NCBI GenBank assembly: GCA_041389025.1
Contig: JAWKSP010000001.1
Span: 478,663 to 542,662, forward strand
Reading direction: 5' to 3'
DNA from: Minisyncoccota bacterium
Lineage (GTDB): Bacteria > Patescibacteriota > Minisyncoccia > Phycocordibacterales > UBA918
DNA: 64,000 bases
In this document: piece by piece, positions 1 to 64,000 of the stretch
Layout of the letters: each line of letters starts with the position of its first letter
How positions within the stretch are numbered: the stretch's first letter is position 1
Translations under genes and position numbers: made by a program
Notes under the pieces: generated by a model
Told to the model about the DNA's origin: nothing
What the model saw: only the letters and a program-made list of their open reading frames with translations
Database searches by the model: none

Positions 1-132
1 GATAGTTTTCCAGAAACTTTTACTCCGGATCAAGAAGCTTTATATGTAGTGGAGACAGTAGCTGGCTTTGTTGATAATAATAGTATTAAGATTGGTGATA
101 AGGTTTCTTTAAGTGAAAAAATTTTAAATTAA
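1..132 (+). CDS. 3' end (C-terminal 43 aa) of an upstream gene truncated by the window edge; product unknown
   Basis: Open frame 1 runs from position 1 to TAA at 130-132; no start inside the window. Confidence 0.3.
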   Translation, partial: DSFPETFTPDQEALYVVETVAGFVDNNSIKIGDKVSLSEKILN

Positions 133-229
133 AATAAATCAATCTCCACAACTAAATAATAAAAATTAATTCATTTTATCTTTTAGATGCTAAACTATTT
201 TAATTAGACAAAGTTAATTTTAATAAAAA

Positions 230-2212
230 ATGGAACCAGATAATAATCAACAAGATGTTTCAAATGATGCTGATGTTTTAACTAAGCCGATAACTACACC
301 AATTGCCTCACTTACCTTAGGGCTTATAACGGCTTTAGTTTTAACCACCACCTTAAATGGTTTTGTATCCTTAAAATACACTATTAACCAGTTAGCTTCT
401 CAACAAAATAGCTATGCAGCGATATCGTCGGTGGCTAAAAATAAAGTCAAAGATAATAATTCTGTCGTTAATTTAGAATCAGAGGAAACTAATAGAGTAA
501 TTGTTAAATTTAAAGACGATGCTAAATTACCACCTGGTTTGTCAGTGGCGGCCGAAAAAGCTAATTTAGAAAAGGCTCAAGGACTAAATCATGTCTTAAC
601 TATCAATGGTATTGAAGCTCAAGTTTATGAAATATCAGAAGATGATACTGCCACTGAGGTAGTGCAGAGACTCTTGGCTAAACATAAGGATGTGATCGAG
701 TACGCTGAAGTGGATATGTTGGTAGCGCCAAGTCTGGTGCCAAATGACCCTTATTATCCAAACGCTTGGCATTTACCAAAAATAGAAGCACCGGCTGCTT
801 GGGATAGTATTCAGGGTGCTAGCGTAACAGTAGCAATTCTAGATAGTGGAGCCGATCCTAATCACCCAGATTTAAATTTTGCGCCAAATGTTGGTTGGGA
901 TTTTTATTACGGTAACTCAGATTGGAGTGATGTTTATGGACATGGGACAATTGTGTCTGGAGCAGCAGTGGCTACTATGGATAATTTAGCTGGTGTAGCT
1001 GGTGTAGCCGGAAAAGCATTATTAATGCCAGTACAAGTAGCTAATGATAACGATGGTTATGCTTTTTGGAGTTCTATGACCAGCGGTATAATTTATGCTG
1101 CTGATAATGGAGCTAGGGTTGTTAACCTCAGTTTTCAAGCCTGTGATTCAAACGCTCTCTCTGACGCTGCTGGGTACATGCGCGATAGAGGTGGGGTGGT
1201 GTTGGTGGCGGCTGGCAACACCGGAACAGAATTAACTTATCCGGTTTCCACCAATATAACCTGTGTATCAGCTACCGGTTCTGGTGATACGCGTCCTAGT
1301 TGGTCTAGTTATGGAAATTATGTTGATGTAGCGGCACCTGGGGTTGGTATTTACACTACTGTTAAAGGTGGTGGATATGGTGGAGCTAGCGGTACTTCAC
1401 TATCAACTCCGGTTGTCTCCGGCGTATACGCATTAATGTTTAGTGCCAACCCTTCTCTAACTGCAGCTGAAGCTGATGCTATATTATTCCAAACCGCTCT
1501 TGATATTGGTTCTGCTGGTTGGGATATGTACTATGGTCATGGACGTGTTAATGCTTTCGCTGCAGTGCAAGCCGCTTTAAATATGCAAGGTTCTCAAGAT
1601 ACAGAAGCGCCGACTACTCCTGCAAATCTAAATGCAGACAACGTCACTGATAGGTCAGTTACTTTAAATTGGCTTAATTCTACCGACAATGTGTTGGTAA
1701 CTGGGTATAATGTTTACCGCGATGGGGAAAAGATTACTACTACTTCAAATACCAACTACACAGATGTTTCATTGAGTTCAAATTCAACATATGTTTACGA
1801 AGTTTCAGCGATCGATAAAGCCGGTAATGAATCAGCTCGAAGTGCTTCTGTTTCCGTTAATACTCTAGATGTTGCTTTTGATATAGCTGGTTATTCAGTA
1901 ATAAGTAAAAGTAATAGTGATGCCACAATTGGTGTTGATTTAACTAAGTTAGGTACTGTTACTGTTAGATACGGTACTAATAGTGGTAACTTAGATCTGT
2001 CAGTTGATAGTTCTGAGCTTAATACTAATCACTCCCTTAACTTAACCGGTCTTTCTTCTCGTACTACTTATTATTATCAAGTGATAGCTGTTGATCAATC
2101 TGGAGCTACCGTATCTTCTTCTGTATCCAGCTTCAAAACACCTAAAGGTGGAGGTGGTAGCGGAGGTGGCGGTAATAGTGGAAAGGGTAACGGAAAGCCT
2201 AGCAACCGCTAA
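230..2212 (+). CDS. Membrane-anchored subtilisin-like serine protease (peptidase S8) with C-terminal fibronectin-III-like repeats and a Gly-rich tail
   Basis: Asp/His/Ser triad motifs (VAILDSGAD, HGTIVSGAA, GTSLSTPVVSG). N-terminal hydrophobic anchor. C-terminal repeated beta-rich segments (TLNWLNSTDNVLVTGYNVYRDG...) and a GGGGSGGGGNSGKGNGK tail. Confidence 0.8.
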   Translation: MEPDNNQQDVSNDADVLTKPITTPIASLTLGLITALVLTTTLNGFVSLKYTINQLASQQNSYAAISSVAKNKVKDNNSVVNLESEETNRVIVKFKDDAKLPPGLSVAAEKANLEKAQGLNHVLTINGIEAQVYEISEDDTATEVVQRLLAKHKDVIEYAEVDMLVAPSLVPNDPYYPNAWHLPKIEAPAAWDSIQGASVTVAILDSGADPNHPDLNFAPNVGWDFYYGNSDWSDVYGHGTIVSGAAVATMDNLAGVAGVAGKALLMPVQVANDNDGYAFWSSMTSGIIYAADNGARVVNLSFQACDSNALSDAAGYMRDRGGVVLVAAGNTGTELTYPVSTNITCVSATGSGDTRPSWSSYGNYVDVAAPGVGIYTTVKGGGYGGASGTSLSTPVVSGVYALMFSANPSLTAAEADAILFQTALDIGSAGWDMYYGHGRVNAFAAVQAALNMQGSQDTEAPTTPANLNADNVTDRSVTLNWLNSTDNVLVTGYNVYRDGEKITTTSNTNYTDVSLSSNSTYVYEVSAIDKAGNESARSASVSVNTLDVAFDIAGYSVISKSNSDATIGVDLTKLGTVTVRYGTNSGNLDLSVDSSELNTNHSLNLTGLSSRTTYYYQVIAVDQSGATVSSSVSSFKTPKGGGGSGGGGNSGKGNGKPSNR

Positions 2213-2240
2213 TTATTTCAGATACACAAATAACATAAAA

Positions 2241-2266
2241 CACAAAAGTCCTGTAGGACTTTTGTG
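2241..2266 (+). terminator. Rho-independent terminator of the S8 protease gene
   Basis: Perfect hairpin cacaaaagtcc-tgt-aggacttttgtg followed by a T-run. Confidence 0.6.
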
Positions 2267-2289
2267 TTTTATGTGTTATAATAATAAAA

Positions 2290-2836
2290 GTGTGGTGGTT
2301 GCCCAGCCCTACTTTTTTCAATTACAATTATTTTAATAGTAATTGAAAAAAGTAGAGCTGGGAGGAAAGTCCGAACACGTCCCAGCTCTACTTTTTGTTG
2401 TTATTTATCATTCGTTACCATTTTTTGATTAATTGGTTATGTAATTGATGAGATAATTGAAAAAAGTAGGGCTGGGAGCAGAGTAGCGGGTAATTCCCGT
2501 CGCTAAGCCGTACTTTTGTAAATTTTAATTTGCATGCAAATTAAAATTTACAAAAATGGCACAAGGCTAGAGGTGCGAGCAGAGACGTCGGAAGCTAAAG
2601 CGAACGAATTCCTTATGGGAATAGCTTGAGTAGTAATACTTAAGGTGAAACGGCAAAATCCTTACTTGCGTGCAAGGCCGTGCCCAACCTCACTTTTTTA
2701 TTTTTATTGAATTTTAATAAAAATAAAAAAGTGAGGTTGGGAGAGCCGCTAGAGGTAAATGGTAACATTTATCCCAGAAATATAACCATCCTGATTATTT
2801 AATATATTCAGACAGAATTCGGCTTATACACTAAGT
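2290..2836 (+). ncRNA. rnpB: RNase P RNA (bacterial type A-like) carrying three long perfect hairpin expansions
   Basis: Universal RNase P motifs occur in the correct order and spacing. GGAGGAAAGTCCGAAC (P4 5' strand, 2361-2376). TAGGGCTGGGAGCAGAGTAGCGGGTAATTCCCG (P5-P7-like). AAGGTGAAACGGC (J11/12-P12 GGGUGAAA-like, 2642-2654). GCTAGAGGTAAATGGTAAC...CAGACAGAATTCGGCTTAT (P18/P4 3' strand, 2809-2826). Ends are approximate. Confidence 0.65.
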
Positions 2837-2837
2837 A

Positions 2838-2862
2838 AAAACTCCCGTCAGGGAGTTTTTAC
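2838..2862 (+). terminator. Terminator hairpin downstream of rnpB
   Basis: aaaaactccc-tgac-gggagttttt followed by acttatg. Confidence 0.5.
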
Positions 2863-2886
2863 TTATGCTAAAATATATAAGTTATT

Positions 2887-5406
2887 ATGGAAGAAAATAT
2901 ATTTACACCAAAGGTAAATTCTGTTAAGCAAAGTTCTTTAACAGATTTTTTATATAATTTTGCTAAGTTAGCTTTTGTGGCAACTATTGGTTTGCTTCCT
3001 GTTTGGTTTGTACCAGAAGTCTACACTTCATTAGGTTTTACTAAATCATATTTTGCACTGTCAGGTTTAGTTTTAATCCTTATTTTACTAAGCTTGTACA
3101 CATTTAGAAATGGGACACTAAGACTGTCACTACCTGTATCTGTCATTATTTTAGGTTTCTTTGTGTTGACTTCTCTTGTTTCGGCTTTACTGTCGGGAGA
3201 CAGGACAGATGCTATTTTGGGTGATAATTTTGAAATTCATACTGTCGGTTTTTTTATTTTGTTGTTTATTACATTAGTTGTTGGTTTTATCTTTGGTAAA
3301 GATAAGGTAGTTATAAATAAACTTTTTACTTTTCTTAGTGTTGCAACCTTAGTATTACTTATCACACAGGTTTTACGTCTATTTTTGGGTCCTGAATTTT
3401 TATCTTTTTCATTATTTGTGTCTGAGACTCACTCGTATTTTGGTAGTTTTAATGATTTGGCTCTATTGGCTGGACTAGTAGTTGTCGTATCCTTGATGGT
3501 TTTACAAAATGTTTATAAAAGTATTGTCAGTAAGCTATATTTAATTACTGCAATTTTGTTGTCTTTACTAATCATGTCAGTAGTTAATTTCTATCTGGTT
3601 TGGTTAGTGGTTGGGATTTTTTCTTTGGTTTTATTGTTACAACAATTATCTACAGACACTTGGTTTGGAAGTAAAGATAAAAAACCATTATCAAAATTTA
3701 ATACGACGTTAACTTTTATTGTGGCTTTAACTTCATTTATTTTCATAATTATCGGAAGTTATGTTGGAGAAAAGATTATTTCTAAAACTGGAATTAACTA
3801 TCTTGAAATAAGACCTTCTTTTAGTACAACAGTAAATCTGGCTAATAATGTATTTGAATATGATGCCCTTTTAGGAGTTGGTCCTAATCGATTTTCTGAC
3901 GCTTGGCGTCTTTATAAGGATCCAATGATTAACCAGACTGAATTTTGGAATACTGACTTCAATGCTGGTAGTAGTTTTTTATCCACTCTATTTGTGACTA
4001 CCGGAATACTTGGTGGATTGTTATTTATATTTTTTATTCTCTCTTTCTTATATTCCGGATACCGAACTTTGTTTAAAAACGAACTAGAAGAATACTGGTA
4101 TAAAATCGGTGTTGTTTCTTATGTGGTGTCCTTGTATCTTTGGGTTATGACTATTTTATATGTTCCAAGTAGTAGTGTACTGTTATTAACAGCTACTTTT
4201 ACCGGAATGGCTTTAGCGGTTTATATAAAATCAAAAAAAGATAAGTCTGTAACCATAGATATAAATGCAGTTGTGAATAAACATCAGGGTGTTTTGTTGA
4301 TTGTGATTTTACTAATCACTAATATAGCTATGATTTATTCTTACATTGTGGTTACTAAACAATATTTAGCTCAAACTACATACGCTAAAACTTTGTTAAA
4401 TTACAGTTCTTATAATGAGACAGATATAGATTTAGTCCTACAGAAATCTCAAACATGGTTTGCACAGGATACTTTTGTAGCTGAGCGGGCAAAATTAAAA
4501 TTGGCTAAAGTTAATAGTCTTTTGTCTATACAAGAACCAACTAAAGAACAGGAAGAGGAATTTAGAGTTACCTTAGCTTCTGGAGTGGCTTTGACTGAGC
4601 GGGCAATTATTTTGGATCCAACCAATCCTTATAACCACGCATTATTGGCAAGTTTTTATGCTCTTTTAAATCCACCTAAAGACAGTGATATTTCGATAAA
4701 AAAAGAAACTGAATTAAATCAACTGTTTACTTTAGATCCAACTAATCCGAGTCATTATGTTTTGTTTGCTCAGCTATCGGCTCGGTTTGGTGACGCCTCA
4801 ACTACCAGACTGTATCTAAATAAGGCTATTAACCTTAAGAATGATTATACTGAAGCTTTATTTTTATTATCACAGCTGGATATTGCCGAGGGTAACACAG
4901 AGTCAGCTATAAAGACTACTAGAACCATTGCAAATGTAGAATCGAGCAATCCTACTAGACAGTTTCAATTAGGTATTCTATTATCCGCTAGTAATGATAT
5001 AGATGGAGCGATAAAGGCATTTGAACGAGCGATTGCTTTAGATAATAATTACGCCAACGCTCGTTATTTTTTAGCACTATCTTATCTTGATAAGGGAGAG
5101 AAGATGATGGCTTTAGAACAGTTAAACTTAATTTTGGTTTCTAATCCTGATAATGAATCTTTAAAGCAAGTGATTAAAAATATTGAGGATGATAATTTTT
5201 CAAGTATCAACCAAGATCTTGGAGTTCCGGTTGAAGATGTTGATTTAGTTAATCAAGAAGAGGACGTAACTGTTTCTTCTAAATTTCCAGATACAGATTT
5301 GGTTACCTCTTTAAATCAGGGGGCGACACAAGAACAAGTAGTTGAAAAGGAAGCAGTAAATGATCCTGTAGTACCTGAAACTAAAAATGAGACAGATGAG
5401 TTGTAA
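2887..5406 (+). CDS. Polytopic membrane protein (O-antigen ligase/Wzy_C-like N-terminal region, ~12 TM) with a C-terminal TPR-repeat domain
   Basis: ~450 aa of repeated hydrophobic helices followed by ~350 aa of TPR-like repeats (AxxxxxAL, NxxYAxARYFLALSYL). This architecture is commonly annotated O-antigen ligase family + TPR. Confidence 0.55.
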   Translation: MEENIFTPKVNSVKQSSLTDFLYNFAKLAFVATIGLLPVWFVPEVYTSLGFTKSYFALSGLVLILILLSLYTFRNGTLRLSLPVSVIILGFFVLTSLVSALLSGDRTDAILGDNFEIHTVGFFILLFITLVVGFIFGKDKVVINKLFTFLSVATLVLLITQVLRLFLGPEFLSFSLFVSETHSYFGSFNDLALLAGLVVVVSLMVLQNVYKSIVSKLYLITAILLSLLIMSVVNFYLVWLVVGIFSLVLLLQQLSTDTWFGSKDKKPLSKFNTTLTFIVALTSFIFIIIGSYVGEKIISKTGINYLEIRPSFSTTVNLANNVFEYDALLGVGPNRFSDAWRLYKDPMINQTEFWNTDFNAGSSFLSTLFVTTGILGGLLFIFFILSFLYSGYRTLFKNELEEYWYKIGVVSYVVSLYLWVMTILYVPSSSVLLLTATFTGMALAVYIKSKKDKSVTIDINAVVNKHQGVLLIVILLITNIAMIYSYIVVTKQYLAQTTYAKTLLNYSSYNETDIDLVLQKSQTWFAQDTFVAERAKLKLAKVNSLLSIQEPTKEQEEEFRVTLASGVALTERAIILDPTNPYNHALLASFYALLNPPKDSDISIKKETELNQLFTLDPTNPSHYVLFAQLSARFGDASTTRLYLNKAINLKNDYTEALFLLSQLDIAEGNTESAIKTTRTIANVESSNPTRQFQLGILLSASNDIDGAIKAFERAIALDNNYANARYFLALSYLDKGEKMMALEQLNLILVSNPDNESLKQVIKNIEDDNFSSINQDLGVPVEDVDLVNQEEDVTVSSKFPDTDLVTSLNQGATQEQVVEKEAVNDPVVPETKNETDEL

Positions 5407-5412
5407 AATTTT

Positions 5413-7077
5413 ATGGTAAGACGGGTTTTAAGATTTGTTTATAGTGAAATACGTGGTTTACATCAAGCGGCTTATCTGCTGGCTTTATTTGCAGTTGGTT
5501 CGCAACTCTTAGCTTTGGTCAGGGATCGACTTTTAGCTCATAATTTTGGAGCCGGTAATGAACTGGACTTATACTATACTGCTTTTCGTATTCCTGACTT
5601 ATTATATGCTTTGTTTGCTTCTGTCCTTTCTGTCTACGTACTTTTACCATTCGTAACCAAAGCTAAAGAAGAAAAAGGAATAAAAGCAGGATCTAATATT
5701 TTAGGTCAGATGTTTACGATTTTTACTATCTCGTATTCCGTTGTGGCTTTACTAATTTTTATTTTCGCTCCTTTTTTAGTAAAAGTTCTGTTTCCAGGTT
5801 TAGTTGATGGTAATGAAACATTAGTTTTGTTGTTGAGAGTTTTAATGATACAACCATTTTTGTTAGGTGTATCAAGTTTATTAAACGTCGTTACACAATT
5901 TTCACAACGTTTTGTTCTCTATGCTGTTAGCCCACTTATCTATAATCTAGGTATAATTATCGGTATTTTAGGTTTTTATCCTATTTTTGGTTTACTTGGT
6001 TTGGTAGTTGGTGTGGTCTTAGGAGCGCTTGGACACATGCTTATTCAGTTGCCACATGTTCTAAAAAGTGAGCTATCATTTAAGTTTGTAACAAAATTAG
6101 ACTTTTATTTACTGAGGTCAATTTTTTTAGTAGCTATACCAAGAGCTTTGACTCTGTCGATACACCAAATAATTCTATTAGTTTTAACCGGAATGGCGAC
6201 AGTTATGGCTGTTGGTTCTGTATCAGTATTTCAGTTGGCCTTTAATTTGCAGTCAGTTCCTTTGGCGGTTATTGGAGTAAGCTATTCGGTAGCAGCTTTT
6301 CCGGTTTTGGCTAACTTGTTTGCTCAAAATAAACGTGATGTCTTTAATATTCATGTTTATACTGCTCTTAGACATATTATTTTTTGGTCTATACCAATAG
6401 TAGCTTTGGTGGTTGTACTTAGGGCACAAATAGTTAGAGTTATTTTAGGAAGCGGTTCGTTTGATTGGAACGACACGAGATTAACGGCAGCTATGCTGGC
6501 TTTATTTACAGTCTCATTGACCGCTCAATCATTTATGTTGTTATTAATTAGAACTTTCTATGCTGGTGGAAATACTAAGCTACCTTTATACATAGCTTTA
6601 ACTGGAGCAACAACGGCTATTGTTTCTGCTTTTGTTTTGGTCGATATGTTCAATAATGTCCCAGAATTCAAGCATTTATTGGAAAGCCTATTTAGACTTG
6701 AGGGAACCTCGGGTACAGAAGTGTTTGTCTTAGCTTTGGCTTTTGTAGCTGGAGTCACGATAGAAATGATTTTAGCTATTACAATTGCAACATCTGTCTT
6801 TAAATTAAAGTGGCAAGGAATTGGTCAACAATTAGTTGATGCGACTTTGGCCGCTTTGGTGGCTGGCTTGTCGGCTTATGCCACGCTCTTGTTTATTGTC
6901 GACGGAGTTAATCAAGAAACTTTTGTTGGGATTTTGTTGCAAGGATCTATTGCAGGTTTAATCGGTATTCTTGGAGCTTTTCTAGTCTATCATTGGCTTG
7001 ATTCTAAGGAACTAAAAGAAATTACCAGCTCATTTCAGTCAAGGCTGGCAAAAAAAGATACAATTGGACCACAATAA
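5413..7077 (+). CDS. murJ: Lipid II flippase MurJ (MviN family)
   Basis: 14-TM protein. N-terminal MurJ signature (LLALVRDRLLAHNFGAGNELDLYYTAFRIPDLLYALF). ~550 aa. Confidence 0.8.
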   Translation: MVRRVLRFVYSEIRGLHQAAYLLALFAVGSQLLALVRDRLLAHNFGAGNELDLYYTAFRIPDLLYALFASVLSVYVLLPFVTKAKEEKGIKAGSNILGQMFTIFTISYSVVALLIFIFAPFLVKVLFPGLVDGNETLVLLLRVLMIQPFLLGVSSLLNVVTQFSQRFVLYAVSPLIYNLGIIIGILGFYPIFGLLGLVVGVVLGALGHMLIQLPHVLKSELSFKFVTKLDFYLLRSIFLVAIPRALTLSIHQIILLVLTGMATVMAVGSVSVFQLAFNLQSVPLAVIGVSYSVAAFPVLANLFAQNKRDVFNIHVYTALRHIIFWSIPIVALVVVLRAQIVRVILGSGSFDWNDTRLTAAMLALFTVSLTAQSFMLLLIRTFYAGGNTKLPLYIALTGATTAIVSAFVLVDMFNNVPEFKHLLESLFRLEGTSGTEVFVLALAFVAGVTIEMILAITIATSVFKLKWQGIGQQLVDATLAALVAGLSAYATLLFIVDGVNQETFVGILLQGSIAGLIGILGAFLVYHWLDSKELKEITSSFQSRLAKKDTIGPQ

Positions 7078-7132
7078 TCAAGGTCTGGTTTTTGCGGTGA
7101 TAGTAAGGTAGAGTACAGAGATAAATTTAGTT

Positions 7133-8926
7133 ATGGCAAGACAAATCAGAAATTTTAGTATTATTGCTCACATTGATCATGGGAAGTCTACCTTGGCTGA
7201 TCGCATGCTTGAATTAACCAAGACAGTTGAGGCTAGAAAAATGAAAAACCAAGTACTTGATTCTATGGAATTGGAGCGTGAACGTGGAATCACTATCAAA
7301 ATGCAACCGGTAAAAATGAATTATCATTTAGATGGACAGGATTATGATTTGAATCTGATTGATACACCGGGGCATATAGATTTTTCTTATGAGGTATCAC
7401 GAGCTTTAAAGGCAGTAGAGGGCGTACTACTTTTAGTTGATAGTACACAAGGAGTGCAAGCACAAACATTGACTACTTTGCAAATGGCTAAAGACCAAGG
7501 TCTTAAAATTATTCCGGTGTTGACCAAGATAGATGTTTCTCATTCTAGGGTGGAGGAGGTTTCAGAAGAAGTAATAGATTTACTTGGTTGTGATAAAGCT
7601 GAAATTATGACTGTGTCTGGTAAAACTGGAGCTGGGGTGGATGAACTTTTACGCCGGATTTGCTTGGATATACCACCACCGGAATTGAGTAAGCAAAATG
7701 ATTATCGTGGTTTAATTTTTGATTTTCAGTATTCCAGTCATCGTGGAATTATTATCTTTATGCGGGTGTTTGATGGAATTGTAAAGAAGGGTGATATTTT
7801 AAAATTTAATGCTAGCGGTCGCGATTTTACTGCCCTTGAGGTAGGGGTAGTAAGACCTGAGGAAACGCCGGTTGATAGCCTTGCGGCTGGTGATATCGGT
7901 TATATTGTAACTGGTATAAAAGAACCGGGAGTAGCGATGGTAGGCGATACTTTAACTTTCAGTAAGAGTACCACTCCTTCCTTGTCTGGTTATATGGAAG
8001 CACGGCCGGTGGTGTGGGCCTCTATTTTTCCTAATGACCAAGATGATTTTACTATCCTAAGACAGTCACTTGAGCGACTAAGATTATCAGATTCTTCTTT
8101 ATCGTATGAAGAAGAATCATCTGGTGTGTTGGGACGAGGCTTTCGTTGTGGTTTTTTAGGTATGCTTCATTTGGAGATAATTGCTGAGCGACTTCGTCGG
8201 GAGTTTAAAGTAGAGATAATCATCACCGCGCCATCGATTGCTTATGAGGTGACGAACGATAAAGGGGAAGTGGAACAAATATATGCTGCTTCACGATTCC
8301 CTGATTATGGTGAGAAATTTAGTGTTCGTGAACCATGGGTTTTAGGACAGATAATTCTACCACCTGAATATGTTGGGGCAGTTATGACTTTGTTATATGA
8401 ACATGAAGCACAAGTAATAGACACTGAGGTATTTGGTGATGGGCGTAATCTTGTTTCTCTGGAGATGCCGCTTCGTGAATTAATGAGAAATTTTTTTGAT
8501 AAACTTAAAAATGTTACCAGTGGCTATGGATCACTATCTTATGAGATAGCTGAAATGAGATCGGCTGAAGTAGTGCGTCTAGATGTTTTAGTAGCAGAAG
8601 AGTTGGTACCGGCTTTTTCTCGAGTGGTTGGCGAAAAACGAGTGGAGTATGATGCTCGAGCAATGGTGGAAAAATTATATAATACTTTACCAAGACAACA
8701 ATTTGTTACCAAGATACAGGCAAAAGTAAAAGGAAAGATTGTTGCTTCAAGAACTTTGTCAGCTCTTAAGAAAGATGTAACCGGACATTTGTATGGTGGT
8801 GATATTACTAGAAAAATGAAACTGCGAGAAAATCAAAAGGCCGGTAAAAAACGAATGCTGGAAAGAGGAAAAGGGAAGGTGCAGATACCACAAGAAGTTT
8901 TTATGAAGATGGTAAAGAGTGAGTAG
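7133..8926 (+). CDS. lepA: Translation elongation factor 4 (LepA)
   Basis: N-terminus IRNFSIIAHIDHGKSTLADRMLE. GTPase motifs (DTPGH, TKID). LepA-specific C-terminal domain. 597 aa. Confidence 0.92.
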   Translation: MARQIRNFSIIAHIDHGKSTLADRMLELTKTVEARKMKNQVLDSMELERERGITIKMQPVKMNYHLDGQDYDLNLIDTPGHIDFSYEVSRALKAVEGVLLLVDSTQGVQAQTLTTLQMAKDQGLKIIPVLTKIDVSHSRVEEVSEEVIDLLGCDKAEIMTVSGKTGAGVDELLRRICLDIPPPELSKQNDYRGLIFDFQYSSHRGIIIFMRVFDGIVKKGDILKFNASGRDFTALEVGVVRPEETPVDSLAAGDIGYIVTGIKEPGVAMVGDTLTFSKSTTPSLSGYMEARPVVWASIFPNDQDDFTILRQSLERLRLSDSSLSYEEESSGVLGRGFRCGFLGMLHLEIIAERLRREFKVEIIITAPSIAYEVTNDKGEVEQIYAASRFPDYGEKFSVREPWVLGQIILPPEYVGAVMTLLYEHEAQVIDTEVFGDGRNLVSLEMPLRELMRNFFDKLKNVTSGYGSLSYEIAEMRSAEVVRLDVLVAEELVPAFSRVVGEKRVEYDARAMVEKLYNTLPRQQFVTKIQAKVKGKIVASRTLSALKKDVTGHLYGGDITRKMKLRENQKAGKKRMLERGKGKVQIPQEVFMKMVKSE

Positions 8927-9075
8927 CTGGTTGTGCTGAAAACATGTTTCCACTACCGGAAAAAACAAATATCATACTTAGGATTAAAAGTACTGCAATA
9001 AAAGTCCATACCCACTTAATAATAGTTTTACCTCGTTTAGAAAAAAGTATACTCATAATGTTAGAATATTAGCAT

Positions 9076-9456
9076 ATGTTTGATTTTCAGCAAAAGCGTA
9101 AGCTGCGATCGGTTTTTAACTCTAGAATAACTCAAGTTGTTCTGATTATCCTGATTCTTTTTATGTCATGGAGTGCTTACGGACGTTTTTTGGTAGCTAA
9201 GGAGATGTCAGAAAAAAGAGTTATTTTGGAAAAAGAAATAACTAAACTGGAAGAAAGACAAAAAAGTTTAAGTGAAGAAGTTGAGTATATTTCCAGTGAA
9301 AGAGGAATGGAAGCCGAAATTAGACGACAATTTGATGTTGCACGTAAAGGAGAGCAGGTGGTGGTAATAATGGAAGATGAGGATGTGGCCACTACAGTTG
9401 AGCCTTTACCAAAAACCGAAAAAGAAGCATCAAGACCATGGTATAAATTTTGGTAA
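9076..9456 (+). CDS. Septum formation initiator family protein (FtsB/DivIC-like)
   Basis: Single N-terminal TM, then a coiled coil and an RRQFDVARKGEQVVVI C-terminal motif typical of FtsB/DivIC. 126 aa. Confidence 0.55.
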   Translation: MFDFQQKRKLRSVFNSRITQVVLIILILFMSWSAYGRFLVAKEMSEKRVILEKEITKLEERQKSLSEEVEYISSERGMEAEIRRQFDVARKGEQVVVIMEDEDVATTVEPLPKTEKEASRPWYKFW

Positions 9457-9521
9457 GACAAAGTGTCATTATTTTACATAATAGTGTAAAATATAAAGTA
9501 TTAGAAAATTTAAAAAAAATT

Positions 9522-9767
9522 ATGAACAAATCAGTAACTATTTATAGCACCCCAACTTGTCATTTTTGCCATGCGGCTAAAGATTTTTTTCAAGCCAATA
9601 ATATTGAATTTACTGAACATGATGTGGCAGCCGATGCTGAAAAAAGAGAAGAAATGGTGGCTATGACTGGGCAAATGGGGGTACCGGTAATCAAGATTGG
9701 TGATGATATTGTGGTTGGTTTTGATGAAGCTAAAGTCAAAGAGTTGATTGAAAGCAGTAACGAATAA
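9522..9767 (+). CDS. Glutaredoxin-like protein (NrdH/Grx family)
   Basis: CHFC active site in YSTPTCHFCHAAKDFF. GVPVIKIGDDIVVGFD fold motif. ATG at 9522 chosen over the upstream in-frame start because it avoids overlap with ftsB-like. Confidence 0.75.
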   Translation: MNKSVTIYSTPTCHFCHAAKDFFQANNIEFTEHDVAADAEKREEMVAMTGQMGVPVIKIGDDIVVGFDEAKVKELIESSNE

Positions 9768-9797
9768 TCAAAAAAGTAGCTTAGTTAAAATTAATAT

Positions 9798-9830
9798 AAA
9801 AGCCCCGCGCCGTAGGCGCGGGCTTTTATA
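9798..9830. terminator. GC-rich bidirectional terminator between convergent genes
   Basis: aaagccccgcgcc-gtag-gcgcgggcttttat; a sharp GC spike in AT-rich surroundings. Confidence 0.6.
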
Positions 9831-9879
9831 TTACATATTAAATAAAAAAGAACCCACTTAAAATATTTTAAGTGGGGTG

Positions 9880-10320
9880 TTACCAACCGAGTTTATTTGT
9901 CTCAGTATGTAAAAAAAATAGATTTTTAGCTTTGGTAACAGAATCAGGCTGGATACGAGATTTTTTAAGTTTCGTTTTTGTTGGGTCTGTCACCTCTTCT
10001 ATAGCAAAAACATTTAACATTTCTGAATAAACTAATAGTTTGTCATCATGGTCGCATATCCAACGAAGAACTGTTGTTTCTGGACAATCTTGTTGTATGT
10101 TTTCTAATCTATTTTCAAGATCTGCAAGTGCATCTAAAACACAAGGGTAATTAAATTTAGGAAATTGAATTACAAGATATTTTTTACACAACACTTGCAG
10201 TTCTTTTGTGTTACTGTAAGTTGCTTTTTTTCCGCTCACAAAGGTTAATAGGTCTCGTACCTTGTTATCGGTATAACCATGCATGGCATACAAAACTGTT
10301 AGAAAGTCGAATTTCTTCAT
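9880..10320 (-). CDS. Hypothetical cytoplasmic protein (146 aa)
   Basis: Clean ORF with normal composition; no recognisable motif. Confidence 0.45.
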   Translation of the reverse strand: MKKFDFLTVLYAMHGYTDNKVRDLLTFVSGKKATYSNTKELQVLCKKYLVIQFPKFNYPCVLDALADLENRLENIQQDCPETTVLRWICDHDDKLLVYSEMLNVFAIEEVTDPTKTKLKKSRIQPDSVTKAKNLFFLHTETNKLGW

Positions 10321-10404
10321 TCCAAATCCTCCCTTTTAATGATCAGCTGAAAATATAATACAACATTTACTTTATTGAGTCAAACAAATTGTGCGCGAAA
10401 CGGT

Positions 10405-11379
10405 TTATTGTGGGCTATTTATAAACTTTTTATTTATATTAACCGAAGCGTAAGCTAATCCAATAAAAATAAAACCAAGAATCACAAGAGAAATCGGCCA
10501 ACCAAGTGAGTCTGAAAAATATTGATCGGTTATATAAGTAAAATGAGCGATTAAGAAAAATGTTCCAACTGCTAATATGCTGGTGCTTTTCATATAAACT
10601 GATAAATATAAAACAGCAAAAACTAGTAAGAAATAAAATAATTCCCAAAAACCAGAGTCGTATACTCGGGTGAAAGCAGCACCTAAGAGTCCTGTACTAC
10701 CAAAAAAGTACAAAAGGACCAAGAGCTTTTTATTCCAAGTATCTTTAAACGAATGAGCTAGAAGTAAATACGATGCTCCAACTGCCATAGTTAGGTAAGC
10801 GTAAAAATCATCATGTTTATAAAATGGTCCATCGAGTATTGCTTCAGCTAATAAGTAAATAAAGGTAGTTCCATTTGCAATAGCAAAGAAAGTCAACACC
10901 GCGTGCTTGTGGTATTGATTTAAAAGTAAATAAAAGATAAAAATAGTTCCAAAAGCAAAGACGACCGGCCATACTGATGTAAGATCTATATTCATTTCGT
11001 CTAGTAACACCAATGAACCGCTTGGTATCAACACGCCACCAATAAAATGAAAAATCGGTCCAATATGATCGTTGGGTTTTTGGTTTAATAACATTGAACC
11101 TAGACCAGTAAATAGTAAACCTAGACCCAAAGTGACAAAAATGTGCCCAAATGAGCCAAGATCATCCCAGATTTGGACAACAAATATCACTAAACCAATA
11201 ACAGCCACCACTGATCCTAAGATATAAAGCATTTTAGTAACCGAAAAACTAGACTTATGACTAGATGATTCTTGGGTGTTTGAGGTTGGTAGATCGAGTG
11301 AGGTAAGTATCTCCTGAGAAGTAATCTCACCACTATTTAGCTTTTCTTTCAGTTCATAAAATAATTCTTCTTTTTGCAT
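10405..11379 (-). CDS. Hypothetical polytopic membrane protein (~8 TM) with a cytoplasmic N-terminal ~50 aa
   Basis: Long run of hydrophobic helices; 324 aa. Confidence 0.55.
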   Translation of the reverse strand: MQKEELFYELKEKLNSGEITSQEILTSLDLPTSNTQESSSHKSSFSVTKMLYILGSVVAVIGLVIFVVQIWDDLGSFGHIFVTLGLGLLFTGLGSMLLNQKPNDHIGPIFHFIGGVLIPSGSLVLLDEMNIDLTSVWPVVFAFGTIFIFYLLLNQYHKHAVLTFFAIANGTTFIYLLAEAILDGPFYKHDDFYAYLTMAVGASYLLLAHSFKDTWNKKLLVLLYFFGSTGLLGAAFTRVYDSGFWELFYFLLVFAVLYLSVYMKSTSILAVGTFFLIAHFTYITDQYFSDSLGWPISLVILGFIFIGLAYASVNINKKFINSPQ

Positions 11380-11393
11380 ATTGATTTTTTATT

Positions 11394-11990
11394 TTAACTT
11401 CTCCCTGGAAGTACCCAGCCAATAAATTGGAAGTTATTATTATACCTGTAGTAATAACGATCAGAACTATTTATTAAGTTTAATTTGTCTCGCTTATTAC
11501 CCTTAACTAAGTAATAACCATAGTTTGATCCGGTGTCAAAAAATAAGAAGTAATCAGCTCCATTGTCATAGTTATTGGAAATAGTGACTCCGTCTGGTGA
11601 GGTTAGAAGTTTGTTTAAGTTCAGCTTCTGAGCTTCTTCAAGAGTAATTTCTCTACTTTCGTTATTAAGGGTGTCGTGTAAAAAGATGCGGTTGGTGTAA
11701 TTTTCTTTTACATCTGGAACTCCGTCTTTGTCACTGTCTTGGTTTGGGTCTATATAATTATTAACTACTAATTTCCCATCAACGACAGTGTATAATTTTT
11801 TAAAATAATTATTACAATAGTCATAGGAATAATAATTAGTACCGTCAGTACAAACTGAGTAAATAAAATTATAGTTGGTAGACAAAAAAAGTGAGGGTAG
11901 GTAGGTGCTTAAGGCTACAATAATTATTAAAACAACTGGTAAAGTAAAAGCTGTAACCAAAGCCCAATTTTTCTTTAGTGATTCTTTCAT
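11394..11990 (-). CDS. Hypothetical secreted or anchored protein, Tyr/Asn-rich
   Basis: N-terminal signal anchor (LVTAFTLPVVLIIIVALSTYL); beta-rich Y/N/D composition. Likely co-transcribed with 10405..11379. Confidence 0.5.
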   Translation of the reverse strand: MKESLKKNWALVTAFTLPVVLIIIVALSTYLPSLFLSTNYNFIYSVCTDGTNYYSYDYCNNYFKKLYTVVDGKLVVNNYIDPNQDSDKDGVPDVKENYTNRIFLHDTLNNESREITLEEAQKLNLNKLLTSPDGVTISNNYDNGADYFLFFDTGSNYGYYLVKGNKRDKLNLINSSDRYYYRYNNNFQFIGWVLPGRS

Positions 11991-12051
11991 ATTGTTAAAA
12001 TTATAGCATAATTATAGCATAATCAAATTCTGATGGGTTATAATCTTTACT

Positions 12052-13866
12052 ATGAAATTAAATTCTGTCTTGCAAAAAGCTTTTAAGAAAACTAAGGATA
12101 AACTCAAAAAACATCGTAAAGAAATTGGTAAAAATCTTTTATACTTAAGCTCTTTATTGTTAATCGCCATGATTGTTATTGGGTTTAAATTGTTTTACCC
12201 GTATGAATTTTTTGTTGCTTTGATTTTCTTAACTTTGATTTTACAAAGAATTTTTAAGCTTATTTTACTAAGTAAAAACACCATAACACAATCCAAAGCA
12301 TTTTCATTAATTAGAAAAATTAGTTTTAAGTATAAAAAGACAGTATTTTTACTACTGTTTTTAATTTTACTTTTCTATGTCTTGCTCAAGGTTTTACCTC
12401 AAGATAACCGACCTTTTGCAGATATGAATGAAGAAAAGGTTGCGGAATTAGTTGACACTAGTTTAGATATATCTGCCTTGGATTTGGATTATTTGGAAAT
12501 TACTGCTAACACCCTGCTTGAAGGTGGTCTTTTGGACAAGGATGAATTAACCGCTGATGAGGTTCTAAAACTACATAGTGATTGGAATGAGTTTTTAAGG
12601 GCAATAAAACAATCTGAAGACCTAACCGATATTCATCGTTATTTTGGTCAAATATCGTATTTTTCAACACCAGAAGCTCATACCAAGTCTTTCTTTATTG
12701 CTTATACTTTGTATTTGAAAAAGTATGAAATGGTGCAAAAGGTAATTGCTAGAGTTGATAACAACGAAAGAGTTTTAAAATCCTTAAATGAATATTCAGA
12801 AGTTTATGGAGCAAAAAATTCTTTTTACAATATTCAATCACTATTAGTTAATAGAGATACACTTTTACGCAGAAATCTTGGTCGTTTATACGGAATATTC
12901 TTGTTAAAAACGATCGATACGTCAGATTTTGGTGAGGATTTTAACGCTTTGGTACGTTCTGGTAATAATAGTCATGATTATCTACTTAAAAACTCTAAAC
13001 AGACGGTCAAGATATATACCTATAAGCTTAGTAGTGATGTAGAAAGTGGGTTGTTTAATAGTTGGTTTCCAATTCAGAAAAATGTGGCTGATGTGATGGG
13101 TAAGATTGAGTTATCTACAAGAAATGAGACTTTTATTACAAGAGAACAAATAGCAGATATGAAACCAAGTTTGCAACCAGGGGATATTTTTGTGCAAAGA
13201 CGCAATTGGCATTTGAGTAATGTTGGTATTCCAGGGTTTTGGCCACACGCTGCTTTGTATTTGGGAACTTTAGAGGAAGCTGATAAATTCTTTGCGCCGT
13301 CATTCCCTTATCAAGGTTATGAGACATACAATGATCTTTTAAAAAATGTTTATCCTGATTTTTATGAGGACTATATAATGCGTGACACCAAAGGTGATCA
13401 ATTGGCGGTAATAGAAGGTAAGGCTCCAGGAATTATTCTCCAATCTTTAGAAGAATCAGCGACGGCAGATTATTTAGGAGTTTTACGGGCTAAAAAATTA
13501 GAAAATAAAGATATTTTACAAGCTGTACTTAGAGCGATTGGTAATTATGGTAAACCATATGATTATAATTTTGACTTTGAGACCAGAGATGAGTTGGTTT
13601 GTTCAGAATTGGTCTATGATGCTTATCTACCGTCTGAAGGGAAGAGTGGGCTTCATTTTGACCTAACTATTTCTTCTGGTCGAAAAATAGTCTCACCAAA
13701 CGATATGGTAAAAAAGTTTTATGAGGAACGGGGAATAGTAGATCAAGAATTAGAATTTGTTTACTTTATTGATGGCAATGAAGAGTTGAAAAACGCTACT
13801 CCAAAGTATGAAAACGCCTTTATGACCAGTTGGACTAGATCAAAGTTCTCTTCGTTGCAGGAGTAA
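12052..13866 (+). CDS. Membrane-anchored protein with a C-terminal YiiX/YebB-like permuted papain-fold (NlpC/P60 superfamily) amidase domain
   Basis: N-terminal TM helices. C-terminal region with an ELVCSELVYDAY catalytic-Cys motif plus GxxxH/D elements characteristic of the YiiX family. Confidence 0.55.
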   Translation: MKLNSVLQKAFKKTKDKLKKHRKEIGKNLLYLSSLLLIAMIVIGFKLFYPYEFFVALIFLTLILQRIFKLILLSKNTITQSKAFSLIRKISFKYKKTVFLLLFLILLFYVLLKVLPQDNRPFADMNEEKVAELVDTSLDISALDLDYLEITANTLLEGGLLDKDELTADEVLKLHSDWNEFLRAIKQSEDLTDIHRYFGQISYFSTPEAHTKSFFIAYTLYLKKYEMVQKVIARVDNNERVLKSLNEYSEVYGAKNSFYNIQSLLVNRDTLLRRNLGRLYGIFLLKTIDTSDFGEDFNALVRSGNNSHDYLLKNSKQTVKIYTYKLSSDVESGLFNSWFPIQKNVADVMGKIELSTRNETFITREQIADMKPSLQPGDIFVQRRNWHLSNVGIPGFWPHAALYLGTLEEADKFFAPSFPYQGYETYNDLLKNVYPDFYEDYIMRDTKGDQLAVIEGKAPGIILQSLEESATADYLGVLRAKKLENKDILQAVLRAIGNYGKPYDYNFDFETRDELVCSELVYDAYLPSEGKSGLHFDLTISSGRKIVSPNDMVKKFYEERGIVDQELEFVYFIDGNEELKNATPKYENAFMTSWTRSKFSSLQE

Positions 13867-13928
13867 GGTTAAATTACAGAAAGCCCTTACCTTCGGTCAC
13901 CAAAAACTAGCTAAACGCTAGTTTATTT

Positions 13929-13948
13929 TGGTGCCCTCGGCAGGAATC
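13929..13948 (-). repeat. Orphan 20-nt copy of the tRNA-Arg 3' end (T-loop to CCA)
   Basis: GATTCCTGCCGAGGGCACCA on the minus strand, identical to 14055..14074 of the intact tRNA 108 bp away. Confidence 0.6.
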
Positions 13949-14054
13949 CCTTTAAGGCCGGAGAAATGCTCGTAAACATCGCTTTTCTCTTCGATTCCTG
14001 ACGAAAGCAAAATTATTTGCTTTCTCCTCAGGCACCATTAAAAATTCTTTTTAA

Positions 14055-14129
14055 TGGTGCCCTCGGCAGGAATCGAACCCACATTTCCTCCTTAGGACGG
14101 AGTAGTTCTATCCATTGAACTACGAGGGC
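14055..14129 (-). tRNA. tRNA-Arg (anticodon CCU)
   Basis: Minus strand GCCCTCGTAGTTCAATGGATAGAACTACTCCGTCCTAAGGAGGAAATGTGGGTTCGATTCCTGCCGAGGGCACCA. Cloverleaf folds with a 7-bp acceptor, D arm GTTC/GAAC, anticodon loop GUCCUAA, T-loop TTCGATT and encoded CCA. Confidence 0.8.
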
Positions 14130-14286
14130 ATGTAATAATATTTGCACAGAGTTCGATTCCAACGGAATCGATTCTTACAGAATCTGTACAGGTTGTCGGT
14201 ATTTTACTTCCTAACGTCGTAAAATACCAGTCAACCTTCTTCGACAGTCTACTTAAGACTGTCTCAGCCCACACGTCCTCCTGATA

Positions 14287-14320
14287 GACGGAGTAGTTCT
14301 ATCCATTGAACTACGAGGGC
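14287..14320 (-). repeat. Orphan 34-nt copy of the tRNA-Arg 5' half (acceptor through anticodon-loop position 34)
   Basis: GCCCTCGTAGTTCAATGGATAGAACTACTCCGTC is identical to the first 34 nt of the intact tRNA-Arg and then diverges (TATCAGGAGGACG...). No complete cloverleaf. Confidence 0.6.
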
Positions 14321-14390
14321 TGTCTGAAATGTTTTTGTACTTTATCATAATCTGGGAAAATTGGCAGGGGATTGTTATACTTACTAGACT

Positions 14391-14690
14391 ATGTCTACAT
14401 ATCAAGATAATGATGAAAATGAAATTAAAGATTTAATCAAAGAAAACCAGCGTTTACTGATTGAAAATAATCAACTTCTGAGACAGATGCGCCGCCACTC
14501 CATCATTGGGGCAATCTTCCGTTTTTTATGGTTTGTCTTAGTGATAAGTATTCCTGTTTATATCTACTTTCAGTATGTTCAACCAAACTGGGAAAATTTA
14601 ACTACAAAAATCAATGAATTAGAACAAACTTCAGCTGAGGTGGGGGAGATTAAGGAGTGGTTTAACTCACTTAATTTGCGACCTAGGTAA
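14391..14690 (+). CDS. Hypothetical small membrane protein (coiled-coil N-terminus, one TM)
   Basis: 99-aa ORF between the tRNA genes with a hydrophobic segment (IIGAIFRFLWFVLVISIPVYIYF). No clear Shine-Dalgarno. Confidence 0.4.
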   Translation: MSTYQDNDENEIKDLIKENQRLLIENNQLLRQMRRHSIIGAIFRFLWFVLVISIPVYIYFQYVQPNWENLTTKINELEQTSAEVGEIKEWFNSLNLRPR

Positions 14691-14774
14691 GCTTAAGTAA
14701 CATAGATAAATGTTTTAAACGGTTGAAATAAATGCTTAAACAGGCTAGAATAGCCTGCACAGTAATAAAGAAAA

Positions 14775-14850
14775 GCTTGGGTAGCTCAGTTGGTAGAGCG
14801 CTTCCCTGAAGAGGAAGATGTCGTCGGTTCGAGCCCGACCCCAAGCACCA
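14775..14850 (+). tRNA. tRNA-Phe (anticodon GAA)
   Basis: GCTTGGGTAGCTCAGTTGGTAGAGCGCTTCCCTGAAGAGGAAGATGTCGTCGGTTCGAGCCCGACCCCAAGCACCA. Canonical cloverleaf with encoded CCA. Confidence 0.88.
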
Positions 14851-14899
14851 GTATATAAAATGCCTCCACATGGAGGTGTTTTATATACTGGTGCTTGGG
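14840..14899. repeat. 21-bp perfect inverted repeat containing the tRNA-Phe 3' end, flanking a GC hairpin (probable terminator)
   Basis: cccaagcaccagtatataaaa ... (gcctccacatggaggt) ... ttttatatactggtgcttggg. Confidence 0.55.
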
Positions 14900-15029
14900 A
14901 AGAAAGGTGTTAATACACCTTTCGTTCGGGCTCGCACCACAAGAGTATTTCCATTTTTATACTTCTTTCAGTCGTTAAAAATTAGGTCAAAAGCGCAGTC
15001 ATGTCGCACGGAGCGGAGCGAGTACGACA

Positions 15030-16470
15030 GACGAGCTGGCTATGAAAAAGCTGTGAACAACTAAAATATTAAGTTTTCTAACCCTTTCTATTTTTTGATA
15101 AGATATTATGAGAGACTTTGGCAACACGAAGGTAATCAAGTATCCTTCACACTTGGTTTCGTAACCCATGCGGCTATCCGTGCTAAAAAGCACAAGGTGT
15201 CATACGTATTACGGGGTCTCAATCGGGGTCACGGTGTCACAGCACCACCCTCGCTACGAGATCTCCACTCTTCGTGTTGCCAGAATCTCCCATATCAGAA
15301 AAGGTCCGAAAGGGCTCTTTTCTTTTAACCAGATACCACATGATAGTGAGCATCTTTCGAGCTAAAGCAACCCGAGCCACCTTAGAACCCTTTTTATCTT
15401 TGATTCTCGAATAGAATGTATATAACCTACCGGCTGAAGGTCTGATCTGACAGGCTGCTTCCACCATAATAGATCGCAGAAACGGTGAGCCTTTTCTGGT
15501 AATGTGTCCAAATCGCAACTTCCCTCCAGAAGAATGAGATGAGGATACTAATCCAGCGTAACTCGCTAACTGTTCTGGAGTCTTGAATCTTTCAAAATCT
15601 CCAACTTCAGCAATAATGGTTAGAGCGGTTAGTTCAGCTACACCAGGTATACTCATCAATACCTTGGCACGTTCATCTATTTTAGCTTTTGATTTGATAA
15701 TAACATCAAGTTCTTTGACTTCACTATTCACAAAATCAATGGTTTTTATTAATGATTCAACCTCTTTTTTATATAACTTATGGAAAACCTGATTCTTGAT
15801 CCAGAGTTGTCCTTGTTTTCCAAACAGGTCAGTAACAGGACTTTCTAAACCATGTTTCCAGAGAATGCTATGGACTCGATTCTTAGTTCTGGTTCGTAAA
15901 CGAATATAGAACATTCGCCAACGTACCAACTCACGCAGGTCTCTAACAGCCGGTGGTGCTAGGTATGCAGTGGCGATAAAATCTATACGAAGTAGTTCAG
16001 CGATAATTTCCGAGTCAACCTTATCGTGTTTAAGTCGACTTGCTGCAATAAGTTTAGTCTTAGCCGGATCTATCAGTTTAACTGTTATTCCAGTACTCTC
16101 CAGTACTTCAGCAAACCAACCCCATTGTGATACCGGTTCAATTCCGGCACATACTTTACTTATATTGATTGGTATCTGTTTTAGAGTAATAAGAGTATCT
16201 TGTTTGGTGGTTGGTACCTTACCTTGAAAAATTCTATTCTTATTTGAATCAATAAGTGTCCAATATCCGAAGGATTTATGCAGATCAATTCCTAAATAAT
16301 ATTCATTCATAGTACTAGTGTTACATTAATAATAATCAACTATTAATATCGACCTATGTATAGGCTAGCACTTTTTCATGACATCGGGGTCGAGAGTACT
16401 TAGTAAAATATAAGCTTGCGAAATATTTTACTTAGTAACTCGTGACCGAATCCTACCGCCGGAGCTAGAC
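15030..16470 (-). mobile_element. IS110-family insertion sequence; boundaries approximate
   Basis: Contains a DEDD-type IS110 transposase flanked by ~200 bp 5' and 3' non-coding regions. Both flanks end in cggagc-containing sequence (15018-15030 cggagcggagcgag; 16456-16468 ccgccggagc). No terminal inverted repeats, as expected for this family. Confidence 0.6.
15237..16310 (-). CDS. IS110-family transposase/recombinase (DEDD RuvC-like N-domain + C-terminal Transposase_20 domain)
   Basis: N-terminus MNEYYLGIDLHKSFGYWTL (GIDxxK). SIPGVAELTALTIIAEVGDFERFKTPEQLASYAGLV helix-hairpin-helix motif typical of IS110/IS902/IS1111 transposases. Confidence 0.85.
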   Translation of the reverse strand: MNEYYLGIDLHKSFGYWTLIDSNKNRIFQGKVPTTKQDTLITLKQIPINISKVCAGIEPVSQWGWFAEVLESTGITVKLIDPAKTKLIAASRLKHDKVDSEIIAELLRIDFIATAYLAPPAVRDLRELVRWRMFYIRLRTRTKNRVHSILWKHGLESPVTDLFGKQGQLWIKNQVFHKLYKKEVESLIKTIDFVNSEVKELDVIIKSKAKIDERAKVLMSIPGVAELTALTIIAEVGDFERFKTPEQLASYAGLVSSSHSSGGKLRFGHITRKGSPFLRSIMVEAACQIRPSAGRLYTFYSRIKDKKGSKVARVALARKMLTIMWYLVKRKEPFRTFSDMGDSGNTKSGDLVARVVL

Positions 16471-16500
16471 AAATTAAGTTTTTTATGATTTAATCAGGGT
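16311..16500 (-). ncRNA. Candidate IS110 5' non-coding (bridge-RNA-like) region; unverified
   Basis: 190-nt non-coding leader upstream of the recombinase gene with a 15-bp near-perfect stem (tacttagtaaaatat / atattttacttagta). In characterised IS110-group elements this position encodes the bridge RNA. Confidence 0.2.
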
Positions 16501-16535
16501 TGATTTCCATTTTCTAAATAAGAAGGAGGTGTACC

Positions 16536-17150
16536 TTGGAAATAATTAATTGGATAGTTATATCCACCATAATCCTACTGGTTTGGATAGTTAATTACAG
16601 TGTACTTGCCTGGAAACGGGAAGTATATCCAAATCCTGTGAGTTGGTTCGTATGGACTGTAGTTGGCTTAGCCCTTTTTCTCACTGCCGAAGCATCTGAA
16701 GCAAAAGAAGTTTACTTTGCTACAATTATTTCAGCAGCAGGTCCTGCTATAATACTTGTTATTATTCTCCTTCGTGAGACAAACAGAATCTACAGCTTAT
16801 CATTACGTGAAAAATTATGTCTCACATTCGCACTTATAGGATATAGTTTATGGTTTATTTTAGGAGAAAACCCTGAATTAGCTCAATGGTCACTGTACTG
16901 GATGATTTGTGTTGATTTTATAGCACTTTGGCCTACACTTGAGCAAGCAATTAAAAAACCAGAATCTGACAAGCCTATTCCATGGATAATATTCGGTCTT
17001 GGTTACGGTATAACTGGATTAGCAATCATAGACCATACTGTGGCAAACTGGGCATTACCAGCCTATATGTTTGCAGGCTCATTGGCGGTAGCAATACCTC
17101 TGGTATTAATAAGGATAAAGAAAAGAGTCTTACTTAAAGAATGGTGGTAA
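16536..17150 (+). CDS. Hypothetical 6-TM membrane protein
   Basis: TTG start preceded by a strong SD (aagaaggaggtg). 204 aa, mostly hydrophobic helices. Confidence 0.55.
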   Translation: MEIINWIVISTIILLVWIVNYSVLAWKREVYPNPVSWFVWTVVGLALFLTAEASEAKEVYFATIISAAGPAIILVIILLRETNRIYSLSLREKLCLTFALIGYSLWFILGENPELAQWSLYWMICVDFIALWPTLEQAIKKPESDKPIPWIIFGLGYGITGLAIIDHTVANWALPAYMFAGSLAVAIPLVLIRIKKRVLLKEWW

Positions 17151-17216
17151 AAGCCGCACCCTAGAAAACCAAATCTACGGAGGCGGTTTTCTTTTTTATA
17201 CCATATTCCCCACCAC

Positions 17217-17247
17217 ACAAGTTCGAACACCCTCCACCCAGCGGAGC
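17217..17247 (+). repeat. 31-bp direct repeat, copy 1 (acaagttcgaacaccctccacccagcggagc), immediately followed by a TTGACA -35 box
   Basis: 30/31 identical to 18442..18472. Part of a CCAGCGGAGC-core repeat family that also occurs at 17786-17798 (degenerate), 17841-17852 (inverted) and 17955-17973, and resembles the IS110 left-flank sequence 16451-16468. Confidence 0.6.
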
Positions 17248-17335
17248 TTGACATAGAACTAATTTGAGTGTTTAATGACACCCAAGCAAACACGGGTGTG
17301 TTTGCATTTGTTCTACTCAAAATCGGAGGTATCCA

Positions 17336-17623
17336 ATGGCAGTCAGTCAGGAAGTCAAGGATTTCAAAAACCCGTCTGGGTACTGGAAGCACGATGGTTC
17401 CTTCTCGGTCGAGCTGGTGCCAGATGCGGACAAAAGCATGGTGCCAACCTCGGCAGAAATCAGGGGCGACACCGTGCACGTCTGTCACGGACGTATCAAG
17501 CAAACGATGGGGAGTATCCAGCTCTATTCCTACGAATCCCAGTTCTGCTGGGGCTATCCTCGCATCAAGGTCATCCGAGATGGTCAGGGCAAGCTGTTGT
17601 GGGTGAACTACAACTACCGCTGA
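17336..17623 (+). CDS. Hypothetical 95-aa protein encoded in a GC-rich (~54% GC) segment; likely horizontally acquired
   Basis: Consensus-like promoter (TTGACA-17-TTTAAT at 17248-17276) and SD (ggaggt) precede the ATG. Normal amino-acid composition. Followed by a GC-rich hairpin terminator. Confidence 0.5.
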   Translation: MAVSQEVKDFKNPSGYWKHDGSFSVELVPDADKSMVPTSAEIRGDTVHVCHGRIKQTMGSIQLYSYESQFCWGYPRIKVIRDGQGKLLWVNYNYR

Positions 17624-17764
17624 GTACACTGCACTCGCTCGTAAGAAGTCGTTCGCTTCTCGCGGGCGATTTCTTTTTTACACACTCAAGTTCTGAACCA
17701 CTCTATTTTCAAACAAACCCAAAATACCACTTTGTTCTAATTCACGTTGTATACGAACCCAATT

Positions 17765-17840
17765 TACAGTTCTGAACGCGTCCAGCTGAGGGAGCATATA
17801 AAATCTTAGTCATGTGAAAGCGTGGCTTTTGATTTTAATG
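17765..17840 (+). repeat. ~75-nt repeat unit, copy B (degenerate 5' part; 3' part ggagcatataaaatcttagtca...gcgtggcttttg shared with 18463-18520)
   Basis: cagttctgaacgcgtccagctgagggagcatataaaatcttagtcatgtgaaagcgtggcttttg aligns with caagttcgaacatcctccacccagcggagcatataaaatcttaatcacgcccttgcgtggcttttg. Confidence 0.45.
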
Positions 17841-18037
17841 CTCCGCTGGAGAAAGTGCCCTGCGACACTTTCGTTAGGATTCGAAAAGCGCTTTGAGGTA
17901 TTTTAGAGCTTGCGAACAAAATATCCAAACACTGCACCGTCCATGTAATGGAAGAATCCTACCAGCGGAGCAAATATTGACAAGATTACTTTTATACTGT
18001 ATGCTATAAAAGTTGTTACTTAATTTCGAGGTGAACT

Positions 18038-18319
18038 ATGTTTAATCCTTTTTTGGCTTCAGAAAGTGCTAAAATCTTTCAAAATCTTTTAAACAAAGGT
18101 GAAGTACAAGACAGTGAAGCGGAGTCTTTGATTATTGATTTTCTCACAAACAAATGCAACTACAAAGAAGTAACTCCTGAACTTAGGGAATTACTTGCCT
18201 TTGCCCTCGGATTCTTTTTAAAGGGCGCGATATCTAACAACGAAATAGAAAGAATTATGGGAATTAGATATTCTAAAATATGCTCAGACATTGCAAATGG
18301 ACATATAAAATTAAAATAA
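18038..18319 (+). CDS. Hypothetical 93-aa protein
   Basis: Preceded by TTGACA-17-TATGCT (17977-18005) and SD gaggtg. Low-GC, helical composition. Confidence 0.45.
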   Translation: MFNPFLASESAKIFQNLLNKGEVQDSEAESLIIDFLTNKCNYKEVTPELRELLAFALGFFLKGAISNNEIERIMGIRYSKICSDIANGHIKLK

Positions 18320-18441
18320 TAGAAAAAACAAGAGATAACACCTTCAGCAAAACATGGAGAACTACTCCTTCTGCTGAAGGTATTTACTTGAATACGTCAC
18401 ACAAAGATACATCATATCTAGTGTGGCGTTTTTTAAATCGA

Positions 18442-18472
18442 ACAAGTTCGAACATCCTCCACCCAGCGGAGC
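18442..18472 (+). repeat. 31-bp direct repeat, copy 2 (acaagttcgaacatcctccacccagcggagc), start of ~75-nt repeat unit copy C
   Basis: See 17217..17247. Confidence 0.6.
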
Positions 18473-18831
18473 ATATAAAATCTTAATCACGCCCTTGCGT
18501 GGCTTTTGGCTTTAAAACTTTCACCAAAGAAAATACTTTGTAGTATTTTCGTTATAACCCAAATACTATCTGCACATCCATACTGATAAAACCATGTATA
18601 AGGAAAATAACAGATAGGCGACTTAGTCTCTTACGAGCGTGAGCTGAGTCGCCTCTCTGTTATTTTATGTATAAATTGATTTAGCATAAGTACTGTCCAT
18701 AAAACTCATCTACCGAATCACTCTAATGCCAGATATGACTTAACTTTTTTTAATTTTAAATTTAGTAAATCTAAATATTCACAAATACTTTCTTGCTAGA
18801 TGATTTAAAAAATGTATAGTATACTTTACAT

Positions 18832-20088
18832 ATGAAAACTATCAGTTACCAAGGGAGTATTCTAATATTCGGTCTAATTTTGACCGGCATAGCTACCTTA
18901 GTAGCAGGAACGATGATTATAGTAAGTAATGATAATATCTCCCCTGAAAAAGTAATTTATAACCACTCTACTAGCACAAATACTACAACCTTAGAAAAAA
19001 CTGAATTAGAAACAAAAACCGAAGATAAAATAAGTACAGAAACACAAACAACTACCAAATTAGAAAAAGTTGTCTTAGCTGGTGGTTGTTTTTGGTGTAC
19101 TGAAGCTTATTTTCAAGAAGAATTTGGTGTAATAGATGCTATCTCCGGCTATGCTGGTGGCCAAGCAGATACAGCTGACTACAAAACTGTCTCGACCGGA
19201 AAAACAGCCCATCGTGAGGCGGTGGAAGTAACTTTTGATCCGGAAAAAATTTCTCTTAAACAAATTTTGGATATATATTGGTCGCATATTGATCCAACCG
19301 ATGCGAATGGCCAATTTGCTGATCGAGGTTTTCAGTACACCACTGCTATTTTTTATAATTCAGAAAATCAAAAACAAATCGCTGAAGATTCAAAAGAACG
19401 CCTAAATAAAAGTGGTCTGTTTGATGAACCAATCGCTACCACAATCCTTCCCTTCACTACTTTTTTCCCCGCCGAAGAATATCATCAAAACTATTACCTA
19501 AAAGCAGCTGACTACTACAATCAATATAAAAAAGCATCTGGGCGAACGGATTTTATTGAAGAAACCTGGGCTAAAGATGCGGCACTTCATTTTTTAAATG
19601 ATAAAACTGATATAAAAACCGATAATACCAGTGTTGATATTTGGAAACCAAAAACATATAACGAGAAAGAGATTTCTACTTTACAAAAAAAATTACCAGA
19701 AGAGACTTATCATATAGTAGCTGAAAACGGTACTGAACCAGCCTTTAACAATCAATACTGGAACAACCACGAAGCTGGTATCTACGTCGATGTTGTAACC
19801 GGTGACCCCCTTTTCTCTTCTACTCACAAATATGACTCAAACACCGGTTGGCCAAGTTTTTACCAAACCATAAAAAACGCCCCCGTGACCGAGCATCAAG
19901 ACCTAGATTATGGCCTTGTTCGTATAGAGGTAAGAAGTCAAGGCGGACACCTTGGTCATATATTTAATGATGGACCAAAAGAACACGGTGGCTACCGTTA
20001 TTGCATAAATTCTTTGGCTTTAAATTTTGTGCCAAAAAACAAAATGCTTGAAGCCGGCTACGGCGATTATCTTTATCTATTTGACTGA
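18832..20088 (+). CDS. msrAB: Membrane-anchored bifunctional peptide methionine sulfoxide reductase MsrA-MsrB fusion (extracytoplasmic type)
   Basis: N-terminal TM plus Thr-rich linker. MsrA active site GGCFWCTEAYF. MsrB motifs GWPSF and RYCINSLAL. Confidence 0.85.
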   Translation: MKTISYQGSILIFGLILTGIATLVAGTMIIVSNDNISPEKVIYNHSTSTNTTTLEKTELETKTEDKISTETQTTTKLEKVVLAGGCFWCTEAYFQEEFGVIDAISGYAGGQADTADYKTVSTGKTAHREAVEVTFDPEKISLKQILDIYWSHIDPTDANGQFADRGFQYTTAIFYNSENQKQIAEDSKERLNKSGLFDEPIATTILPFTTFFPAEEYHQNYYLKAADYYNQYKKASGRTDFIEETWAKDAALHFLNDKTDIKTDNTSVDIWKPKTYNEKEISTLQKKLPEETYHIVAENGTEPAFNNQYWNNHEAGIYVDVVTGDPLFSSTHKYDSNTGWPSFYQTIKNAPVTEHQDLDYGLVRIEVRSQGGHLGHIFNDGPKEHGGYRYCINSLALNFVPKNKMLEAGYGDYLYLFD

Positions 20089-20156
20089 TAACTAAAATAG
20101 ATAGAGGTAAATTTAAGATATTTAATAATATAAATTAAAAAAATAAAATTTGACTT

Positions 20157-20732
20157 ATGGAAGAAAACAATAGTAACAAAGGTATTATTACTATAATAGT
20201 TGTACTACTAATTATTGGATTTATTGCTTTTATGACTCTTAATGGCGATGACTCAATGGAAGAAAATATACTAGGAGAAAGCGAAATGATGATGGAAGAA
20301 AGCGAAACTGTTCCCGAAGGAGCGATGATGGAAAGTACTGAAGGAAATACTGATGCCATGATGGAAGAAGAAAAAGGCGGTGCGATGATGGAGCAATCGA
20401 ACAGTACAATGACCGAACACCAAACAGTAGCTGGATCTTATGAAGCTTATTCTACCGATAAATTAGCCCTGGCCAATGAGGGTGATGTAGTTTTATTTTT
20501 TCACGCCAGTTGGTGTCCGTCTTGTCGTGCAGCTGATAAAAGCATAAAGGAAACTGGTGTACCAGACGGCCTTACCATTCTAAAACTTGATTATGACAAA
20601 GAAACTGAATTAAAGAAAAAATACGGCGTAACTACCCAACATACTTTTATTCAAGTTGATGCCGACGGAAATTTGATTAAAAAATGGAGCGGAGCTTCAA
20701 ATGTTGATGCTATTGTGGCTGAAATTATTTAA
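20157..20732 (+). CDS. Membrane-anchored thioredoxin-like protein with a Met/Glu-rich repetitive linker (extracytoplasmic thioredoxin, Etrx-like)
   Basis: TM anchor. Five MM(E)E repeats (SMEEN..EMMMEESE..AMMESTE..AMMEEEKGGAMMEQS). Thioredoxin fold with WCPSC active site. Confidence 0.75.
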   Translation: MEENNSNKGIITIIVVLLIIGFIAFMTLNGDDSMEENILGESEMMMEESETVPEGAMMESTEGNTDAMMEEEKGGAMMEQSNSTMTEHQTVAGSYEAYSTDKLALANEGDVVLFFHASWCPSCRAADKSIKETGVPDGLTILKLDYDKETELKKKYGVTTQHTFIQVDADGNLIKKWSGASNVDAIVAEII

Positions 20733-20738
20733 AGTCTT

Positions 20739-22463
20739 ATGACCTTACTTATTATTTCTTTTATAGCTGGAGCATTAACAGTCTTAGCCCCTTGTATATT
20801 ACCGTTATTACCGGTAGTGATTGGTGGCTCAGCGACCGACCATAAAAATCCTTGGAAACCTTATATCATCACCGCATCACTAGCAGTATCAGTAATTGTC
20901 TTTACCCTACTACTTAAGGCTACAACATTGGTTATTGATATACCTCCATCATTTTGGAAGTGGTTTTCTGGTGGTTTACTTCTGCTTTTAGGAATAATAC
21001 TTATCTTCCCATCACTTTGGGAAAAACTTAAGTTCAACGCTGTTATAAATAATAGTTCACAAAAACTGTTAGCCAAAGGAAGTAACAAACAAAGTGTGTG
21101 GGGAGATATCCTCATGGGGGCTGCTTTGGGACCAGTCTTCTCGACTTGTTCACCAACTTATTTTGTGATTTTAGCGACCGTACTCCCTAGCTCATTTGGA
21201 CTTGGTTTGGTCTATCTACTAGCCTACACACTTGGCTTGTCACTAGTTTTAATTTTAATTGCTCTTTTAGGACAAAAGCTCGTATCCAAGCTTTATGGAG
21301 CAGCCGATTCACGAGGCTGGGTTAAACGAGGTATGGGTATACTAATTGCCTTAGTTGGACTAGCGATAGTAACCGGTGTAGATAAAAAAATAGAAACCGC
21401 GATTCTTGATGCTGGCTTCCTAGATATAACAAAGTTCGAACAAAACCTGCTTGATAAAGTCGATGACAATAAAAATAGTGAGACTATGGATGTGTTAAAA
21501 AATACCAGTCTACCGACCAATCAAAAAATTATTGCTCCAGAGCTAACTGGTATTGAAAGCTATCTAAACACTGCCGAACAACCGATTACTTTAGAACAAT
21601 TTCGCGGTGAAAAAATAGTTTTATTAGATTTCTGGACCTATAGCTGTATCAACTGTAGACGCACCATTCCCCACTTAAATGATTGGTACAATCGTTATCA
21701 CGACCAAGGTTTGGAGATTATTGGTGTCCATACACCGGAATTTTCTTTTGAACAAAAAAGAGAGAACGTTGAAAAAGCAATAACCGAATTTGGCATAAAA
21801 TATCCGGTGGTGCTTGATAATGGTTATGCGACTTGGCGAGCTTTTGGTAACAAGTACTGGCCACGCAAATATCTAATAAACGAAAAAGGTGAAATCATCT
21901 ATGACCATATTGGTGAAGGAGCCTACGAAGAAACTGAAAAAGTGATTAGGGACGCTTTAGAAAAATTAGGTAGCAAACCAAAAGATAGAGTAGGTGAAGT
22001 AAAAAATTTGACTGAGGTAAATTTTAAATCAATCACTAGTCCGGAGATATACTTTGGGGCTAAACGTAATCAATATCTAGCTAATGGAAGATTAAATGAA
22101 GTTGGGGTACAAAATTTTTTCCTACCAGAAAATATAGAAACAAATAAACTGTATCTTAAAGGTGACTGGGAAATAACCAACGAATACGCCGAGAGCATGA
22201 ATGAAAACAATGAGATAGTTTTTGAGTTTACTGCCAAAGAAGTATATATGGTATTAGGAAATAACTTCCCTACATCAGCCGAAATATTTATTGATGACAA
22301 ACCAATTACTAAAGATAATTCTGGTGTCGATGTAGTAAAAGGTACATTAAACATAGAGGATGAAAAAATGTACCATATCTACACCGATATTGAGTACAAA
22401 ACCCATAAGTTAAAGTTAAAAGTTAAACCAAAATTCCGCGCTTTTACTTTTACTTTTGGTTAA
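20739..22463 (+). CDS. ccdA: CcdA/DsbD-family transmembrane thiol:disulfide electron transporter fused to a thioredoxin-like (TlpA/ResA-type) domain and a C-terminal ~170-aa domain
   Basis: N-terminal LTVLAPCILPLLPVVIG (CcdA Cys-containing helix) and 6 TM. Central FWTYSCINCRR CxxC thioredoxin-like motif. Confidence 0.75.
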   Translation: MTLLIISFIAGALTVLAPCILPLLPVVIGGSATDHKNPWKPYIITASLAVSVIVFTLLLKATTLVIDIPPSFWKWFSGGLLLLLGIILIFPSLWEKLKFNAVINNSSQKLLAKGSNKQSVWGDILMGAALGPVFSTCSPTYFVILATVLPSSFGLGLVYLLAYTLGLSLVLILIALLGQKLVSKLYGAADSRGWVKRGMGILIALVGLAIVTGVDKKIETAILDAGFLDITKFEQNLLDKVDDNKNSETMDVLKNTSLPTNQKIIAPELTGIESYLNTAEQPITLEQFRGEKIVLLDFWTYSCINCRRTIPHLNDWYNRYHDQGLEIIGVHTPEFSFEQKRENVEKAITEFGIKYPVVLDNGYATWRAFGNKYWPRKYLINEKGEIIYDHIGEGAYEETEKVIRDALEKLGSKPKDRVGEVKNLTEVNFKSITSPEIYFGAKRNQYLANGRLNEVGVQNFFLPENIETNKLYLKGDWEITNEYAESMNENNEIVFEFTAKEVYMVLGNNFPTSAEIFIDDKPITKDNSGVDVVKGTLNIEDEKMYHIYTDIEYKTHKLKLKVKPKFRAFTFTFG

Positions 22464-22542
22464 AATGAACACAAAAAACTTCCCGACAAAATAAAATTTT
22501 ACGGGAAGAAAAATACTATTTTTTTATTTTATTTACCAATAA

Positions 22543-22785
22543 TTACCTTGTGTTCACTAGCATCTCAAGCTCAAAGACTTGCCGTTCCAATCTTTGAATG
22601 TATACCATCTGTACCAATCTTAGTTGCTCTTCTAGTGTTTCAAGAATTTTTTCAGCCACAACCCGCTCTTGATTAGAGACATCTTCAGCGGTAATTATTT
22701 GTGCTTGTGCATTAGATACAGTTAGCCCCATTAAAGTTACTGTTAATACTACGTATACTCCTAATTTTTTGATATTTGCTGTCAT
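22543..22785 (-). CDS. Hypothetical small secreted coiled-coil protein
   Basis: Signal peptide ending AQAQ, then 50 aa of heptad-like sequence. Confidence 0.4.
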   Translation of the reverse strand: MTANIKKLGVYVVLTVTLMGLTVSNAQAQIITAEDVSNQERVVAEKILETLEEQLRLVQMVYIQRLERQVFELEMLVNTR

Positions 22786-22927
22786 ATTTTATTAGGTTAA
22801 ACTATTAACACCCCTCTATATACAGACTATCAGATACTAAGATTCTTACAATATCTAATTTAATTTAGAAAACCACAAAATTATCTAAGCAAAATTTATT
22901 AAAATAATTAAAATATTTTAATAAATT

Positions 22928-23566
22928 TTACCTATCAGTTCTTTGATACCGCCCCATCAAAATAGTGCTTTCTATAGCTGATTCTTTAGCAACTGTCTCA
23001 ACCTCATCTAAAGTTGGAGTTTTTATAAAATTCAAAGTATTTGGCAAAGCGTAAAGGCGAAAAAAGTAGCGGTGTTCACGATCAGGTGGGCACGACCCCA
23101 CATATCCTGTCTCACCCCGAGAGGACAGACCTTCATTTCCTACCTTCTCCCCTTCTTTTATTACGGTCGTGTCTGGAGGCATGTTGTATATCACCCAGTG
23201 ATCAAATTTTTCTATTCCTCTACTTTCTTTCACACTATCTGGAATATCAGGATCATCCATTACCAAAACCAAAGAAACGGTCCCTTCTGGTATACCAGAA
23301 ATATGTAATTCTGGATTTATGTTTTCACCATCGCAAGTGTATTTAGATGGGATGTTTTGACCATCAACAAAAGCTGGTGAAGTTAAAGCAAGTGACATAA
23401 GAGTATTTTCATTAATATCCTGATTAATATTTTCTATTTCTTGTATTAATAAATTATCTGAAGTTGGAGCATGAGCTTGTTTATAAAAAAATAAAGCTAG
23501 CATAACCACTAAAAAAACTAAAAACCAAATGTAAATCTTCTTCATATTTATAAATTTTACCATCAA
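22928..23566 (-). CDS. YbhB/YbcL (PEBP/Raf-kinase-inhibitor-like) family protein, membrane-anchored or secreted
   Basis: PEBP signature motifs DPDIPD and GxHRYxFxLYAL (REHRYFFRLYAL); N-terminal hydrophobic anchor. Confidence 0.7.
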   Translation of the reverse strand: MMVKFINMKKIYIWFLVFLVVMLALFFYKQAHAPTSDNLLIQEIENINQDINENTLMSLALTSPAFVDGQNIPSKYTCDGENINPELHISGIPEGTVSLVLVMDDPDIPDSVKESRGIEKFDHWVIYNMPPDTTVIKEGEKVGNEGLSSRGETGYVGSCPPDREHRYFFRLYALPNTLNFIKTPTLDEVETVAKESAIESTILMGRYQRTDR

Positions 23567-23622
23567 AATATAAATATGAGAAAAGAATCATATACCTTAA
23601 ATTTGTAATTATTTAAAATCTA

Positions 23623-23886
23623 TTGTATAAAATTAGTCGCTTTGTACATATAATTTTTGAGGGATTAATATTGAAAAAAATTTATCAGTACGGTGACAAA
23701 AAAGCCTTTAAGAAATTTTCACCCTTTCCTATAACAATAAATAATAAAAAGAAATTTGGACGGATGTTTTTTGAAGCTGAACTTGTTTATGTTCATGGTC
23801 AAACTGACAATAAGCATAGCCGCTGGAAACCCGTACGTTGGCTCAGCGAAGAAGAATATAATAATTATAGGGGTGATAAAGATTGA
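23623..23886 (+). CDS. Hypothetical 87-aa protein
   Basis: ORF only; no motif. Confidence 0.25.
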   Translation: MYKISRFVHIIFEGLILKKIYQYGDKKAFKKFSPFPITINNKKKFGRMFFEAELVYVHGQTDNKHSRWKPVRWLSEEEYNNYRGDKD

Positions 23887-23984
23887 AAATTCACACAGAT
23901 TAGATTAATTAACCTTCAGGATCAATGTAATATGTAATTGATCCTGTTTTTATTTACTAAATATAGGGTGTTATACTAGCTACT

Positions 23985-25328
23985 ATGAATGTTTACACTA
24001 ACGGCAACCTGATTACACAACCCATCCCTAAATTATTACGCGCGATTGCTGTACCCGCTTCAATCGGCTTTTTCTTTAACACTATGTACAACATAGTCGA
24101 CAGTTGGGTAGCCGGACAAATTTCCGGTGAGGCATTGGCGGCCTTATCGGTTACTTTTCCGGTATTTTTTATTATTATTGCTCTAGCAATCGGTATCGGT
24201 ACCGGAGTAACCGCCCTTATCGCTAATGAGCTGGGTGCCGGCAACGAAGAAGATGCTAAAAAATACGCCACCCAGACTATATCTTTTGGTCTAATTACTT
24301 CCGTCATAATCACCATTGCTGGATATTTTTCAGCTCCAGCCATGTTTAAATTTTTAGGCGCCTCAGACTCTTACTTGGACATCACTCTTTTATACATGCA
24401 ACCAATCTTCCTAGGTTCAATTTTTATTGCCATGGTCATCATACTAAACGGTATCTTAAACGCTGTTGGTGATACAAAATCTTATCGCAATGTTCTTATT
24501 GCCGGACTCTTTTTAAACCTACTACTTAGCCCAGCTCTGGCCCTTGGCTGGTTTGGTTTGCCCGCACTCGGCACCTTGGGTATTGCGATTGCCACCATCG
24601 TAAGTAACCTGTTTGGACTGATCTATATTGTCTACAAAGTTTGGCAAACTGGACTAATAGATCAAGCGTGTCTTAAATGCTATTTAAGTCCAATTAAAAA
24701 AATTTACTTAGACATTATTTCTCAAGGTTTACCAGCCAGTCTAAACATGATGACAGTAGCTATCGGAGCTTTTATCATTACATATTTTGTCAGCCAATAC
24801 GGCAAAGAAGCGGTGGCTGGCTACGGTACAGCTATTCGTATTGAGCAAATAGTTTTAATACCAAGCATCGGTATAAACATTGCTGTCCTTACTCTAATAG
24901 GCCAAAACAACGGTGCTAAAAAGTTTGAACGTATAAAAGAAATAGCTAAAGTGGGGGTAAAATATATTCTGGCTTTAAGTACTTTGGGTACAATTATTCT
25001 TCTCTTGGGAGGAAAACCACTGATGAGATTCTTCACTGAAGTTCCCGATATAATAACGTTTGGAACCGACTATCTGGCTATCGCCGCTTTTATCACTTGG
25101 GCTTATGGTTTGATATTTGTCACCGAAGCAATTTTACGAGGATTTAAAAAGCCAATTTTTCCTCTGGTCTTAGGAGTGGTAAGACAAACAATAGTACCTC
25201 TTATCGCCTTTTATTTTGTTACGTTTGTGTTCATGTTTAGCATTATCGGCTTGTGGTGGAGCATTTTTACCATCGTCTGGGTATCAGCTTTATTGTCACT
25301 TTGGTACACTTTTAGGAAAATACCATAG
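23985..25328 (+). CDS. MATE-family efflux transporter
   Basis: 12 TM, 447 aa. N-terminal MATE signature (PxxLxxxAxPxxxxxxxxxxYNIVDxxxxG). Confidence 0.7.
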   Translation: MNVYTNGNLITQPIPKLLRAIAVPASIGFFFNTMYNIVDSWVAGQISGEALAALSVTFPVFFIIIALAIGIGTGVTALIANELGAGNEEDAKKYATQTISFGLITSVIITIAGYFSAPAMFKFLGASDSYLDITLLYMQPIFLGSIFIAMVIILNGILNAVGDTKSYRNVLIAGLFLNLLLSPALALGWFGLPALGTLGIAIATIVSNLFGLIYIVYKVWQTGLIDQACLKCYLSPIKKIYLDIISQGLPASLNMMTVAIGAFIITYFVSQYGKEAVAGYGTAIRIEQIVLIPSIGINIAVLTLIGQNNGAKKFERIKEIAKVGVKYILALSTLGTIILLLGGKPLMRFFTEVPDIITFGTDYLAIAAFITWAYGLIFVTEAILRGFKKPIFPLVLGVVRQTIVPLIAFYFVTFVFMFSIIGLWWSIFTIVWVSALLSLWYTFRKIP

Positions 25329-25375
25329 TCTTTTAAATCGCTATATTTTGTTATTATATTATTATAGAAAACAAC

Positions 25376-26377
25376 ATGAGCAAGAATAAAAAACATAAAA
25401 GATTCACTATTCGAACAGTAAAGACAATCGGGGCTTTTATGGCACTCTCTCTCTTCCTAATTATTGTTACGGTTTTCCTTCAAAAAATTTTATTTATAAA
25501 CCAAAATTCTCCAGATAAAATCGACAGACCAGAAATTATCGATTATAAATTTGAAACCGCTCCAGACAATCCTTTTCTCCATTCTGAGGAAGCTGTCATT
25601 ATAGAAACCGGTACTTCAACCACACCAGAAATGTTACCGATTGATAAGGTTTTGTTTGAATACGTAGAAGTAACCGATGGTTGCGGACCACACTTTGAAG
25701 GTGAGTGTCTTTTGGTACGTTCTGGTCCAGGACAAGAATATCCGATAGTCGAACGGCTTAGAAACGGGGTTGTACTAAAAGTTGGCGGCAAAGTTGAACA
25801 CGACAATATAACTTGGTTTAAAATTGTTTTTGATGAATGGTTGCGCTATCCGGAGAGAGTAAAAGGTGACTGGTATGTAGCCTCTGATTACGTTGATGTA
25901 CTTTTAGATGAAGGCTCAAAAACGGTTTGGGATAAAGGAAAAGTTGAACAAGAAGCAAATAGCACAAGCACCGAACCAGTAACCAGCAGTACCAGCACCG
26001 AAAAAATTATAGTGGTAGACAGAAGCGACCAAACCCTAACCGCTTATGAGGGCTACTATATTTTTATGGAAACAAAAATATCCACCGGTCTCGAACTCAC
26101 CCCAACCCCGCGCGGTGAATTTACCATATTTAAAAAAACTCCCAGCCGCTACATGCAAGGACCGTTACCTTATCTAAGAGACCAGCAATACTACGACTTA
26201 CCCGGCGTACCTTGGAATTTATATTTTACCGAAGGTGGTGCAGTGATACATGGCGCATACTGGCACAACAGTTTTGGTAGTGCTTATTCTCACGGCTGTG
26301 TAAACATGCGACCAAATGAGGCTAGAAATCTATACAATTGGGCTACTTTAGGGACAAAAGTTATTGTCAAAGACTAG
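25376..26377 (+). CDS. L,D-transpeptidase (YkuD family), membrane-anchored with an N-terminal extra domain
   Basis: Catalytic motif SHGCVNM near the C-terminus in the conserved YkuD context (TPTPRGEFTIFKK...AVIHGAYWH...SHGCVNMRPNEA). Confidence 0.75.
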   Translation: MSKNKKHKRFTIRTVKTIGAFMALSLFLIIVTVFLQKILFINQNSPDKIDRPEIIDYKFETAPDNPFLHSEEAVIIETGTSTTPEMLPIDKVLFEYVEVTDGCGPHFEGECLLVRSGPGQEYPIVERLRNGVVLKVGGKVEHDNITWFKIVFDEWLRYPERVKGDWYVASDYVDVLLDEGSKTVWDKGKVEQEANSTSTEPVTSSTSTEKIIVVDRSDQTLTAYEGYYIFMETKISTGLELTPTPRGEFTIFKKTPSRYMQGPLPYLRDQQYYDLPGVPWNLYFTEGGAVIHGAYWHNSFGSAYSHGCVNMRPNEARNLYNWATLGTKVIVKD

Positions 26378-27240
26378 ACAACACAAATCAATTTCAAGCA
26401 ACCCAAAATTTGCGATATAATCATAAAGTTTTGAAGCGTACATTTATTACCGTAACCCTACTTGCGATACCAGTTATCGTCAGTGCCACATACAACCCCA
26501 TCAAACTCAGTGAAGAAACTGTTTCATCAACCGACCCTAAAAAACCTTCACCGATATATGTTCAGATAATAACCTCAAAAGAATACGAAGAGGAGTTAAG
26601 GAAGAAAAAAGAAGAAAAAAAAGTTGCTTCCACTCAAACTAACGACGACAACACAACACGAAGCCTTACTCCTCCACTATCACAAAAAACAGAGAGTGTC
26701 TCCATCCGGCGCACGACCCAAAAATCTGCTCAAAGTGCTGAAAACAACTTCTTTGTTCCCTTTTACTCTCAATTTTCTGATATAACAAACCCTAGTCGAC
26801 AAAAAATAGGTTGCGGTGTGGCTGGTCTGGCTATGATAATTGAATATTATAAAGGAGAAAAAGTGTCGGTTGATAGTTTGTTTGAAACCGGTTTAGAAGC
26901 CGGAGCTTACCTAGAAGACGCTGGCTGGATCCACTCAGGCCTGATAAACTTATCCAAAAAATATAAATTAGATGGTGAGAGTAAAGACTTTAGCTACTTA
27001 GACAAAGAAGGAGCTTTAGCTAAATTAGAAACAGCACTAGAAACAGGACCGGTGCTGGCTTCAGTTCACTATACTTTTGAACCAACCAACCCTATACCAC
27101 ATCTGGTAGTAATAAATGGTCTTGAAAACAACATTATCCATTATAACGATCCGGCTGAAAAAACTGGTGGCGGCACCATAAGTAAAGAAAAATTCTTAAA
27201 AGCTTGGAAAAACCGCTTTATTGAAATCAGGCCAGTTTAA
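26338..27240 (+). CDS. Peptidase C39-like (papain-fold cysteine peptidase) domain protein, membrane-anchored
   Basis: QKIGCGVAGLAMIIEYYKG (catalytic Cys context) and HLVVINGLENNIIHYNDPA (His context). The listed start overlaps the previous gene by 40 nt, so the true start is uncertain. Confidence 0.5.
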   Translation: MGYFRDKSYCQRLDNTNQFQATQNLRYNHKVLKRTFITVTLLAIPVIVSATYNPIKLSEETVSSTDPKKPSPIYVQIITSKEYEEELRKKKEEKKVASTQTNDDNTTRSLTPPLSQKTESVSIRRTTQKSAQSAENNFFVPFYSQFSDITNPSRQKIGCGVAGLAMIIEYYKGEKVSVDSLFETGLEAGAYLEDAGWIHSGLINLSKKYKLDGESKDFSYLDKEGALAKLETALETGPVLASVHYTFEPTNPIPHLVVINGLENNIIHYNDPAEKTGGGTISKEKFLKAWKNRFIEIRPV

Positions 27241-27311
27241 ATTTAAAAAACCACTTCTGTATATTAGAAGTGGTTTTTTAAGTTTAATCTAAATTAATTC
27301 ATAACGATAAT

Positions 27312-29429
27312 TTACTCAATAGCACTTGAAGCGTATTTAAATATAGTGTTATTTTGTAAGAAAATGTTATTGCTATATTCTTTCATTTCCTCCAGCACAT
27401 CTTTTAGTTCGATATATTCGTTCGGGGTTTCGACTTCATTTCTTTTGTTGATATTTGTAAAAGTACTACTCAAAACGACATTTACTTGCTTATCTTTTAC
27501 ACTTACCGCTTCCAGAGTCGGAATATATCTTATATCAATCTGGTATCGCACCGGAAAGCCTTTCTTGTCATAAAAGAGGCTCAGAGTTATATTTTCGTTA
27601 ATAAAATCGAAGGCTAGAGCTGAATCTGCTTTTTTCAGCTCTTCTAACACCTCTTCATTTCTTTCAATTAACGGATGGTCATAAGTAGCCAATTTTGCTG
27701 AAATATCTTCATAAAAGGTAACAATATTATCTCTTGAAAGTCTAAGTTTATACTCAGTTAATTCTCTTTCATCAACTATGACTTGATTAGAAGACTCAAT
27801 CATAAATACACTATGTTTATCGGCTGTTTTTATTATTTCTTCAAATTGGGCTTGGTAGTCTCCAGAAACAGATTCACCGCCACCGCCGTTCAGTTCTTCT
27901 ATAACTTCTTCAAAATCCATCAAACCAACTCCCACTTCTTCTTCCACATCGGCTTGAGTAAAGTGTATCCATTTTCCTTTATAATTATTAAAATTACCTA
28001 AAAATGCTGGAAATTTAGTGGCAACAAAATAGTAATCTTCAGCCTTTTTTCTAAATTCGGCCGCTACCGCAAACATCATATCACCAAAGGAAGCTTGTCC
28101 ACTAACACCAAATCTCAAGTCAGTAGAATTTTCGACTGACTTATCAAAAGCCCCATCAACCGCAAATACCATTTCAGCATCAGAATTAACTATTAGTTCG
28201 AGTTCAGTCGCCCCATCTGCAAAAGCCTCAATTATTTTTGGATATTCCGGCTTACCGTCGAAAGAACGACTTGATACGAAACTATTTTGTTGAAACGTAA
28301 CCTTCTTATCGTCAAAAATTAACGTATCTAGATAGTCGCGCTCCTTCAGACTGTTAATAGCACTATCAGTTTCAAATTCTGCAGTTAGACTAAAGGCTTC
28401 TCCTCCTTCAGTCAGTTCATACAAATAAGGCCGCCCAAACGGATCAGTGCTACTAACAGACAATATATCTAAAGTTAACGGAAAACTTTGACTTTCTTCA
28501 TAATTACTAGCTACATCAGCCCTATAGGGATAAGCTCTAATATCAGACAATATTTCAGAAATATCATCCACTCTTCTCTTATCCCTGTTTAAAGCCTCTC
28601 TTTCTTCTTCACTGACAGTAAATACCTGATCGATTGACCGAGCATTTGCTTCTCTTTCATTTACAGACAAGCCAAACTCTACTTTATAAGCAGCGGAGTT
28701 TATCTCCGACATCTTAGCAAGAGTAGTACTTAAAATATTTTGGTTATTTAATTTTACAACCTTATTAAAACTGAATTGTTGATAAGCGTAATAACCAATA
28801 AAAGCCAAGCTGGCAAAACAAAAAACTGCTAAAAATATTATAATCAATACTTTGTATAGATTATTAGTTGGTTTTAAAGCTGTCGTGTTTGAAGTAGGAT
28901 TATCATCTGAAACCTCTATTTCTTCAGATTTACTAAAGCCATAAACTGGTGTATCTCCTAGATTTTTAGTTTGACTGACTTTATCTAAATTATCGCTGTT
29001 TTTGGTTTCAACTTCAGACTTAAGAAATTCTGAAGCTTTAGAAATTTTTGGATCTTCTTCAATAGAATTATTAAAATTATTAGTTTCTTCCTTTTTAACA
29101 GACTCAGAAGACTCATTTTTTGGATTTATTAATTCTGATCCATCATCCATACCATCAACGTCAACCGATTCTGATGATTTTGAAAGTTGTGATGATTGTG
29201 ATGACACAAAAGCTTGTGGTTTAGGAGGCTGAACAACATTTAGTTTTTCTGTTTCAGTTTTACCTTTATAAAGCGCAATCGCTTCCTCTACCTCATCAAA
29301 ACTCCAGTTAGCATTAATCAATAAATTTTTTAAAGTTCCTTCTTCAACGTCCGGATGAGTAACCTTAAGGGACTTTATATAGTCTGATTGCTCTTGATTT
29401 AACATACTTATTATAGTGAAGTGTACCAT
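27312..29429 (-). CDS. Large hypothetical bitopic membrane protein (705 aa): cytoplasmic N-domain, acidic/Ser-rich linker, one TM, ~480-aa extracytoplasmic domain
   Basis: Single strong TM (VLIIIFLAVFCFASLAFIGYYAY) at aa ~190; no recognisable catalytic motifs. Confidence 0.6.
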   Translation of the reverse strand: MVHFTIISMLNQEQSDYIKSLKVTHPDVEEGTLKNLLINANWSFDEVEEAIALYKGKTETEKLNVVQPPKPQAFVSSQSSQLSKSSESVDVDGMDDGSELINPKNESSESVKKEETNNFNNSIEEDPKISKASEFLKSEVETKNSDNLDKVSQTKNLGDTPVYGFSKSEEIEVSDDNPTSNTTALKPTNNLYKVLIIIFLAVFCFASLAFIGYYAYQQFSFNKVVKLNNQNILSTTLAKMSEINSAAYKVEFGLSVNEREANARSIDQVFTVSEEEREALNRDKRRVDDISEILSDIRAYPYRADVASNYEESQSFPLTLDILSVSSTDPFGRPYLYELTEGGEAFSLTAEFETDSAINSLKERDYLDTLIFDDKKVTFQQNSFVSSRSFDGKPEYPKIIEAFADGATELELIVNSDAEMVFAVDGAFDKSVENSTDLRFGVSGQASFGDMMFAVAAEFRKKAEDYYFVATKFPAFLGNFNNYKGKWIHFTQADVEEEVGVGLMDFEEVIEELNGGGGESVSGDYQAQFEEIIKTADKHSVFMIESSNQVIVDERELTEYKLRLSRDNIVTFYEDISAKLATYDHPLIERNEEVLEELKKADSALAFDFINENITLSLFYDKKGFPVRYQIDIRYIPTLEAVSVKDKQVNVVLSSTFTNINKRNEVETPNEYIELKDVLEEMKEYSNNIFLQNNTIFKYASSAIE

Positions 29430-29542
29430 TATCTAAAATCATCTATTAACTAATTACCCACACCGCTTTTGAAGGCTAATACTTGAAGAAAATTTTATTT
29501 GTTGTATCTTACCAGTGGATTCTATAGTAGTGAGGTCTATAA

Positions 29543-29872
29543 ATGCATACTACATACGCTTTTCTAAAGGATACAAAAAACAGAATTTGCTTTGGGCAAA
29601 AAATGATTTCTTTCATTAAAAATCTTTTCGGTTCAGAGTTAGAAATAATGACATGGAAAGACAGTTCTTCTAAACTGGGATATAAAATTATTTTAACACC
29701 TAAATCTGGTTCAAGTCCTTTTATTTTGGTTAGTCCAGACAAATGGAATAGAATAACAATACCTCAAGAAATAATGAATATACCTAGTTTTAGTAGCGTT
29801 AAGAACAGGAGAAAACAGGTGGCATGTTGGATTGAAAAAGATAAGAAATTAATCATAATAAGATTTCAGTAA
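29543..29872 (+). CDS. Hypothetical 109-aa protein
   Basis: ORF only. Confidence 0.3.
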   Translation: MHTTYAFLKDTKNRICFGQKMISFIKNLFGSELEIMTWKDSSSKLGYKIILTPKSGSSPFILVSPDKWNRITIPQEIMNIPSFSSVKNRRKQVACWIEKDKKLIIIRFQ

Positions 29873-29937
29873 ATCTTCCCGCCAGAAATTTGGCGGTTTT
29901 TATTTGCTTTTTTGATCAATCGCCATACAATAACAAT

Positions 29938-30801
29938 ATGCCAGAACTACCAGAAGTCGAAACCGTTCGACTACAACTATTAAATAAAATTATCGACAAA
30001 CCGATCAAAAAGATTGAAGTATTTCACCCCAAAACAGTTGCTCAAGATAAACACTTTACAAAAAAACTTATAGGTAAATCTTTTTCCGGAATTGATCGTG
30101 TCGGTAAATTAATGATTTTTAACTTTTCCAATGAAAACAATCTTCATCTTTTGGTGCACCTGAAGATGACTGGGCAATTTTTCTACGTCGATAAAAAAGG
30201 TATTTTAGGCGGTGGTCACTTTGGTTCTGATAAAGACAGTCTGGGTTTACCCAACCGTCACACCAGAGTGGCTTTTCATTTTACCGATAACTCTTCCCTA
30301 TTTTTCAACGATATGCGATTGTTTGGTTATGTAAAAATTACTGATACAAATGAAACAGAAAGAGCAAAAGCCAAATTTGGACCGGAACCAATCTCGGACA
30401 ATTTTAATTATGAAGAGTTCGCTAAGAAATTAAAACAGAGAAATACTAGTATTAAAGCAGTACTTTTAGACCAATCATTTATTGCCGGTCTTGGTAATAT
30501 CTATGTAGACGAAGCTCTATATTTAGCTAAAGTTAGACCGACTAGAAAAGCTAGTCAGGTTACCAAAAAAGAAGCGTTTGCTATCGCTGAAGCTGGTGGT
30601 GAAATAATGAAAAAATCCATTGAGGTAGGCGGTACCACCTTTCAGCATTTTGTCGATACTGGTGGTGAAACTGGAAACTACACTGATTATCTAAAAGTGT
30701 TTGGTAAACAAAACACCGAGTGCCCCGTCTGTGGTACCATCATAAAAAAGACTCGAGTAGCGGGACGCGGTACCCACTACTGTCCCAAGTGTCAAAAATA
30801 A
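29938..30801 (+). CDS. mutM: Formamidopyrimidine-DNA glycosylase (Fpg/MutM)
   Basis: N-terminal MPELPEVETVR (catalytic Pro2/Glu3). H2TH region. C-terminal zinc finger CPVCGTIIKKTRVAGRGTHYCPKCQ. Confidence 0.88.
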   Translation: MPELPEVETVRLQLLNKIIDKPIKKIEVFHPKTVAQDKHFTKKLIGKSFSGIDRVGKLMIFNFSNENNLHLLVHLKMTGQFFYVDKKGILGGGHFGSDKDSLGLPNRHTRVAFHFTDNSSLFFNDMRLFGYVKITDTNETERAKAKFGPEPISDNFNYEEFAKKLKQRNTSIKAVLLDQSFIAGLGNIYVDEALYLAKVRPTRKASQVTKKEAFAIAEAGGEIMKKSIEVGGTTFQHFVDTGGETGNYTDYLKVFGKQNTECPVCGTIIKKTRVAGRGTHYCPKCQK

Positions 30802-30803
30802 GT

Positions 30804-31466
30804 ATGAACATAAACATTGAAACCAGTTGGCAAAAAACTTTGACTAAAGAGTTTGAAAAACCGTATTTTAAAAAGCTGACTGACAAAGTTCGTGAGGCTT
30901 ATCTAAAAGAGGTTATTTATCCGCATCCTAAAAATATTTTTAACGCTTTTTCTCTTTGTCCATTTAACGAGGTGAAAGTAGTAATATTAGGACAAGATCC
31001 TTACCACGGACTTGGCCAAGCACACGGCCTTTGTTTTTCGGTACCAGACGGTGAAAAAATTCCACCCTCACTTAAAAATATTTATAAAGAAATCAATAAC
31101 GATCTGGGAAAAGAAATACCGGAATCCGGTAATTTAGGAAGGTGGGCTAAGCAAGGAGTGTTACTTTTAAACGCTACTTTGACTGTGCGAGCCGGCTACG
31201 CCGGCTCGCACCAAGGCCTCGGCTGGGAGACTTTCACCGACACAATCATCAAAACCATCTCTGAGCAAAAAGAGCACGTGGTCTTTCTACTTTGGGGACG
31301 CTACGCTCAAGCTAAAACTAGTCTAATAGATAAGAACAAACACCTCATCCTCACCGCACCACACCCCTCCCCACTTTCCGCTCACAACGGCTGGTTTGGT
31401 AGCAAACATTTCAGCCAAACCAACATCTACCTAAAAAAACACAACCAAAAACCAATTGAGTGGTGA
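30804..31466 (+). CDS. ung: Uracil-DNA glycosylase (family 1)
   Basis: GQDPYHGLGQAHGLCFSV water-activating motif, LLLNATLTV, and HPSPLSA C-terminal motif. ATG at 30804 directly follows the mutM stop. Confidence 0.88.
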   Translation: MNINIETSWQKTLTKEFEKPYFKKLTDKVREAYLKEVIYPHPKNIFNAFSLCPFNEVKVVILGQDPYHGLGQAHGLCFSVPDGEKIPPSLKNIYKEINNDLGKEIPESGNLGRWAKQGVLLLNATLTVRAGYAGSHQGLGWETFTDTIIKTISEQKEHVVFLLWGRYAQAKTSLIDKNKHLILTAPHPSPLSAHNGWFGSKHFSQTNIYLKKHNQKPIEW

Positions 31467-31491
31467 TATTTATATAATTTTCTTAAGTTTT

Positions 31492-33081
31492 TTAAGCTAA
31501 CCCCGGGAAGAAATCTCGTACGATTTGTTTACTTGGAACACCAAGTTTCTTGAGAAGACCCGTATAAGCATCCACCATACCGGACGGACCGGATATGTAC
31601 CAAGTTCGCTCTAGATAATCCGGTAAATGTTTCTTGATTATTTCTTCTGTTACGTACCCAGCTTCACAACCGGCTATATTTTCTTTTGCTAAAACATTAA
31701 CTACTTTGAAAGGCAAAACTTCCGTTAAACTATCTAGCTTATCTTTATAAGCAATCTCTGTAGCAAAATTGTTACAATAGAATAAAGTTGTTTCATGTTT
31801 ATTTCCGTTACTATTCATTGCTTCTAAATGACTCAAAAATGGTGTAATACCAATACCACCAGCTACAAAAGCTAATTTTTCTCCTGACTTATCCGGTAAA
31901 AGAAAATCTCCAGCTAATTGACTGGCAATAATAGTATCGCCTATATTCATGTCCTTTAGTTTTGTTTTGTAACTACTAACCTTGTCACCAAACCGTACAG
32001 CCATTTTTAGAAAGTCTATGTCAGGAGCAGAAGCTATAGTAAAATATCTTCGAATACCTCGACTGTCCATATTTTCATGTGGTAACATCCATTCCAAATA
32101 TTGACCTGCCTTAAAGTCCATACCGGCTGGTTTTTCAAATACAAATTCCCAAGTATTTTTTGCTACCTCCCTTTTCTCTACCAACTTCAAAACTAGTTTC
32201 TGCCGTAGTCTGGTACCATAAAAAACCAAATTACCGATAATAAGGGCTAATTCTGGAGTAATCATGATAAATGAAACAAATAAAGCAGTTTGTGACAAAA
32301 AACCTACCAGAGCCGCGTAAGTTATTTGCATCTTTTTAGTTGACGGCATCGTAAATGGTTCGGTCAACATATAAAGAGCTAAAAACAGACTAGGGCCCAT
32401 CAACCAGAAGTTTAACCAAGTTTCAGTAACATCAAAACCAAATCGCCATTCTTCAAACAAAAAAGTTACAAAAGCAACCGCAAGAAAAGTGAGTACCGGA
32501 ACCCATTTTCTTACTTTAAGAACCACCGCACTACCTACTAACAAAAGTGGAATAAATAAGGCTGGTGTACCAACCCACCAAGCCGATTCAAAATACCCAA
32601 ACGATGGAAATATAAGAAAAAGCAAAGCCAAAGCAAATACACCAAACGCCGCTGGATTAAAAATATGTTGGCCTTTTCTCGCCACTACAAATTTTGACAA
32701 AATCGCCAAAAATGTAACTGCAGCAATCAACCATAAATCACCTATTTCTGATAACTGAGTTGGTAAAACTAGGAAGAATATAATAAGTGCAGTAATGATA
32801 GCTGACTCATTATTTACATGTACTTTAAACAACTTACCTAAAATGATGTTTACCACCAGAGCCACCGCTAAAGCAGTAATCAAAGAAAGTACCTGTTCCA
32901 GCCCGCTATATGCTAAAACACCAAAGAAACCTAATATTATTGAATAACTGGCCAATATTGATAATGACAAAGTTACCGTTCGATACATCGCTATATTGTC
33001 TAGCTTTGCCTTAATTAACTGAAATATTTTTTTCACAAGACCGTAACAAGATTTAACGTTTAATTGAATAAGTTGATACAT
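31492..33081 (-). CDS. Fusion protein: NqrB/RnfD-like polytopic membrane domain + C-terminal ferredoxin-NADP reductase-like FAD/NAD(P)-binding domain
   Basis: Membrane part contains GQHIFNPAAFGVFALALLFLIFP (compare NqrB NFLNPALAGRAFLFFAYP). C-terminal RRYFTIASAP (RxYS FAD motif) and AFVAGGIGITPFLS (GGxGxxP NAD(P) motif). Confidence 0.65.
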   Translation of the reverse strand: MYQLIQLNVKSCYGLVKKIFQLIKAKLDNIAMYRTVTLSLSILASYSIILGFFGVLAYSGLEQVLSLITALAVALVVNIILGKLFKVHVNNESAIITALIIFFLVLPTQLSEIGDLWLIAAVTFLAILSKFVVARKGQHIFNPAAFGVFALALLFLIFPSFGYFESAWWVGTPALFIPLLLVGSAVVLKVRKWVPVLTFLAVAFVTFLFEEWRFGFDVTETWLNFWLMGPSLFLALYMLTEPFTMPSTKKMQITYAALVGFLSQTALFVSFIMITPELALIIGNLVFYGTRLRQKLVLKLVEKREVAKNTWEFVFEKPAGMDFKAGQYLEWMLPHENMDSRGIRRYFTIASAPDIDFLKMAVRFGDKVSSYKTKLKDMNIGDTIIASQLAGDFLLPDKSGEKLAFVAGGIGITPFLSHLEAMNSNGNKHETTLFYCNNFATEIAYKDKLDSLTEVLPFKVVNVLAKENIAGCEAGYVTEEIIKKHLPDYLERTWYISGPSGMVDAYTGLLKKLGVPSKQIVRDFFPGLA

Positions 33082-33130
33082 TATAGTATAAATATACTAA
33101 CTTTAAAATTAATATTTTCATCACCTTGAT

Positions 33131-33583
33131 ATGCCAATTGTTTTTATAATTATCGGAGTAATAATCCTCGCTTTGGGTTACACTTTCTTTTTCAGTAACG
33201 ACACAAAGACTGACGATACAACAGACACAAAAACAGAAGTAAACACCACAAAAGAAAACAACGTAGGTGACAAAACCTTACCAACAAGCTCTACCCCACA
33301 AACTTTCACTCAAAAAGCCACTTACGTAAATCCCAGCCGTAAAACTCAAGAAATTGAAATTATTTTGGAAGTAAATGATGGTATGGTAACCAACTCTCAA
33401 GTAAAATATGACGGCAAAGACAGTGGTTACGCCAATAAATACCAAGAGCGTTTTGATGAAGTATACAAATCTGAAGTGATTGGCAAAAAACTTGACCAAA
33501 TACACCTGTCTCGTGTTGGCGGAGCTTCTCTTACTTCAGAAGCTTTCAACAATGCAGTAGCTGACATCATCAGCCAAAGCTAA
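33131..33583 (+). CDS. Membrane-anchored FMN-binding domain protein (NqrC/RnfG/PplA-like FMN_bind)
   Basis: N-terminal TM and Thr-rich linker. C-terminal LSRVGGASLTSEAFNNAVADII matches the D-x-x-SGAT-x-TS flavinylation motif (Ser in the T/S position). Confidence 0.6.
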   Translation: MPIVFIIIGVIILALGYTFFFSNDTKTDDTTDTKTEVNTTKENNVGDKTLPTSSTPQTFTQKATYVNPSRKTQEIEIILEVNDGMVTNSQVKYDGKDSGYANKYQERFDEVYKSEVIGKKLDQIHLSRVGGASLTSEAFNNAVADIISQS

Positions 33584-34498
33584 ATGTCTACGATACTACC
33601 GGAAATCAAAGCTTTAGGCACAGTCTGGTGGATTGAAATTTTTACTGATTTGGACGATAAAAGAACCGAGACCGTCTACGACGGTCTCGGTTCTTTTATC
33701 GACATTTTTGAAGCCAAATACTCTCGCTTCAAACCAGATTCTTTGATAACCAAACTAAACACTACCGGCATTCTGGAAAATCCAGACCAAATGACCATTG
33801 AAATATTAAAATACGGACAAGATTTATATAGACAAACTGACGGCTTATTTAATTTTCTAATTGGTGAAATATTAGAAAATCGCGGTTATGATGCCTTATA
33901 TTCATTTAAAATAAAAGAAACCAAGGTAAAAATTCCCAACCCTTTAACTGATTTAGAAATTAATGATGACAAAATTATTTTAAAATCCGGTCGAGTTGAT
34001 CTGGGTGGATTTGGTAAAGGTTATTTAGTTGATTTGTTGTCTGTTGAGCTAAAAAACATTTATCAATTACCTTATTTTTTAATTAACGGTGGTGGGGATA
34101 TTTACGCTAGTAGTGACAATGGAGAACCGGTAGAAATTTATTTAGAACACCCGATACAAACCGGCACATTTATTGGTAGCACCACTTTACTAAACCAAGG
34201 CTTTGCCGCCTCCAGTCCTCATAAAAGACAGTGGAAAATAAAAGATAAAACCTACAATCACATAGTAAATACGACTCAAAAAAATGACAGTGATAATAGT
34301 GATGATAAAAATAATGGAATTGACGGAACTTTTGTAAAAGCAGAAACAGTGGCGAAAGCTGACGCTTTCGCCACTGTTTTCCTCCTTATCAACCCCAATC
34401 AAATTCATAAAATAGCAACAGGAAATAAAGTAAAAGCTTGCTATCTTTTAGACAACAAGCTTTTAACAGAAAGAGGTTTTAATCATATCTTACCTTAA
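33584..34498 (+). CDS. apbE: FAD:protein FMN transferase (ApbE family)
   Basis: VDLGGFGKGYLVD, INGGGDIYA and KADAFATVF ApbE motifs. Start ATG abuts the upstream stop (translational coupling). Confidence 0.8.
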   Translation: MSTILPEIKALGTVWWIEIFTDLDDKRTETVYDGLGSFIDIFEAKYSRFKPDSLITKLNTTGILENPDQMTIEILKYGQDLYRQTDGLFNFLIGEILENRGYDALYSFKIKETKVKIPNPLTDLEINDDKIILKSGRVDLGGFGKGYLVDLLSVELKNIYQLPYFLINGGGDIYASSDNGEPVEIYLEHPIQTGTFIGSTTLLNQGFAASSPHKRQWKIKDKTYNHIVNTTQKNDSDNSDDKNNGIDGTFVKAETVAKADAFATVFLLINPNQIHKIATGNKVKACYLLDNKLLTERGFNHILP

Positions 34499-34993
34499 CA
34501 CAATATTTAAAATTTACTTGGTTAAGATTATTTATTATCATTATCTCGGCAGCATAGAGCTCTCTGCCTAATAGATAACTGATTGAATATGGAGAAGTCG
34601 AACGATTTTTAAGCCAACACAAATAAAATATATATTTTATTTTTTCCCTATCCAAACAAAAGGTTAACTCGCTTAGAAAATCATGAAAATAATTTCCCTC
34701 ACATTCTATATACGCGTAACTAGATAACAAACATAAATCTTCAACTACTGTTCTAAAAATTAACTCATTTTTTTCTTTAATTTTTTTCTTATACAAGAAA
34801 TACAAAAAGAAAACGAAGTTTATCATTTTTATTACTCCTTAACTAAATTATACAAAAACAACCCTAAATATATAGTAATATTACACATTTGTACACACCA
34901 AAAAAGCGTGTGAAATAAAATGTGATTTTTAATTAGAATCAAGTTGTCAGTTAGCAGCTAACGACTTTTTAATATCTAATAATTTCTTTTTTT

Positions 34994-35620
34994 CTACCCC
35001 TCCTTCGCCACAATCATTGCTTTTACTCTCATAGTAGACACCACCGCGTCACGAGCACGTTCGTCTAGTTGCATAGAGATGAACTTAATGGTTTCTTGTA
35101 GGTTTGGTATCATCACATTCTCCAAAGCCGATACACGACGGCGGGTTTTTTCAATTTCATCAGCTAGATTTTCAGCCGTTTTCTCAAGTTCGGCTAAGCG
35201 AATAATATCAACAAAGACCTCGTCAAATTTACTAATCGCATTATCTAAATCTCCTGAAGTATCCAAAAAACCATACGAAAAGGCGGAACCTTCTTTAGTG
35301 ATCTTAAACTCCGGAATCTTTACCGACATCACAGTCTTGATATCGACTTCAAGTGAAGTCTTAGCATTTGGTACTAAAAGAGCCACTTCTTGAGCTAATC
35401 TAGAAGTCATTGCACTTGATCGTTGATAAGAATCAAAAGCCATACCCAAACGCTCCTCGACTGAACGACGAAGATCACGTGCTTCATAGATAATCACCAT
35501 GAACTTTTTGATTAGTCCATCTCGCTTATCTTTTAGCAACTTATGTCCCTTCTTAGCCACTTTCAATTCTTTTTTAAGATTCAAAAGTGCGATTCGGGTT
35601 GGGCTGACTTTTAATATCAT
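34994..35620 (-). CDS. atpD: V-type ATP synthase subunit D (NtpD)
   Basis: MILKVSPTRIALLNLKKELKVAKKGHKLLKDKRDGL N-terminus typical of V/A-type D. Last gene of the operon. Confidence 0.85.
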   Translation of the reverse strand: MILKVSPTRIALLNLKKELKVAKKGHKLLKDKRDGLIKKFMVIIYEARDLRRSVEERLGMAFDSYQRSSAMTSRLAQEVALLVPNAKTSLEVDIKTVMSVKIPEFKITKEGSAFSYGFLDTSGDLDNAISKFDEVFVDIIRLAELEKTAENLADEIEKTRRRVSALENVMIPNLQETIKFISMQLDERARDAVVSTMRVKAMIVAKEG

Positions 35621-35638
35621 AGTCTTAGTTTAACAAAA

Positions 35639-37033
35639 TTAAGCAGTAGTTTTCTCCCCAGTCTTTGGCATGTATTTATCCACCATATCAGACTTTACAC
35701 GCTTTAAAGTTTCGCGTGGAAGCATGGCAAGTAATCTCCATCCAATATCTAATGATTCTTCAACTGAACGGTTTTCAAACTCTCCTTGCCCAACAAACTC
35801 TCTTTCAAAAGCGTCAGCAAAACGTAGGTGGGCTTTATCATTTTCATCAAGTGAAGCTTCTCCTAACACAACCGCAAGCTCTCGTACTTCACGACCAACC
35901 GCGTAAGAAGCGAACAATTGATCCTTGAGTTCTTTATGATCATCACGAGTTTTTCCTTCTCCTACTCCAGCTGACCAAAGTCGTGACAATGAACCTTGTA
36001 CGTCCACTGGTGGAAAAATGCCTTTCCGGTAAAGTTCACGAGAAATCACAAACTGTCCTTCAGTGATGTATCCGGTAAGGTCCGGCACCGGATGAGTACG
36101 ATCATCATCCGGCATACTGAGAATCGGAATCTGAGTGATAGTTCCCGATCGACCTTTAATACGACCAGCTCGTTCGTAAATGGTAGAGAGGTCAGTATAT
36201 AAGTACCCAGGGTACCCACGACGCCCCGGTACTTCTTTTCGCACTGAAGACACTTCACGCAAAGCTTCACAGTAGTTGGTCATATCAGTTAGAATTACAA
36301 GTACGTGCATATCTTTTTCAAAAGCCAAATACTCGGCTGTAGTTAAAGCCATACGTGGTGTAGAAATACGTTCTACCACTGGGTCGGCAGCGGTGTTGAT
36401 GAAAAGTACACTTCGCTCTAGCGCTCCAGCATCTTGGAACTGACGCTTGAAGTATTCAGCTTCTTCAAAAGATACACCAAGAGTAGCAAATACGATGGCA
36501 AATTCTCCGCCATCTTTCACCTTTGCCTGACGAGCGATCTGCGCTGCTAGACGTGAATGTGGTAAACCAGAACCAGAGAAAATCGGCAGCTTTTGACCAC
36601 GCACTAAAGTATTCATTACATCAATTGAAGCAATACCAGTTTGAATAAAGTCATTTGGAAACTCACGACTGTATGGGTTAATCGCGTTACCGTTGATGTC
36701 GATCTTCTTTTCTGGAATCAACTCCGGACCACCATCAGCTACCACACCAGCACCAGTAAACACTCGACCAAGCATATCCTCTGTCACTCCAAGCTTAAGA
36801 GTTTCTCCTCGAAAACGCACCTTAGTACCTTCGGCTTGTACTCCAGCCGTCGGATCAAACATTTGTACCACCGCCTTATTCTCTGACACATCAAGTACCT
36901 TTCCAAAGCGAGTTTTAGTTTCTCCTGGCACACTTACTTCTACTAACTCCTCGTATTTTACCCCACTCACTCCTTCAACTACCAAAAGCGGTCCGGTGAT
37001 TGATGATACTGTTTTGTATTCTTTTTGACTCAT
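35639..37033 (-). CDS. atpB: V-type ATP synthase subunit B (NtpB)
   Basis: 464 aa; conserved non-catalytic nucleotide-binding fold ([18 protein letters not shown]...). Confidence 0.9.
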
Positions 37034-37057
37034 ATCTTTTTCTTAATTTATCTTTAT

Positions 37058-38848
37058 TTAGGCTAAAGTGTTTATTTCTTCTTTAACTCTTTGCATAAAT
37101 GACTGATAAGCTACCTCTTCTTTGTTTTCTTTCAATCGACCAACTTCTTTAAAAGTTTCCATTTGTTTAAATTTAGCAAAATCAAAATCTTCCTTACCAA
37201 CCACCACTTGACCTTCATTATAGAAAGTAACAATTGATTTAAGAAGATTATACTGAATCTTAATTGACATATAAGCATCTTCCGGATCAAAAGCGTTTTG
37301 CATCAAGAAGTCTTCACGTAGCATACGCGCTACTTCAAGAGTAAGTTTGTCAGAGTTAGACAATGACTCCATACCAACTAAGCGTACAATCTCCATCAGC
37401 TTAGACTCCTTTTCCAGAAGTTCCATGGCTTGCTTGCGCACCTCTGCAAAATCCGGAGCTACTTCATTTTTCCAAAAGTCAGTAAAGTTATCAACGTACA
37501 ATGAATAAGAAGATAGCCAGTTAATGGTTGGAAAATGTTTCTTGTAGGCCAAATCAGCGTCTAGTGACCAGAAAGTTTTAGTCACACGTAAAGTAGCTTG
37601 TGATACTGGTTCTGACAAGTCACCACCAGGAGGTGACACAGCACCAATCACAGTCAATGAACCTTGTCGCCCTTCTGAACCCAAAGTCTCTACTACACCA
37701 GCCCGTTCGTAGAACTGAGCAGTACGTGAAGATAAGTAAGCTGGGTACCCTTCCTCCCCTGGCATTTCTTCGAGACGTCCGGATATTTCACGCATCGCCT
37801 CCGCCCAACGTGAGGTTGAATCCGCCATCAAAGCTACGTGATAACCCATATCACGGTAGTACTCAGCAATAGTAATACCCATATACACAGATGCTTCACG
37901 CGCTGCCACTGGCATATTGGAAGTATTAGCAATCAAAATTGTTCGTTTCATTAAAGGTTCACCAGTATTAGGGTCAATCAGGTGTGGAAATTCAGACAGT
38001 ACTTCAGTCATCTCATTACCACGTTCACCACATCCGATATAAACAATCACTTGCGCATCACAGTACTTAGAGATTGACTGTTGAGTCACTGTCTTTCCTG
38101 CTCCAAACGGCCCAGGAATAGATCCTGCTCCACCTTTAGCAATTGGAAAAAAAGTATCAATCGAACGACCACCAGTTAGAAGAGGACGAGATGGGAAAAT
38201 CTTTTTATTCTTAGGACGCGGTTCTCGAATTGGCCAGTATTGCAACATTGCTATCGACACCACTTCTCCACTCTCAGTTTTTATTTGAGCTATAGTTTCT
38301 GTAATATTAAAACTACCTGATTTTACTTCAGTAATCTCACCGGAAACGTTTGGTGGTACCATCACTTTATGTACAATCAATTTAGTTTCATCCACTTCAC
38401 CCAAAATATCTCCACCCGTCACTTTATCTCCTACTTTAGCGGTTGCTTTGAAATCCCACTTTTTGGTTTTGTCCAAAGCTTCTGCATCAATTCCGCGTTT
38501 TATATAAAAAGTACCAGAAGCGTCTTCAATACTTTTAAGTGGACGTTGCACTCCATCGTAAATAGACTCAAGCAAGCCTGGAGCCAAAGCAGCTGACATA
38601 GTTTTTCCGGTACGATACACCGCATCCCCTGGACCAATACCGGTAGTATCTTCGTATACTTGAATAGAAGCCACATCACCATGCAATTCAATTACTTCAC
38701 CAAGCAACATTTCCTCTGATACTTTCACCAATTCGTACAGTCTAGCTTCAGACATACCATTAGCCCGTACCAACGGTCCGGTTACACGGACGATTTGTCC
38801 GGTTTTCATTTCTGTATTTGTTTCTTGTGTATTTGTTGAATTTGTCAT
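37058..38848 (-). CDS. atpA: V-type ATP synthase catalytic subunit A (NtpA)
   Basis: 596 aa. Walker A GPFGAGKTV. Non-homologous insert region typical of A subunits. Confidence 0.92.
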   Translation of the reverse strand: MTNSTNTQETNTEMKTGQIVRVTGPLVRANGMSEARLYELVKVSEEMLLGEVIELHGDVASIQVYEDTTGIGPGDAVYRTGKTMSAALAPGLLESIYDGVQRPLKSIEDASGTFYIKRGIDAEALDKTKKWDFKATAKVGDKVTGGDILGEVDETKLIVHKVMVPPNVSGEITEVKSGSFNITETIAQIKTESGEVVSIAMLQYWPIREPRPKNKKIFPSRPLLTGGRSIDTFFPIAKGGAGSIPGPFGAGKTVTQQSISKYCDAQVIVYIGCGERGNEMTEVLSEFPHLIDPNTGEPLMKRTILIANTSNMPVAAREASVYMGITIAEYYRDMGYHVALMADSTSRWAEAMREISGRLEEMPGEEGYPAYLSSRTAQFYERAGVVETLGSEGRQGSLTVIGAVSPPGGDLSEPVSQATLRVTKTFWSLDADLAYKKHFPTINWLSSYSLYVDNFTDFWKNEVAPDFAEVRKQAMELLEKESKLMEIVRLVGMESLSNSDKLTLEVARMLREDFLMQNAFDPEDAYMSIKIQYNLLKSIVTFYNEGQVVVGKEDFDFAKFKQMETFKEVGRLKENKEEVAYQSFMQRVKEEINTLA

Positions 38849-38884
38849 GGTAATAAAATTATTATTAGTAAAATCTTTTAAATA

Positions 38885-39241
38885 TTAAATAATCGCTGCC
38901 CCTACCGCTTTCTCAGCCAACTGTCTAAGTCTAGCTTCAGCCAAGCCTTGACTACCTTTAGCACTCGGTAAAATAACCACTGCCGGCAAAGGCCCAGCCA
39001 CCACCCTACTATACTCTTTATCGTCAATTCCTTTTAATAAATCTTCAATGATACAAACCACTGCATAAACCACTCCCCCGCCAGTAACAGTCGCTTGTTT
39101 TATTTCTTTCAGTCTATCTAGCATTTCACTTGCATCATGAGCTATAATCGCCTCTACTCCCAAGGCCCGAAATCCTGACACAGTATCTGCAGGACCAATA
39201 ATGGCCACTTTATATACTAGATTTTGATCAGAATTAGACAT
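38885..39241 (-). CDS. atpF: V-type ATP synthase subunit F (NtpG)
   Basis: 118 aa; VAIIGPADTVSGFRALGVEAI motif. Confidence 0.7.
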   Translation of the reverse strand: MSNSDQNLVYKVAIIGPADTVSGFRALGVEAIIAHDASEMLDRLKEIKQATVTGGGVVYAVVCIIEDLLKGIDDKEYSRVVAGPLPAVVILPSAKGSQGLAEARLRQLAEKAVGAAII

Positions 39242-40211
39242 AAGCTTTGGTTAAATGTTTTAAAATAAACTCATTATCTTGTCCGTTTTCTTTCCCGACC
39301 AAGATAGTTTGGAGTCGTTTGGCACTATTTTGGCATTGCCAAAAATAAAATACCAAAGAGGCTGGAGAAAATATATCATGACTTAGGTCAGCTACCGCAT
39401 CGGTAAAGTACTCATCTAAAGCCAGCTCTATTAAAGTTAAATGTCCAACCTGATTATATACATCAAAAGCTTCTCTATACTTAGTCTCATTACCGAACTG
39501 ACCAATCATAGACACAACCTGATCTTTTGTTTCTATTTGTGCCAAACCGATATTTCCTCCTTCAACAAACCAATCGTCTGAAGATTGATTGATTTGTAAA
39601 GTTCTTAATCTGGTCTTGAGATTGTAGACATCAATTTGTAGTCGCAATATCTTGTCTAAAGTTAAGTCCTTAGTTGCTGTAATCATTCTTTTAGCTAGAC
39701 GAAAATAATTTCTATCAATGACAAAATCTGCTTCAGCCAACCCTTTCTCTTCAGCCGTCTTGATAGCTTCTTCGTAAATATCAACTAATTCTGGTTCCAA
39801 TCGATTAAGTGTATTATTGTTTACGTGTTCAAGCAAAGTTTCTGGTTCATACTTACTTAGTCTTGACCAACTATTTTTAAAAGTTTCTTCACTTAATCCA
39901 ACTTTTTTAGCTTTTACAAAAATCCGTAAATTATGCAAATCATAACGTATCCACAACCAATCAAACTTACTAGTCTGAGGAGCAATACTTGATATGAGAT
40001 ATTTAGATTCAAACAGACTTTTGTCCAAAGCTTTAAAAATATCTTCATTTTTTTCACCCTCTAAAAACTTTACCAAATAAGTTTCCTTTACTGCTTTAAC
40101 AAATTCTTCCCCACGTGAAGTAGTAAGTAGACGATCTACATCAGAATCACTTAATAACTCTTTAGCAAGAGCTTTGACTCGACTGACACTGTAGATGTAG
40201 GAGGTTTCCAT
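39234..40211 (-). CDS. atpC: V-type ATP synthase subunit C (NtpC; V0 d-type)
   Basis: 325 aa; operon position and size match NtpC. Confidence 0.7.
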   Translation of the reverse strand: METSYIYSVSRVKALAKELLSDSDVDRLLTTSRGEEFVKAVKETYLVKFLEGEKNEDIFKALDKSLFESKYLISSIAPQTSKFDWLWIRYDLHNLRIFVKAKKVGLSEETFKNSWSRLSKYEPETLLEHVNNNTLNRLEPELVDIYEEAIKTAEEKGLAEADFVIDRNYFRLAKRMITATKDLTLDKILRLQIDVYNLKTRLRTLQINQSSDDWFVEGGNIGLAQIETKDQVVSMIGQFGNETKYREAFDVYNQVGHLTLIELALDEYFTDAVADLSHDIFSPASLVFYFWQCQNSAKRLQTILVGKENGQDNEFILKHLTKAYV

Positions 40212-40238
40212 GTAATAAATTTAGTAAATTAATTATGA

Positions 40239-40817
40239 TTATTTACTACCTGAAAATAAAATAGCAGCAATTTCTGTTTCAGATAATAAGCGGTCTTCAG
40301 CAAACATTTTTTCTAACGATAAGTTAAACTCAAAATCCTCACCCACCAAAATACATCCGCCTTTTAATTTATCATCAGATTTTATTTCAGCCGACCAACC
40401 AAGGTCGCTTGCGACTTTTTTTGTTTCTTCAAAACGACTGTTAGGAGCTAAAACAAAAGAAATTTTTGCATCAGACGGTACCACAGATCGATATCTGTTT
40501 TTTAGTAAAGATATATAATCTTCACTGGAAATATTTAGTAGTTGTTTTAAAGCTTCATCATAAACCTCATCTAGCAATCTCCTTTTTACTGATTGTTTTG
40601 CTAAGCTAGTTTTTTGCTTTTCAAGGGAAGATACTACTGATTCTCTTTGTGATTGTTCTTTTTGTAAAAATTTCAAACTTTCTTCTTCAAGACCAGCTAC
40701 CTGCTCCTTGGTTTTTTTGTCTATTAAAACCACCTCCTCCTCAGCTTTCGCTATGATAGAAGTTGCTTCAGCCTCAGCTTCTTTTCTTATTTTGTTAGTA
40801 ATTTCTTGTAGCGCCAT
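40239..40817 (-). CDS. atpE: V-type ATP synthase subunit E (NtpE)
   Basis: 192 aa; N-terminal long coiled coil (MALQEITNKIRKEAEAEA...) plus C-terminal globular part. Confidence 0.7.
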   Translation of the reverse strand: MALQEITNKIRKEAEAEATSIIAKAEEEVVLIDKKTKEQVAGLEEESLKFLQKEQSQRESVVSSLEKQKTSLAKQSVKRRLLDEVYDEALKQLLNISSEDYISLLKNRYRSVVPSDAKISFVLAPNSRFEETKKVASDLGWSAEIKSDDKLKGGCILVGEDFEFNLSLEKMFAEDRLLSETEIAAILFSGSK

Positions 40818-40844
40818 TTAGTTGTAAGTTATTATCTTTAATCT

Positions 40845-41339
<495 letters not shown>

Positions 41340-41371
41340 TTATAAAAAATAAAGATACCTCGCAAAAACAA

Positions 41372-43366
41372 TTATCCACTGTCTTTTACGATAGTAATGT
41401 AAGACTCTTCTCGTTTTAACGGTTTAAAAGTCCTACCAGTGCCGGAGATAAACTTACCAAAGAACTCCACAAACTGCAAACGAGCACTATGAATGAACGC
41501 TCCTAAAGTATTCACCACTAGTGTAAACAAATGTCCAGCTATCAATATAAGAACAGCTAACACCGCTCCCACATAAGGAATCATATCATTAACAATTCCA
41601 GCAATTAAATTAACTGCAAAAGCCAACGCACTGGTCGCTAATCCCAAAGCTAATAGACGGGAGTATGACAAAATATCCGAAAAATAACCGATACTATTAT
41701 ATAAACTAAGTAGACTCATCTGTATTTTTCCAAAAACTCCTTCACCATTTCGACCACTAGCTACTACCACTATTGCTACCGCCAGATATACCAAAGTCAA
41801 TAACGAATCAGCTGAGGCATTTAGATAGCCAATCTTAGCAGCTCCGAAAAGAATCAATGAGACAAATAAAAGTAACCACGGCCCCTGATCCAGCAAACCA
41901 GTAAGTAGGCGTTTATTTCTAGCCTCACTATAAATCTTTAGCATCATACCAAACATTACTTGCACCACTCCCAACGATAAAGCCAAATAGAAAACCGGTA
42001 ACGGGTTACCAATAGGATCAAACTGTTGAATTGCTTGTAATGGAGCCGGTAATTTTGATGACTCTATACCTAAATATCCACCAAATAATAGACCTACCAA
42101 AGCTGAGGATAGTCCCATTAGAAATAGTAGCTTTCCAAATAATTTTATGGTCGGAGGTACCTTAAAATAAAATAGTACTAAAAGTGCTACTGCCATAAGG
42201 AAAATTCCATAACCCACATCAGTCAATGACAAACCAAAGAAAAGGAAGAAGAAACCGGCCAAAAATGGTGTCGGGTCAAGATCTTTATGAGCTGGTAAAC
42301 CATACAATCGAGTAATAATCTCAAACGGTTGAATTGACGCACTGTTTTTTAATTCTACCGGCGGTTCTTCTCCTTCCTGTAAAGCGATTTCTTCTAAAGA
42401 GTAGACTACCTTGCCTCTACCTAATGCTTCTTTAAGTTTTGGTAAAACTAATTCATTACACCAACCCTCAAACGCCACTACATTTTTAGTTGACTTGGCT
42501 ACTTTAGTTACTTCATGACGAGCTTGTCGCCACTTATATATGTCATGAGTAATTTTTAGATCATGTAAATATTTTTTTGTTAGTTCTTTAGCTCTATCTT
42601 CCAATTTGTTTTTTTCTTCCAACAAAGAGCTTTGCTCTTTGTCCAATCGTTCAACCAACTGAGCTGATGTTTCTTCACTTTTTGGTAACTGAATAAGTTC
42701 TAGTTTATTTTCTTTTATAAAATCAGTTACTAGAGATTCAGTTTTTTCATCCTTGAAGACAGTTAAAGCACAACGCTTTTCATCAATTACCTCAATATTA
42801 CTTACTACCTTATCATTAGAAAAAGTTGCTTTTAAAAGCTCAGGTAATACACCAGAGTTCTTATTGGTTTTTTCTACACCGATTTCTTTTAACTGCAGAA
42901 GGTAGGTTTTAGTATTCTTGGTGAAAAGACTATTTAAAGGAATAGTTAAATTTAACCAATCATTTAACAGCTCTTTATCTTCTTTAATTTTACGCTGCTT
43001 TTCGTTTACTAACCGCAAATCCTCTTGCCAAGTATTAACTTCATTTAATATTACTCTCAACTCTTCTTTATTAAGTCCGGCTTCCACTAAGTCTGCTTCA
43101 GTTAAATCAATGTTGGTTCCTTCAACCAACTTTTTTATAGTTCCAACCACCTCCGCATACGGAGTAAGAGCTGTCACCAAATGAGAAACGGAAGCAAAAT
43201 CAGCCGCATCCAAAGCGGAATCTTTATTTATTTCCGGCACAAAACCATCTGCTTCTATTATTTCCTGAAACTCCAGCACTTCTTTAGCTTGGGCAATAGC
43301 CAGCACTCTCTCAGCATCAGCACGATGCACCAGAAGACGAACTTTTTTTACTGGAATAACAGACAT
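41372..43366 (-). CDS. atpI: V-type ATP synthase subunit I (NtpI; V0 a-type)
   Basis: 664 aa; cytoplasmic coiled-coil N-half plus C-terminal 7-8 TM domain. Confidence 0.8.
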   Translation of the reverse strand: MSVIPVKKVRLLVHRADAERVLAIAQAKEVLEFQEIIEADGFVPEINKDSALDAADFASVSHLVTALTPYAEVVGTIKKLVEGTNIDLTEADLVEAGLNKEELRVILNEVNTWQEDLRLVNEKQRKIKEDKELLNDWLNLTIPLNSLFTKNTKTYLLQLKEIGVEKTNKNSGVLPELLKATFSNDKVVSNIEVIDEKRCALTVFKDEKTESLVTDFIKENKLELIQLPKSEETSAQLVERLDKEQSSLLEEKNKLEDRAKELTKKYLHDLKITHDIYKWRQARHEVTKVAKSTKNVVAFEGWCNELVLPKLKEALGRGKVVYSLEEIALQEGEEPPVELKNSASIQPFEIITRLYGLPAHKDLDPTPFLAGFFFLFFGLSLTDVGYGIFLMAVALLVLFYFKVPPTIKLFGKLLFLMGLSSALVGLLFGGYLGIESSKLPAPLQAIQQFDPIGNPLPVFYLALSLGVVQVMFGMMLKIYSEARNKRLLTGLLDQGPWLLLFVSLILFGAAKIGYLNASADSLLTLVYLAVAIVVVASGRNGEGVFGKIQMSLLSLYNSIGYFSDILSYSRLLALGLATSALAFAVNLIAGIVNDMIPYVGAVLAVLILIAGHLFTLVVNTLGAFIHSARLQFVEFFGKFISGTGRTFKPLKREESYITIVKDSG

Positions 43367-43375
43367 AATCTAAAA

Positions 43376-43675
43376 TTATTTGAAACGTGCCACCACACTA
43401 TCAACTACTTTCTTTTTATTTACCGAAATAGACTGTTCAAACTTTTCTAAATCAGCTTTTGTTTTTATCTCATTAGTTTTTGATTTCTCTACCAAAGCAA
43501 CCTCAAAAGTTTGTAACTCTTGACGGTTTTTCTTTTGAAGATTTTCTTTAGCTTCAGCCACTGTCTTCGCTTGTAAAGACAGAGCTTCAGCTATTAGTTG
43601 CTTAGCTTTTTCTTTTGCTTCATTAATGTTATTTTCAGCTTTCTTTTCAGCCTCAATGATAGTATTAAATGACAT
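43376..43675 (-). CDS. V-type ATP synthase small peripheral-stalk subunit (NtpF / subunit G-H-like)
   Basis: 99 aa, all coiled coil. First gene of the operon, as in ntpFIKECGABD. Confidence 0.5.
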   Translation of the reverse strand: MSFNTIIEAEKKAENNINEAKEKAKQLIAEALSLQAKTVAEAKENLQKKNRQELQTFEVALVEKSKTNEIKTKADLEKFEQSISVNKKKVVDSVVARFK

Positions 43676-43947
43676 GATGTTTACTTAAAAATATATAGAA
43701 AAATTATCACTTTTTTGACTTTATAGCAGATTAAAAACCAAGCCCAGTCATAAGTGGCACCATCTTACTATTTATAAGTGTGGTGTCAAGCAAAAAATGT
43801 TGGTATTTTGCTATTTTTAAAGACAAAGAAAAAATTGGTGACGAAATTGTAAGAAATTTGTTAAAAAACCGTCTTAAAACCATCGTCGGCACAAATTGTA
43901 CATTTTTTGCCGATGAAGTTCTTTAACCTTTAGAAGGAGACAAAAAA

Positions 43948-44520
43948 TTGACTTACCGAGTAAGTTTTAATATCCTTTTTGCTATATTTATATTTTGCAT
44001 TTGTGCCTTGGCGTTGCAAAACCAATCAAAATTTACACCAAAAAACACTGATTTTGATTTAAATTTTGATTGGTACTGGACAAACAATCATGAGCAAACC
44101 TTTACTTTTGATTGGAACTGGTTTGTCGACTGGCTAACACCAGAAGCACCGAGCGTTCCCTTACCCCCATATATAGGTAAGGTAATCGCTCCAGCCAAAA
44201 ATAGTTCGTATTATACAATACTAAAAACCAAGCAATATTTTCCGGATGTTGGAATTATGCACGAGATTTCAAAGTGTGAATCAAACCGAAGACATCGTAG
44301 TAGTGATGGAAAATTACTACCAGACAGTTTTGGAGGATCTTCTCGAGGTGCATTTCAGTTATTATTAAGAGTCCATCATTCTGATATGAGAAAAATGAGG
44401 CTAAGTCCTTTTAAGGACGATGACCATTTTATCTATCTAAGATACCTTTATGATACTAAAGGTACTCAACCTTGGTACATGTCGAAACATTGTTGGGAAA
44501 ACAAGCAACACAATGCATGA
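43948..44520 (+). CDS. Secreted transglycosylase-like (Rpf/lysozyme-like) domain protein
   Basis: TTG start with SD aggaga. Signal anchor. MHEISKCESNRRHRS...GSSRGAFQL resembles the CES...GxxGLxQ transglycosylase-like motif. Confidence 0.5.
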   Translation: MTYRVSFNILFAIFIFCICALALQNQSKFTPKNTDFDLNFDWYWTNNHEQTFTFDWNWFVDWLTPEAPSVPLPPYIGKVIAPAKNSSYYTILKTKQYFPDVGIMHEISKCESNRRHRSSDGKLLPDSFGGSSRGAFQLLLRVHHSDMRKMRLSPFKDDDHFIYLRYLYDTKGTQPWYMSKHCWENKQHNA

Positions 44521-44549
44521 TTTGTGATTATTGCAAATTTATAAATTTT

Positions 44550-44584
44550 AAACGGTGTTTCCCTTCGGGAAACACCGTTTTTTC
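44550..44584. terminator. Bidirectional rho-independent terminator
   Basis: aaacggtgtttccc-ttcg-ggaaacaccgtttttt. Confidence 0.6.
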
Positions 44585-44599
44585 TCGCCTTATTCACGA

Positions 44600-45163
44600 C
44601 TATATCTTTAAAAAACCAGTTATAACAATCTCTGGCCTACTATATACTGAAGTATGATCATAACCATGAAGCTGTTTAAGTTTTATGCTATAACCTTTAG
44701 TACTTAATAACTCATCAATAGAAGCAATATCATCTACATGCGGCTGACAGTGTTTTTCCCGTAGTAATAAATCGTGGTTAAAATAAAACATTTTTTCAGC
44801 TGTTTTTTTAGCTTCAACTCTATCTAAAGCAATGACAAAAATTTGCCTGTGTACTTCTGCAAAAATATTTTTATAATAACCACCTAGATTAACAAAAAAT
44901 AACTTTTTATTCGGATCTATATCTTCTATAGGAAAACTATTGCATTCATCCTGGATAACAACCCTATGACCACAAACCTGATCGAGACACATGTAGGCAT
45001 CTATATGCAAAGTTATTGCCGATCTCCAGAATTCCTTAGCCATAACCTTCACCTCTTCAAGGCTACCTGCCACACAAAAGAAATATTTATGTTGCTCAAA
45101 AAGATAACCTTCTTCCCTACCACCCAAAAGAACTGTATATAATTTTAAACTTTCAGAATTCAT
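44600..45163 (-). CDS. Hypothetical protein with two internal DUF1543-like repeats
   Basis: Internal duplication (KLYTVLLGGR..EQHKYFFCVA / KLFFVNLGGY..EVHRQIFVIA) resembling the DUF1543 pattern (recalled from memory, not verified). Confidence 0.4.
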   Translation of the reverse strand: MNSESLKLYTVLLGGREEGYLFEQHKYFFCVAGSLEEVKVMAKEFWRSAITLHIDAYMCLDQVCGHRVVIQDECNSFPIEDIDPNKKLFFVNLGGYYKNIFAEVHRQIFVIALDRVEAKKTAEKMFYFNHDLLLREKHCQPHVDDIASIDELLSTKGYSIKLKQLHGYDHTSVYSRPEIVITGFLKI

Positions 45164-45253
45164 CAGTATTTTCTCCTGATTTATTAGTTACGAATTTAAC
45201 AAAAGATCCATCGCTAAATTACATAAATAGATATAAGTTGTCAAAATTTTTTT

Positions 45254-45281
45254 TGACAACACACCATCAAAGTGTTACAAT
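45254..45281 (+). promoter_or_regulatory. Sigma-70-type consensus promoter (TTGACA-16-TACAAT) with a ~190-nt leader for the DEAD-box helicase gene
   Basis: ttgacaacacaccatcaaagtgttacaat. Confidence 0.4.
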
Positions 45282-45470
45282 CCCCTCACCTTAAGATTCT
45301 CGTGTGGGGCTCTTGAGCCACCATTTGGAAAGTAGACAAAACTTGTGGTTTTGTTGGAAAAATTAAAAAACTCAATTTTTTGTGAGTGATGAAATTTTTC
45401 ACCGTTTGGACCTTACTTAATTTCACACACCAAGAGACAATCTCTTGCGTTAATACAAAACAAAAAATAA

Positions 45471-46775
45471 ATGAATAATACAACTTATAGTGCTTCTAGA
45501 AGCAGTTCTAGATCAAGAAGTACTTATCAATCTAACGGAAACCGAAATTTTGGACGCAGTTTTTCTGGTCGCAGAGCGGGTTCTTCTTTTGGGCGACAAA
45601 GTCGTCCTTTTAACGGTGGTCGAAGTCGCTTTTCTAGCGGAAATAGACGTCGTGGTTCAAACCGACAAATTTCCACTTTTGATGTTTCTAAATATATAAA
45701 TCTAAATCCTGTTAAACAAACAAAAGAGATTTATACTGCTAAGCATAATTTCTCAGATTTCGCTTTAGAGAAAGACCTGAAAAAATCCATTAACGACGCT
45801 GGGCTAATTACCCCAAGTCCGATCCAAGACCAAGTAATTCCACTTATTCTTGAAGGCAAGGACGTGGTTGGACTAGCCGAGACTGGTACCGGAAAAACCG
45901 CGGCTTTTCTTATTCCAACCATTCAAAAAACTTTGGAAAATAGAAGTAATTTGACTCTAATCTTAGCCCCGACTCGTGAGTTAGCTATACAAGTGGAACA
46001 AGAATTAAGAAAATTGACTCCTAAAATGGGAATCTACTCAACTATTTGTGTCGGTGGTATGAACATAATGCCGCAAATTAAAAATCTTCGTCGTCGTAAC
46101 CACTTCATTATTGGTACTCCAGGGCGAGTACAAGATCTAATCGACCGTGGTTCAATCAAACCTGAGAAGATCACCGGTGTAATTCTTGACGAAGCAGACC
46201 GAATGCTTGATATGGGATTCATTCACGATATTAAAAAAATCTTAAAAGATGTACGTGAGGATCGTAGTACTCTTTTCTTCTCCGCTACTATGTCAAAAAG
46301 CATTGAAGGGTTGATCAATGACTTTCTTCGTGACCCAATCACTATTTCAGTTCGTAAAACCGACGTAGCCAGCAGTATTTCACAAGACGTGGTTAAGTAT
46401 GAAAGTCACCACAAATTTGACACTCTTACTCTGCTACTTAAGAAACCAAACTTTGAGCGAGTAATTGTTTTTGGAGCAATGAAACACAGCGTAGAAAAAC
46501 TAAGTCAAGAACTAAACCAAGCCGGAGTCAGAGCCGACGCCATTCACGGCAACAAGTCGCATGGTCAACGCCAACACGCTCTAAAACGCTTTAAGAGCGG
46601 ACAAGTACAGGTCTTGGTCGCTACCGATGTAGCTGCTCGCGGTATTCACGTGGATAATGTTTCGCACGTAATCAACTATGACCTGCCAAATACTTATGAA
46701 GATTATATACACCGTATCGGTCGTACCGGTCGTGGCGATAAACGAGGTGAAGCTTTAACATTTGTGCCAGCTTAA
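45471..46775 (+). CDS. DEAD-box ATP-dependent RNA helicase with an N-terminal Arg/Ser/Gly-rich disordered extension
   Basis: Q motif (ITPSPIQ), motif I AETGTGKT, motif II DEAD (ILDEADRMLD), SAT, and HRIGRTGRG. First ~70 aa are RS/RG repeats. Confidence 0.85.
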   Translation: MNNTTYSASRSSSRSRSTYQSNGNRNFGRSFSGRRAGSSFGRQSRPFNGGRSRFSSGNRRRGSNRQISTFDVSKYINLNPVKQTKEIYTAKHNFSDFALEKDLKKSINDAGLITPSPIQDQVIPLILEGKDVVGLAETGTGKTAAFLIPTIQKTLENRSNLTLILAPTRELAIQVEQELRKLTPKMGIYSTICVGGMNIMPQIKNLRRRNHFIIGTPGRVQDLIDRGSIKPEKITGVILDEADRMLDMGFIHDIKKILKDVREDRSTLFFSATMSKSIEGLINDFLRDPITISVRKTDVASSISQDVVKYESHHKFDTLTLLLKKPNFERVIVFGAMKHSVEKLSQELNQAGVRADAIHGNKSHGQRQHALKRFKSGQVQVLVATDVAARGIHVDNVSHVINYDLPNTYEDYIHRIGRTGRGDKRGEALTFVPA

Positions 46776-46906
46776 TCTTAATTATCGACAAATTTTTTGG
46801 TATAATATTTGTCTTACATGCAAATTATTTTAATTGCCATCGGTTTGTTTATCTTACTCATGATTATAAACGCTTTTTGGGGTGGTAACCCACTTTAATC
46901 TACATA

Positions 46907-47872
46907 ATGGAATACTTACTTTCAGCAATTTTAATTGCTTTCTCAGCTTTATTTTCAGGCTTGACACTTGGCTTCTTTTCTCTTAATCCGCATAATTTGG
47001 AACGCCAAGCTAAAAATGGCAACAAAGAAGCTTTGGCTATTTACCCTTTACGATCAAAAGGTAATCTGCTTTTAACCACTCTACTTTTAGGTAACGTCGG
47101 TGTAAATACCGCTTTATCTATTTACCTTGGCTCACTGGTAAGTGGTGTGTTAGCTGGTTTTATCGCTACTTCACTTATTTTTGTATTTGGTGAAATTCTG
47201 CCACAAGCGACCATGTCTAGACACGCCATGTGGTACTGTAGTCGGCTAGCTCCACTAATGCGAGTAATTATGTTTTTACTTTTACCAATTACTTATCCGA
47301 TTGCTTTTATTCTAGACAAGCTGTTAGGTAAAGAAGTACCGGTACTTTATTCAAAAAGCGAGTTAATGCAAATCGTATCCGAATTGGAAGATTCAGAGCA
47401 TAGTGATATTGATGCTGATGAAGAGAGAATTATTCATGGTGCCCTACAATTCTCACACACTATGGTGCGTGACATCATGACTCCTAAGGAGGAAGTGATT
47501 TCTTATGATGAGCATCAACGATACGATGACGAATTTATAAAGATTTTATCTGAATCAAACTTCTCTCGCTACCCAATCTACAGTGGTAATAAAGAAAATA
47601 TTGTCGGTATTTTATTTACCAAAGACTTAATAAATGAAGATCAAGACACGGCTATCTGTGATACAAAAGAAGCATTTGTTAAAGATTTCTTAGAAGTACG
47701 CCCCGGACAAAGACTCGATACCGTCCTTACCATGATGCTAAAACGTCGCCAACACATGGGAGTGGTAATGACTAAAAACAAACAGTTTCTCGGAGTGATT
47801 ACCTTGGAAGATATTATTGAAGTGATTATACAAAGTGAGATTAATGATGAAGGAGATGAGGATGAGGATTAA
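46907..47872 (+). CDS. CNNM/HlyC-CorC-family transporter (DUF21 membrane domain + CBS pair) with an acidic C-terminal tail
   Basis: 4-TM DUF21 N-terminus; two CBS domains; C-terminal DEGDEDED. Confidence 0.8.
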   Translation: MEYLLSAILIAFSALFSGLTLGFFSLNPHNLERQAKNGNKEALAIYPLRSKGNLLLTTLLLGNVGVNTALSIYLGSLVSGVLAGFIATSLIFVFGEILPQATMSRHAMWYCSRLAPLMRVIMFLLLPITYPIAFILDKLLGKEVPVLYSKSELMQIVSELEDSEHSDIDADEERIIHGALQFSHTMVRDIMTPKEEVISYDEHQRYDDEFIKILSESNFSRYPIYSGNKENIVGILFTKDLINEDQDTAICDTKEAFVKDFLEVRPGQRLDTVLTMMLKRRQHMGVVMTKNKQFLGVITLEDIIEVIIQSEINDEGDEDED

Positions 47873-47874
47873 TT

Positions 47875-48660
47875 ATGTCTGAAAAAACTGAGAAATACGT
47901 AATTTTAGAAAAAGCAGTTGGTGAAACACCACTAGAATGTACTGAAAAGTGGCGTAAGACTAGACCAGATTTAGCCGGAGTGCCGTTAGCTTACGCCGGT
48001 CGTCTCGACCCAATGGCTTCGGGACAACTTTTAGTGTTGGTTGGTGAGGAGTGTAAAAAACAAACTGAATATCATAACCTTGATAAAGAATATGAGTTTG
48101 AAATTTTGTTTGGTGTTTCTTCTGATTCTGGTGATGTGCTAGGTATCATTACAGAGACCACTAAAAAAGTTATTGATGAAAATGAAATAAAATCCGTTTT
48201 AGAAAATATGATTGGTGACATTGAACTACCCTACCCAATCTTTTCCTCAAAGACAGTTAAAGGTATACCACTTCACACCTGGACTATGGAAGGAAGATTA
48301 AATGAAATAGAAATTCCCACCCGCAAATCAAAAATTTATGAACTAGAACTTTTAGAAACAAAAGAACTAACAAGAGAAGACATAGCTAAAATTACTCTTG
48401 AAAAAATTGAAACTATCCCCCCAGTCACCGATAAAAGAAAAGCTCTGGGTAATGACTTTAGAAGGCCGAAGGTGCGGAAAAGTTGGCAAAGCTTTGCCAA
48501 CTTTTCCGCACCCGAAGACCGCTTTACTATCGCAAAAGTCCGCTGCCTTTCATCTAGCGGAACCTACATGCGCACTTTAGCGGAAGTTATAGCTGAAAAA
48601 CTAGGTTCAAAAGGACTAGCTTTTAGTATTCATCGAACACAAGTATTTTTAACTAATTAA
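47875..48660 (+). CDS. truB: TruB-family tRNA pseudouridine synthase-like protein
   Basis: LAYAGRLDPMASGQLLVLVGEECKK matches the TruB catalytic-Asp motif (GxxGxLDPxAxGxL) and downstream KxY segment. Confidence 0.6.
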   Translation: MSEKTEKYVILEKAVGETPLECTEKWRKTRPDLAGVPLAYAGRLDPMASGQLLVLVGEECKKQTEYHNLDKEYEFEILFGVSSDSGDVLGIITETTKKVIDENEIKSVLENMIGDIELPYPIFSSKTVKGIPLHTWTMEGRLNEIEIPTRKSKIYELELLETKELTREDIAKITLEKIETIPPVTDKRKALGNDFRRPKVRKSWQSFANFSAPEDRFTIAKVRCLSSSGTYMRTLAEVIAEKLGSKGLAFSIHRTQVFLTN

Positions 48661-48749
48661 ACAAAAAAACATTTACTTTTCTGGAGATAACATAACCCCT
48701 ACCCTCAAGCTTTCAAAAACTTGAGGGGATTTTTATAAATACAAAAAAC

Positions 48750-50723
48750 TTATTTACTTAACTCCTCCACCTTCTTTAAATAAGCATCCACTGTCATCAC
48801 ATACTCGGCATGACTCCAGATCAAAGGGGCAGTTGATAAATGTTCACGGGTATTGGGATGCATTTGCTCCGCTAAAACACCACCAGTAGTAGCATGGGAA
48901 CAAGTCCACTCCAATATATCCAAAGGATCTTTTAAATCACTTAGTTTCTTGGCTTTTTTAATCATATATTTTGCCATCCAAAGTGTAGTAATAACCCACG
49001 GATTTGGTGACTCAGCATCATGCATACGATAATAGCTGTCGTTTTCATAACGCACATAACCTTTACTATTTGATGAAGATAATTGTAGTTTCTCCATCAC
49101 CGTTTTTACAGACCTCTCTATTCTTGGATCATCAATGTCAAACACATCAAAAAACATTGGTCCATAAAAACTACTAACATCTAAAGTTTTATCAAAAATT
49201 AATTCTTCATTTTCGTTATATAAAGCATGCTTCACAAACATACCCAACTTTTCATCATACAAAATATCTCCAATTGCTTTTTGCATTCTTTGCGCCACCG
49301 CTTGATAAGTACGAGCATCATCATCCTTACCTAAAATCATTGCAAACCGCGAAGCGGCCAGTAAAGAACCGTATACCGACGAAGCTGTATAAGTAGAAAT
49401 ACCATATTTTTCTTCCCATAAATCATAAGAAGCCTGCGGTAAACCAGTAGCTGAGTCTATGTACTCACACATAAACCTTGCCGCTGGTTCAATAAACGGA
49501 TTATAAAGTGATTCAATAAATTCTAAATCACGATTTTGCTCGTAATGTTGCCAAAGCGCAAAGACAATTGAAGCAGTCTCATCTTCTTGAATCGGTAAAT
49601 GTGGTTTTCCATTTTGCAGCCACGGATGCCAAGAACTACCAAGAGCTCCATCAGACCGATATTTATGCATTAAATACCCTCCTGGTTCAATTAAATTGGT
49701 TATAAATGAATAAAAAGATTGAGCAGTATCACCATAACCAGCAATATCTAAGGCCATTGCCACAAAAGCACCATCACGTGGCCAAACATAACTATATGTA
49801 TCACGCCCGTGATGTAACATATCTGTATCGGAAGAAGCGATAATACCGCCACGATTGTCAGTATGTATTCTTATAGTAATTAAAGAGCGATCAAATAATC
49901 TTTGCAACGGCTTTGAAAACAGCGATAAATCTCTCTCCTCTTTATCAATCCAAGCCTTCCAATAAGCTTCAGTTGAAGAAATAAGCCGGTCAGGATCTTC
50001 TTCTATAACATACTCATCTAAAGTATGAACCTCTGCAACTGACTCACCACAAACCACCCAATAATAACAATCAGCACTACTTTCAGCTGATATATTGGCA
50101 CTTAAGCTGATTATTGAATCAACTGAACCGTGTTCAATTGGATTTCTCTCCAACTTACCATCATAAGCATCAAAATAGGTTCCTTCTTTATTTTCAATAC
50201 CAAATAAACCAATATTGTAATCTGAAAATTGTTTGCCATTTACAAAAGCATTTACCAAAAGCGTAACTTTACCTTTGTAGTGAATAATAGCTTTAACTCT
50301 TGGATCATAGAATGCCGTATCCCCGCGGCGCGATTCAGAAATTCTAAATTGTTGTGATAAAAATAATTTTATTTCCCTTTCTTCATTACCGTTATTGGTA
50401 ATAGTAAATTTACGTAAAAAAACATTTTGTTCATTATGGACAGTGTCTTTACTAGAAATAGTAACTGCTAGTTTTTTGTTTTCCGCTGTCATTTCCCCAA
50501 CACAACCTTGGTGCACTGAACAAAAATCAACCTGCCAATCACCATCATCCAGCCATGACATTTCCCCACCAACGAAGATCCCAATACGATGTACGTAGTT
50601 ACCACTAGCCCCACTGACATGATTCGATTCACCAACAAACGGATAGTAAAGATCACGCACTTGGCCCTTATGATCTAGGCCAATTAGAAGATTACCATTT
50701 CCAACTGTTACTGCTCGAGCCAT
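48750..50723 (-). CDS. Glycoside hydrolase family 15-like protein (glucoamylase/glucodextranase-type, (alpha/alpha)6 barrel)
   Basis: 657 aa; N-terminal beta domain plus catalytic barrel region with conserved acidic/aromatic blocks typical of bacterial GH15. Confidence 0.7.
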   Translation of the reverse strand: MARAVTVGNGNLLIGLDHKGQVRDLYYPFVGESNHVSGASGNYVHRIGIFVGGEMSWLDDGDWQVDFCSVHQGCVGEMTAENKKLAVTISSKDTVHNEQNVFLRKFTITNNGNEEREIKLFLSQQFRISESRRGDTAFYDPRVKAIIHYKGKVTLLVNAFVNGKQFSDYNIGLFGIENKEGTYFDAYDGKLERNPIEHGSVDSIISLSANISAESSADCYYWVVCGESVAEVHTLDEYVIEEDPDRLISSTEAYWKAWIDKEERDLSLFSKPLQRLFDRSLITIRIHTDNRGGIIASSDTDMLHHGRDTYSYVWPRDGAFVAMALDIAGYGDTAQSFYSFITNLIEPGGYLMHKYRSDGALGSSWHPWLQNGKPHLPIQEDETASIVFALWQHYEQNRDLEFIESLYNPFIEPAARFMCEYIDSATGLPQASYDLWEEKYGISTYTASSVYGSLLAASRFAMILGKDDDARTYQAVAQRMQKAIGDILYDEKLGMFVKHALYNENEELIFDKTLDVSSFYGPMFFDVFDIDDPRIERSVKTVMEKLQLSSSNSKGYVRYENDSYYRMHDAESPNPWVITTLWMAKYMIKKAKKLSDLKDPLDILEWTCSHATTGGVLAEQMHPNTREHLSTAPLIWSHAEYVMTVDAYLKKVEELSK

Positions 50724-50729
50724 GAAAAA

Positions 50730-51158
50730 TTAAACTGTATAGGTTTTTAAGTGTTTAGCTACCACCTGACAAGCTTTATCTCGCCCTTTAGTTTTTCGTA
50801 AATCAGTCGCACAATCACTATCACATAAAACACCATCTACCCAATCGGCAAAATCATTTTTTTCGCTGTTGACATGATAACCAAAAACTTCTTGATCCAT
50901 ATTAGTAAGCGCTTCTTGTAGAGCCATTAAATTATTTATTATTTGTCCATCATTTACCCAAAATGACTGATCGTCACTGGCATAAACTAAAACCTTTACC
51001 GTTACTTTGGGTTTAGTGTTTTTTGAAACTTTTTTTGTAGTTGATTTTGTGGTTTTTTTTGCACTAGTTTTAGCGACCTTTGTTTTTGTAGCGATTTTTT
51101 TAACCACTTTTTTAGCAACTGGTTTTTTAGCTGTTTTCTTTGTTGTTTTACTTGGCAT
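50730..51158 (-). CDS. Hypothetical protein with a histone-H1-like Lys/Thr/Ala-rich N-terminus and an ~85-aa C-terminal globular domain
   Basis: N-terminal 55 aa are KKxA/KTxK repeats; C-terminal VKVLVYASDDQSFWVNDGQIINNL... Embedded between the GH15 and GH57 genes. Confidence 0.5.
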   Translation of the reverse strand: MPSKTTKKTAKKPVAKKVVKKIATKTKVAKTSAKKTTKSTTKKVSKNTKPKVTVKVLVYASDDQSFWVNDGQIINNLMALQEALTNMDQEVFGYHVNSEKNDFADWVDGVLCDSDCATDLRKTKGRDKACQVVAKHLKTYTV

Positions 51159-51169
51159 AAAAATAAGAA

Positions 51170-52576
51170 CTAATCTCTTCTTCGAGAACTAATAAAGAAC
51201 GATACTAACTTGGTAAACCATAGTTTCAATTTTGTCATGATTTTTTGCCACCAAGATGTAATCGCTTCCTCCTCTATAACCTCCAAACTCATCCCCACCT
51301 CAGCTTTTACCAGTTGTATTTCTTTATCATCTTCCACTTCTAAGGAAGTTTGTTTTTCAGCTTCATCCGCCACTAAAGCTAAAGTGCGACTTACCCTTAA
51401 TTGTAAATCACTTAAGGCATTCATGAAAGCGATATATGCGTCATATGGGGATTGGTAAGGACTGAAGTAAGCGTGCACATCGCCATCAGCTGACCACTTG
51501 GTACACATGTAATAAAAATGATCAGAAGTTTGCAGACGACGCCAATCTTCTGTTAAAACATCATCATTAATCTTCATAACCTGATCCTCCATTCCATAAA
51601 TAGCTCCGATGGCATCACGTTGAATATCGTTACCGATCCAAGCCGTTAGATCACGATCCGTGTCAGCCCAAGTCAATATATCTGGCACATCAAAATCCCC
51701 AACAGTGTCGTAAGCCATGACAGTCTCAGTTGGAGTCTTAAAAGAAGTATCAGGATGTCTCATTAAGATATCTGGTAAAGCATGTAGAAAATCAAAAATA
51801 CCAGTATCCTCCCATTGATGTTCACCAAAGGTCTCATAGTCCATAAATAGATTGATAGTTTGACCATCGCCATGATGTGAATGAATCCAGTTTGCATAAG
51901 TTTCGGCTGATAAAGGCCAACTCTCCCACGCACGATTACCAAACCGAAAAGCAACATCATCAGATAATTTATAATTTTTTAGTAGGACTTTTATTTTAGA
52001 ACAACCAGTTGGGCGATAAAGAAAGTTTGGACTACGCCAACCCAAATACTTATCCCAACCCTCAGCCATAATCCCTAAGTAACCATTATCCTCACACCAC
52101 TTAGCCAAGTCATTCCGGTAAGACATTTCGGTATTTCTAAATATCCGTGGTGTCACTCCAAACAATTGTTCAATTCTCTCACGGTGTCGATTCACCTGTC
52201 TTTCAAATTCCGGCACTGAATAAAAGAAAGCCAATGAGTGGTAATAAGTATCGGCCAGTATCTCTACTCGACCACTAGACACTAGACGTTGGAAAGATTC
52301 TAAAACGTCCGGGGCATATTCTTCGAATTGATCTAAAACTGTTCCAGAAAAAGATAACGCAAAACGAAATTCCGGATGATTGTCTAAAAGACTTTGTAAA
52401 ACAGCGTTAGTTGGACGGTAAGATTTATTGGCAACTTTTTCGATTATTTTTCGGTTATTTAAATCAGTCTGGCTGTTATCATTAAAATACTGCTGGTCGT
52501 TACCAATATCAAATATCCGGTAATTTTTTACGCGGTAGGGTTGATGAACATGAAAATATGGACAGACAGTAAGCAT
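51170..52576 (-). CDS. Glycoside hydrolase family 57 protein (alpha-amylase/4-alpha-glucanotransferase-like)
   Basis: N-terminal CPYFHVHQPYR GH57 signature; ~470 aa. Confidence 0.75.
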   Translation of the reverse strand: MLTVCPYFHVHQPYRVKNYRIFDIGNDQQYFNDNSQTDLNNRKIIEKVANKSYRPTNAVLQSLLDNHPEFRFALSFSGTVLDQFEEYAPDVLESFQRLVSSGRVEILADTYYHSLAFFYSVPEFERQVNRHRERIEQLFGVTPRIFRNTEMSYRNDLAKWCEDNGYLGIMAEGWDKYLGWRSPNFLYRPTGCSKIKVLLKNYKLSDDVAFRFGNRAWESWPLSAETYANWIHSHHGDGQTINLFMDYETFGEHQWEDTGIFDFLHALPDILMRHPDTSFKTPTETVMAYDTVGDFDVPDILTWADTDRDLTAWIGNDIQRDAIGAIYGMEDQVMKINDDVLTEDWRRLQTSDHFYYMCTKWSADGDVHAYFSPYQSPYDAYIAFMNALSDLQLRVSRTLALVADEAEKQTSLEVEDDKEIQLVKAEVGMSLEVIEEEAITSWWQKIMTKLKLWFTKLVSFFISSRRRD

Positions 52577-52582
52577 AATTAT

Positions 52583-53803
52583 CTAACTAGCATATTTTAA
52601 CAGATTTTGATAAAGCTGTTTTATTTTATCCGCTACAACTTGCCAATTTAGACGTTTTAGCTCGAATCGACCTTCTTTTTTTATTTGTTCTCGCATCACT
52701 GGATATCTAAGGGCGGCTAAAATCTTATTGGCCATTTCTTCGACATCCCAAAAATCTACCTTTAGTACATGAGTCATTACTTCTGATACCCCAGACTGTT
52801 TACTTATAAGTGAAGCGGTACCGTGTTGCAAAGCCTCAAGTGGCACTAAACCAAACGGCTCAGATACTGACGGCATAACCATCAGGTCAGCAGTTTGATA
52901 CATGCGGTCACGTTCTTTATCCCATAAGGCACCCGCAAAAATAACATTCTGTGATAATGACAATTGTCCTACCAACTCGATAATCTTATTAGTCATATCA
53001 CCAGATCCAGACACCACAAACACTACGTCAGGGTCAACATCCACCACCAACCTAGCTGCTCGCACAAAATAATCTACTCCTTTTTGAATCGTAATCCGAC
53101 CATGATATAAGACTATTTTCTTTCCCTGCGCTTTCAAATCAGCTAAAGCTGGAGCATGGTGTTCTGGTTCATAAGTATCACAACCATTATGTACTACCTC
53201 AACTTTATTTGGGTCTATTCCGTGTTTATTGACAATAATATTTTTAGTAAATTGACTAACTGCAATTATTTTATCAGCAGCCGCAAAACCTTCTTTCTCA
53301 ATTTTATAAACCCGCGGATCGACATTATCACTAGCCGCTTGATCAAACGAAGTGGCATGAACATGAAGAATCAACGGTCGACCACTAGCTAGCTTGGCCG
53401 CTATACCAGCTAAGTAAGAAGTCCAATCATGAGCATGAATCACATCAAAAACTTCTTCTCGAGCAATCAACGAAGCTTGGTGGGCGTACTTGTGCACTTC
53501 ATCAATAATGGTACTGGCTTTTATAATTGGTTGACCACTTTCATCATAGCCAACAATAGTACTTACTTTACTCTCGGCTGATAAGTAAGGTTTAATAGAA
53601 GACTCGACCTCTCGTACCTTTACATTAAATCCCTTGTCAGCAAAAAGAAACTTGGCATGACCCATAACCTTTTGCTGTTTTGGTAATACAAAAATAACCT
53701 CAACTCCTTTATCTAAAAGCTCACGAGTCAAACCAAAACAAGCAACTCCAAGACCACCGTTATATGACGGTGGAAATTCCCAGCCAAAGGTTAATACTCT
53801 CAT
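52583..53803 (-). CDS. GT-B glycosyltransferase (GT4/glycogen-synthase-like alpha-glucan synthase)
   Basis: MRVLTFGWEFPP...GGLG N-terminal motif and EPFGLVPLEALQHGTAS E-x7-E region. Confidence 0.75.
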   Translation of the reverse strand: MRVLTFGWEFPPSYNGGLGVACFGLTRELLDKGVEVIFVLPKQQKVMGHAKFLFADKGFNVKVREVESSIKPYLSAESKVSTIVGYDESGQPIIKASTIIDEVHKYAHQASLIAREEVFDVIHAHDWTSYLAGIAAKLASGRPLILHVHATSFDQAASDNVDPRVYKIEKEGFAAADKIIAVSQFTKNIIVNKHGIDPNKVEVVHNGCDTYEPEHHAPALADLKAQGKKIVLYHGRITIQKGVDYFVRAARLVVDVDPDVVFVVSGSGDMTNKIIELVGQLSLSQNVIFAGALWDKERDRMYQTADLMVMPSVSEPFGLVPLEALQHGTASLISKQSGVSEVMTHVLKVDFWDVEEMANKILAALRYPVMREQIKKEGRFELKRLNWQVVADKIKQLYQNLLKYAS

Positions 53804-54000
53804 AAATATTTAAAGTAAAACCACTACACAGGACGCAAACCAACGGCGTAGTCAGTTGTTACTATGATAACATTTTGTTTTTTGTTTTTTTAAAACAAAA
53901 TTGAATTATGTTGATTAGCTAATCACAAACAGTCGCAAACTCTAGACCGATGCGTGATACTATGTAATAGTATTAAATTGTTTGGTTTAATTTTCAAACT

Positions 54001-55161
54001 ATGACTAATTTTGAAGCAAATTCAATAACTGATTCTATAAATAACTCATTTGAAACCAGCGAGAAGAACGCCAGAATAATTGCCCAAGGTGGAGATTTTT
54101 ATTTTATAAAAGAAAAATTAACCACAGCCGACTTGCTCGAAAAAGAAAAAGAGCGAGTTAAAAAAGAATATCAAGAACACTTAGATAAAATACAGTTTTT
54201 GACTGATAGCGACCTGGAAATGTTCACCATCATCGAGTTATACGACAAAAATCTAGCTCTCCATAGTCTGGAAACTTTCCTTCTAGCCAGGAGTAAGGCT
54301 GAACGACCACTGGCTTTTAATATTGTCCTAATCGACATTTTCGCTACTGAAGATGTCACTCCAGAACAATTTTTCCGCGCTTGTTTTTTGCATGATGTTG
54401 GTAAAGTCTATGTTCCAAATTTTATTTTAAATAACGAAGCCAGTTTTCATGAAATAGCCAATATCTTAAATCAAAAACTAAGTGAAGGTGATAACGATAC
54501 TTTAGCTAATATTGCCCGCAAAACCGGTGAATCAACAAAAGACAAGACCAAAGAAGAACTACTTCAAATACTAAAAAAACATTATATACGACCAGTTTAT
54601 GTAGTACCGGTAAAATATTTACTTAATGAAAAAGAAAATATTGTAGCTAAAAATTCTTATCATTTAAATACTGACTTTTCTTTAATGGATATTATTGAGA
54701 CTCACGAAAAACACTCCGGTGATATTTTGCGTCAAGCTGGTTATGAAATAGAAGCTGACTTGGCCGGCGCACATCACAATTACCACGGACGAGGATCAAA
54801 CCACCCTAAAACCTTAGAAGCCTTAAAACTCACCATCGATAGCGTGGAACTTCTGCGTATTGCCGACATTACTCATGCACTTGGCGACTCTCGCTCGTAC
54901 AACAAAACCGGATTTTCCAAACCAAAAATTTGGACAATTATACTTGAAGAAGTAAACGCCGGTAAAGTCAGTGAGGTAATGGCTTATCTTTGGCTTGAAG
55001 ATGAAGTGAAAGTTTTTGAACAGGATAAAAATAACCTTGAAAACTTAACAATTGAAGGCCAAGCGCACCTCGAGTCCGTTAAAAAAGAGTTGGTGAAAAT
55101 GTATAAAAATATCAGTTCTGAAGGTGAAACCGAGGAGTTTATGCATCCTAAAGCAGCTTAG
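54001..55161 (+). CDS. HD-domain phosphohydrolase, possibly a degenerate HD-GYP-type
   Basis: H...HD motif (CFLHDVGK); later HHNYHGRGSNHP resembling HHExxDGSGYP. Confidence 0.55.
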   Translation: MTNFEANSITDSINNSFETSEKNARIIAQGGDFYFIKEKLTTADLLEKEKERVKKEYQEHLDKIQFLTDSDLEMFTIIELYDKNLALHSLETFLLARSKAERPLAFNIVLIDIFATEDVTPEQFFRACFLHDVGKVYVPNFILNNEASFHEIANILNQKLSEGDNDTLANIARKTGESTKDKTKEELLQILKKHYIRPVYVVPVKYLLNEKENIVAKNSYHLNTDFSLMDIIETHEKHSGDILRQAGYEIEADLAGAHHNYHGRGSNHPKTLEALKLTIDSVELLRIADITHALGDSRSYNKTGFSKPKIWTIILEEVNAGKVSEVMAYLWLEDEVKVFEQDKNNLENLTIEGQAHLESVKKELVKMYKNISSEGETEEFMHPKAA

Positions 55162-55184
55162 ACGACAGATAATTGCACAGCGGG

Positions 55185-55217
55185 AACAGGGCGAAAATCA
55201 AAGATTTTCGCCCTGTT
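55185..55217 (+). terminator. Rho-independent terminator of the HD-domain gene
   Basis: aacagggcgaaaatc-aaag-attttcgccctgtt. Confidence 0.55.
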
Positions 55218-55373
55218 GTGGTCTTTAACACCTCCTCTTGACATAAGTACTATATTATGGTTATAATACTGATAATCAAGCATTTGAAGCTTGGGAGTTT
55301 CTTTTTGAATCAACTATTTTGACTGGCGACCGACCAGTGCATAGCTGGCGTGATCAAAGGCAAAGGAGAAAAC

Positions 55374-56102
55374 ATGTCTAATACAATAAGAGTTTATCTT
55401 AATGACAACCTACTGAGAAAAAAAATAGACCAAGACTATCCTTACATATCTGACGATTATATTTGCTTCGGTACAAACACCAATTCAACACACAAAATCT
55501 TTGTAAGCTACGACGTTAAAAACGGTTTCTATGTAGCAGTACCGTACGAACCAAAAGAAACATTAACGTTGAATAGTTTAATCATACCCAACATCAAGTT
55601 TATATCATTCGTCTTCACTGACAAGGAACTGCTGTACAGTAAAGGTTCGTATCAAAAAGGAAGTCTGACCTACAGAACTGAAAGGGATGTGATTCCCGAT
55701 AAAAAAATTCAGTTTGAAAACAGTGACTTGACTGAAAAAACCGGTAAAGTTTGCGTAAAAGCAAACACCGTTGAGGAATTTAATGTCTTAATGGATAAAT
55801 TTTTCAAAGGTGAACTTGTGAAAGATGGTGTGGACAAAACCGCACGAGAAATTGCGGTTGAGTACCAACCACGACTCCAGGCCAAAGCTTTAAAGTTAGA
55901 AAGTAACTTGTGGATAAAAATAGGATATGGATTGGGACTTATTCCCGACAACACAAAAAGAAAGCTTTCGGAAGAGGAACTACGAAGCGAAGGTACGCCC
56001 TATTTATATATAGTAAGAAATATTCATGGCTTGAACTCGTATATTTCTAAAACCATGCAGACTCGCTGGTATAGAATTGGTTGTCTTTTAAGATTCTGTT
56101 AA
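55374..56102 (+). CDS. Hypothetical protein (243 aa)
   Basis: ATG with SD aaaggagaaaac. Preceded by a TTGACA-17-TATAAT promoter at ~55237-55266 and a ~110-nt leader. Confidence 0.5.
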   Translation: MSNTIRVYLNDNLLRKKIDQDYPYISDDYICFGTNTNSTHKIFVSYDVKNGFYVAVPYEPKETLTLNSLIIPNIKFISFVFTDKELLYSKGSYQKGSLTYRTERDVIPDKKIQFENSDLTEKTGKVCVKANTVEEFNVLMDKFFKGELVKDGVDKTAREIAVEYQPRLQAKALKLESNLWIKIGYGLGLIPDNTKRKLSEEELRSEGTPYLYIVRNIHGLNSYISKTMQTRWYRIGCLLRFC

Positions 56103-56178
56103 ACCAGTAACTAGACTAATCTTTTAGTTAAGAAGCGAAACCGGCTTATTTGGTTTCGCTTTTTATTTTTTAAATATA

Positions 56179-56703
56179 TCACCTCCTCCCATCATAAGCC
56201 CAATGCAACAAAGCCTGCCGTTGCTTTTTTCGACAAATTAGATCGCCTTTAGTACAATTATTTATTATTTGACTGGCGTGACGTTTCATATTTTTCCAGC
56301 GCTTAATTTGCCTTTCATCTTCCCCGTCACCAAGCCTTCTTCCTAGATAGTAGCGCGCATACCACTGAAACCACCCATGCGGATCATTTCTATAAATCCA
56401 ACCTTTCTCCTGCCACACCTTGAGTGACTGACTGGCGTTTACCTTAAAATAATTTAGCTCCTTGTTTGACTCTTCGACTCCTTTCGGTTGCAACTTAGCT
56501 TTTTCAAACCAACTATCCGGAAACTCTTTTTTATCTTCTCTAAAATAAAGTCCGCCAAATACTCCCAGCTCTAACATTTCTTTCGGAGTAAGTTCGGGCT
56601 TGAAATCAGGATGAAAATTTCGTCCAACTGGCTCAGACAGCTCGTAAATATATCCTTTAGGACTTCGACTCTTGATTTTGGTTCCCTTTTTGTATTTAGT
56701 CAT
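56179..56703 (-). CDS. Conserved hypothetical protein (Trp/Tyr/Arg-rich, 174 aa)
   Basis: Clean ORF with distinctive GWFQWYARYYLGRR segment; family not identified. Confidence 0.5.
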   Translation of the reverse strand: MTKYKKGTKIKSRSPKGYIYELSEPVGRNFHPDFKPELTPKEMLELGVFGGLYFREDKKEFPDSWFEKAKLQPKGVEESNKELNYFKVNASQSLKVWQEKGWIYRNDPHGWFQWYARYYLGRRLGDGEDERQIKRWKNMKRHASQIINNCTKGDLICRKKQRQALLHWAYDGRR

Positions 56704-56768
56704 AAGTTATCAATATTATACCTCCTACCGTTGACTATTTATCAAATTTTGTTACTATTCTAGCCATT

Positions 56769-56948
56769 ATGTCACAGGATTTATTGGTAAAGCTGGTTTC
56801 CGCCGGCGACAAAAATGGCGTTGGTAAAGGTCATGTTTACTACACTCGCTATAACAATAAGGTTAAAAAAGACCCGAGTAAGAAGTACGAGACAACAAAA
56901 TTCAATCCAATAGCTAAATGTCATACTGTTTATAAGCAGAAAAAATAG
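56769..56948 (+). CDS. rpmG: 50S ribosomal protein L33
   Basis: 59-aa ORF below the ORF-track cutoff. MSQDLLVKLVSAGDKNGVGKGHVYYTRYNNKVKKDPSKKYETTKFNPIAKCHTVYKQKK matches the L33 pattern (LVS.AG.G..Y.T.KN......K.E..KF.P....H..YKE.K). Confidence 0.75.
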   Translation: MSQDLLVKLVSAGDKNGVGKGHVYYTRYNNKVKKDPSKKYETTKFNPIAKCHTVYKQKK

Positions 56949-56993
56949 CTGGAATTAAAAACACCCCTTTAAGGGGTGTTTTTAATTCCAGCT
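56947..56993. terminator. 47-nt perfect palindrome; bidirectional terminator between rpmG (+) and fba (-)
   Basis: agctggaattaaaaacacccc-tttaa-ggggtgtttttaattccagct. Confidence 0.6.
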
Positions 56994-57006
56994 ATTTTCT
57001 TACCAC

Positions 57007-58035
57007 CTATTGCAATTTTTTATCTTTCGTTCCATCATATTTACCTTGACTAGCTAAACTATTCATTCGGCAAACATGTAACAACATTTTTTGGGCTTCC
57101 TCGGCATTTTCTGGCTTTCCACCCCAAGCATGCAAGAAAGGTTCTTCAATCGCCCGTGAATACGAAAAAGTGATCGGCCATGGTTGATCACCAAGTTTAG
57201 CAATAGCATTTAAATTTTCAGTAGCACGCTTGGGAGTTTGTCCGCCAGACAAAAACACGATACCTCCCACCTCATGCGGTACCGACATATGAAAAGTTCT
57301 TAAAGTAGCATTGGCAATCTCTTCTGGAGTGGATTGTTCTGGATACATGTCACCAGCCAAAACCATGGAGGATTTTAGTATGACACCAGATAAATCTACT
57401 CTATAATCTATTAGCGTACTAAAAAGTATCTGTAAGGTACGCGTGGTCACCTGCTCTGCTCGCTCAATAGAATGATCCCCGGCGTAAATAACCTCAGGCT
57501 CTACCATCGGCACGATTCCCACCGACTGAGCCAACTGTGCGTAGCGAGCCAAAAACATAGCGTTCATTTTTATAGAAGCATCAGTTGGAATTTTATCTTC
57601 ATCAATAGTTATAACCGCTCGCCATTTAGCAAAACGTGCTCCAAGATCATAATATTCTTTAAATCGCTCAGTTAAATTATCTAAACCTTGCGACACTACC
57701 TCACCTTTAAAACCGTGCAAATCAACTGTCCCCAGATCCACTTTGATACCAGGTATAATCCCTTTAGAAATTAAAACATCAGGGAAAGGTGTGCCATCAT
57801 CAGTAAAATTTTTGATTGATGAATCGTACATTATTACACCAGATAGATACTTTTCTACATCAGGAGCAGTAAAAAGTAACTCACGGAAGTCTTGGCGGTT
57901 TTCTGGCTCATTTGGTAGATGTACCATTTCTAGTCGTTTACCGGCTGTTTTATTACTCTCATCAGCAGCCAAGATACCTTTACCAGAAGCCATCAAAGCC
58001 GCGACTGTTTCATATAATTTAGCGTTCTTTTTCAT
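57007..58035 (-). CDS. fba: Fructose-bisphosphate aldolase, class I
   Basis: 342 aa. Class I FBA blocks (ILAADESNKTAGKRL; Schiff-base Lys region VLKSSMV; LSGGQ). Confidence 0.85.
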   Translation of the reverse strand: MKKNAKLYETVAALMASGKGILAADESNKTAGKRLEMVHLPNEPENRQDFRELLFTAPDVEKYLSGVIMYDSSIKNFTDDGTPFPDVLISKGIIPGIKVDLGTVDLHGFKGEVVSQGLDNLTERFKEYYDLGARFAKWRAVITIDEDKIPTDASIKMNAMFLARYAQLAQSVGIVPMVEPEVIYAGDHSIERAEQVTTRTLQILFSTLIDYRVDLSGVILKSSMVLAGDMYPEQSTPEEIANATLRTFHMSVPHEVGGIVFLSGGQTPKRATENLNAIAKLGDQPWPITFSYSRAIEEPFLHAWGGKPENAEEAQKMLLHVCRMNSLASQGKYDGTKDKKLQ

Positions 58036-58105
58036 ATTAGATATAGTGTAACAAAATAAAACAGCTCGCGCGTGCGCAAGCTGTGAAGAAAGTAAACAAA
58101 TGCAT

Positions 58106-58459
58106 TTACTGATTATTTATATCATTAATTCTTTTATTGTTAACCTTTCTTAATTCAATTAACCATTTTTTAATTGCTTTTAATGTCTCTTCCTCGCCAG
58201 TACTCACTAAAATATTAAAACTCTCTCTGTCACATTCCATTTTCTGAAACAAAAACAATAAGATTGTCTTGTTCTTTTTCACTAAACCAATGACTATGTC
58301 TGTGCTAATCTTTTTTTCTAACCCACACTGAACTATACTTATCAAGTTATCCAAGAGTCTATCTCTCGCCTCTAAATAACTTAACACAGCGCTATTAAGC
58401 CTAGTGGCATCAGCTCCAACTTTTTTAGTAAGACTTGCTACATCTTCTTGAGTCAGCAT
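58106..58459 (-). CDS. Hypothetical 117-aa protein
   Basis: ORF only. Confidence 0.4.
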   Translation of the reverse strand: MLTQEDVASLTKKVGADATRLNSAVLSYLEARDRLLDNLISIVQCGLEKKISTDIVIGLVKKNKTILLFLFQKMECDRESFNILVSTGEEETLKAIKKWLIELRKVNNKRINDINNQ

Positions 58460-58527
58460 GGCAACTCCTTAAAATTTGCGATAATTATTGACAAAAAACT
58501 ACTTTACCAGCATAGTACTACTAATTT

Positions 58528-59280
58528 ATGCTTAGTCAAGAGGAAGAGTGGTTGCTTAAAGAAGGTTTTCAAGGCGAAAAAAGCGAAGCTTTTTTCGCCT
58601 CCGTCCAAAAACTAAAGTCCGGCACTCCCCTTGCCTATCTTATCGGTTACACTCCTTTCCTAAATTGCCAAATCTTTCTAGACTCTAAACCGCTCATTCC
58701 TCGTCCCGAGACCGAGTTTTGGGCAGAAAAAGTCATTATAGAAATAAATGATCTGTCAAAAACCACAAACCGCACTATCGACGTTCTTGATCTATGCGCC
58801 GGCAGTGGTTGTATCGGGGTAGCTGTAGCAAAAAACTGCCCATCAGTTAAGGCTCATTTTTCCGAACTAGAAGAAGCACACCTAAAGACAATAGAAAAAA
58901 ATTGTAGAGAAAATAATATACAAAAAAATCGATACAAAATTCACCAAAGTGACCTTTTTACAAAACTTCCAAAAATCAAATATGACCTTATACTATCCAA
59001 TCCTCCCTACATCGACAAAAAACTAAACCGCGCCGAAAAATCAGTTGTAGAAAATGAACCGGAATTAGCCCTTTTCGGTGGTAAGGACGGCATGGAGGTA
59101 ATCGGAAAAATAATCACCAGAGCACCAGACTACTTAAAACAAAATGGTGAGCTATGGCTTGAACATGAACCGGAACAAACGGAAGACATCAAAGTTTTAG
59201 CCTCCAAAAATAACTTTAAATTTCACAATCACAAAGATCAGTACGGCGTGGAGCGCTTCTCTCAATTAGTGGTACAATAA
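58528..59280 (+). CDS. prmC: Release-factor glutamine N5-methyltransferase (PrmC/HemK)
   Basis: SAM-binding VLDLCAGSGCIG and catalytic LSNPPYI (NPPY) motif. Confidence 0.8.
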   Translation: MLSQEEEWLLKEGFQGEKSEAFFASVQKLKSGTPLAYLIGYTPFLNCQIFLDSKPLIPRPETEFWAEKVIIEINDLSKTTNRTIDVLDLCAGSGCIGVAVAKNCPSVKAHFSELEEAHLKTIEKNCRENNIQKNRYKIHQSDLFTKLPKIKYDLILSNPPYIDKKLNRAEKSVVENEPELALFGGKDGMEVIGKIITRAPDYLKQNGELWLEHEPEQTEDIKVLASKNNFKFHNHKDQYGVERFSQLVVQ

Positions 59281-59286
59281 ATCAAC

Positions 59287-59502
59287 ATGGATTTAGATAT
59301 ACAAAACTTTCCTCTTCACAACATTATCACCCTCGCTTTTTATGCGGTTGCTTTTTTATACGTTCTCTTTTCTGCTATTTTATATTACCACTGGAACGAA
59401 TACAGTGTTGAGCCAACTGTCACCAAAACCACTCTCACTTTCTATTTTATTTCTACTATACCGTTAGTAGTAATAATGGGTATTATGGTTTTAATTATTT
59501 AA
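59287..59502 (+). CDS. Hypothetical small 2-TM membrane protein
   Basis: 71 aa, two hydrophobic helices; tightly packed with the next gene. Confidence 0.35.
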   Translation: MDLDIQNFPLHNIITLAFYAVAFLYVLFSAILYYHWNEYSVEPTVTKTTLTFYFISTIPLVVIMGIMVLII

Positions 59503-59504
59503 TC

Positions 59505-60071
59505 ATGCTTTACGAAAAGATACATTTAGAAACTGATGAAAAGGTTTTAAAAGTAGTGCGAAAGCATTGGTTCATTATTGTTACTGAATTATTTGGTGCT
59601 TTTTTAATGCTTATCACCCCATTTCTAATTCTCTCACTACTCACTATCATGCCCCCAGAATTCATACCGACCCATATACATGTTGAAACCTATATGCCTT
59701 TTATAATTTTTGCTGTCGCTTTCTGGTTTTTGATGGCTTTGATGACCGGTTTTATGATTTGGACTCATTATTACCTAGACCTTTGGGTGATTACCGACCG
59801 TCGCATAATCGTAATCGACCAAATTGCTTTTTTTAATCGAAAAGTTAGTAGCTTTCGTCTGGAAAGACTACAAGATATCAAATACTCTATCGATGGATTG
59901 ATTGCTACTTTCTTGAAATTTGGTACCGTTCGTGCCCAAACCGCCGGTATGGGAGAAAATAGTTTTAAGACTACCGGTCTACCAGACCCACAAGAATTAC
60001 AATCAATTATCCAGCAAGCTACGGATGCTCGCCTTCAATATTTAAAGAACCATCACAATCACAGTGTCTAA
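59505..60071 (+). CDS. Membrane protein with a bacterial PH-like (YdbS/YdbT-type) domain
   Basis: Two TM helices followed by a beta-rich domain; pattern resembles the DUF304/bPH_2 family. Confidence 0.45.
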   Translation: MLYEKIHLETDEKVLKVVRKHWFIIVTELFGAFLMLITPFLILSLLTIMPPEFIPTHIHVETYMPFIIFAVAFWFLMALMTGFMIWTHYYLDLWVITDRRIIVIDQIAFFNRKVSSFRLERLQDIKYSIDGLIATFLKFGTVRAQTAGMGENSFKTTGLPDPQELQSIIQQATDARLQYLKNHHNHSV

Positions 60072-60121
60072 ACTTGCATACCCGACCCTACTTTCATACA
60101 ATCATAAAACTAATCAACATC

Positions 60122-61393
60122 ATGAAAAACAAAAAATTAAGTACCGAATCATACAAAGGCGTGCGTGACTTCTATCCGGAAGACATGGCTATTCAAAGTT
60201 ATATTTTTGACACCTGGAGTGACACAGCTGAGTCCTTTGGTTTTCAACGCTACGATGCTTCTATTCTTGAGCCAGCCGAACTGTATAAAAGCAAAGGATC
60301 AGAAAATGAGGAAATAATAAATGAGCAGTCATACACTTTCACCGACCGTGGCGACCGTGAAGTTACCTTACGTCCGGAAATGACCCCAACCGTCGCTCGC
60401 ATGATTGCCGGCCGTCACCGTGAACTACACTTTCCAATCCGTTGGTATTCGATTCCAAACCTTTTTCGTTACGAGCGCCCACAAAGAGGCAGACTCCGAG
60501 AACACTGGCAACTAAACTGCGACATTTTTGGTACCACTGACTATATAGCTGATGTTGAAATAATCGCACTCAGCTACCACACTCTACTAAATCTCGGCGC
60601 CACTCCAGAAATGTTTGAAATCCGTATCAACGACCGCTCTCTTATGGAAAGAACCTACCACGCTCTTGGTATAAAAAAAGCCGAAACCATTAACCAAATC
60701 ACCAAACTAAACGACCGTCGCCGAAAAATTTCTGACAAAGAATATCGCACCGCACTTTCAAAAATAGTAAATGATGAAGTCTTAGCGGAAGAAATCATCA
60801 TGATTTTAGATCAAACCGATGAACAATCAGACGTAGTTTTAGGACTGCAAGAACTTGGTATCACCAATGTAGTTTTTGATAAAAGTTTGGCACGTGGCTT
60901 TGATTATTACACTGGTACAATTTTTGAATTTTTTGACACAAATAAAGAAAACCCACGTGCTCTTTTGGGTGGTGGCAGATACGACAACCTGACCGCCATG
61001 TTTGGTGGTGAACCGATTGTCGGCGTTGGTTTTGGTATGGGTGACGTTAGTACCAGAAACTTCTTGGAAACTCATAACTTAATCCCTGAAAGTATACGCT
61101 CAAATTCCACTGATCTAGCCATAGTACCGACCGACCAAACTCTAAATTTAGAAGCAGAAAAGTTAGCCTCAGAATTTCGTAAACAAAAAATAAAAACTAT
61201 CACTTCTATAGGTACAAAAAAACTTGGCAAGAAAATCAGCGACTTAGCTCAGTCCGGTACGACTTTTGTTATAATAGTCGGCACCGACGAAATTGAAAGC
61301 AAAAAATACACCTTAAAGAACCTGCAGAAAAATTCTGAAAAGACCGGTAAACTCCGGCAACTAATTAGCGAAATTAAAAATCACCGAAAATAA
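60122..61393 (+). CDS. hisS: Histidine--tRNA ligase
   Basis: Class II motifs including RPEMTP, FRYERPQRGR and GGGRYD. ATG at 60122 (MKNKKLSTESYKGVRDF) preferred over the upstream in-frame start. Confidence 0.9.
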   Translation: MKNKKLSTESYKGVRDFYPEDMAIQSYIFDTWSDTAESFGFQRYDASILEPAELYKSKGSENEEIINEQSYTFTDRGDREVTLRPEMTPTVARMIAGRHRELHFPIRWYSIPNLFRYERPQRGRLREHWQLNCDIFGTTDYIADVEIIALSYHTLLNLGATPEMFEIRINDRSLMERTYHALGIKKAETINQITKLNDRRRKISDKEYRTALSKIVNDEVLAEEIIMILDQTDEQSDVVLGLQELGITNVVFDKSLARGFDYYTGTIFEFFDTNKENPRALLGGGRYDNLTAMFGGEPIVGVGFGMGDVSTRNFLETHNLIPESIRSNSTDLAIVPTDQTLNLEAEKLASEFRKQKIKTITSIGTKKLGKKISDLAQSGTTFVIIVGTDEIESKKYTLKNLQKNSEKTGKLRQLISEIKNHRK

Positions 61394-61394
61394 A

Positions 61395-61970
61395 ATGCGC
61401 TACATAATATTTGACTTAGAAACGCAAAATATTTTTCACGACGTTGGAAGCAATGACCCAACCGCTTTAGATATTTCGGTTGGTACTTTTTACGACAGCC
61501 TAGAAGACAAATACACTACTGTCACCATCGACGAACTACAGACTGTTTGGCCGATTTTAGAGCAAGCCGACGCTCTGGTTGGCTACAATAGCAACCACTT
61601 CGACATTCCACTTTTAAACAAATATTACCCCGGAGACTTAACCCACATAAAAAGTATCGATTTGCTGGAGGAAATCAGAAATTCACTTGGTCGCCGCCTA
61701 CGTCTAGACAGTGTAGCCGAAGCTACAGTTGGCGCTAAAAAATCAGCCCACGGTCTACAGGCTGTACGTTGGTGGCGTGAAGGAAAGATAAACGAAATCA
61801 AAAAATACTGCGAACAGGACGTAAAAGTAACCAAAAAAGTTTTTGACTACGCTATGAAAAACGGTCACGTTAAGTTCAAAGACGGCTCCCGCAAACGCGA
61901 AATACCGCTTGATACGAGCCACTGGCTGATAAAGGAAGAAGCGGCGATGACGCATTCATTGTTGTTTTAA
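61395..61970 (+). CDS. DnaQ-like 3'-5' exonuclease (DEDDy-type)
   Basis: Exo I IIFDLET, Exo II YNSNHFDIPLL, Exo III YCEQDV. Confidence 0.6.
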   Translation: MRYIIFDLETQNIFHDVGSNDPTALDISVGTFYDSLEDKYTTVTIDELQTVWPILEQADALVGYNSNHFDIPLLNKYYPGDLTHIKSIDLLEEIRNSLGRRLRLDSVAEATVGAKKSAHGLQAVRWWREGKINEIKKYCEQDVKVTKKVFDYAMKNGHVKFKDGSRKREIPLDTSHWLIKEEAAMTHSLLF

Positions 61971-61993
61971 GACTTAGAATGTAAAATATATTT

Positions 61994-62599
61994 ATGAAAA
62001 AAATATTAATATTAATTTTATTAATAATTGTTACTGGTCTAATTTTTGTTACCTTCTCTAAGAATAAAGAATTGGATTCAGACCCTAATAAAAACGAACC
62101 AGAAAAAGTAACCGAACCACCTGAAAAAACTATAGATTTATCTAATGTTGAAAAACCAGCTAGCTTTGCCAACGTACCAATGACTACTTATAAAAGCGCT
62201 GATTATGGTTATGAGATAACTTATCCGGAGAGCTGGGATACGGTATTGACTCCTAAGGAAGTTACTAATGGTCCTGATTTAGAAAATTATGTTATTTACC
62301 CAATTTATATAATGTACGGCCCGTCACCAATACTTGATATAACTTATTATGAAGATAAAGTTAATAACTATATAGATAGGAAAGTTGGTATATTTGACAT
62401 AACCAAAATATCATTAAATGGTTTAGACGGATATAAATACACTTCCGGTACTGAAAAAAATCATACAAAAACCACTTTCGTCCTTACGGTTAATAATGAA
62501 CATATACTAACAATTACCTACTGGCCAAATGAAGAGTACAATACCACTGAAGAAGAGGCCCTATGGGTATTATCTACCCTTAAATTGACTGATAACTAA
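61994..62599 (+). CDS. Hypothetical secreted or anchored protein
   Basis: N-terminal signal anchor (ILILILLIIVTGLIFVTF); 201 aa. Confidence 0.45.
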   Translation: MKKILILILLIIVTGLIFVTFSKNKELDSDPNKNEPEKVTEPPEKTIDLSNVEKPASFANVPMTTYKSADYGYEITYPESWDTVLTPKEVTNGPDLENYVIYPIYIMYGPSPILDITYYEDKVNNYIDRKVGIFDITKISLNGLDGYKYTSGTEKNHTKTTFVLTVNNEHILTITYWPNEEYNTTEEEALWVLSTLKLTDN

Positions 62600-62700
62600 A
62601 ACCTGAAAACGTATGTGTTATACTCTATCCTGTTGATAAATTTGATTTATTGACAGGATAGTTCCTTTTAAAATCTTAAATCATTCAGGAGGAAATTCTA

Positions 62701-63789
62701 GTGAATAATAAACTGTTTGTTTTATTTTTGTTGTTATTGATTAATAGCTATGCTTTTGCAGTTAAACCAATTGACGGTTTACCCGACTACAACGGTACGT
62801 ACTTTGGTAGTCCAAATACCGGTAGCTTGTACGATGAGAGTTCACCAATCTTTACCACCCTATGGCGAGATAATTATTATCGTAGTACCGCCAACTGTGC
62901 TGGAGAAGGTTGTGGTAAACATCCAGGAGTGGATATTGCAGTACCGAGCGGAACTGAAGTTAGAGCATCTTTATCTGGCAGAGTACACAGAAAATTAGAT
63001 TGTGACGCTGGTTGGGGTGGTTTAGTGGTAATAGAAGCCGATAACCCCTATAAATCCGGAGAAAAAGTGTACATCAGCTATGCACACCTACGGGACATCT
63101 TTGTTTCATTGGAGGATATAGTTTCAACCGGTGACATCATTGGCGAGTCCGGCGGTGCACTTACCGACCCTTGTCATGGTACCAGCACCGGCGCTCATTT
63201 GCATTTTCAAGTTGATAAGCCACATTCCGGAAATTATCCATGGTATCCGTTCGGTCGGTCTGAATATCCTGATAGCGATTTCGAGGTAACAGAAAAAACC
63301 TATAACCCACTACCTTTTGTTCAAGGTTATGGTTATCATTGGACCTTTGGTGAAGATGGCTTTAAGGAATTATGGGGAGCCTATAGTGTTAACGACTATG
63401 GAGTTGACAATAGCTACCTATGGATAGACAGCGAATCCACCTATGCTTCAATAACCAGATCTGGTATGGCTTCTAGCTGTGCCCATGGAGATGGTTACCA
63501 ATGCAGCCGCTCAGTCGCTATTGAAGCTGACTTATACAAGCTATGGGTCTTAAATCTGGATTTTGAATGTGATAATAATCCTGTTGTTGTCTACTTCAAA
63601 AACTCTGACGGAAAATACGGTGGTCTAGCCTTCAATTATGATAGTGCCAGAAAATATTACCTACCAATGAATATTCACAGTTTATGGACTGGCACAATTA
63701 CTGGGCTATGGCTTTTCCCATCAGACGGTTGTTCAGCACCCTCTGGTAACAGGGAATTTTATATTCACCAAATGTATTTTCTTCACTAA
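62701..63789 (+). CDS. M23-family metallopeptidase (LytM domain) with a C-terminal ~170-aa extension
   Basis: GTG start with SD aggagg. Signal peptide. HPGVDIAVPSGTEVRA (HxxxD) and GAHLHFQV (HxH) motifs. Confidence 0.8.
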   Translation: MNNKLFVLFLLLLINSYAFAVKPIDGLPDYNGTYFGSPNTGSLYDESSPIFTTLWRDNYYRSTANCAGEGCGKHPGVDIAVPSGTEVRASLSGRVHRKLDCDAGWGGLVVIEADNPYKSGEKVYISYAHLRDIFVSLEDIVSTGDIIGESGGALTDPCHGTSTGAHLHFQVDKPHSGNYPWYPFGRSEYPDSDFEVTEKTYNPLPFVQGYGYHWTFGEDGFKELWGAYSVNDYGVDNSYLWIDSESTYASITRSGMASSCAHGDGYQCSRSVAIEADLYKLWVLNLDFECDNNPVVVYFKNSDGKYGGLAFNYDSARKYYLPMNIHSLWTGTITGLWLFPSDGCSAPSGNREFYIHQMYFLH

Positions 63790-63825
63790 CCAACCAATCT
63801 GATAGAGAGGTAATAAAATGTTACT

Positions 63826-64000
63826 AAAAATATTTAAGTTCTTTATATTGTGTTCTTTATTTTTTTCAACCCAAATCTTTGCTGGAAATGATATTTCTGA
63901 ACAAAGAAAAAATCACGGGAAATCACCAAAAATTGTAGTCGAGGACGATGACCCAAGTGTTGAAAAACAATTTTCAAACACACACATACCGGAAAAAGTG
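63826..64000 (+). CDS. 5' end of a hypothetical secreted protein; truncated by the window edge
   Basis: ATG followed by signal peptide MLLKIFKFFILCSLFFSTQIFA. Confidence 0.3.

Follow-up and report, generated by a model that had tools for sequence, protein, structure and literature searches.

The intervening sequences of rRNA are long, near-perfect hairpins with a conserved basal stem and a variable tip; they occur sporadically, copies are shared between sites, and RNase III excises those of helices 25 and 45 of 23S rRNA. CPR rRNA genes reportedly carry insertions that are missing from the mature rRNA, and STRR repeats are said to lie in P12 of cyanobacterial RNase P RNA. For RNase P of the CPR itself, Lui et al. 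2021 (PMC8172020) found divergent RNAs only below the Rfam thresholds, described “large extensions of helices”, for example an extended P15, with manual refolding needed, and observed that the UGG/CCA-binding motif is often missing, 23 of 35 CPR RNAs being without UGG.

Here we describe the rnpB gene (RNase P RNA, Paceibacteria type) at positions 2290-2831 on the + strand of a 64-kb stretch of DNA, hereafter called the window. From its RF00010 match, block alignment, P1/P2 covariation and synteny, the gene is a class-A-derived rnpB of a Paceibacteria (CPR) genome. It shares with class A (RF00010) the P4 sequences and their bulged U, P1-P3, P5, the P7-P11 cruciform, P12-P15, P18 and the order of all conserved blocks, and two of its relatives score above the gathering threshold of the model. 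It differs from class A in scoring 58.4 bits only, in a very short P1 (4-5 bp), in having a simple P16 hairpin and no P6/P17 pseudoknot, in an additional hairpin between P5 and P7, in the L15 internal loop beside P16, whose two strands read GUG and AGA without the CCA-binding GGU, and in the long inserts of four helices.

The inserts resemble the 23S/16S rRNA intervening sequences in replacing loops, in their sporadic occurrence, conserved base and variable tip, and in having copies shared between sites, but the host gene is rnpB, excision is putative and up to six sites are occupied in one small RNA. With STRR they have in common that repetitive DNA sits in a peripheral rnpB helix and is tolerated by the ribozyme; STRR, however, are short tandem heptamers abundant genome-wide, whereas the inserts are non-tandem hairpin modules, none of which was found outside rnpB. 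A hairpin between the P5 and P7 strands of an RNA without P6/P16/P17-type pairing also recalls P5.1 of class B (Bacillus-type) RNAs, but this resemblance is positional only and the RNA does not belong to class B: it has P13 and P14, both of which covary, no P10.1 or P15.1 was identified, and the molecule is otherwise class-A-like. The RNAs of Lui et al. (PMC8172020) are matched in the sub-threshold score, the helix extensions and the missing CCA-binding motif. They were described without a repeated homologous clamp-hairpin module, its occurrence at up to six tips, its restriction to rnpB or a duplication of arms that permits alternative folds. The repeated module has so far been seen only in rnpB.

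The rnpB gene and its core helices

The RNaseP_bact_a model (RF00010) matches positions 2441-2842 with E = 3.7e-17. Because 58.4 bits lie below the gathering score of 100 bits, a default Rfam scan overlooks the gene. The rnpB genes of the related loci L001, L003, L004, L011 and L061 likewise stay below this score, and those of L002 and L031 pass it (109 bits). The core motifs GGAGGAAAGUCCG (2361-2373), CGGGUAAUUCCCG (P8, 2487-2499), GGUGAAACGGC (2644-2654) and ACAGAAUUCGGCUUAU (2812-2827) are in place, all conserved blocks align with those of 39 relatives, and about 65 of 80 loci share the gene order rnpB-TPR-MurJ-LepA. The original prediction, which had recognized a real rnpB from the letters alone and proposed a covariance-model alignment as the check, was right about the gene: the model aligns, with the blocks in the same order as in relatives. 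Its list of core motifs needs two changes, since UAGGGCUGGG, read there as P5-P7, belongs to the second inserted hairpin as its 3' arm, and AAGGUGAAACGGC follows P14 and is not J12/13. Matches to microRNAs and sRNAs in a permissive Rfam scan were rejected as generic long-hairpin hits far below their own gathering scores.

We assessed covariation in a 40-sequence rnpB alignment, using shuffles and slid 3' partners as controls. Pairing is seen in 89.8% of the alignment cells compared to 77.2% in the shuffles, 46 pairs have changed on both sides (a number reached by none of 500 shuffles), and pairing falls to 35-49% when the 3' partners are slid. The core helices of the window rnpB are in this way backed by covariation among relatives. 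P1 (2290-2293 with 2828-2831) covaries at 4/4 pairs and P2 (2294-2300 with 2784-2790) at 7/7 pairs, both on the + strand, as are all features given below. The 5' strand of P4, AAGUCCGAA at 2367-2375 with U2370 bulged, pairs with 2818-2825, and P4 is formed as in class A from GGAAAGUCCG... and ACAGAAnnCGGCUUA with a bulged U; six of its pairs are invariant and two covary, with AU<->GC exchanges in 14 sequences. The 5' strand of P5, CACG at 2376-2379, pairs with CGUG at 2669-2672 and shows GC<->AU exchanges in 15 sequences. The duplex energies of P4 and P5 are -8.1 and -6.2 kcal/mol, together about -14.3 kcal/mol.

P12 is a short, unexpanded S-domain hairpin (2589-2606), placed by the RF00010 match and the relatives' alignment. 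P13 (2608-2622) and P14 (2625-2644, with a GUAA loop) are likewise unexpanded and covary in the 40-sequence alignment, so that the class-A helices P13 and P14 of the specificity domain and P18 are all present. P18 (2754-2774) was placed by the relatives' alignment and its constant segment length (17 nt in all loci but two); its low value in the covariation test, 40.9% paired, is attributed to the structure string, which made no room for the bulged U. P19 (2791-2811), between the 3' strands of P2 and P4, is a short hairpin in the window with a base that covaries at 4/4 pairs, and it bears a long module in L011, L061, L029, L049 and L052. By our reading of the alignment, P16 is a plain hairpin throughout the clade (GNRA-capped in compact members), the J5/7 region holds a hairpin, and the window rnpB is without the class-A P6 pseudoknot with P16/P17. 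The comparison indicates that in this clade a simple P16 hairpin and a small hairpin at the P5.1 position stand in for the P6/P16/P17 pseudoknot. As judged from the aligned helices, the catalytic core is intact, comprising P1, P2, the P4 pseudoknot, P5, P7-P11, P12-P15, P18 and P19.

Both ends of the gene carry candidate expression signals. An extended -10 promoter-like box, TGTTATAAT, lies at 2274-2282, 7-8 nt ahead of the start of P1, and a TGnTAnAAT-type box is found at the same distance from P1 in L003, L009, L010 and L011; we propose it as a candidate promoter box from its sequence and this conservation. The consensus promoter scan did not call it, because the scan demands a -35 hexamer. 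Directly after P1 follows a terminator-like hairpin (2832-2865) with 15-nt perfect arms, CUCCC-GUCA-GGGAG and then UUUUU, and relatives have an equivalent hairpin 3' of rnpB. This hairpin is proposed as a candidate terminator on the same kind of grounds; the terminator scan missed it, because the U-run sits within the extended stem.

The lengthened hairpins and their module

P3 forms a 61-nt clamp-hairpin (2302-2362; MFE -33.2 kcal/mol, z = -11.8) in which the clamp CCCAGCCCUAC is followed by U6/A6. Its 29-nt arms are 93% complementary and contain a C·A mismatch (2308:2356) and an A·A mismatch (2326:2338). Between P5 and P7 stands a P5.1-like hairpin of 98 nt (2380-2477; MFE -39.5 kcal/mol, z = -9.1), a full-length module in which the clamp (U)CCCAGCUCUAC leads into a U/A run and an inner GUUAUUUAU... 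stem below a variable apex. Its arms, 2380-2396 and 2461-2477 (17 nt, 94%), include one U·G pair (2387:2470), and its base covaries at 3/3 pairs in relatives. P9 (2507-2560, 54 nt, z = -5.5) retains the native base GCCGU/AUGGC and bears on top of it a perfect 42-nt palindrome without spacer (2514-2555), centered between GCA and UGC, where compact relatives have about 5 bp capped by GCAA, GAAA or GUAA. P16 (2683-2741; MFE -36.2 kcal/mol, z = -11.9) has 28 bp and a 3-nt loop, with the clamp CCCAACCUCAC and then U6; its native form in relatives is CUCA-GUAA-UGAG or CCCA-GCAA-UGGG.

The corresponding segments measure 61 nt in the window versus a clade median of 23 nt for P3, 102 versus 22 nt for P5.1, 68 versus 13 nt for P9 and 59 versus 41 nt for P16. 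At these sites the nearest relatives, L001, L004 and L082-L084, form short hairpins with GNRA or UUCG caps, in agreement with the earlier view that hairpins at helix tips account for the extra length. The positions then given for the features described were accurate to 1-2 nt, and some details change: the P3 stem is there, but the two mismatches mean that it is not perfect as claimed; the palindrome is as described except for its position, reported as 2515-2556; and the third stem, counted as 26 bp, is confirmed at its place with two pairs more.

Such hairpins are not peculiar to the window. In a set of 59 related rnpB genes, six helix tips, namely P3, P5.1, P9, P13/14, P16 and P19, bear long hairpins with a sporadic distribution, and the long hairpins of about 25 genomes have clamps in common. 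The module consists of a G+C-rich basal clamp of about 9-11 bp (CCCAGCCCYRC-type in the window, CCGAGCACC-type elsewhere), a U/A run, in many copies an inner AUUUAU/AUAAAU stem, and an apex that varies. In 14 aligned copies of about 100 nt the clamps, the U-run and the inner stem are conserved and the middle is variable; full-length copies cluster at a discrete length of about 95-106 nt, and basal stems are mostly near-perfect duplexes of about 18-30 bp. The P5.1 copy of the window is full length, and the copies at P3, P9 and P16 are reduced to nearly perfect palindromes. The hairpins do form a family of related inserts, and of the two descriptions offered earlier, hairpin inserts or lineage-specific helix expansions, the latter is the better one.

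Copies within one gene can be near-identical, as in five of the six long hairpins of L011 and in P3 and P9 of L003, where the clamps differ by compensatory changes (CA/UG, UG/CA, UA/UA). L003 has the same four helices lengthened as the window. A simple neighbor-joining tree of LepA, on which ancestral presence with loss and repeated gain are not separable, gives the topology (L003,(window,(L002,(L001,L004)))). The P16 clamp of L002 resembles that of the distant L061, a likeness that may reflect transfer or ancient polymorphism. In a large protein collection that includes the window's own adjacent TPR protein, the next relative has 50% identity, and a metagenome scan with the TPR protein gave one match, with 32% identity. 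Three of the six contigs with the nearest TPR homologues have a compact rnpB (L082-L084) and three end inside or at rnpB (L085-L087); none of the six has both the P3 and the P5.1 module.

The clamp-hairpin search covered 1.35 Mb of rnpB-flanking loci and returned 23 clamp hairpins inside rnpB and two outside, both of which are tRNA-Phe 3' ends. Arm 16-mers match 125 times inside rnpB and twice, with two mismatches, in 442 kb outside. In the 64-kb window the arm motif has six matches in rnpB and four elsewhere with three mismatches each, and these four weak matches are at the level of chance (shuffle mean 1.26, largest 5). Across 54 long stems, G·U pairs outnumber A·C mismatches by 58 to 17 under symmetric scoring (p = 2e-6), and we therefore conclude that selection acts at the RNA level. 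The GC content of the insert interiors follows that of the locus (rho = 0.69, p = 0.001), which that of the core does not (rho = 0.24), and the window is lowest in both locus GC (36.8%) and insert GC (16%). That the inserts track host GC speaks for long residence.

Origin and fate of the clamp-hairpins

We favor, at a probability of about 0.65, the explanation that this is a functional rnpB in which four helix tips have been replaced by clade-wide clamp-hairpins that are retained in the RNA, tolerated and old residents of the gene. Could the inserts instead act as a switch? The four homologous arms within 2302-2476 can pair crosswise, 2302-2324 with 2454-2476 (23 nt, 100%) and 2347-2363 with 2380-2396 (17 nt, 100%), the latter enclosing the P4/P5 5' strand in a loop of 16 nt; the original prediction had noted these duplicated arms and their perfect crossed pairing, with a loop of 18 nt. 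In a conformational switch, two local hairpins would represent the active form and the crossed four-arm fold, which locks the P4/P5 5' strand, the inactive one, so that assembly of the ribozyme would be gated. The crossed pairing is indeed perfect (23 + 17 bp), unlike the local hairpins with their C·A mismatch and U·G pair, the crossed fold comes out ahead by 3.9 kcal/mol in the isolated segment (-79.9 versus -76.0 kcal/mol) and is the MFE structure of the whole gene when pseudoknots are ignored, and the two differences between the arm copies are mutually complementary, as in covariation. Yet P4 and P5 together outweigh this advantage and thereby favor the native fold, and P3 is transcribed first and able to fold ahead of the competing arm. 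Nor is the arrangement conserved: the P3 and P5.1 arms of L003 differ by compensatory changes (CCCCAC/GUGGGG versus CCCUGC/GCAGGG) that favor local hairpins, so that the crossed fold there is mismatched; L011, too, combines matching arm pairs with mismatched crossed folds; L003, L011, L061 and L029 all have two local hairpins as their MFE fold; and most relatives are missing the long P3 or P5.1 hairpin. With the nearest TPR homologue 50% identical, there is no closer genome in which to look for covariation, and one mutation followed by hairpin-templated correction between arms 16 nt apart would produce the same pattern without function. A switch, and with it the gating of P4 suggested earlier, thus seems very improbable; from the folding models we infer that the crossed pairing is a by-product of arm homology and may act as a misfolding trap instead of a conserved switch. 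Insertion into rnpB of a miniature inverted-repeat or REP-like transposable element is also improbable, though somewhat less so. Terminal inverted repeats that are conserved around variable interiors, full-length copies of discrete size, several near-identical copies per gene (L011, L003), a patchy distribution on the tree and several relatives' contigs that end inside or at rnpB would all suit such an element. The many dispersed copies expected of MITE or REP elements are, however, not seen outside rnpB, either in the window or across the 1.35 Mb of related loci searched, apart from two tRNA-Phe look-alikes and two 16-mer matches with two mismatches; there is no associated transposase and no evident target-site duplication, since the CC../..GG or CCCA/UGGG that flanks the inverted-repeat arms is the native helix base; the match between insert and host GC points to long residence; and the asymmetry of G·U over A·C indicates selection on RNA and not on DNA alone. 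The earlier ideas of mobile hairpins and of recent insertion are not supported by these observations, nor is the second by the same four long sites in L003.

We give hardly any credence to mimicry of tRNA, in which the clamp would imitate an acceptor stem with CCA, as in a permuted tmRNA, and be recognized and cut by RNase P and 3' enzymes. The clamps of L012, L021 and L013 do read CCAGC-A-CCA-C, and outside rnpB clamp-like hairpins are confined to tRNA-Phe 3' ends, each with its own reverse complement behind it. We nevertheless rejected acceptor/CCA mimicry, because clamps are unlike the tRNA-Phe of their hosts (L009 and L061, for instance, combine CCGAGCACC clamps with a tRNA-Phe reading CCCAAGC and then ACAA), most tRNA genes of the clade do not encode CCA, and the helix runs perfectly past the would-be cleavage site. 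A continuous helix beyond the cleavage site is unfavorable for RNase P. Excision is unlikely as well, but of the alternatives it deserves the most attention. The inserts would then be intervening sequences removed after transcription by an RNase III-type cut, leaving a mature RNA of up to five fragments joined through the clamps and the core helices. Basal stems are near-perfect over about 18-30 bp in most copies, and about two helical turns is the size of an RNase III substrate. As in rRNA, long near-perfect stems take the place of terminal loops in conserved helices, with a sporadic distribution among close relatives; a G+C clamp below an A/U-rich run is what fragment cohesion would need, and the excess of G·U over A·C means that the duplex matters as RNA. 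All these features are, however, equally expected of retained expansion segments, and no fragmented bacterial RNase P RNA was found in the literature searched. A tblastn search gave no match to an RNase III gene in the window and loci, with an approximate query (E. coli) and about 10% of the genome covered. The extended version of this idea is rather doubtful: a hitherto undescribed class of rnpB-specific intervening elements of about 100 nt would spread between tips and possibly genomes and be cut in the A/U stem, leaving a clamp-held, multi-fragment ribozyme. If true, bacterial RNase P RNA would here have its first naturally fragmented case, and the rRNA intervening sequences an RNase P counterpart.

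Returning to retained and tolerated hairpins, we envisage that the short capped tips of P3, the P5.1-like hairpin, P9 and P16 were replaced by copies of the clamp-hairpin, and that these copies would stick out at the periphery, far from the active site. Their base pairing would be maintained through selection on the RNA, and as long residents they would let their interiors drift with genome composition. Copying or homogenization between the tips of one gene, by DNA-level recombination or template switching at homologous arms, may have spread them; the same events could yield the perfect, spacer-less palindromes and would also account for the perfectly complementary neighboring arms 2347-2363 and 2380-2396. 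The inserts are therefore probably a tolerated decoration and not a switch, and we infer that they are kept in the mature RNA.

Several observations sit uneasily with this explanation. Long hairpins have displaced GNRA tetraloops at P5.1, P9 and P16, and L9 of class A RNAs normally docks on P1; the loss of the L9 and other tetraloop contacts should therefore carry a stability cost, if such loops matter here. The clamps are conserved across genomes in which neutral sites are saturated, so pure tolerated decoration is insufficient as an explanation and a function or a shared mechanism is hinted at. Confinement to a single gene is also unusual for passive expansion.

RNase P RNA, a universal ribozyme, is used as a standard marker of completeness. 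Default Rfam annotation overlooks it in this CPR clade, in part because of the inserts, and genomes may consequently seem to lack rnpB. The inserts are a natural source of information on which contacts of peripheral tetraloops (L9, L16, P5.1) are dispensable, and the window copy is of use to studies of RNA folding as a natural case in which homologous arms set up a rival four-arm fold around the P4 strand. Were the inserts excised, the phenomenon of rRNA intervening sequences would extend to RNase P. A homologous hairpin module at up to six tips of one small catalytic RNA, and nowhere else in the DNA examined, makes this family an unusual and tractable case of the gain and loss of expansion segments in structured RNAs.

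The RNase P RNA gene and its helices

The Rfam class A RNase P RNA model RF00010 matched window positions 2441-2842 in a search confined to this region, scoring 58.4 bits with E = 3.7e-17. The model's gathering score is 100, and a default Rfam scan of the window therefore reported two tRNAs only and left rnpB out. The model alignment omitted the true 5' part of the gene, which, combining RF00010 with a hand reading of the sequence, extends from 2290 to 2831 on the forward strand. The same reading placed, all on the forward strand, the helices P1 (2290-2293/2828-2831), P2 (2294-2300/2784-2790), P3 (2302-2362), P4 (2367-2375/2818-2825), P5 (2376-2379/2669-2672), a hairpin at the P5.1 position between P5 and P7 (2380-2477), P7 (2481-2486/2662-2667), P8 (2487-2499), P9 (2507-2560), a short P12 (2589-2606), P13 (2608-2622), P14 (2625-2644), P16 (2683-2741) with P15 on either side of it, P18 (2754-2774) and P19 (2791-2811). 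An extended -10-like box, TGTTATAAT (2274-2282), lies upstream of P1 and a terminator-like hairpin (2832-2865) downstream; both have counterparts at the same place in relatives, and neither was called by a simple promoter/terminator consensus scan. Between the subtilase gene and rnpB there is also an inverted repeat (2233-2274) whose 20-bp arms match perfectly across a gap of 2 nt, a bidirectional terminator-like hairpin that the terminator scan called on the minus strand. An 81-aa ORF with a TTG start, called mechanically at 2091-2336 (+), runs from the subtilase gene end into P3; like the small ORFs called over rnpB in relatives (e.g. L082 747-995 and L084 1358-1537; L numbers denote related Patescibacteria loci), it is almost certainly spurious.

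The gene is flanked by genes for a subtilase, a TPR protein, MurJ and LepA. A LepA search yielded 80 loci from Patescibacteria (Paceibacteria/Parcubacteria) MAGs with 59-85% identity, and approximately 65 of them have an rnpB some 4.5 kb upstream of the lepA gene. In an alignment of 40 rnpB sequences the window is in register across all conserved blocks. For a core structure specified by hand, 89.8% of the cells are paired vs. 77.2% in shuffles, the 46 both-sided pair changes were matched by none of 500 shuffles, and slid controls reached a pairing of only 35-49%. P1, P2, P4, P5, the base of the P5.1 hairpin, P13, P14, P15 and P19 are supported individually by covariation. This register and covariation show that the gene is real, as originally predicted, and that the helix map is sound; the covariance-model check proposed with the prediction gave the sub-threshold RF00010 match.

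In contrast to textbook class A RNase P RNA, the Paceibacteria clade has a plain P16 hairpin without P6/P17 and an L15 loop without GGU, and a small hairpin separates P5 from P7. Among the relatives scanned, only L002 and L031 reach the RF00010 gathering score (about 109 bits). This picture agrees with the CPR RNase P RNAs of Lui et al. (2021; PMC8172020), which score under model thresholds, have large helix extensions and frequently miss the UGG motif. Even the compact, insert-free rnpB of L001 and L004 falls under the RF00010 gathering score, so the class A model is marginal for Paceibacteria in general, inserts or not.

A clamp-hairpin module at helix tips

The original prediction of three long, perfect helices with duplicated arms holds except for P3, whose 29-nt arms are 93% complementary with a C·A mismatch at 2308:2356. 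The predicted 42-nt perfect palindrome was found at 2514-2555, and the third stem (P16) folds as 28 bp. The folding z-scores of the four long hairpins are -11.8, -9.1, -5.5 and -11.9. Measured between conserved anchors in 59 rnpB genes, the P3, P5.1, P9 and P16 segments of the window span 61, 102, 68 and 59 nt vs. clade medians of 23, 22, 13 and 41 nt, respectively; the length of P18 does not vary. At the expanded sites, short GNRA- or UUCG-capped hairpins are found in the closest relatives (L001, L004, L082-L084).

Long hairpins are not restricted to the window: about 25 genomes have them, sporadically, at P3, P5.1, P9, P13/14, P16 and P19, with basal arms that are related to one another. One arm type, CCCAGCCC[YR]CUUUU...AAAAG[YR]GGGCUGGG, is present in the window, L003, L025, L029, L049, L052 and L061, and another, CCGAGCACCUUCU...AGAAGGUGCUCGG, in L009, L011, L024, L045 and L061. 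Many copies of this module are 95-106 nt long, with a G+C-rich basal clamp, U-run and inner AUUUAU/AUAAAU stem in common and an apex that varies. The P5.1 hairpin of the window is a full-length copy; those at P3, P9 and P16 are shorter and almost perfect palindromes. The extreme case is L011 (rnpB of about 720 nt, L011:4929-5646), with long hairpins at P3, P5.1, P9, P14, P16 and P19, five of the six being near-identical copies of about 80 nt (CCGAGCACCUUCUGUAG...) in two subtypes. In L003 the P3 and P9 interiors are nearly identical. P16 in compact relatives reads CCCA-GCAA-UGGG; the CCCA/UGGG at the outer end of the clamp is thus the base of the native helix, and the module takes the place of the loop. 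The RNase P RNA gene family is known and divergent, extended CPR members were noted before (PMC8172020); the literature searched contained no description of a repeated homologous clamp-hairpin module, nor of its restriction to rnpB, of up to six occupied helix tips or of arm duplication with a competing fold.

Distant relatives L070 and L071 carry a separate insert family at rnpB helix tips (P3, P16, P19; arms such as GGUCGUACCUCAUUGCA... and GCAUCACAUUGCAUGUGAUGC...), which is duplicated within one gene (L071 P3 vs. P16) and common to the two genomes (L070 P16 vs. L071 P19). The gain of helix-tip hairpins is thus not confined to one module. The contigs of several relatives stop 150-400 nt upstream of the TPR gene; those of L085, L086 and L087 start inside a long P16 hairpin, P7 and P18, respectively, and that of L083 still includes a complete compact rnpB, breaking off a short way upstream of the gene. 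We suggest that internal repeats and palindromes break short-read assemblies and add to the "missing" RNase P RNA in MAGs.

Clamp hairpins number 23 in rnpB and two outside it in 1.35 Mb of loci plus the window, and arm 16-mers (up to two mismatches) match 125 times within rnpB vs. twice in 442 kb outside. No further module copy was found in the 64-kb window outside rnpB. These counts argue against an ordinary dispersed mobile element and make the idea of mobile hairpins with palindrome copies elsewhere unlikely. Both outside hairpins are tRNA-Phe 3' ends followed by their own reverse complement. In the window, tRNA-Phe (14775-14850; region 14775-14940) ends in ...CCCAAGCACCA, directly followed by a terminator-like hairpin and then by UGGUGCUUGGG, which is exactly reverse-complementary to the tRNA 3' end. 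The result is a palindromic hairpin with about 30 perfect bp, the acceptor 3' strand and CCA being part of it. Further downstream there is a degenerate tRNA-like piece, GCUUGGG...GUUCGGGCUCGCACCA. Among related loci, such an inverted copy follows 9 of 47 tRNA-Phe and 0 of 57 tRNA-Arg genes; it could serve in 3'-end processing or in termination, or be what is left of an integration site. Mimicry of tRNA by the clamps was considered and rejected: they do not match the acceptor stem of tRNA-Phe in the respective host, and CCA is not encoded in most tRNA genes of the clade.

The crossed fold of P3 and P5.1

The arms of P3 and P5.1 can pair with each other instead of forming two local hairpins, and, as predicted, they are fully complementary in the crossed arrangement (2302-2324 with 2454-2476, 23 nt; 2347-2363 with 2380-2396, 17 nt). 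Could this act as a functional switch that gates P4? For segment 2301-2478 alone the crossed fold reaches -79.9 kcal/mol vs. -76.0 kcal/mol for the local hairpins, and the whole-gene MFE, which ignores pseudoknots, also chooses it. However, it prevents proper P4 and P5, worth about -8.1 and -6.2 kcal/mol, and P3 can fold ahead of transcription of the competing arm. Moreover, the crossed pairings are mismatched in L003 and L011 despite matching arm families at P3 and P5.1, and L003, L011, L061 and L029 all fold as local hairpins, which argues against the proposed gating. Seen as DNA, the four arms differ at one variable position with two "alleles", one of them common to the neighbouring inverted arms 2347-2363 and 2380-2396. 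Exactly this pattern would arise from a single mutation and subsequent gene conversion or hairpin-templated correction, and an event of the same kind may explain the spacer-less perfect P9 palindrome. Given the P4 and P5 energies, the local folds of the relatives and this account of the arms, we see in the crossed fold a by-product and possible misfolding trap, not a conserved gate.

Selection, age and role of the modules

Symmetric scoring of 54 long stems gave 58 G·U against 17 A·C (p = 2e-6), which indicates that pairing was shaped on the transcribed RNA strand and not only as a DNA palindrome. Clamp copies differ by compensatory changes. The GC content of insert interiors correlates with that of the host locus (Spearman 0.69, p = 0.001), whereas core GC does not follow it; both locus GC (36.8%) and insert GC (16%) are lowest in the window. 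The AT-richness of its inserts simply reflects the compositional bias of the genome, to which the interiors, free of constraint, were exposed during a long residence. In a LepA NJ tree, (L003,(window,(L002,(L001,L004)))), the four helices with long hairpins are the same in L003 as in the window, whereas L002 has one at P16 only and L001 none, a distribution that fits either ancestral presence followed by loss or repeated gain.

The main alternative is that the modules act like the intervening sequences of rRNA: RNase III would cut the basal stems of about 18-30 bp, and the conserved G+C clamps would hold the fragmented ribozyme together. We consider this unlikely, but it stays alive because passive tolerance does not fully account for the strong clamp conservation and for the confinement of the module to rnpB. 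Our preferred reading of the sequences, with a probability of about 0.65, is that the RNA works as an RNase P ribozyme of the ordinary kind and that its peripheral hairpins probably carry tolerated expansion modules, kept base-paired at the helix tips by selection and shuffled between them through recombination at their homologous arms.

Follow-up and report, generated by a model that had tools for sequence, protein, structure and literature searches.

In the window, which is the whole 64-kb stretch of DNA analyzed here, an intact tRNA-Arg(CCT) gene was called by both ARAGORN and Rfam (55.9 bits; gathering score 29). The sequence of its first 34 positions (GCCCTCGTAGTTCAATGGATAGAACTACTCCGTC) has exactly two occurrences in the window, one inside the gene (14096-14129) and one at 14287-14320, and the 20-mer running from the T-loop to the CCA (GATTCCTGCCGAGGGCACCA) is likewise found exactly twice, at 14055-14074 and, as an exact copy, at 13929-13948. 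For both the 34-mer and the 20-mer, the number of matches expected in shuffled sequence is 0. The layout of a 34-nt copy, the intact gene and a 20-nt copy, which had been described in an earlier note on this DNA, was confirmed, and the spacers of 157 nt (14130-14286) and 106 nt (13949-14054), their hairpins and the GGAATCGAAC motif were all present. The whole 13900-14330 stretch folds with a z of -10.9. The features of the locus and their coordinates are listed in Table 1.

The 5' copy had been thought to stop precisely in the anticodon loop. Beyond its exact part (tRNA positions 1-34), a weaker similarity was observed in the diverged positions 35-53 (14268-14286), where 14/18 bases match with one gap, and this similarity ends with the T-stem 5' strand GTGGG at 14268, at the boundary between T-stem and T-loop. 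The anticodon loop of the fragment has 8 nt (GTCTATCA), and no tRNA was called on the fragment by ARAGORN, even with relaxed thresholds or in intron mode. The flank upstream of this fragment aligned with the flank upstream of tRNA-Arg in two syntenic relatives, L033 and L034, and the flank of the intact tRNA-Arg was not the one that aligned. Therefore, the 5' fragment appears to mark the ancestral position of the gene, which places the intact tRNA inside or after a 191-bp insertion.

Table 1. Features of the tRNA-Arg locus and of the tRNA-Phe array, ordered by window position.
Feature	Position	Strand	Remarks
Hairpin AAACTAGCGTTTAGCTAGTTT plus GGTGACC/GAAGG (slash, junction)	13883..13924	-	flank conserved with L033
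Orphan X	13929..13948	-	exact copy, mid-T-loop through CCA; right end of downstream module
Variable loop of downstream module	13949..13989	-	single-strand fold
Downstream module core	13987..14037	-	X'a (TGGTGCCTGAGG), AG, hp2 (GAAAGCAAATAATTTTGCTTTC), GT, X'b (CAGGAATCGAA), GAG
Palindrome GGCACCATTAAAAA/GAA/TTTTTAATGGTGCC	14031..14061	-	perfect, 14-bp arms
Intact tRNA-Arg(CCU)	14055..14129	-	CCA encoded; ARAGORN, Rfam
Promoter-like site TTGGAA-16-TATTAT	14135..14162	-	consensus match only; ends 5 nt before intact tRNA
TCGATTCC-GTT-GGAATCGAAC	14151..14171	-	perfect 8-bp hairpin
'Type A' module loop	14172..14236	-	GGTTGAC, 10-bp hairpin, GACAACC, then ...GTAAGAA
Hairpin GACAGTCTTAAGTAGACTGTC	14243..14263	-	read by eye as similar to L016 hp2 AAACAGTCTGGGAGACTGTTT; AG flank same
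Truncated tRNA-Arg 5' fragment	14268..14320	-	covers tRNA positions 1 to ~52/53
tRNA-Phe and left part of its module	14775..15039	+	tRNA-Phe = 14775-14850; R2; alignment to L033
Right part of tRNA-Phe module	16386..16467	+	GGGGTCGAG-hairpin-CTCGTGACC; alignment to L033
Complete Asn-type module	17768..17972	+	X-like site, hp1, core 17840-17888, loop, X 17954-17972

The 106-nt spacer was found to contain a split reverse complement of the tRNA-Arg 3' end (TGGTGCC...CAGGAATCGAA). Both spacers fall into one conserved family: small palindromic modules of about 110-220 bp, which contain no genes and were found only beside tRNA genes, in Paceibacteria-type contigs. A module is ordered as a hairpin (hp1), a reverse complement of the tRNA 3' end (X') that is interrupted by a covarying 9-bp hairpin (hp2), a variable loop, and a copy of the tRNA from the mid-T-loop to its 3' end (X). 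The spacers are themselves inserted units of this family and not short leftovers between att cores.

Downstream of tRNA-Arg, the 14-bp-arm palindrome combines the tRNA 3' end, hp1 and the start of X'a; the module core has its orthologue at 5595-5643 of L033, and the module as a single strand folds into a closing helix, hp2 and an inner helix (z = -5.3). [quoted passage not shown] The conserved flank that follows may be left over from the end of an older module. Upstream of tRNA-Arg, window positions 14172-14244 matched positions 139-210 of contig L016 by BLAST (81% identity over 74 nt, E = 9.5e-10), a segment that in L016 forms the loop of the first of the modules behind tRNA-Asn. The hairpin GACAGTCTTAAGTAGACTGTC, which this match leaves uncovered and whose likeness to L016 hp2 was judged by eye only, is the putative hp2 of a partial upstream module from which X'b, the complement of the T-arm, is mostly deleted. 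In the 8-bp hairpin, a truncated X (a T-loop fragment) adjoins a CGT-X'b-like inverted T-loop.

The covariance model R2 was built from modules of L001, L016 and L020 only and was used to scan the window with filters off. At E < 1, exactly three sites were identified in the 64 kb: 13987-14035(-) with 39.2 bits (E = 1.7e-7), 14891-14939(+) in the tRNA-Phe module with 22.4 bits (E = 0.0025) and 17840-17888(+) with 46.6 bits (E = 2.7e-9). The first two come directly after tRNA genes, and the third falls in an array that runs downstream from tRNA-Phe. In the window and the other loci searched, about 400 kb, models R1 and R2 detected copies only at tRNA loci. Changes on both sides were observed in eight of the nine base pairs of hp2, and 90% of its cells are paired compared with 62% in shuffles, the observed value being reached by none of 500 shuffles. 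Because the non-Watson-Crick pairs of hp2 (three G-T versus five A-C) show no strand bias, they do not distinguish a function at the RNA level from one at the DNA level.

Modules occur at tRNA genes of other contigs as well: tRNA-Asn of L016 has at least five behind it, tRNA-Cys has two in L001 and likewise in its near-identical relatives L030-L032, and tRNA-Arg of L013 has one. The same repeat pattern, an intact tRNA with a displaced 3' fragment starting in the mid-T-loop, was seen in L013, L033 and L016. In each case the identity of the orphan to the tRNA begins at GA(T/A)TCC, and the element-side motif GTGACC recurs at five right junctions. Module content was identical among L001 and L030-L032 and among L016-L019, with no strain-level polymorphism. 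Target-site duplications were not seen at the modules of the window and the loci searched, and Rfam at permissive thresholds returned no family covering the modules there, only tRNAs and one group I intron (L015). When metagenomes were scanned with the 34-mer, two contigs were recovered, L013 and L014, the latter with a plain tRNA-Arg beside G+C-rich DNA. A phage collection gave matches at the tRNA level only, and two pattern scans of viral contigs gave no matches in one case and a chance match inside a coding region in the other. Literature searches brought up no description of such modules.

The left part of the tRNA-Phe module consists of a palindrome with 29-bp arms, X'a TGGTGCTTGGG, hp2, X'b GTTCGGGCTCG and a type-B loop, and the right part finishes with a tRNA-Asn-type end (GAATCCTACCGCCGGAGCTA). 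After GTGACCGA, the window continues with this Asn-type end, whereas L033 continues after the same sequence with a Phe-type end; therefore, the Phe/Asn breakpoint lies in the T-loop. The complete Asn-type module is 70% identical to positions 100-233 of L016. The Asn-type ends are not explained by a tRNA-Asn gene in the window, where none was found. Small promoter-bearing ORFs sometimes lie between array sites (window 16.4-18.6 kb; L020).

The number of modules differs between the window and the syntenic L033 and L034, as would be expected of the integration or insertion hotspot that had been proposed. In L034, both tRNA-Arg and tRNA-Phe are bare, with zero modules, and the gene neighbouring tRNA-Arg is 7 nt away. 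The tRNA-Arg of the window has one downstream module and that of L033 has two, namely the orthologue of the window's module and an extra one between this orthologue and the tRNA. L033 and L034 each have a single tRNA-Arg, and the 5' copy is absent from both. An ancient fixed duplication, which the earlier note had set against integration, is not what these relatives hold: the arrangement varies, and integration is therefore favoured. The present 3' end of the L033 tRNA-Arg has no CCA; the older orphan has CCA, as in the window. The acceptor stem GCCTTCG/CGAAGGC of the L033 tRNA-Arg recurs as the same variant in the L033 orphan X and X'a, and the window variant GCCCTCG/CGAGGGC is shared by tRNA-Arg and its orphan. 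Judged from these sequences, the co-variation of orphan ends with their tRNA suggests that the orphan ends are still used. Among genome contigs, relatives of the neighbouring 604-aa gene showed at most 57% identity and were non-syntenic at the tRNA-Arg site.

With somewhat better than even confidence, these results are explained by stacked miniature integrative modules, lacking an integrase of their own, that cross over in the T-loop, together with an insertion of 191 bp that has the 34-nt repeat at its borders. On this best reading, the modules would be gene-less DNA of 100-200 bases that was repeatedly inserted into tRNA genes of the tiny CPR bacteria (Patescibacteria), each insertion bringing a replacement tRNA end. 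The reading draws on the observed homology of the modules, their restriction to tRNA genes, the insertion polymorphism, the T-loop breakpoints and the co-variation of orphans with tRNAs, and it postulates a recombinase, a circular intermediate, a direction of events and a role for X' and hp2. The presumed circular module would comprise the variable arm (the loop), X, hp1 and X' split by hp2, with X being the tRNA copy from the mid-T-loop to the 3' end and X' the reverse complement of that end. A recombinase supplied in trans would cross over in the T-loop, so that the X of the module would become the new tRNA 3' end and the old 3' end would be displaced beyond the module, away from the gene, and left there as an orphan; this would be the origin of the copy at 13929-13948. 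Repeated events would stack modules with the newest adjoining the tRNA, and recombination between the sites of different tRNAs would produce hybrid modules. X' and hp2 together may serve as a structured site of recombination, as an extended terminator, or as both. The 5' orphan would stem from a second kind of event, in which a segment of 191 bp entered the gene at the anticodon loop, bringing diverged tRNA positions 35-53, parts of two modules, the promoter-like site and a further set of tRNA positions 1-34. The 5' half already on the chromosome would then have stayed at its ancestral position (14287-14320) and the intact gene would have been regenerated downstream. Of the readings in the earlier note, the hotspot and a 3' copy extending from the T-loop to the gene end are retained, and the stop in the anticodon loop and the tandem duplication are not.

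Several observations stand against stacked modules. No integrase or other site-specific recombinase was found near any array. Among the 25 top families listed in Pfam and PHROG scans of the window ORFs, only an IS110-family transposase appeared, and neither a tyrosine recombinase nor the integrase for which a search had been suggested was among them, although a weak match could lie outside these families. Circular or excised forms of the modules were not seen. That the element contains its tRNA end in reverse complement has no counterpart in known tRNA-targeting attP sites. Elements that integrate into tRNA genes usually restore the 3' half of the gene, and the 191-bp insertion, which would have restored the 5' half, has the opposite polarity. 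In L016, the module nearest to the tRNA has a poorly matching X'a (6/10), contrary to the expectation that the newest module is the best preserved.

The modules could instead be cis-acting RNA elements of tRNA transcription units, such as extended terminators, insulators or processing signals, with a trailer that pairs with either the orphan or the 3' half of the tRNA; the orphan would then be kept for pairing with X', and spread would occur by ordinary recombination. This is considered unlikely, even though hp1 is often terminator-like (a G+C core followed by a T run), hp2 covaries strongly, two different modules fold as single strands into the same three-helix shape (z ~ -5), X'a of L033 follows the acceptor-stem change, and a promoter comes after the last X in several arrays. 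However, L034 presumably expresses the same tRNA-Arg and tRNA-Phe without modules, which suggests that they are dispensable. Divergent arrays of five modules have no obvious RNA purpose, homologous loops lie beside different tRNAs in different genomes, X'a is decayed in several array members, and the modules show neither a bias of G-U over A-C pairs in hp2 nor a match to an Rfam family. It seems quite improbable that the modules constitute a self-contained recombination system specified by structure, with the tRNA gene in the role of an integron attI. In such a system, a module would fold as ssDNA or RNA, and X' would pair with the T-arm and acceptor of the tRNA and so name its own target. The arrays could then capture small promoter-bearing genes, for example the family of 95-aa ORFs, and would form a tRNA-anchored cassette platform of CPR bacteria driven by a putative host recombinase. 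An H/ACA-like or bridge-RNA-like guide has no supporting protein and was kept only within this attI-like proposal. A tmRNA-like or Y-RNA-like gene was dropped for lack of an Rfam match, as was a retroelement primer-binding site, since the complement follows the gene trailer and not the mature CCA end (L013, L001, L033).

The long imperfect palindromes begin inside the tRNA, the junction TCGATTCC-GTT-GGAATCGA is a perfect fold-back, and in L001 a 19-nt copy of the 5' end of tRNA-Leu(TAG) precedes an inverted D-arm copy, all of which would suit a local product of fold-back or template-switch replication at a hairpin-prone tRNA gene. Such an origin is very unlikely: module-internal sequences (hp2 core and loop) are common to different organisms and tRNA identities, and this horizontal sharing (the L016 loop match, the R2 matches) argues against local mutation, as do the recurrent junction of GTGACC with GA and the clean swap in the T-loop from a Phe-type to an Asn-type end. 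A decayed tandem duplication, offered in the earlier note, would leave three tRNA-Arg copies with the outer two eroded. The partial copies do share orientation and order with the tRNA, and the 5' fragment reaches position 53 with scattered differences. However, the syntenic relatives have a single tRNA-Arg, the spacers are homologous to tRNA-Asn and tRNA-Cys modules elsewhere and not to each other, the divergence of 0/34 before the anticodon loop and ~5/19 after it is not a uniform decay, and the orphan 3' end matches the tRNA exactly and in L033 changes together with it. Duplication is therefore largely refuted by the comparison with relatives and can be given only a slight chance. That the outer fragments are the halves of one functional tRNA, with an insertion or intron of ~320 nt in the T-loop that contains the inner tRNA, is scarcely credible. 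The MFE fold of 13900-14330 pairs the outer GCCCUCG with the outer CGAGGGC, but the window gave no match to an intron family and ARAGORN in intron mode found nothing, in line with the earlier judgement that an intron-containing tRNA was unlikely; moreover, the outer fragment lacks the 5' half of the T-loop and has eight nucleotides in its anticodon loop, and in L033 the 3' orphan stands without a 5' fragment.

The elements normally described as integrating into tRNA genes are kilobase-sized islands with an integrase of their own, and we know of no elements of 100-200 bases that insert into tRNA genes with a replacement end. A 2002 paper in NAR by Williams reportedly treated site-specific integration in tRNA and tmRNA genes, including its sublocation to the T-loop. 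Stacked modules would, on the best reading, be a new variant of tRNA-targeted integration. If gene-less units of 100-200 bp do propagate at T-loops, their relation to integrative elements would parallel that of MITEs to transposons. Such units would then cause a hidden turnover of tRNA genes, with swaps of 3' ends, promoters and the encoded-CCA state, and could join distant loci (here the Phe-to-Asn hybrid and the loss of synteny) in the very small CPR genomes.

The tyrT locus of E. coli has 178-bp repeats, each of which closes with the final 19 nt of tRNA-Tyr. Like the modules, these are tandem units downstream of a tRNA gene that end in a copy of its 3' end; unlike them, they are near-identical duplicates within one species, and to our knowledge they have no inverted copy, no cross-tRNA family and no cross-genome homology. 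Integrons have an IntI integrase, an attI site, a Pc promoter and attC sites with RYYYAAC/GTTRRRY cores. As a working resemblance only, the modules share with attC sites the imperfect palindromes, two paired boxes, an asymmetric extrahelical element, a variable terminal structure, a structure conserved over variable sequence, and arrays with occasional small promoter-bearing ORFs. In contrast, the module arrays have no IntI, attI or Pc, are anchored by a tRNA gene and have boxes that are copies of the tRNA end. On direct reading of the sites, RYYYAAC/GTTRRRY is matched neither by the module boundaries, which lie at GA(T/A)TCC in the T-loop, nor by the GTTCGAAC motifs.

When a genomic island integrates into a tRNA or tmRNA gene, the gene is made whole again and a fragment of it is displaced (PMC4383910, Islander definition), and the attB of mycobacteriophage Ms6 lies in the T-loop of tRNA-Ala (PMC1762012). 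The modules resemble Islander-type islands in the regenerated gene, in the displaced 3' direct repeat from the mid-T-loop to the 3' end or just beyond, and in their absence from the same site in relatives (zero in L034, one in the window, two in L033). They differ from these kilobase-long, integrase-encoding islands in their size of 106-220 bp, with no ORF and no integrase found, and in holding an internal, hairpin-split reverse complement of their own att/tRNA end. The tandem ssrA islands of Dehalococcoides have 20-bp repeats from the mid-T-loop and a conserved element-side motif (PMC3146451), and decayed att-flanked elements and accretion have also been described (PMC5704250). Such arrays are similar in their att-bounded units stacked downstream of one tRNA or tmRNA gene, in the mid-T-loop 20-bp repeats with an element-side motif, and in units without recombination genes. 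CIMEs keep attL/attR and have no integration or transfer genes, and the modules too are gene-less and bounded by repeats. However, CIMEs are kilobase-sized decayed ICEs/IMEs with unrelated remnants, mobilisable by the integrase of a related element, whereas the modules, which are present at several different tRNAs, form a homologous family with a conserved core, as though it were the minimal unit that propagates. The searches turned up no parent element or integrase for the modules as CIMEs.

With MITEs, REPs and other small palindromic repeats (PMC3184786, PMC3733652), the modules share their small size, non-coding nature, inverted-repeat ends (X'/X) and hairpins. They differ in that they are not dispersed in the loci searched, show no target-site duplications there and have 'terminal repeats' that match the neighbouring tRNA. 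Fragments of tRNA genes beside the canonical gene have been described as a by-product of element integration in work on annotation errors, and the partial, non-canonical tRNA sequences found here are alike in lying beside a canonical gene, but that work describes no module family like the present one (PMC9897764). In CPR genomes, the combination of orphan fragments and palindromes is a source of confusion for tRNA annotation and island-finding tools.

The genome, which carries the annotation Candidatus Paceibacterota, belongs to the CPR/Patescibacteria, and the window is ordinary chromosome carrying housekeeping genes. The intact tRNA-Arg(CCU) described in the earlier note was recovered by ARAGORN and Rfam, and the exact 34-nt copy of its 5' end, the exact 20-nt copy from mid-T-loop through CCA and the spacers of 157 and 106 nt were all confirmed. 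Neither string occurs again in the window, and zero matches were expected from shuffles. The identity of the 5' copy had been described as stopping in the anticodon loop; it is exact over 34 nt, but a weaker match (14 of 18 positions, one gap) extends from there to the T-stem 5' strand, and the copy is a tRNA fragment of positions 1 to ~53 with an 8-nt anticodon loop. Inside the 106-nt downstream spacer, the tRNA-Arg 3' end recurs as a reverse complement in two separate pieces (TGGTGCC...CAGGAATCGAA), and the 430-nt stretch around the gene is structured far above shuffled sequence (z = -10.9).

The sole other tRNA in the window, tRNA-Phe, has a downstream anatomy like that of tRNA-Arg, but in its own sequence: a palindrome with 29-bp arms begins in the acceptor strand and is followed by the acceptor-end complement, a 9-bp hairpin and the T-arm complement. 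This layout, termed a module, was also observed 3' of tRNA-Arg in metagenome contig L013, 3' of tRNA-Cys and tRNA-Lys in contig L001, as at least five stacked copies 3' of tRNA-Asn in contig L016, and in further contigs L020, L023 and L024. Directly after the tRNA end (X, running from mid-T-loop to the 3' end) comes hairpin hp1, often terminator-like, then X'a (complement of the acceptor 3' strand and the sequence beyond), the linker AG, the 9-bp hairpin hp2 with the foot GAAA...TTTC, the linker CGT, X'b (which complements the T-loop plus the 3' strand of the T-stem; consensus CAGGATTCGAA), then a variable loop and a fresh X copy starting at GA(T/A)TCC in the T-loop.

A covariance model of the module core (R2) was built from seven modules, all from other organisms, and the whole window was scanned with filters off, yielding exactly three sites at E < 1. 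At the other loci searched, significant matches (E < 0.01) all lay downstream of a tRNA gene or within an array extending from one, save those in L020 and L024, which lay in intergenic regions bounded by tRNA ends on contigs where no tRNA gene was called. In the hp2 helix both sides changed in 8 of 9 pairs, and 90% of hp2 cells were paired compared to 62% in shuffles (observed value reached by 0 of 500). The 157-nt spacer upstream likewise consists of module sequence: window positions 14172-14244 match the loop of the first module after L016 tRNA-Asn (81% identity over 74 nt, E = 9.5e-10), and by eye, the hairpin at 14243-14263 resembles hp2 of the same module. Both spacers flanking tRNA-Arg are thus members of one module family, which adjoins different tRNAs in organisms with proteins only ~57% identical. 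No Rfam family covering the modules was matched.

Coordinates of features in the window
Feature	Position	Strand	Details
20-nt copy of tRNA-Arg 3' end	13929-13948		
R2 site	13987-14035	-	39.2 bits, E = 1.7e-7; within 106-nt spacer after tRNA-Arg
Intact tRNA-Arg(CCU)	14055-14129	-	
34-nt copy of tRNA-Arg 5' end	14287-14320		
Small ORF beside the locus	14391-14690		
tRNA-Phe	14775-14850	+	
R2 site	14891-14939	+	22.4 bits, E = 0.0025; after tRNA-Phe
IS110-family element	15040-16385		
IS110 non-coding end	15040-15236		downstream of transposase
IS110 25-nt inverted repeat	15107-15131 / 15270-15294		
IS110 transposase	15237-16310	-	Pfam DEDD_Tnp_IS110, Transposase_20
tRNA-Asn-type ends	16448, 17217, 17768, 17954, 18442		
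Small promoter-bearing ORF	16536-17150		204 aa, membrane protein; between tRNA-Asn-type ends (16448-18600)
Small promoter-bearing ORF	17336-17623		95 aa; between tRNA-Asn-type ends (16448-18600)
R2 site	17840-17888	+	46.6 bits, E = 2.7e-9; array downstream of tRNA-Phe
Small promoter-bearing ORF	18038-18319		93 aa; between tRNA-Asn-type ends (16448-18600)

Homologues of the small ORF beside the locus led to two contigs with the gene order of the window, L033 (Candidatus Nomurabacteria, CP060227.1) and L034; LepA, DivIC and glutaredoxin, followed by tRNA-Arg, the small ORF and tRNA-Phe, are common to L033 and the window. In L034, where the 5' fragment is absent, tRNA-Arg lies 7 nt from the convergent neighbour gene; a plain terminator comes after tRNA-Phe, and an R2 scan of the contig found no module. 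L034 is the empty state of the locus. L033 also lacks the 5' tRNA-Arg fragment. Its tRNA-Arg is followed by a module orthologous to that of the window, flank TAAACTAGCGTTTAGCTAGTTT included (83% column identity), with an extra partial module between this and the gene, and downstream modules at tRNA-Arg number zero, one and two in L034, the window and L033, respectively. The current 3' end of L033 tRNA-Arg is without CCA while the older orphan has it, like the window, as expected if the newest module supplies the new tRNA 3' end. Both tRNAs of the window encode CCA; their orthologues in L033, L034 and L013 do not.

The tRNA-Arg acceptor pair is T4:A69 in L033 (GCCTTCG/CGAAGGC) and C4:G69 in the window, L013 and L034. 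The L033 state is carried by the L033 orphan X (GTTCCTGCCGAAGGCACCA) and X'a (TGTGCCTTCGG), and the window orphan X carries the window state. Given that the two modules are orthologous, the orphan has tracked the change in tRNA-Arg. This co-variation fits an orphan end that is periodically made the working 3' end via excision and integration, or by gene conversion, and is at odds with a passive relic.

The sequence preceding tRNA-Arg in L033 and L034 (GTAAGTATAACAA...ATTTTCnCA...GATTATGnTAnAGTA) aligns with the upstream flank of the 5' fragment and not with that of the intact gene; the fragment therefore marks the former gene start. Compared with both relatives, the window has an insertion here, a 191-bp unit lying between the 34-nt repeats. 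It contains tRNA positions 1-34, a diverged stretch of positions 35-53, hp2, a type-A loop, an X that is truncated and directly adjoins a CGT-X'b-like element, and a promoter-like site (TTGGAA-16-TATTAT). Its internal junctions may reflect small deletions within stacked modules. The insertion restores the 5' half of the gene, an unusual polarity. Its boundary at the anticodon loop coincides with the second classical position for crossovers in tRNA genes; a 41-nt repeat of tRNA-Asn in contig L015 also begins at the anticodon loop. In L015 (3720-4010; 95-aa ORF homologue and Asn-type ends) tRNA-Asn(GUU) carries a group I intron in its anticodon loop (3755-3954; Rfam RF00028, 68 bits); the gene was missed by ARAGORN, and the 41-nt direct copy of its 3' half lies after it. 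In L001 (9057-9249), an exact 19-nt copy of the tRNA-Leu(TAG) 5' end lies 108 nt upstream of the gene, and after this copy comes the D-arm region in inverted form (GTGCGTCTACCAATTTCG), mirroring on the 5' side the direct-plus-inverted copies of 3' ends.

Identity to the tRNA starts in the T-loop in every orphan, and GTGACC recurs on the element side in L001 (twice), L013, the window and L033. The tRNA-Phe modules of the window and L033 align as far as GTGACCGA, after which the window continues into a tRNA-Asn-type end (ATCCTACCGCCGGAGC) and L033 into a Phe-type end. Past this junction, 2 kb of the window are bounded by Asn-type ends, and no tRNA-Asn gene was found in the window. The hybrid junction is most simply read as the product of different arrays having recombined at their T-loop sites. 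The array falls at a rearrangement breakpoint: synteny between the window (~16.4-18.8 kb) and L033 (6850-12291) stops there, the window continuing with msrAB and thioredoxin and L033 with HSP20 and PrsW.

The 2-kb stretch includes the 95-aa ORF, whose homologues are 60-82% identical and are found next to tRNA-Asn or Asn-type ends in L015, L016, L020, L023 and L024, whereas neighbouring host proteins reach only ~58%. The ORF is G+C-rich, the genome A+T-rich, and no Pfam family matches the ORF; ~150 nt 3' of it are also conserved (L023, L024). These features suggest horizontal spread or strong constraint. A longer motif, ACAAGTTCGAACAyCCTCCACCCAGCGGAGC, recurs at 17217, 17768 and 18442, and follows the terminator in nearly every intergenic region of L020 100-5300. 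In layout, both stretches resemble a cassette array.

On the best-supported reading, miniature integrative modules that lack an integrase are stacked here, with crossover in the tRNA T-loop and once at the anticodon loop. A decayed tandem duplication, the alternative in the earlier note, is contradicted by the cross-genome homology and the comparison with relatives, as are a template-switch origin and a nested or split tRNA. Possibly the modules are cis-acting RNA, e.g. an extended terminator or processing element, which could coexist with mobility; however, they are dispensable, as L034 shows. The integration hotspot proposed at 13.9-18.7 kb is partly borne out, by the differing module number at tRNA-Arg in syntenic genomes. 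What most weakens the module reading is that no recombinase was found, an IS110-family transposase being the only one among the top-listed families for the window. Neither an excision product nor strain-level polymorphism of the modules was seen.

The nearest known counterparts are tRNA/tmRNA-integrated islands, in which the target gene is regenerated while a displaced fragment stays behind (PMC4383910), T-loop attB sites (PMC1762012), the tandem ssrA islands of Dehalococcoides, which have 20-bp repeats from mid-T-loop and a motif conserved on the element side (PMC3146451), and decayed att-flanked elements and accretion (PMC5704250). Three traits of the modules are not known in these four: a size of ~110-220 bp without any gene, the homology among minimal units that sit at several different tRNAs, and an internal complement of the tRNA end that is split by a covarying hairpin.

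The tRNA-Phe module loop is interrupted by the IS110 element precisely between its GAGCTGG and GGTCGAG, with GG apparently duplicated; the uninterrupted counterpart is L033 6575-6590. The element has 9-bp subterminal inverted repeats (ATGAAAAAG / CTTTTTCAT), and its long non-coding end could specify a bridge/seek-type guide RNA. Elsewhere, the Pfam summary of the window lists V/A-type ATP synthase subunits at several loci (ATP-synt_D, vATP-synt_AC39, ATP-synt_VA_C).

Follow-up and report, generated by a model that had tools for sequence, protein, structure and literature searches.

A probable IS1111-group insertion sequence with a predicted guide RNA overlapping the 3' end of its recombinase gene, inserted in a tRNA-linked module of a Patescibacteria genome

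Within the IS110 family of insertion sequences, the members of the IS1111 group carry subterminal inverted repeats of 7-17 bp, with asymmetric terminal extensions of 7 nt and 3 nt (PMC11187229), and their long non-coding region (NCR) is located 3' of the transposase gene, tnp (PMC11187229, PMC11208160). In the IS110 group, the RNA is found upstream of the recombinase gene (PMC11187229, PMC11208160), and the IS621 bridge RNA system belongs to this group (Durrant et al., 2024, PMC11208160; Hiraizumi et al., 2024, PMC11208158; PDB 8wt6). The order of the guides also separates the RNAs, since the complement of the target top strand precedes the match to the bottom strand in IS1111 seekRNAs, whereas IS110-type RNAs present the reverse order (PMC11187229). 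The systems closest to the element described here are the IS1111 seekRNA elements ISEc11, ISPa11, ISKpn4 and ISPst6 (Siddiquee et al., 2024, PMC11187229), and a further point of comparison is given by ISPpu9 and other REP-targeting elements of the IS110 family (PMC12288879).

The element analysed here is located in a stretch of 64,000 nt from a Minisyncoccota genome, hereafter the window, and we read it, with a probability of roughly 0.88, as an IS1111-group insertion sequence with a DEDD/Ser recombinase and a 162-nt 3' guide RNA that partly overlaps the gene. Like the elements of Siddiquee et al. (PMC11187229), it has a DEDD recombinase, a long 3' NCR, subterminal inverted repeats with 7/3-nt extensions and a site-specific insertion beside a palindromic repeat, and in its predicted RNA, as in their seekRNAs, the bottom-strand match follows on the 3' side of the top-strand complement, with an overlap of both in the target. 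It differs from those elements of PMC11187229 in its host, a 1-Mb genome of the CPR (Patescibacteria); in its RNA domain, which starts 42 nt inside the CDS and has its right-target guide (RTG) and half of the closing stem in coding sequence; and in its target, which is a tRNA-linked module and not a REP sequence, an attC site or the inverted repeats of Tn21. Moreover, the IS1111 seekRNAs have been proven experimentally, whereas the RNA considered here is a prediction from sequence comparison. With IS621 it shares the same catalytic residues, a dinucleotide core common to target and donor, a repeat-associated target, and a predicted RNA with two internal loops, each presenting two candidate guide segments around a distal hairpin. 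In contrast to IS621, the predicted RNA is at the 3' and not the 5' end of the gene, each loop presents its guides in the opposite order (right first), the subterminal inverted repeats (sTIRs) are long, and a Y-R core (CG) replaces the CT core. ISPpu9 resembles this element in lying in a repeated extragenic palindrome and in having a small RNA gene downstream of tnp, where the RNA is predicted here; its host and target are different, and the palindrome in our case belongs to a module linked with the 3' ends of tRNAs (PMC12288879).

The recombinase CDS (15237-16310, minus strand) encodes a protein of 357 aa with an N-terminal DEDD (RuvC-like) domain and a C-terminal Tnp domain containing a candidate catalytic serine, as is characteristic of the IS110 family. 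Both domains were recovered by Pfam (DEDD_Tnp_IS110, PF01548, E = 3e-19; Transposase_20, PF02371, E = 7e-24), which bears out the IS110/IS1111-type recombinase that a first-pass annotation of the window had proposed at this position. The catalytic residues of IS621 are D11, E60, D102, D105 and S241. When the two proteins are aligned (8wt6; a weak protein match, E = 1.9e-14), they are faced by D9, E58, D96, D99 and S261 of our recombinase, respectively, and each of these residues is either invariant in 30 homologs or conserved in at least 90% of them. With a full-length ORF and all catalytic residues kept, the window copy is apparently an intact element, and the possibility of a truncated or inactive recombinase, which would have weakened the original proposal, finds no support in the homolog alignments. 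The best plasmid-borne IS110-family genes match the recombinase over its full length at 33-35% identity, one of them being annotated as IS1328. In most relatives, tnp stops at a TGA within GGUGAUCUCG. The ORF of the window and that of a related element (L011) extend 25 nt beyond this TGA and stop in the loop of the first RNA hairpin and, therefore, the right-target guide is coding sequence here.

The ends of the IS were mapped by three comparisons: with a second copy in the same genome (copy 2), with a 78%-identical element elsewhere (L011), and with an unoccupied paralogous site. The identity between the window and copy 2 spans only from about 15038 to 16392-16395, and L011 and a second relative, L020, present the same termini as the window IS within different flanks. 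Excision of 15039-16386 in silico yields CGAGCTGGGGTCGAGAGTACTTAGTA, in which 26 nt across the junction are identical to the unoccupied site at position 281490 of contig C1 of the host genome (C1:281490). The copy comparisons and this match fix both ends and, thus, the IS measures 1348 bp (15039-16386, minus strand, left core copy counted); in the orientation of tnp, it begins with CGATGTC-ATGAAAAAG and finishes with CTTTTTCAT-AGC. Its non-coding ends are 75 nt on the 5' side of the CDS (16311-16385/6) versus about 198 nt on the 3' side (15039-15236), so that the long non-coding ends initially reported hold for the 3' end and not for the 5' end. Similarly, the 190-nt leader (16311-16500) attributed to the element does not survive the mapping, as the IS ends at 16386 and copy 2, L011 and L020 diverge beyond GGGGTCG.

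The element had also been described as devoid of terminal inverted repeats. This is contradicted by ATGAAAAAG (left, 16369-16377, minus strand, 7 nt from the IS start) and CTTTTTCAT (right, 15042-15050, minus strand, 3 nt from the IS end), which form a perfect subterminal repeat of 9 bp with terminal extensions of 7 nt (CGATGTC) and 3 nt (AGC), and which covary among relatives (CATGCAAA/TTTGCAT, CATGTAAA/TTTACAT). Together with the longer NCR downstream of tnp, these repeats and their 7/3-nt extensions point to membership in the IS1111 group within the IS110 family, in the layout in which the RNA would be at the 3' end of tnp. The junctions of 26 loci show a two-base Y-R core (CG, TG or CA) on both sides of the element. 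Junction comparison places the left copy of the core (CG) at 16385-16386 and the right copy (CA in tnp orientation) at 15037-15038, both on the minus strand; the core is CA at the unoccupied C1:281490 and CG at copy 2. A "CC" core, with a gap of 2 nt between core and RTG, was also considered and rejected, as the cross-locus junctions and the guides give a Y-R core one base further, in a common register. The insertion is therefore site-specific with a shared core and lacks a classical target-site duplication, as in the IS110 family.

The guide RNA that the first-pass annotation expected in the 5' leader finds support at another location, since all comparative signals, namely the covariation of the helices, of guides with targets and of guides with the donor, map to a domain of 162 nt at 15120-15281 (minus strand), which overlaps the final 42 nt of the CDS and the stop codon. 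This predicted bridge/seek RNA domain is closed by a 12-bp stem, in which GGCAACACGAAG (15270-15281, in the CDS) pairs with CUUCGUGUUGCC (15120-15131), and encloses a basal stem (GAUCUCG/UUGAGAC), a target-binding loop and a donor-binding loop, each with a distal hairpin, and a further hairpin. Its minimum free energy is -59.5 kcal/mol (z = -4.1). The fold of the 3' NCR alone (15038-15240) is unremarkable (z = -0.74) and produces a misleading basal stem, since the true closing stem has its 5' strand inside the CDS. This strand being partly coding, coding could add to its conservation. A scan of 14000-17500 with Rfam 15 at E <= 1 retrieved only tRNAs and noise, and no Rfam 15 family matched the RNA region.

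A scan of genome contigs returned only two relatives, and the comparative set was supplied by a metagenome scan. The resulting alignment of the CDS end and the 3' non-coding region from 26 loci (45-87% protein identity) displays a conserved architecture with short hypervariable segments. Considering the 22 non-identical sequences, the 25 reliably alignable pairs are paired in 94.9% of cases, a figure that drops to 81% in the shuffled control and to 30-46% once the partners are moved out of register, and 14 of them present compensatory changes. The covariation score is 0.427 versus 0.156 for shuffled alignments, none of the 500 shuffles being as high, and four helices are preserved by compensatory changes. 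Furthermore, the RNA can be assigned to the strand of tnp because of invariant G-U pairs, which would be A-C on the other strand. The distal hairpin of the target-binding loop (GGUG-CUGUGA-CACC, 15233-15246, minus strand) contains the tnp stop codon TGA (15237-15239) in its loop, and its stem covaries among loci as GGUG/CACC, GGCC/GGCC, GAUG/CAUC, GAAG/CUUC and GGCG/CGCC. In the distal hairpin of the donor-binding loop (UUGUGC-UUUUU-AGCACGG, 15178-15195, minus strand), 97.7% of the alignment cells are paired, two of the four pairs have compensatory changes, and copy 2 differs by one loop U only. The closing stem of the donor loop (GUAAU/AUUAC) and a fourth hairpin are visible in single sequences; they were misaligned by MAFFT and left out of the counts.

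Segments in these loops match both target strands and vary with the target, as in bridge RNAs and seekRNAs. The left-target guide (LTG), UGACCCCGAU (15222-15231, minus strand), has the same sense as the left flank CGACCC followed by the core CG and the AT of the left end (LE), and is identical to the window's own left junction at 9 of 10 positions. Its 7-nt segment UGACCCC (15225-15231), 3' of the first hairpin, corresponds in each element to the left flank, with a mean identity over 10 guide classes of 6.0/7 versus 2.5 after shuffling (0/20000 as high), and the three bases that follow this segment (GAU or AAU) match the second core base together with the two bases that open the LE. The right-target guide, UAGCGAGGGU (10-11 nt, 15247-15256, minus strand), is located within the CDS on the 5' side of the target loop and is complementary to the CTCGCT to the right of the core. 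The longest run between its reverse complement and the core plus right flank averages 5.3 over nine guide classes versus 3.1 after shuffling (0/5000). The whole CTCGCT is matched at copy 2 and the unoccupied site, whilst at copy 1 the match is to CTCG. The two core-nearest positions of this guide (GG) are unpaired with all four observed targets of the guide class (GA, AG, GC) and, therefore, the RTG pairing comprises only 4-6 nt. The top-strand complement is thus 5' of the bottom-strand match.

On the donor side, the left-donor guide (LDG), AUAGCCGCA (15169-15177, minus strand), contains AUAGC plus the core CG in the same sense as the right end (RE), ...CATAGC plus core. It tracks the RE among relatives, with AUGGUU in L026, L027 and L048, whose RE is CATGGT(T/C), and ATAGCC in both places in all others. 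The candidate right-donor guide (RDG), UAUGACAC (15197-15204, minus strand), presents an AUGACA complementary to TGTCAT of the LE, and its AUGACAC pairs in the window with six of the first seven left-end bases (an exact complement of 6 nt). Family-wide, the agreement between RDG and LE in a fixed register is weak (4.2/7 versus 3.8 shuffled, with 218 of 20000 shuffles as high).

The target of the IS, CGACCC[CG/CA]NCTCG, is a conserved motif of tRNA-linked modules. Copies 1 and 2 carry CGACCC[CR]NCTCG, and L011 has the variant CGACCC[CG]CCTCA. The sequence YGAGNNGGGGTCG, the plus-strand form of CGACCCCNNCTCR, is present and unoccupied six times in the host genome versus zero for the reversed control, and occurs 1-12 times in each of 17 out of 20 relatives. 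Directly outside the IS, the target-side repeat (G)GGGTCGAG-hairpin-CTCGTGACC (16387-16449, plus strand) includes a stem-loop at 16398-16438, and the form GGGGTCG-hairpin-CGTGACC recurs on the 3' side of many tRNA genes. IS-free examples of GGGGTCGAG-hairpin-CTCGTGACC are located at C1:158943, C1:163509, C1:281496 and C2:229676, and another at the end of contig C4. Wherever a tRNA could be called, the hairpin unit lies 100-250 nt downstream of the tRNA gene in a fixed orientation, the tRNAs being Gly, Arg-TCT, Arg-GCG, Leu-TAG, Leu-GAG, Phe and Val, and each unit is then followed by a copy of the 3' part of its own tRNA, a module layout confirmed at five loci. Candidate routes for the origin of the modules are a long duplication of the target, an integration of att type and template switching. 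In the window, tRNA-Phe(GAA) (14775-14850, plus strand; ARAGORN and Rfam) has the IS in its downstream module, and a tRNA 3'-end remnant, GAATCCTACCGCCGGAGC (16450-16468, plus strand), closes a tRNA-linked module and has one mismatch to the 3' end of an intron-containing tRNA on contig C3.

The insertion into a copy of a local repeat, as first suggested, is therefore confirmed, the IS sitting in the repeat of the tRNA-linked modules. The same cannot be said of the cggagc motifs on both flanks, which had been taken as related sequence. They have different origins and do not represent an IS-generated duplication, the left one being part of the conserved spacer of the module (GCGGAGC is also present in L062, copy 2 and L060/61) and the right one, CCGGAGC (16460-16466), the 3' strand of the acceptor stem in the tRNA remnant. 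Our comparisons suggest that the conserved foot of the module hairpin is a recognised recombination site. The homing of an IS to tRNA-linked modules through its guide RNA, as predicted here, is new.

The host genome (1.04 Mb, 11 contigs) contains only two to three copies of the IS, copy 2 (G000:C1:154480-155841) being the additional copy that the first-pass annotation had asked for. Apart from one base of the core, copy 2 departs from the window by four single-base indels in homopolymers. Three of them fall in the CDS, so that copy 2 is either frameshifted or affected by assembly errors, and one falls in an RNA hairpin loop. Among the relatives, L011 (78% aa identity) belongs to a MAG annotated as Taylorbacteria, and L020 has 87% protein identity. 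Recombinase homologs turned up in only four of the 401 genomes sampled from the order, the five same-genus genomes of this sample having none, while the target motif is present in 17 out of 20 relatives; the IS is therefore a rare, probably recent guest that appears to home to a widespread resident motif. In metagenome contigs of a wastewater study, the right-end side of the IS is joined to a third context (...GGATTCGAAAAGCGCAGCGATATTTATGAG|CGAGCTGG...), and contig C4 terminates exactly at an IS boundary, beside a tRNA-Phe remnant. The flanks of the window belong to different tRNA modules, tRNA-Phe on the left and the intron-tRNA-like remnant on the right, which leaves two explanations, recombination mediated by the IS or an assembly error that joined the wrong flanks across the repeated IS.

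Different interpretations of this locus must be weighed against the IS1111-type reading. The initial idea of an IS621-like element with its bridge RNA encoded in a 190-nt stretch that precedes the CDS (16311-16500), the stem-loop being part of this RNA, is consistent with the upstream RNAs of IS110-group elements (PMC11187229, PMC11208160) and with a stem-loop that does exist and fold, within a stretch of modest stability (z = -2.55). Nevertheless, the identity of the two genomic copies ends at 16392-16395, short of the stem-loop, and the unit that contains it is found at no fewer than five IS-free places in the genome; the stem-loop therefore lies outside the IS. In L011 and L020 the hairpin at this position has another sequence, the true leader of 75 nt shows no target match beyond words of chance size, and all covariation signals fall 3' of tnp. 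An upstream bridge RNA thus deserves hardly any credence. The conserved 3' region could, alternatively, act only as DNA, namely as a recombinase-binding right end and a C-terminal coding tail, with the flank matches representing copied target sequence and no guide. The domain is indeed partly coding, the sTIRs imply some recognition of the ends, and the sole contig of RNA-library origin, 229 nt from one metatranscriptome (15633-15861) and possibly DNA carry-over, lies inside tnp. In contrast, a role as DNA would explain neither the four helices kept by compensatory changes nor the invariant G-U pairs, which would become A-C on the other strand, and the guide segments are in loops, in the order of the proven IS1111 seekRNAs (PMC11187229), the variable segments being 150-200 nt inside the element and away from its ends. 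We consider this DNA-only explanation very improbable.

The element could also be a dead, immobile relic whose guide and target match merely for historical reasons, which we regard as unlikely, although less remote than the preceding explanations. The three single-base indels in the CDS of copy 2, the low copy number, the presence of the element in only four of 401 genomes, and the perfect targets that are still unoccupied would agree with such a relic. Nevertheless, the ORF of the window copy is full-length with all catalytic residues, and there is a third insertion context in the metagenome contigs. In addition, all differences between the copies are accounted for by the core base and by indels that change homopolymer length, in agreement with a recent spread or with assembly error.

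Following the IS1111-type reading, the RNA would be produced probably via processing of the tnp transcript, and the recombinase would bind it, by homology to the IS1111 seekRNAs and the IS621 bridge RNA. The target-binding loop would pair with both strands of the target CGACCC[CG]NCTCGCT through two guides, the RTG UAGCGAG(GGU) on the 5' side and the LTG (U)GACCC-CG-AU on the 3' side. The RDG AUGACAC and the LDG AUAGC-CG of the donor-binding loop would pair in the same way with the two ends of the element, joined in the excised circle (...CATAGC-CG-ATGTCAT...). The donor junction of this predicted circle would read ...TTTTTCATAGC-CG-ATGTCATGAAAAAG... and the target ...ACTCTCGACCC-CG-CCTCGCT..., where both the circular intermediate and the exact pairing register near the core are deduced. 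The four sequencing runs, examined in the form of contigs, showed no circle junction, which the first-pass annotation had proposed to look for, no empty-site joint and no RNA over the RNA domain, an outcome that speaks neither for nor against expression of the RNA; promoter-like and terminator sites were no more frequent than in shuffled sequences. Recombination at the Y-R core would then seat the element at the foot of the palindromic hairpin of the module.

For the annotation of IS110-family elements, these results indicate that the RNA-bearing end depends on the subgroup and that the true ends need to be mapped before any "leader" is called a bridge RNA. For the field, the locus would provide a compact and comparatively well-supported IS1111-type pair of recombinase and guide from Patescibacteria, and its relatives would contribute about 10 guide classes, reprogrammed in nature, together with their targets. 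The overlap between coding and guide sequence and the apparent homing to tRNA-linked modules of CPR bacteria are points of some interest. Because the antisense copy of the tRNA 3' part, the hairpins and the sense copy in the modules follow the order of an IS1111 target loop, the modules themselves might be RNA-guided mini-elements of the same logic as the IS, an idea suggested by this analogy that we hold to be a long shot. If true, CPR bacteria would possess a single guided-recombination system with two tiers, the IS1111-like element and the modules, and the modules would represent safe landing pads for the IS or non-autonomous derivatives moved by a related recombinase. For the biology of the CPR, the IS would offer an independent handle on the tRNA-linked modules.

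A composite module lies 3' of many tRNA genes, exemplified by the stretch downstream of tRNA-Phe(GAA) (window 14851-14933) and by L062 (C1:281377-281580), L064, L060, L061 and L009. Its components are, in order, a terminator hairpin, the 3' part of the same tRNA in inverted orientation, which is split by a conserved hairpin (AGAAAG...CTTTCG), a GCGGAG-containing spacer, a GGGGTCG-hairpin-CGTGACC unit and, finally, the tRNA 3' part repeated in direct orientation, this last copy beginning either at C56 of the T-loop or at the very 3' end. The tRNA-Phe module additionally carries an inserted 55-nt repeat (CACCACAAGAGTATTTCC...TTAAAAATTAGGTC; window 14934-14989). Further copies of this repeat, with 80-93% identity, are found at C1:421872, C1:92092, C1:124335 and C1:151289, and other flanks surround it in metagenome contigs; this sequence is likely to be an independent miniature repeat or insertion. 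The region is crowded with tRNA genes and module repeats, tRNA-Arg(CCT) (window 14055-14129, minus strand) being located ~650 nt from tRNA-Phe.

The tRNA 3'-end remnant that flanks the window's IS on the right (window 16450-16468) has its closest match on another contig of the host, in a tRNA-like 3' end (GGTTCGAATCCTACCGGCGGAGC) that directly follows a group I intron (Rfam RF00028, 68 bits; L058, C3:928-1251, minus strand). ARAGORN called no tRNA at this locus, and we read the intron and the adjoining tRNA-like end as an intron-split tRNA.

The second IS copy of the host genome (L002, C1:154480-155841) is interrupted solely by homopolymer-length differences, at positions equivalent to 15318, 15371 and 15765 of the window. 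Such differences are also typical of long-read assembly errors and, therefore, the status of this copy as a pseudogene is uncertain.

Among the relatives, the largest clade is marked by the guide UCAAACC (L031, L032, L034, L036-L038, L040-L042 and L045-L049). Its members are inserted at ...GG(A/C)TCAAAC[CA]AAATGTCGG..., the bracketed CA being the core dinucleotide, within a conserved stretch that, judging from its reverse-strand reading (...FWFDPTPQGKFM...), may be protein-coding. The target of this clade may therefore be a conserved gene rather than a repeat.
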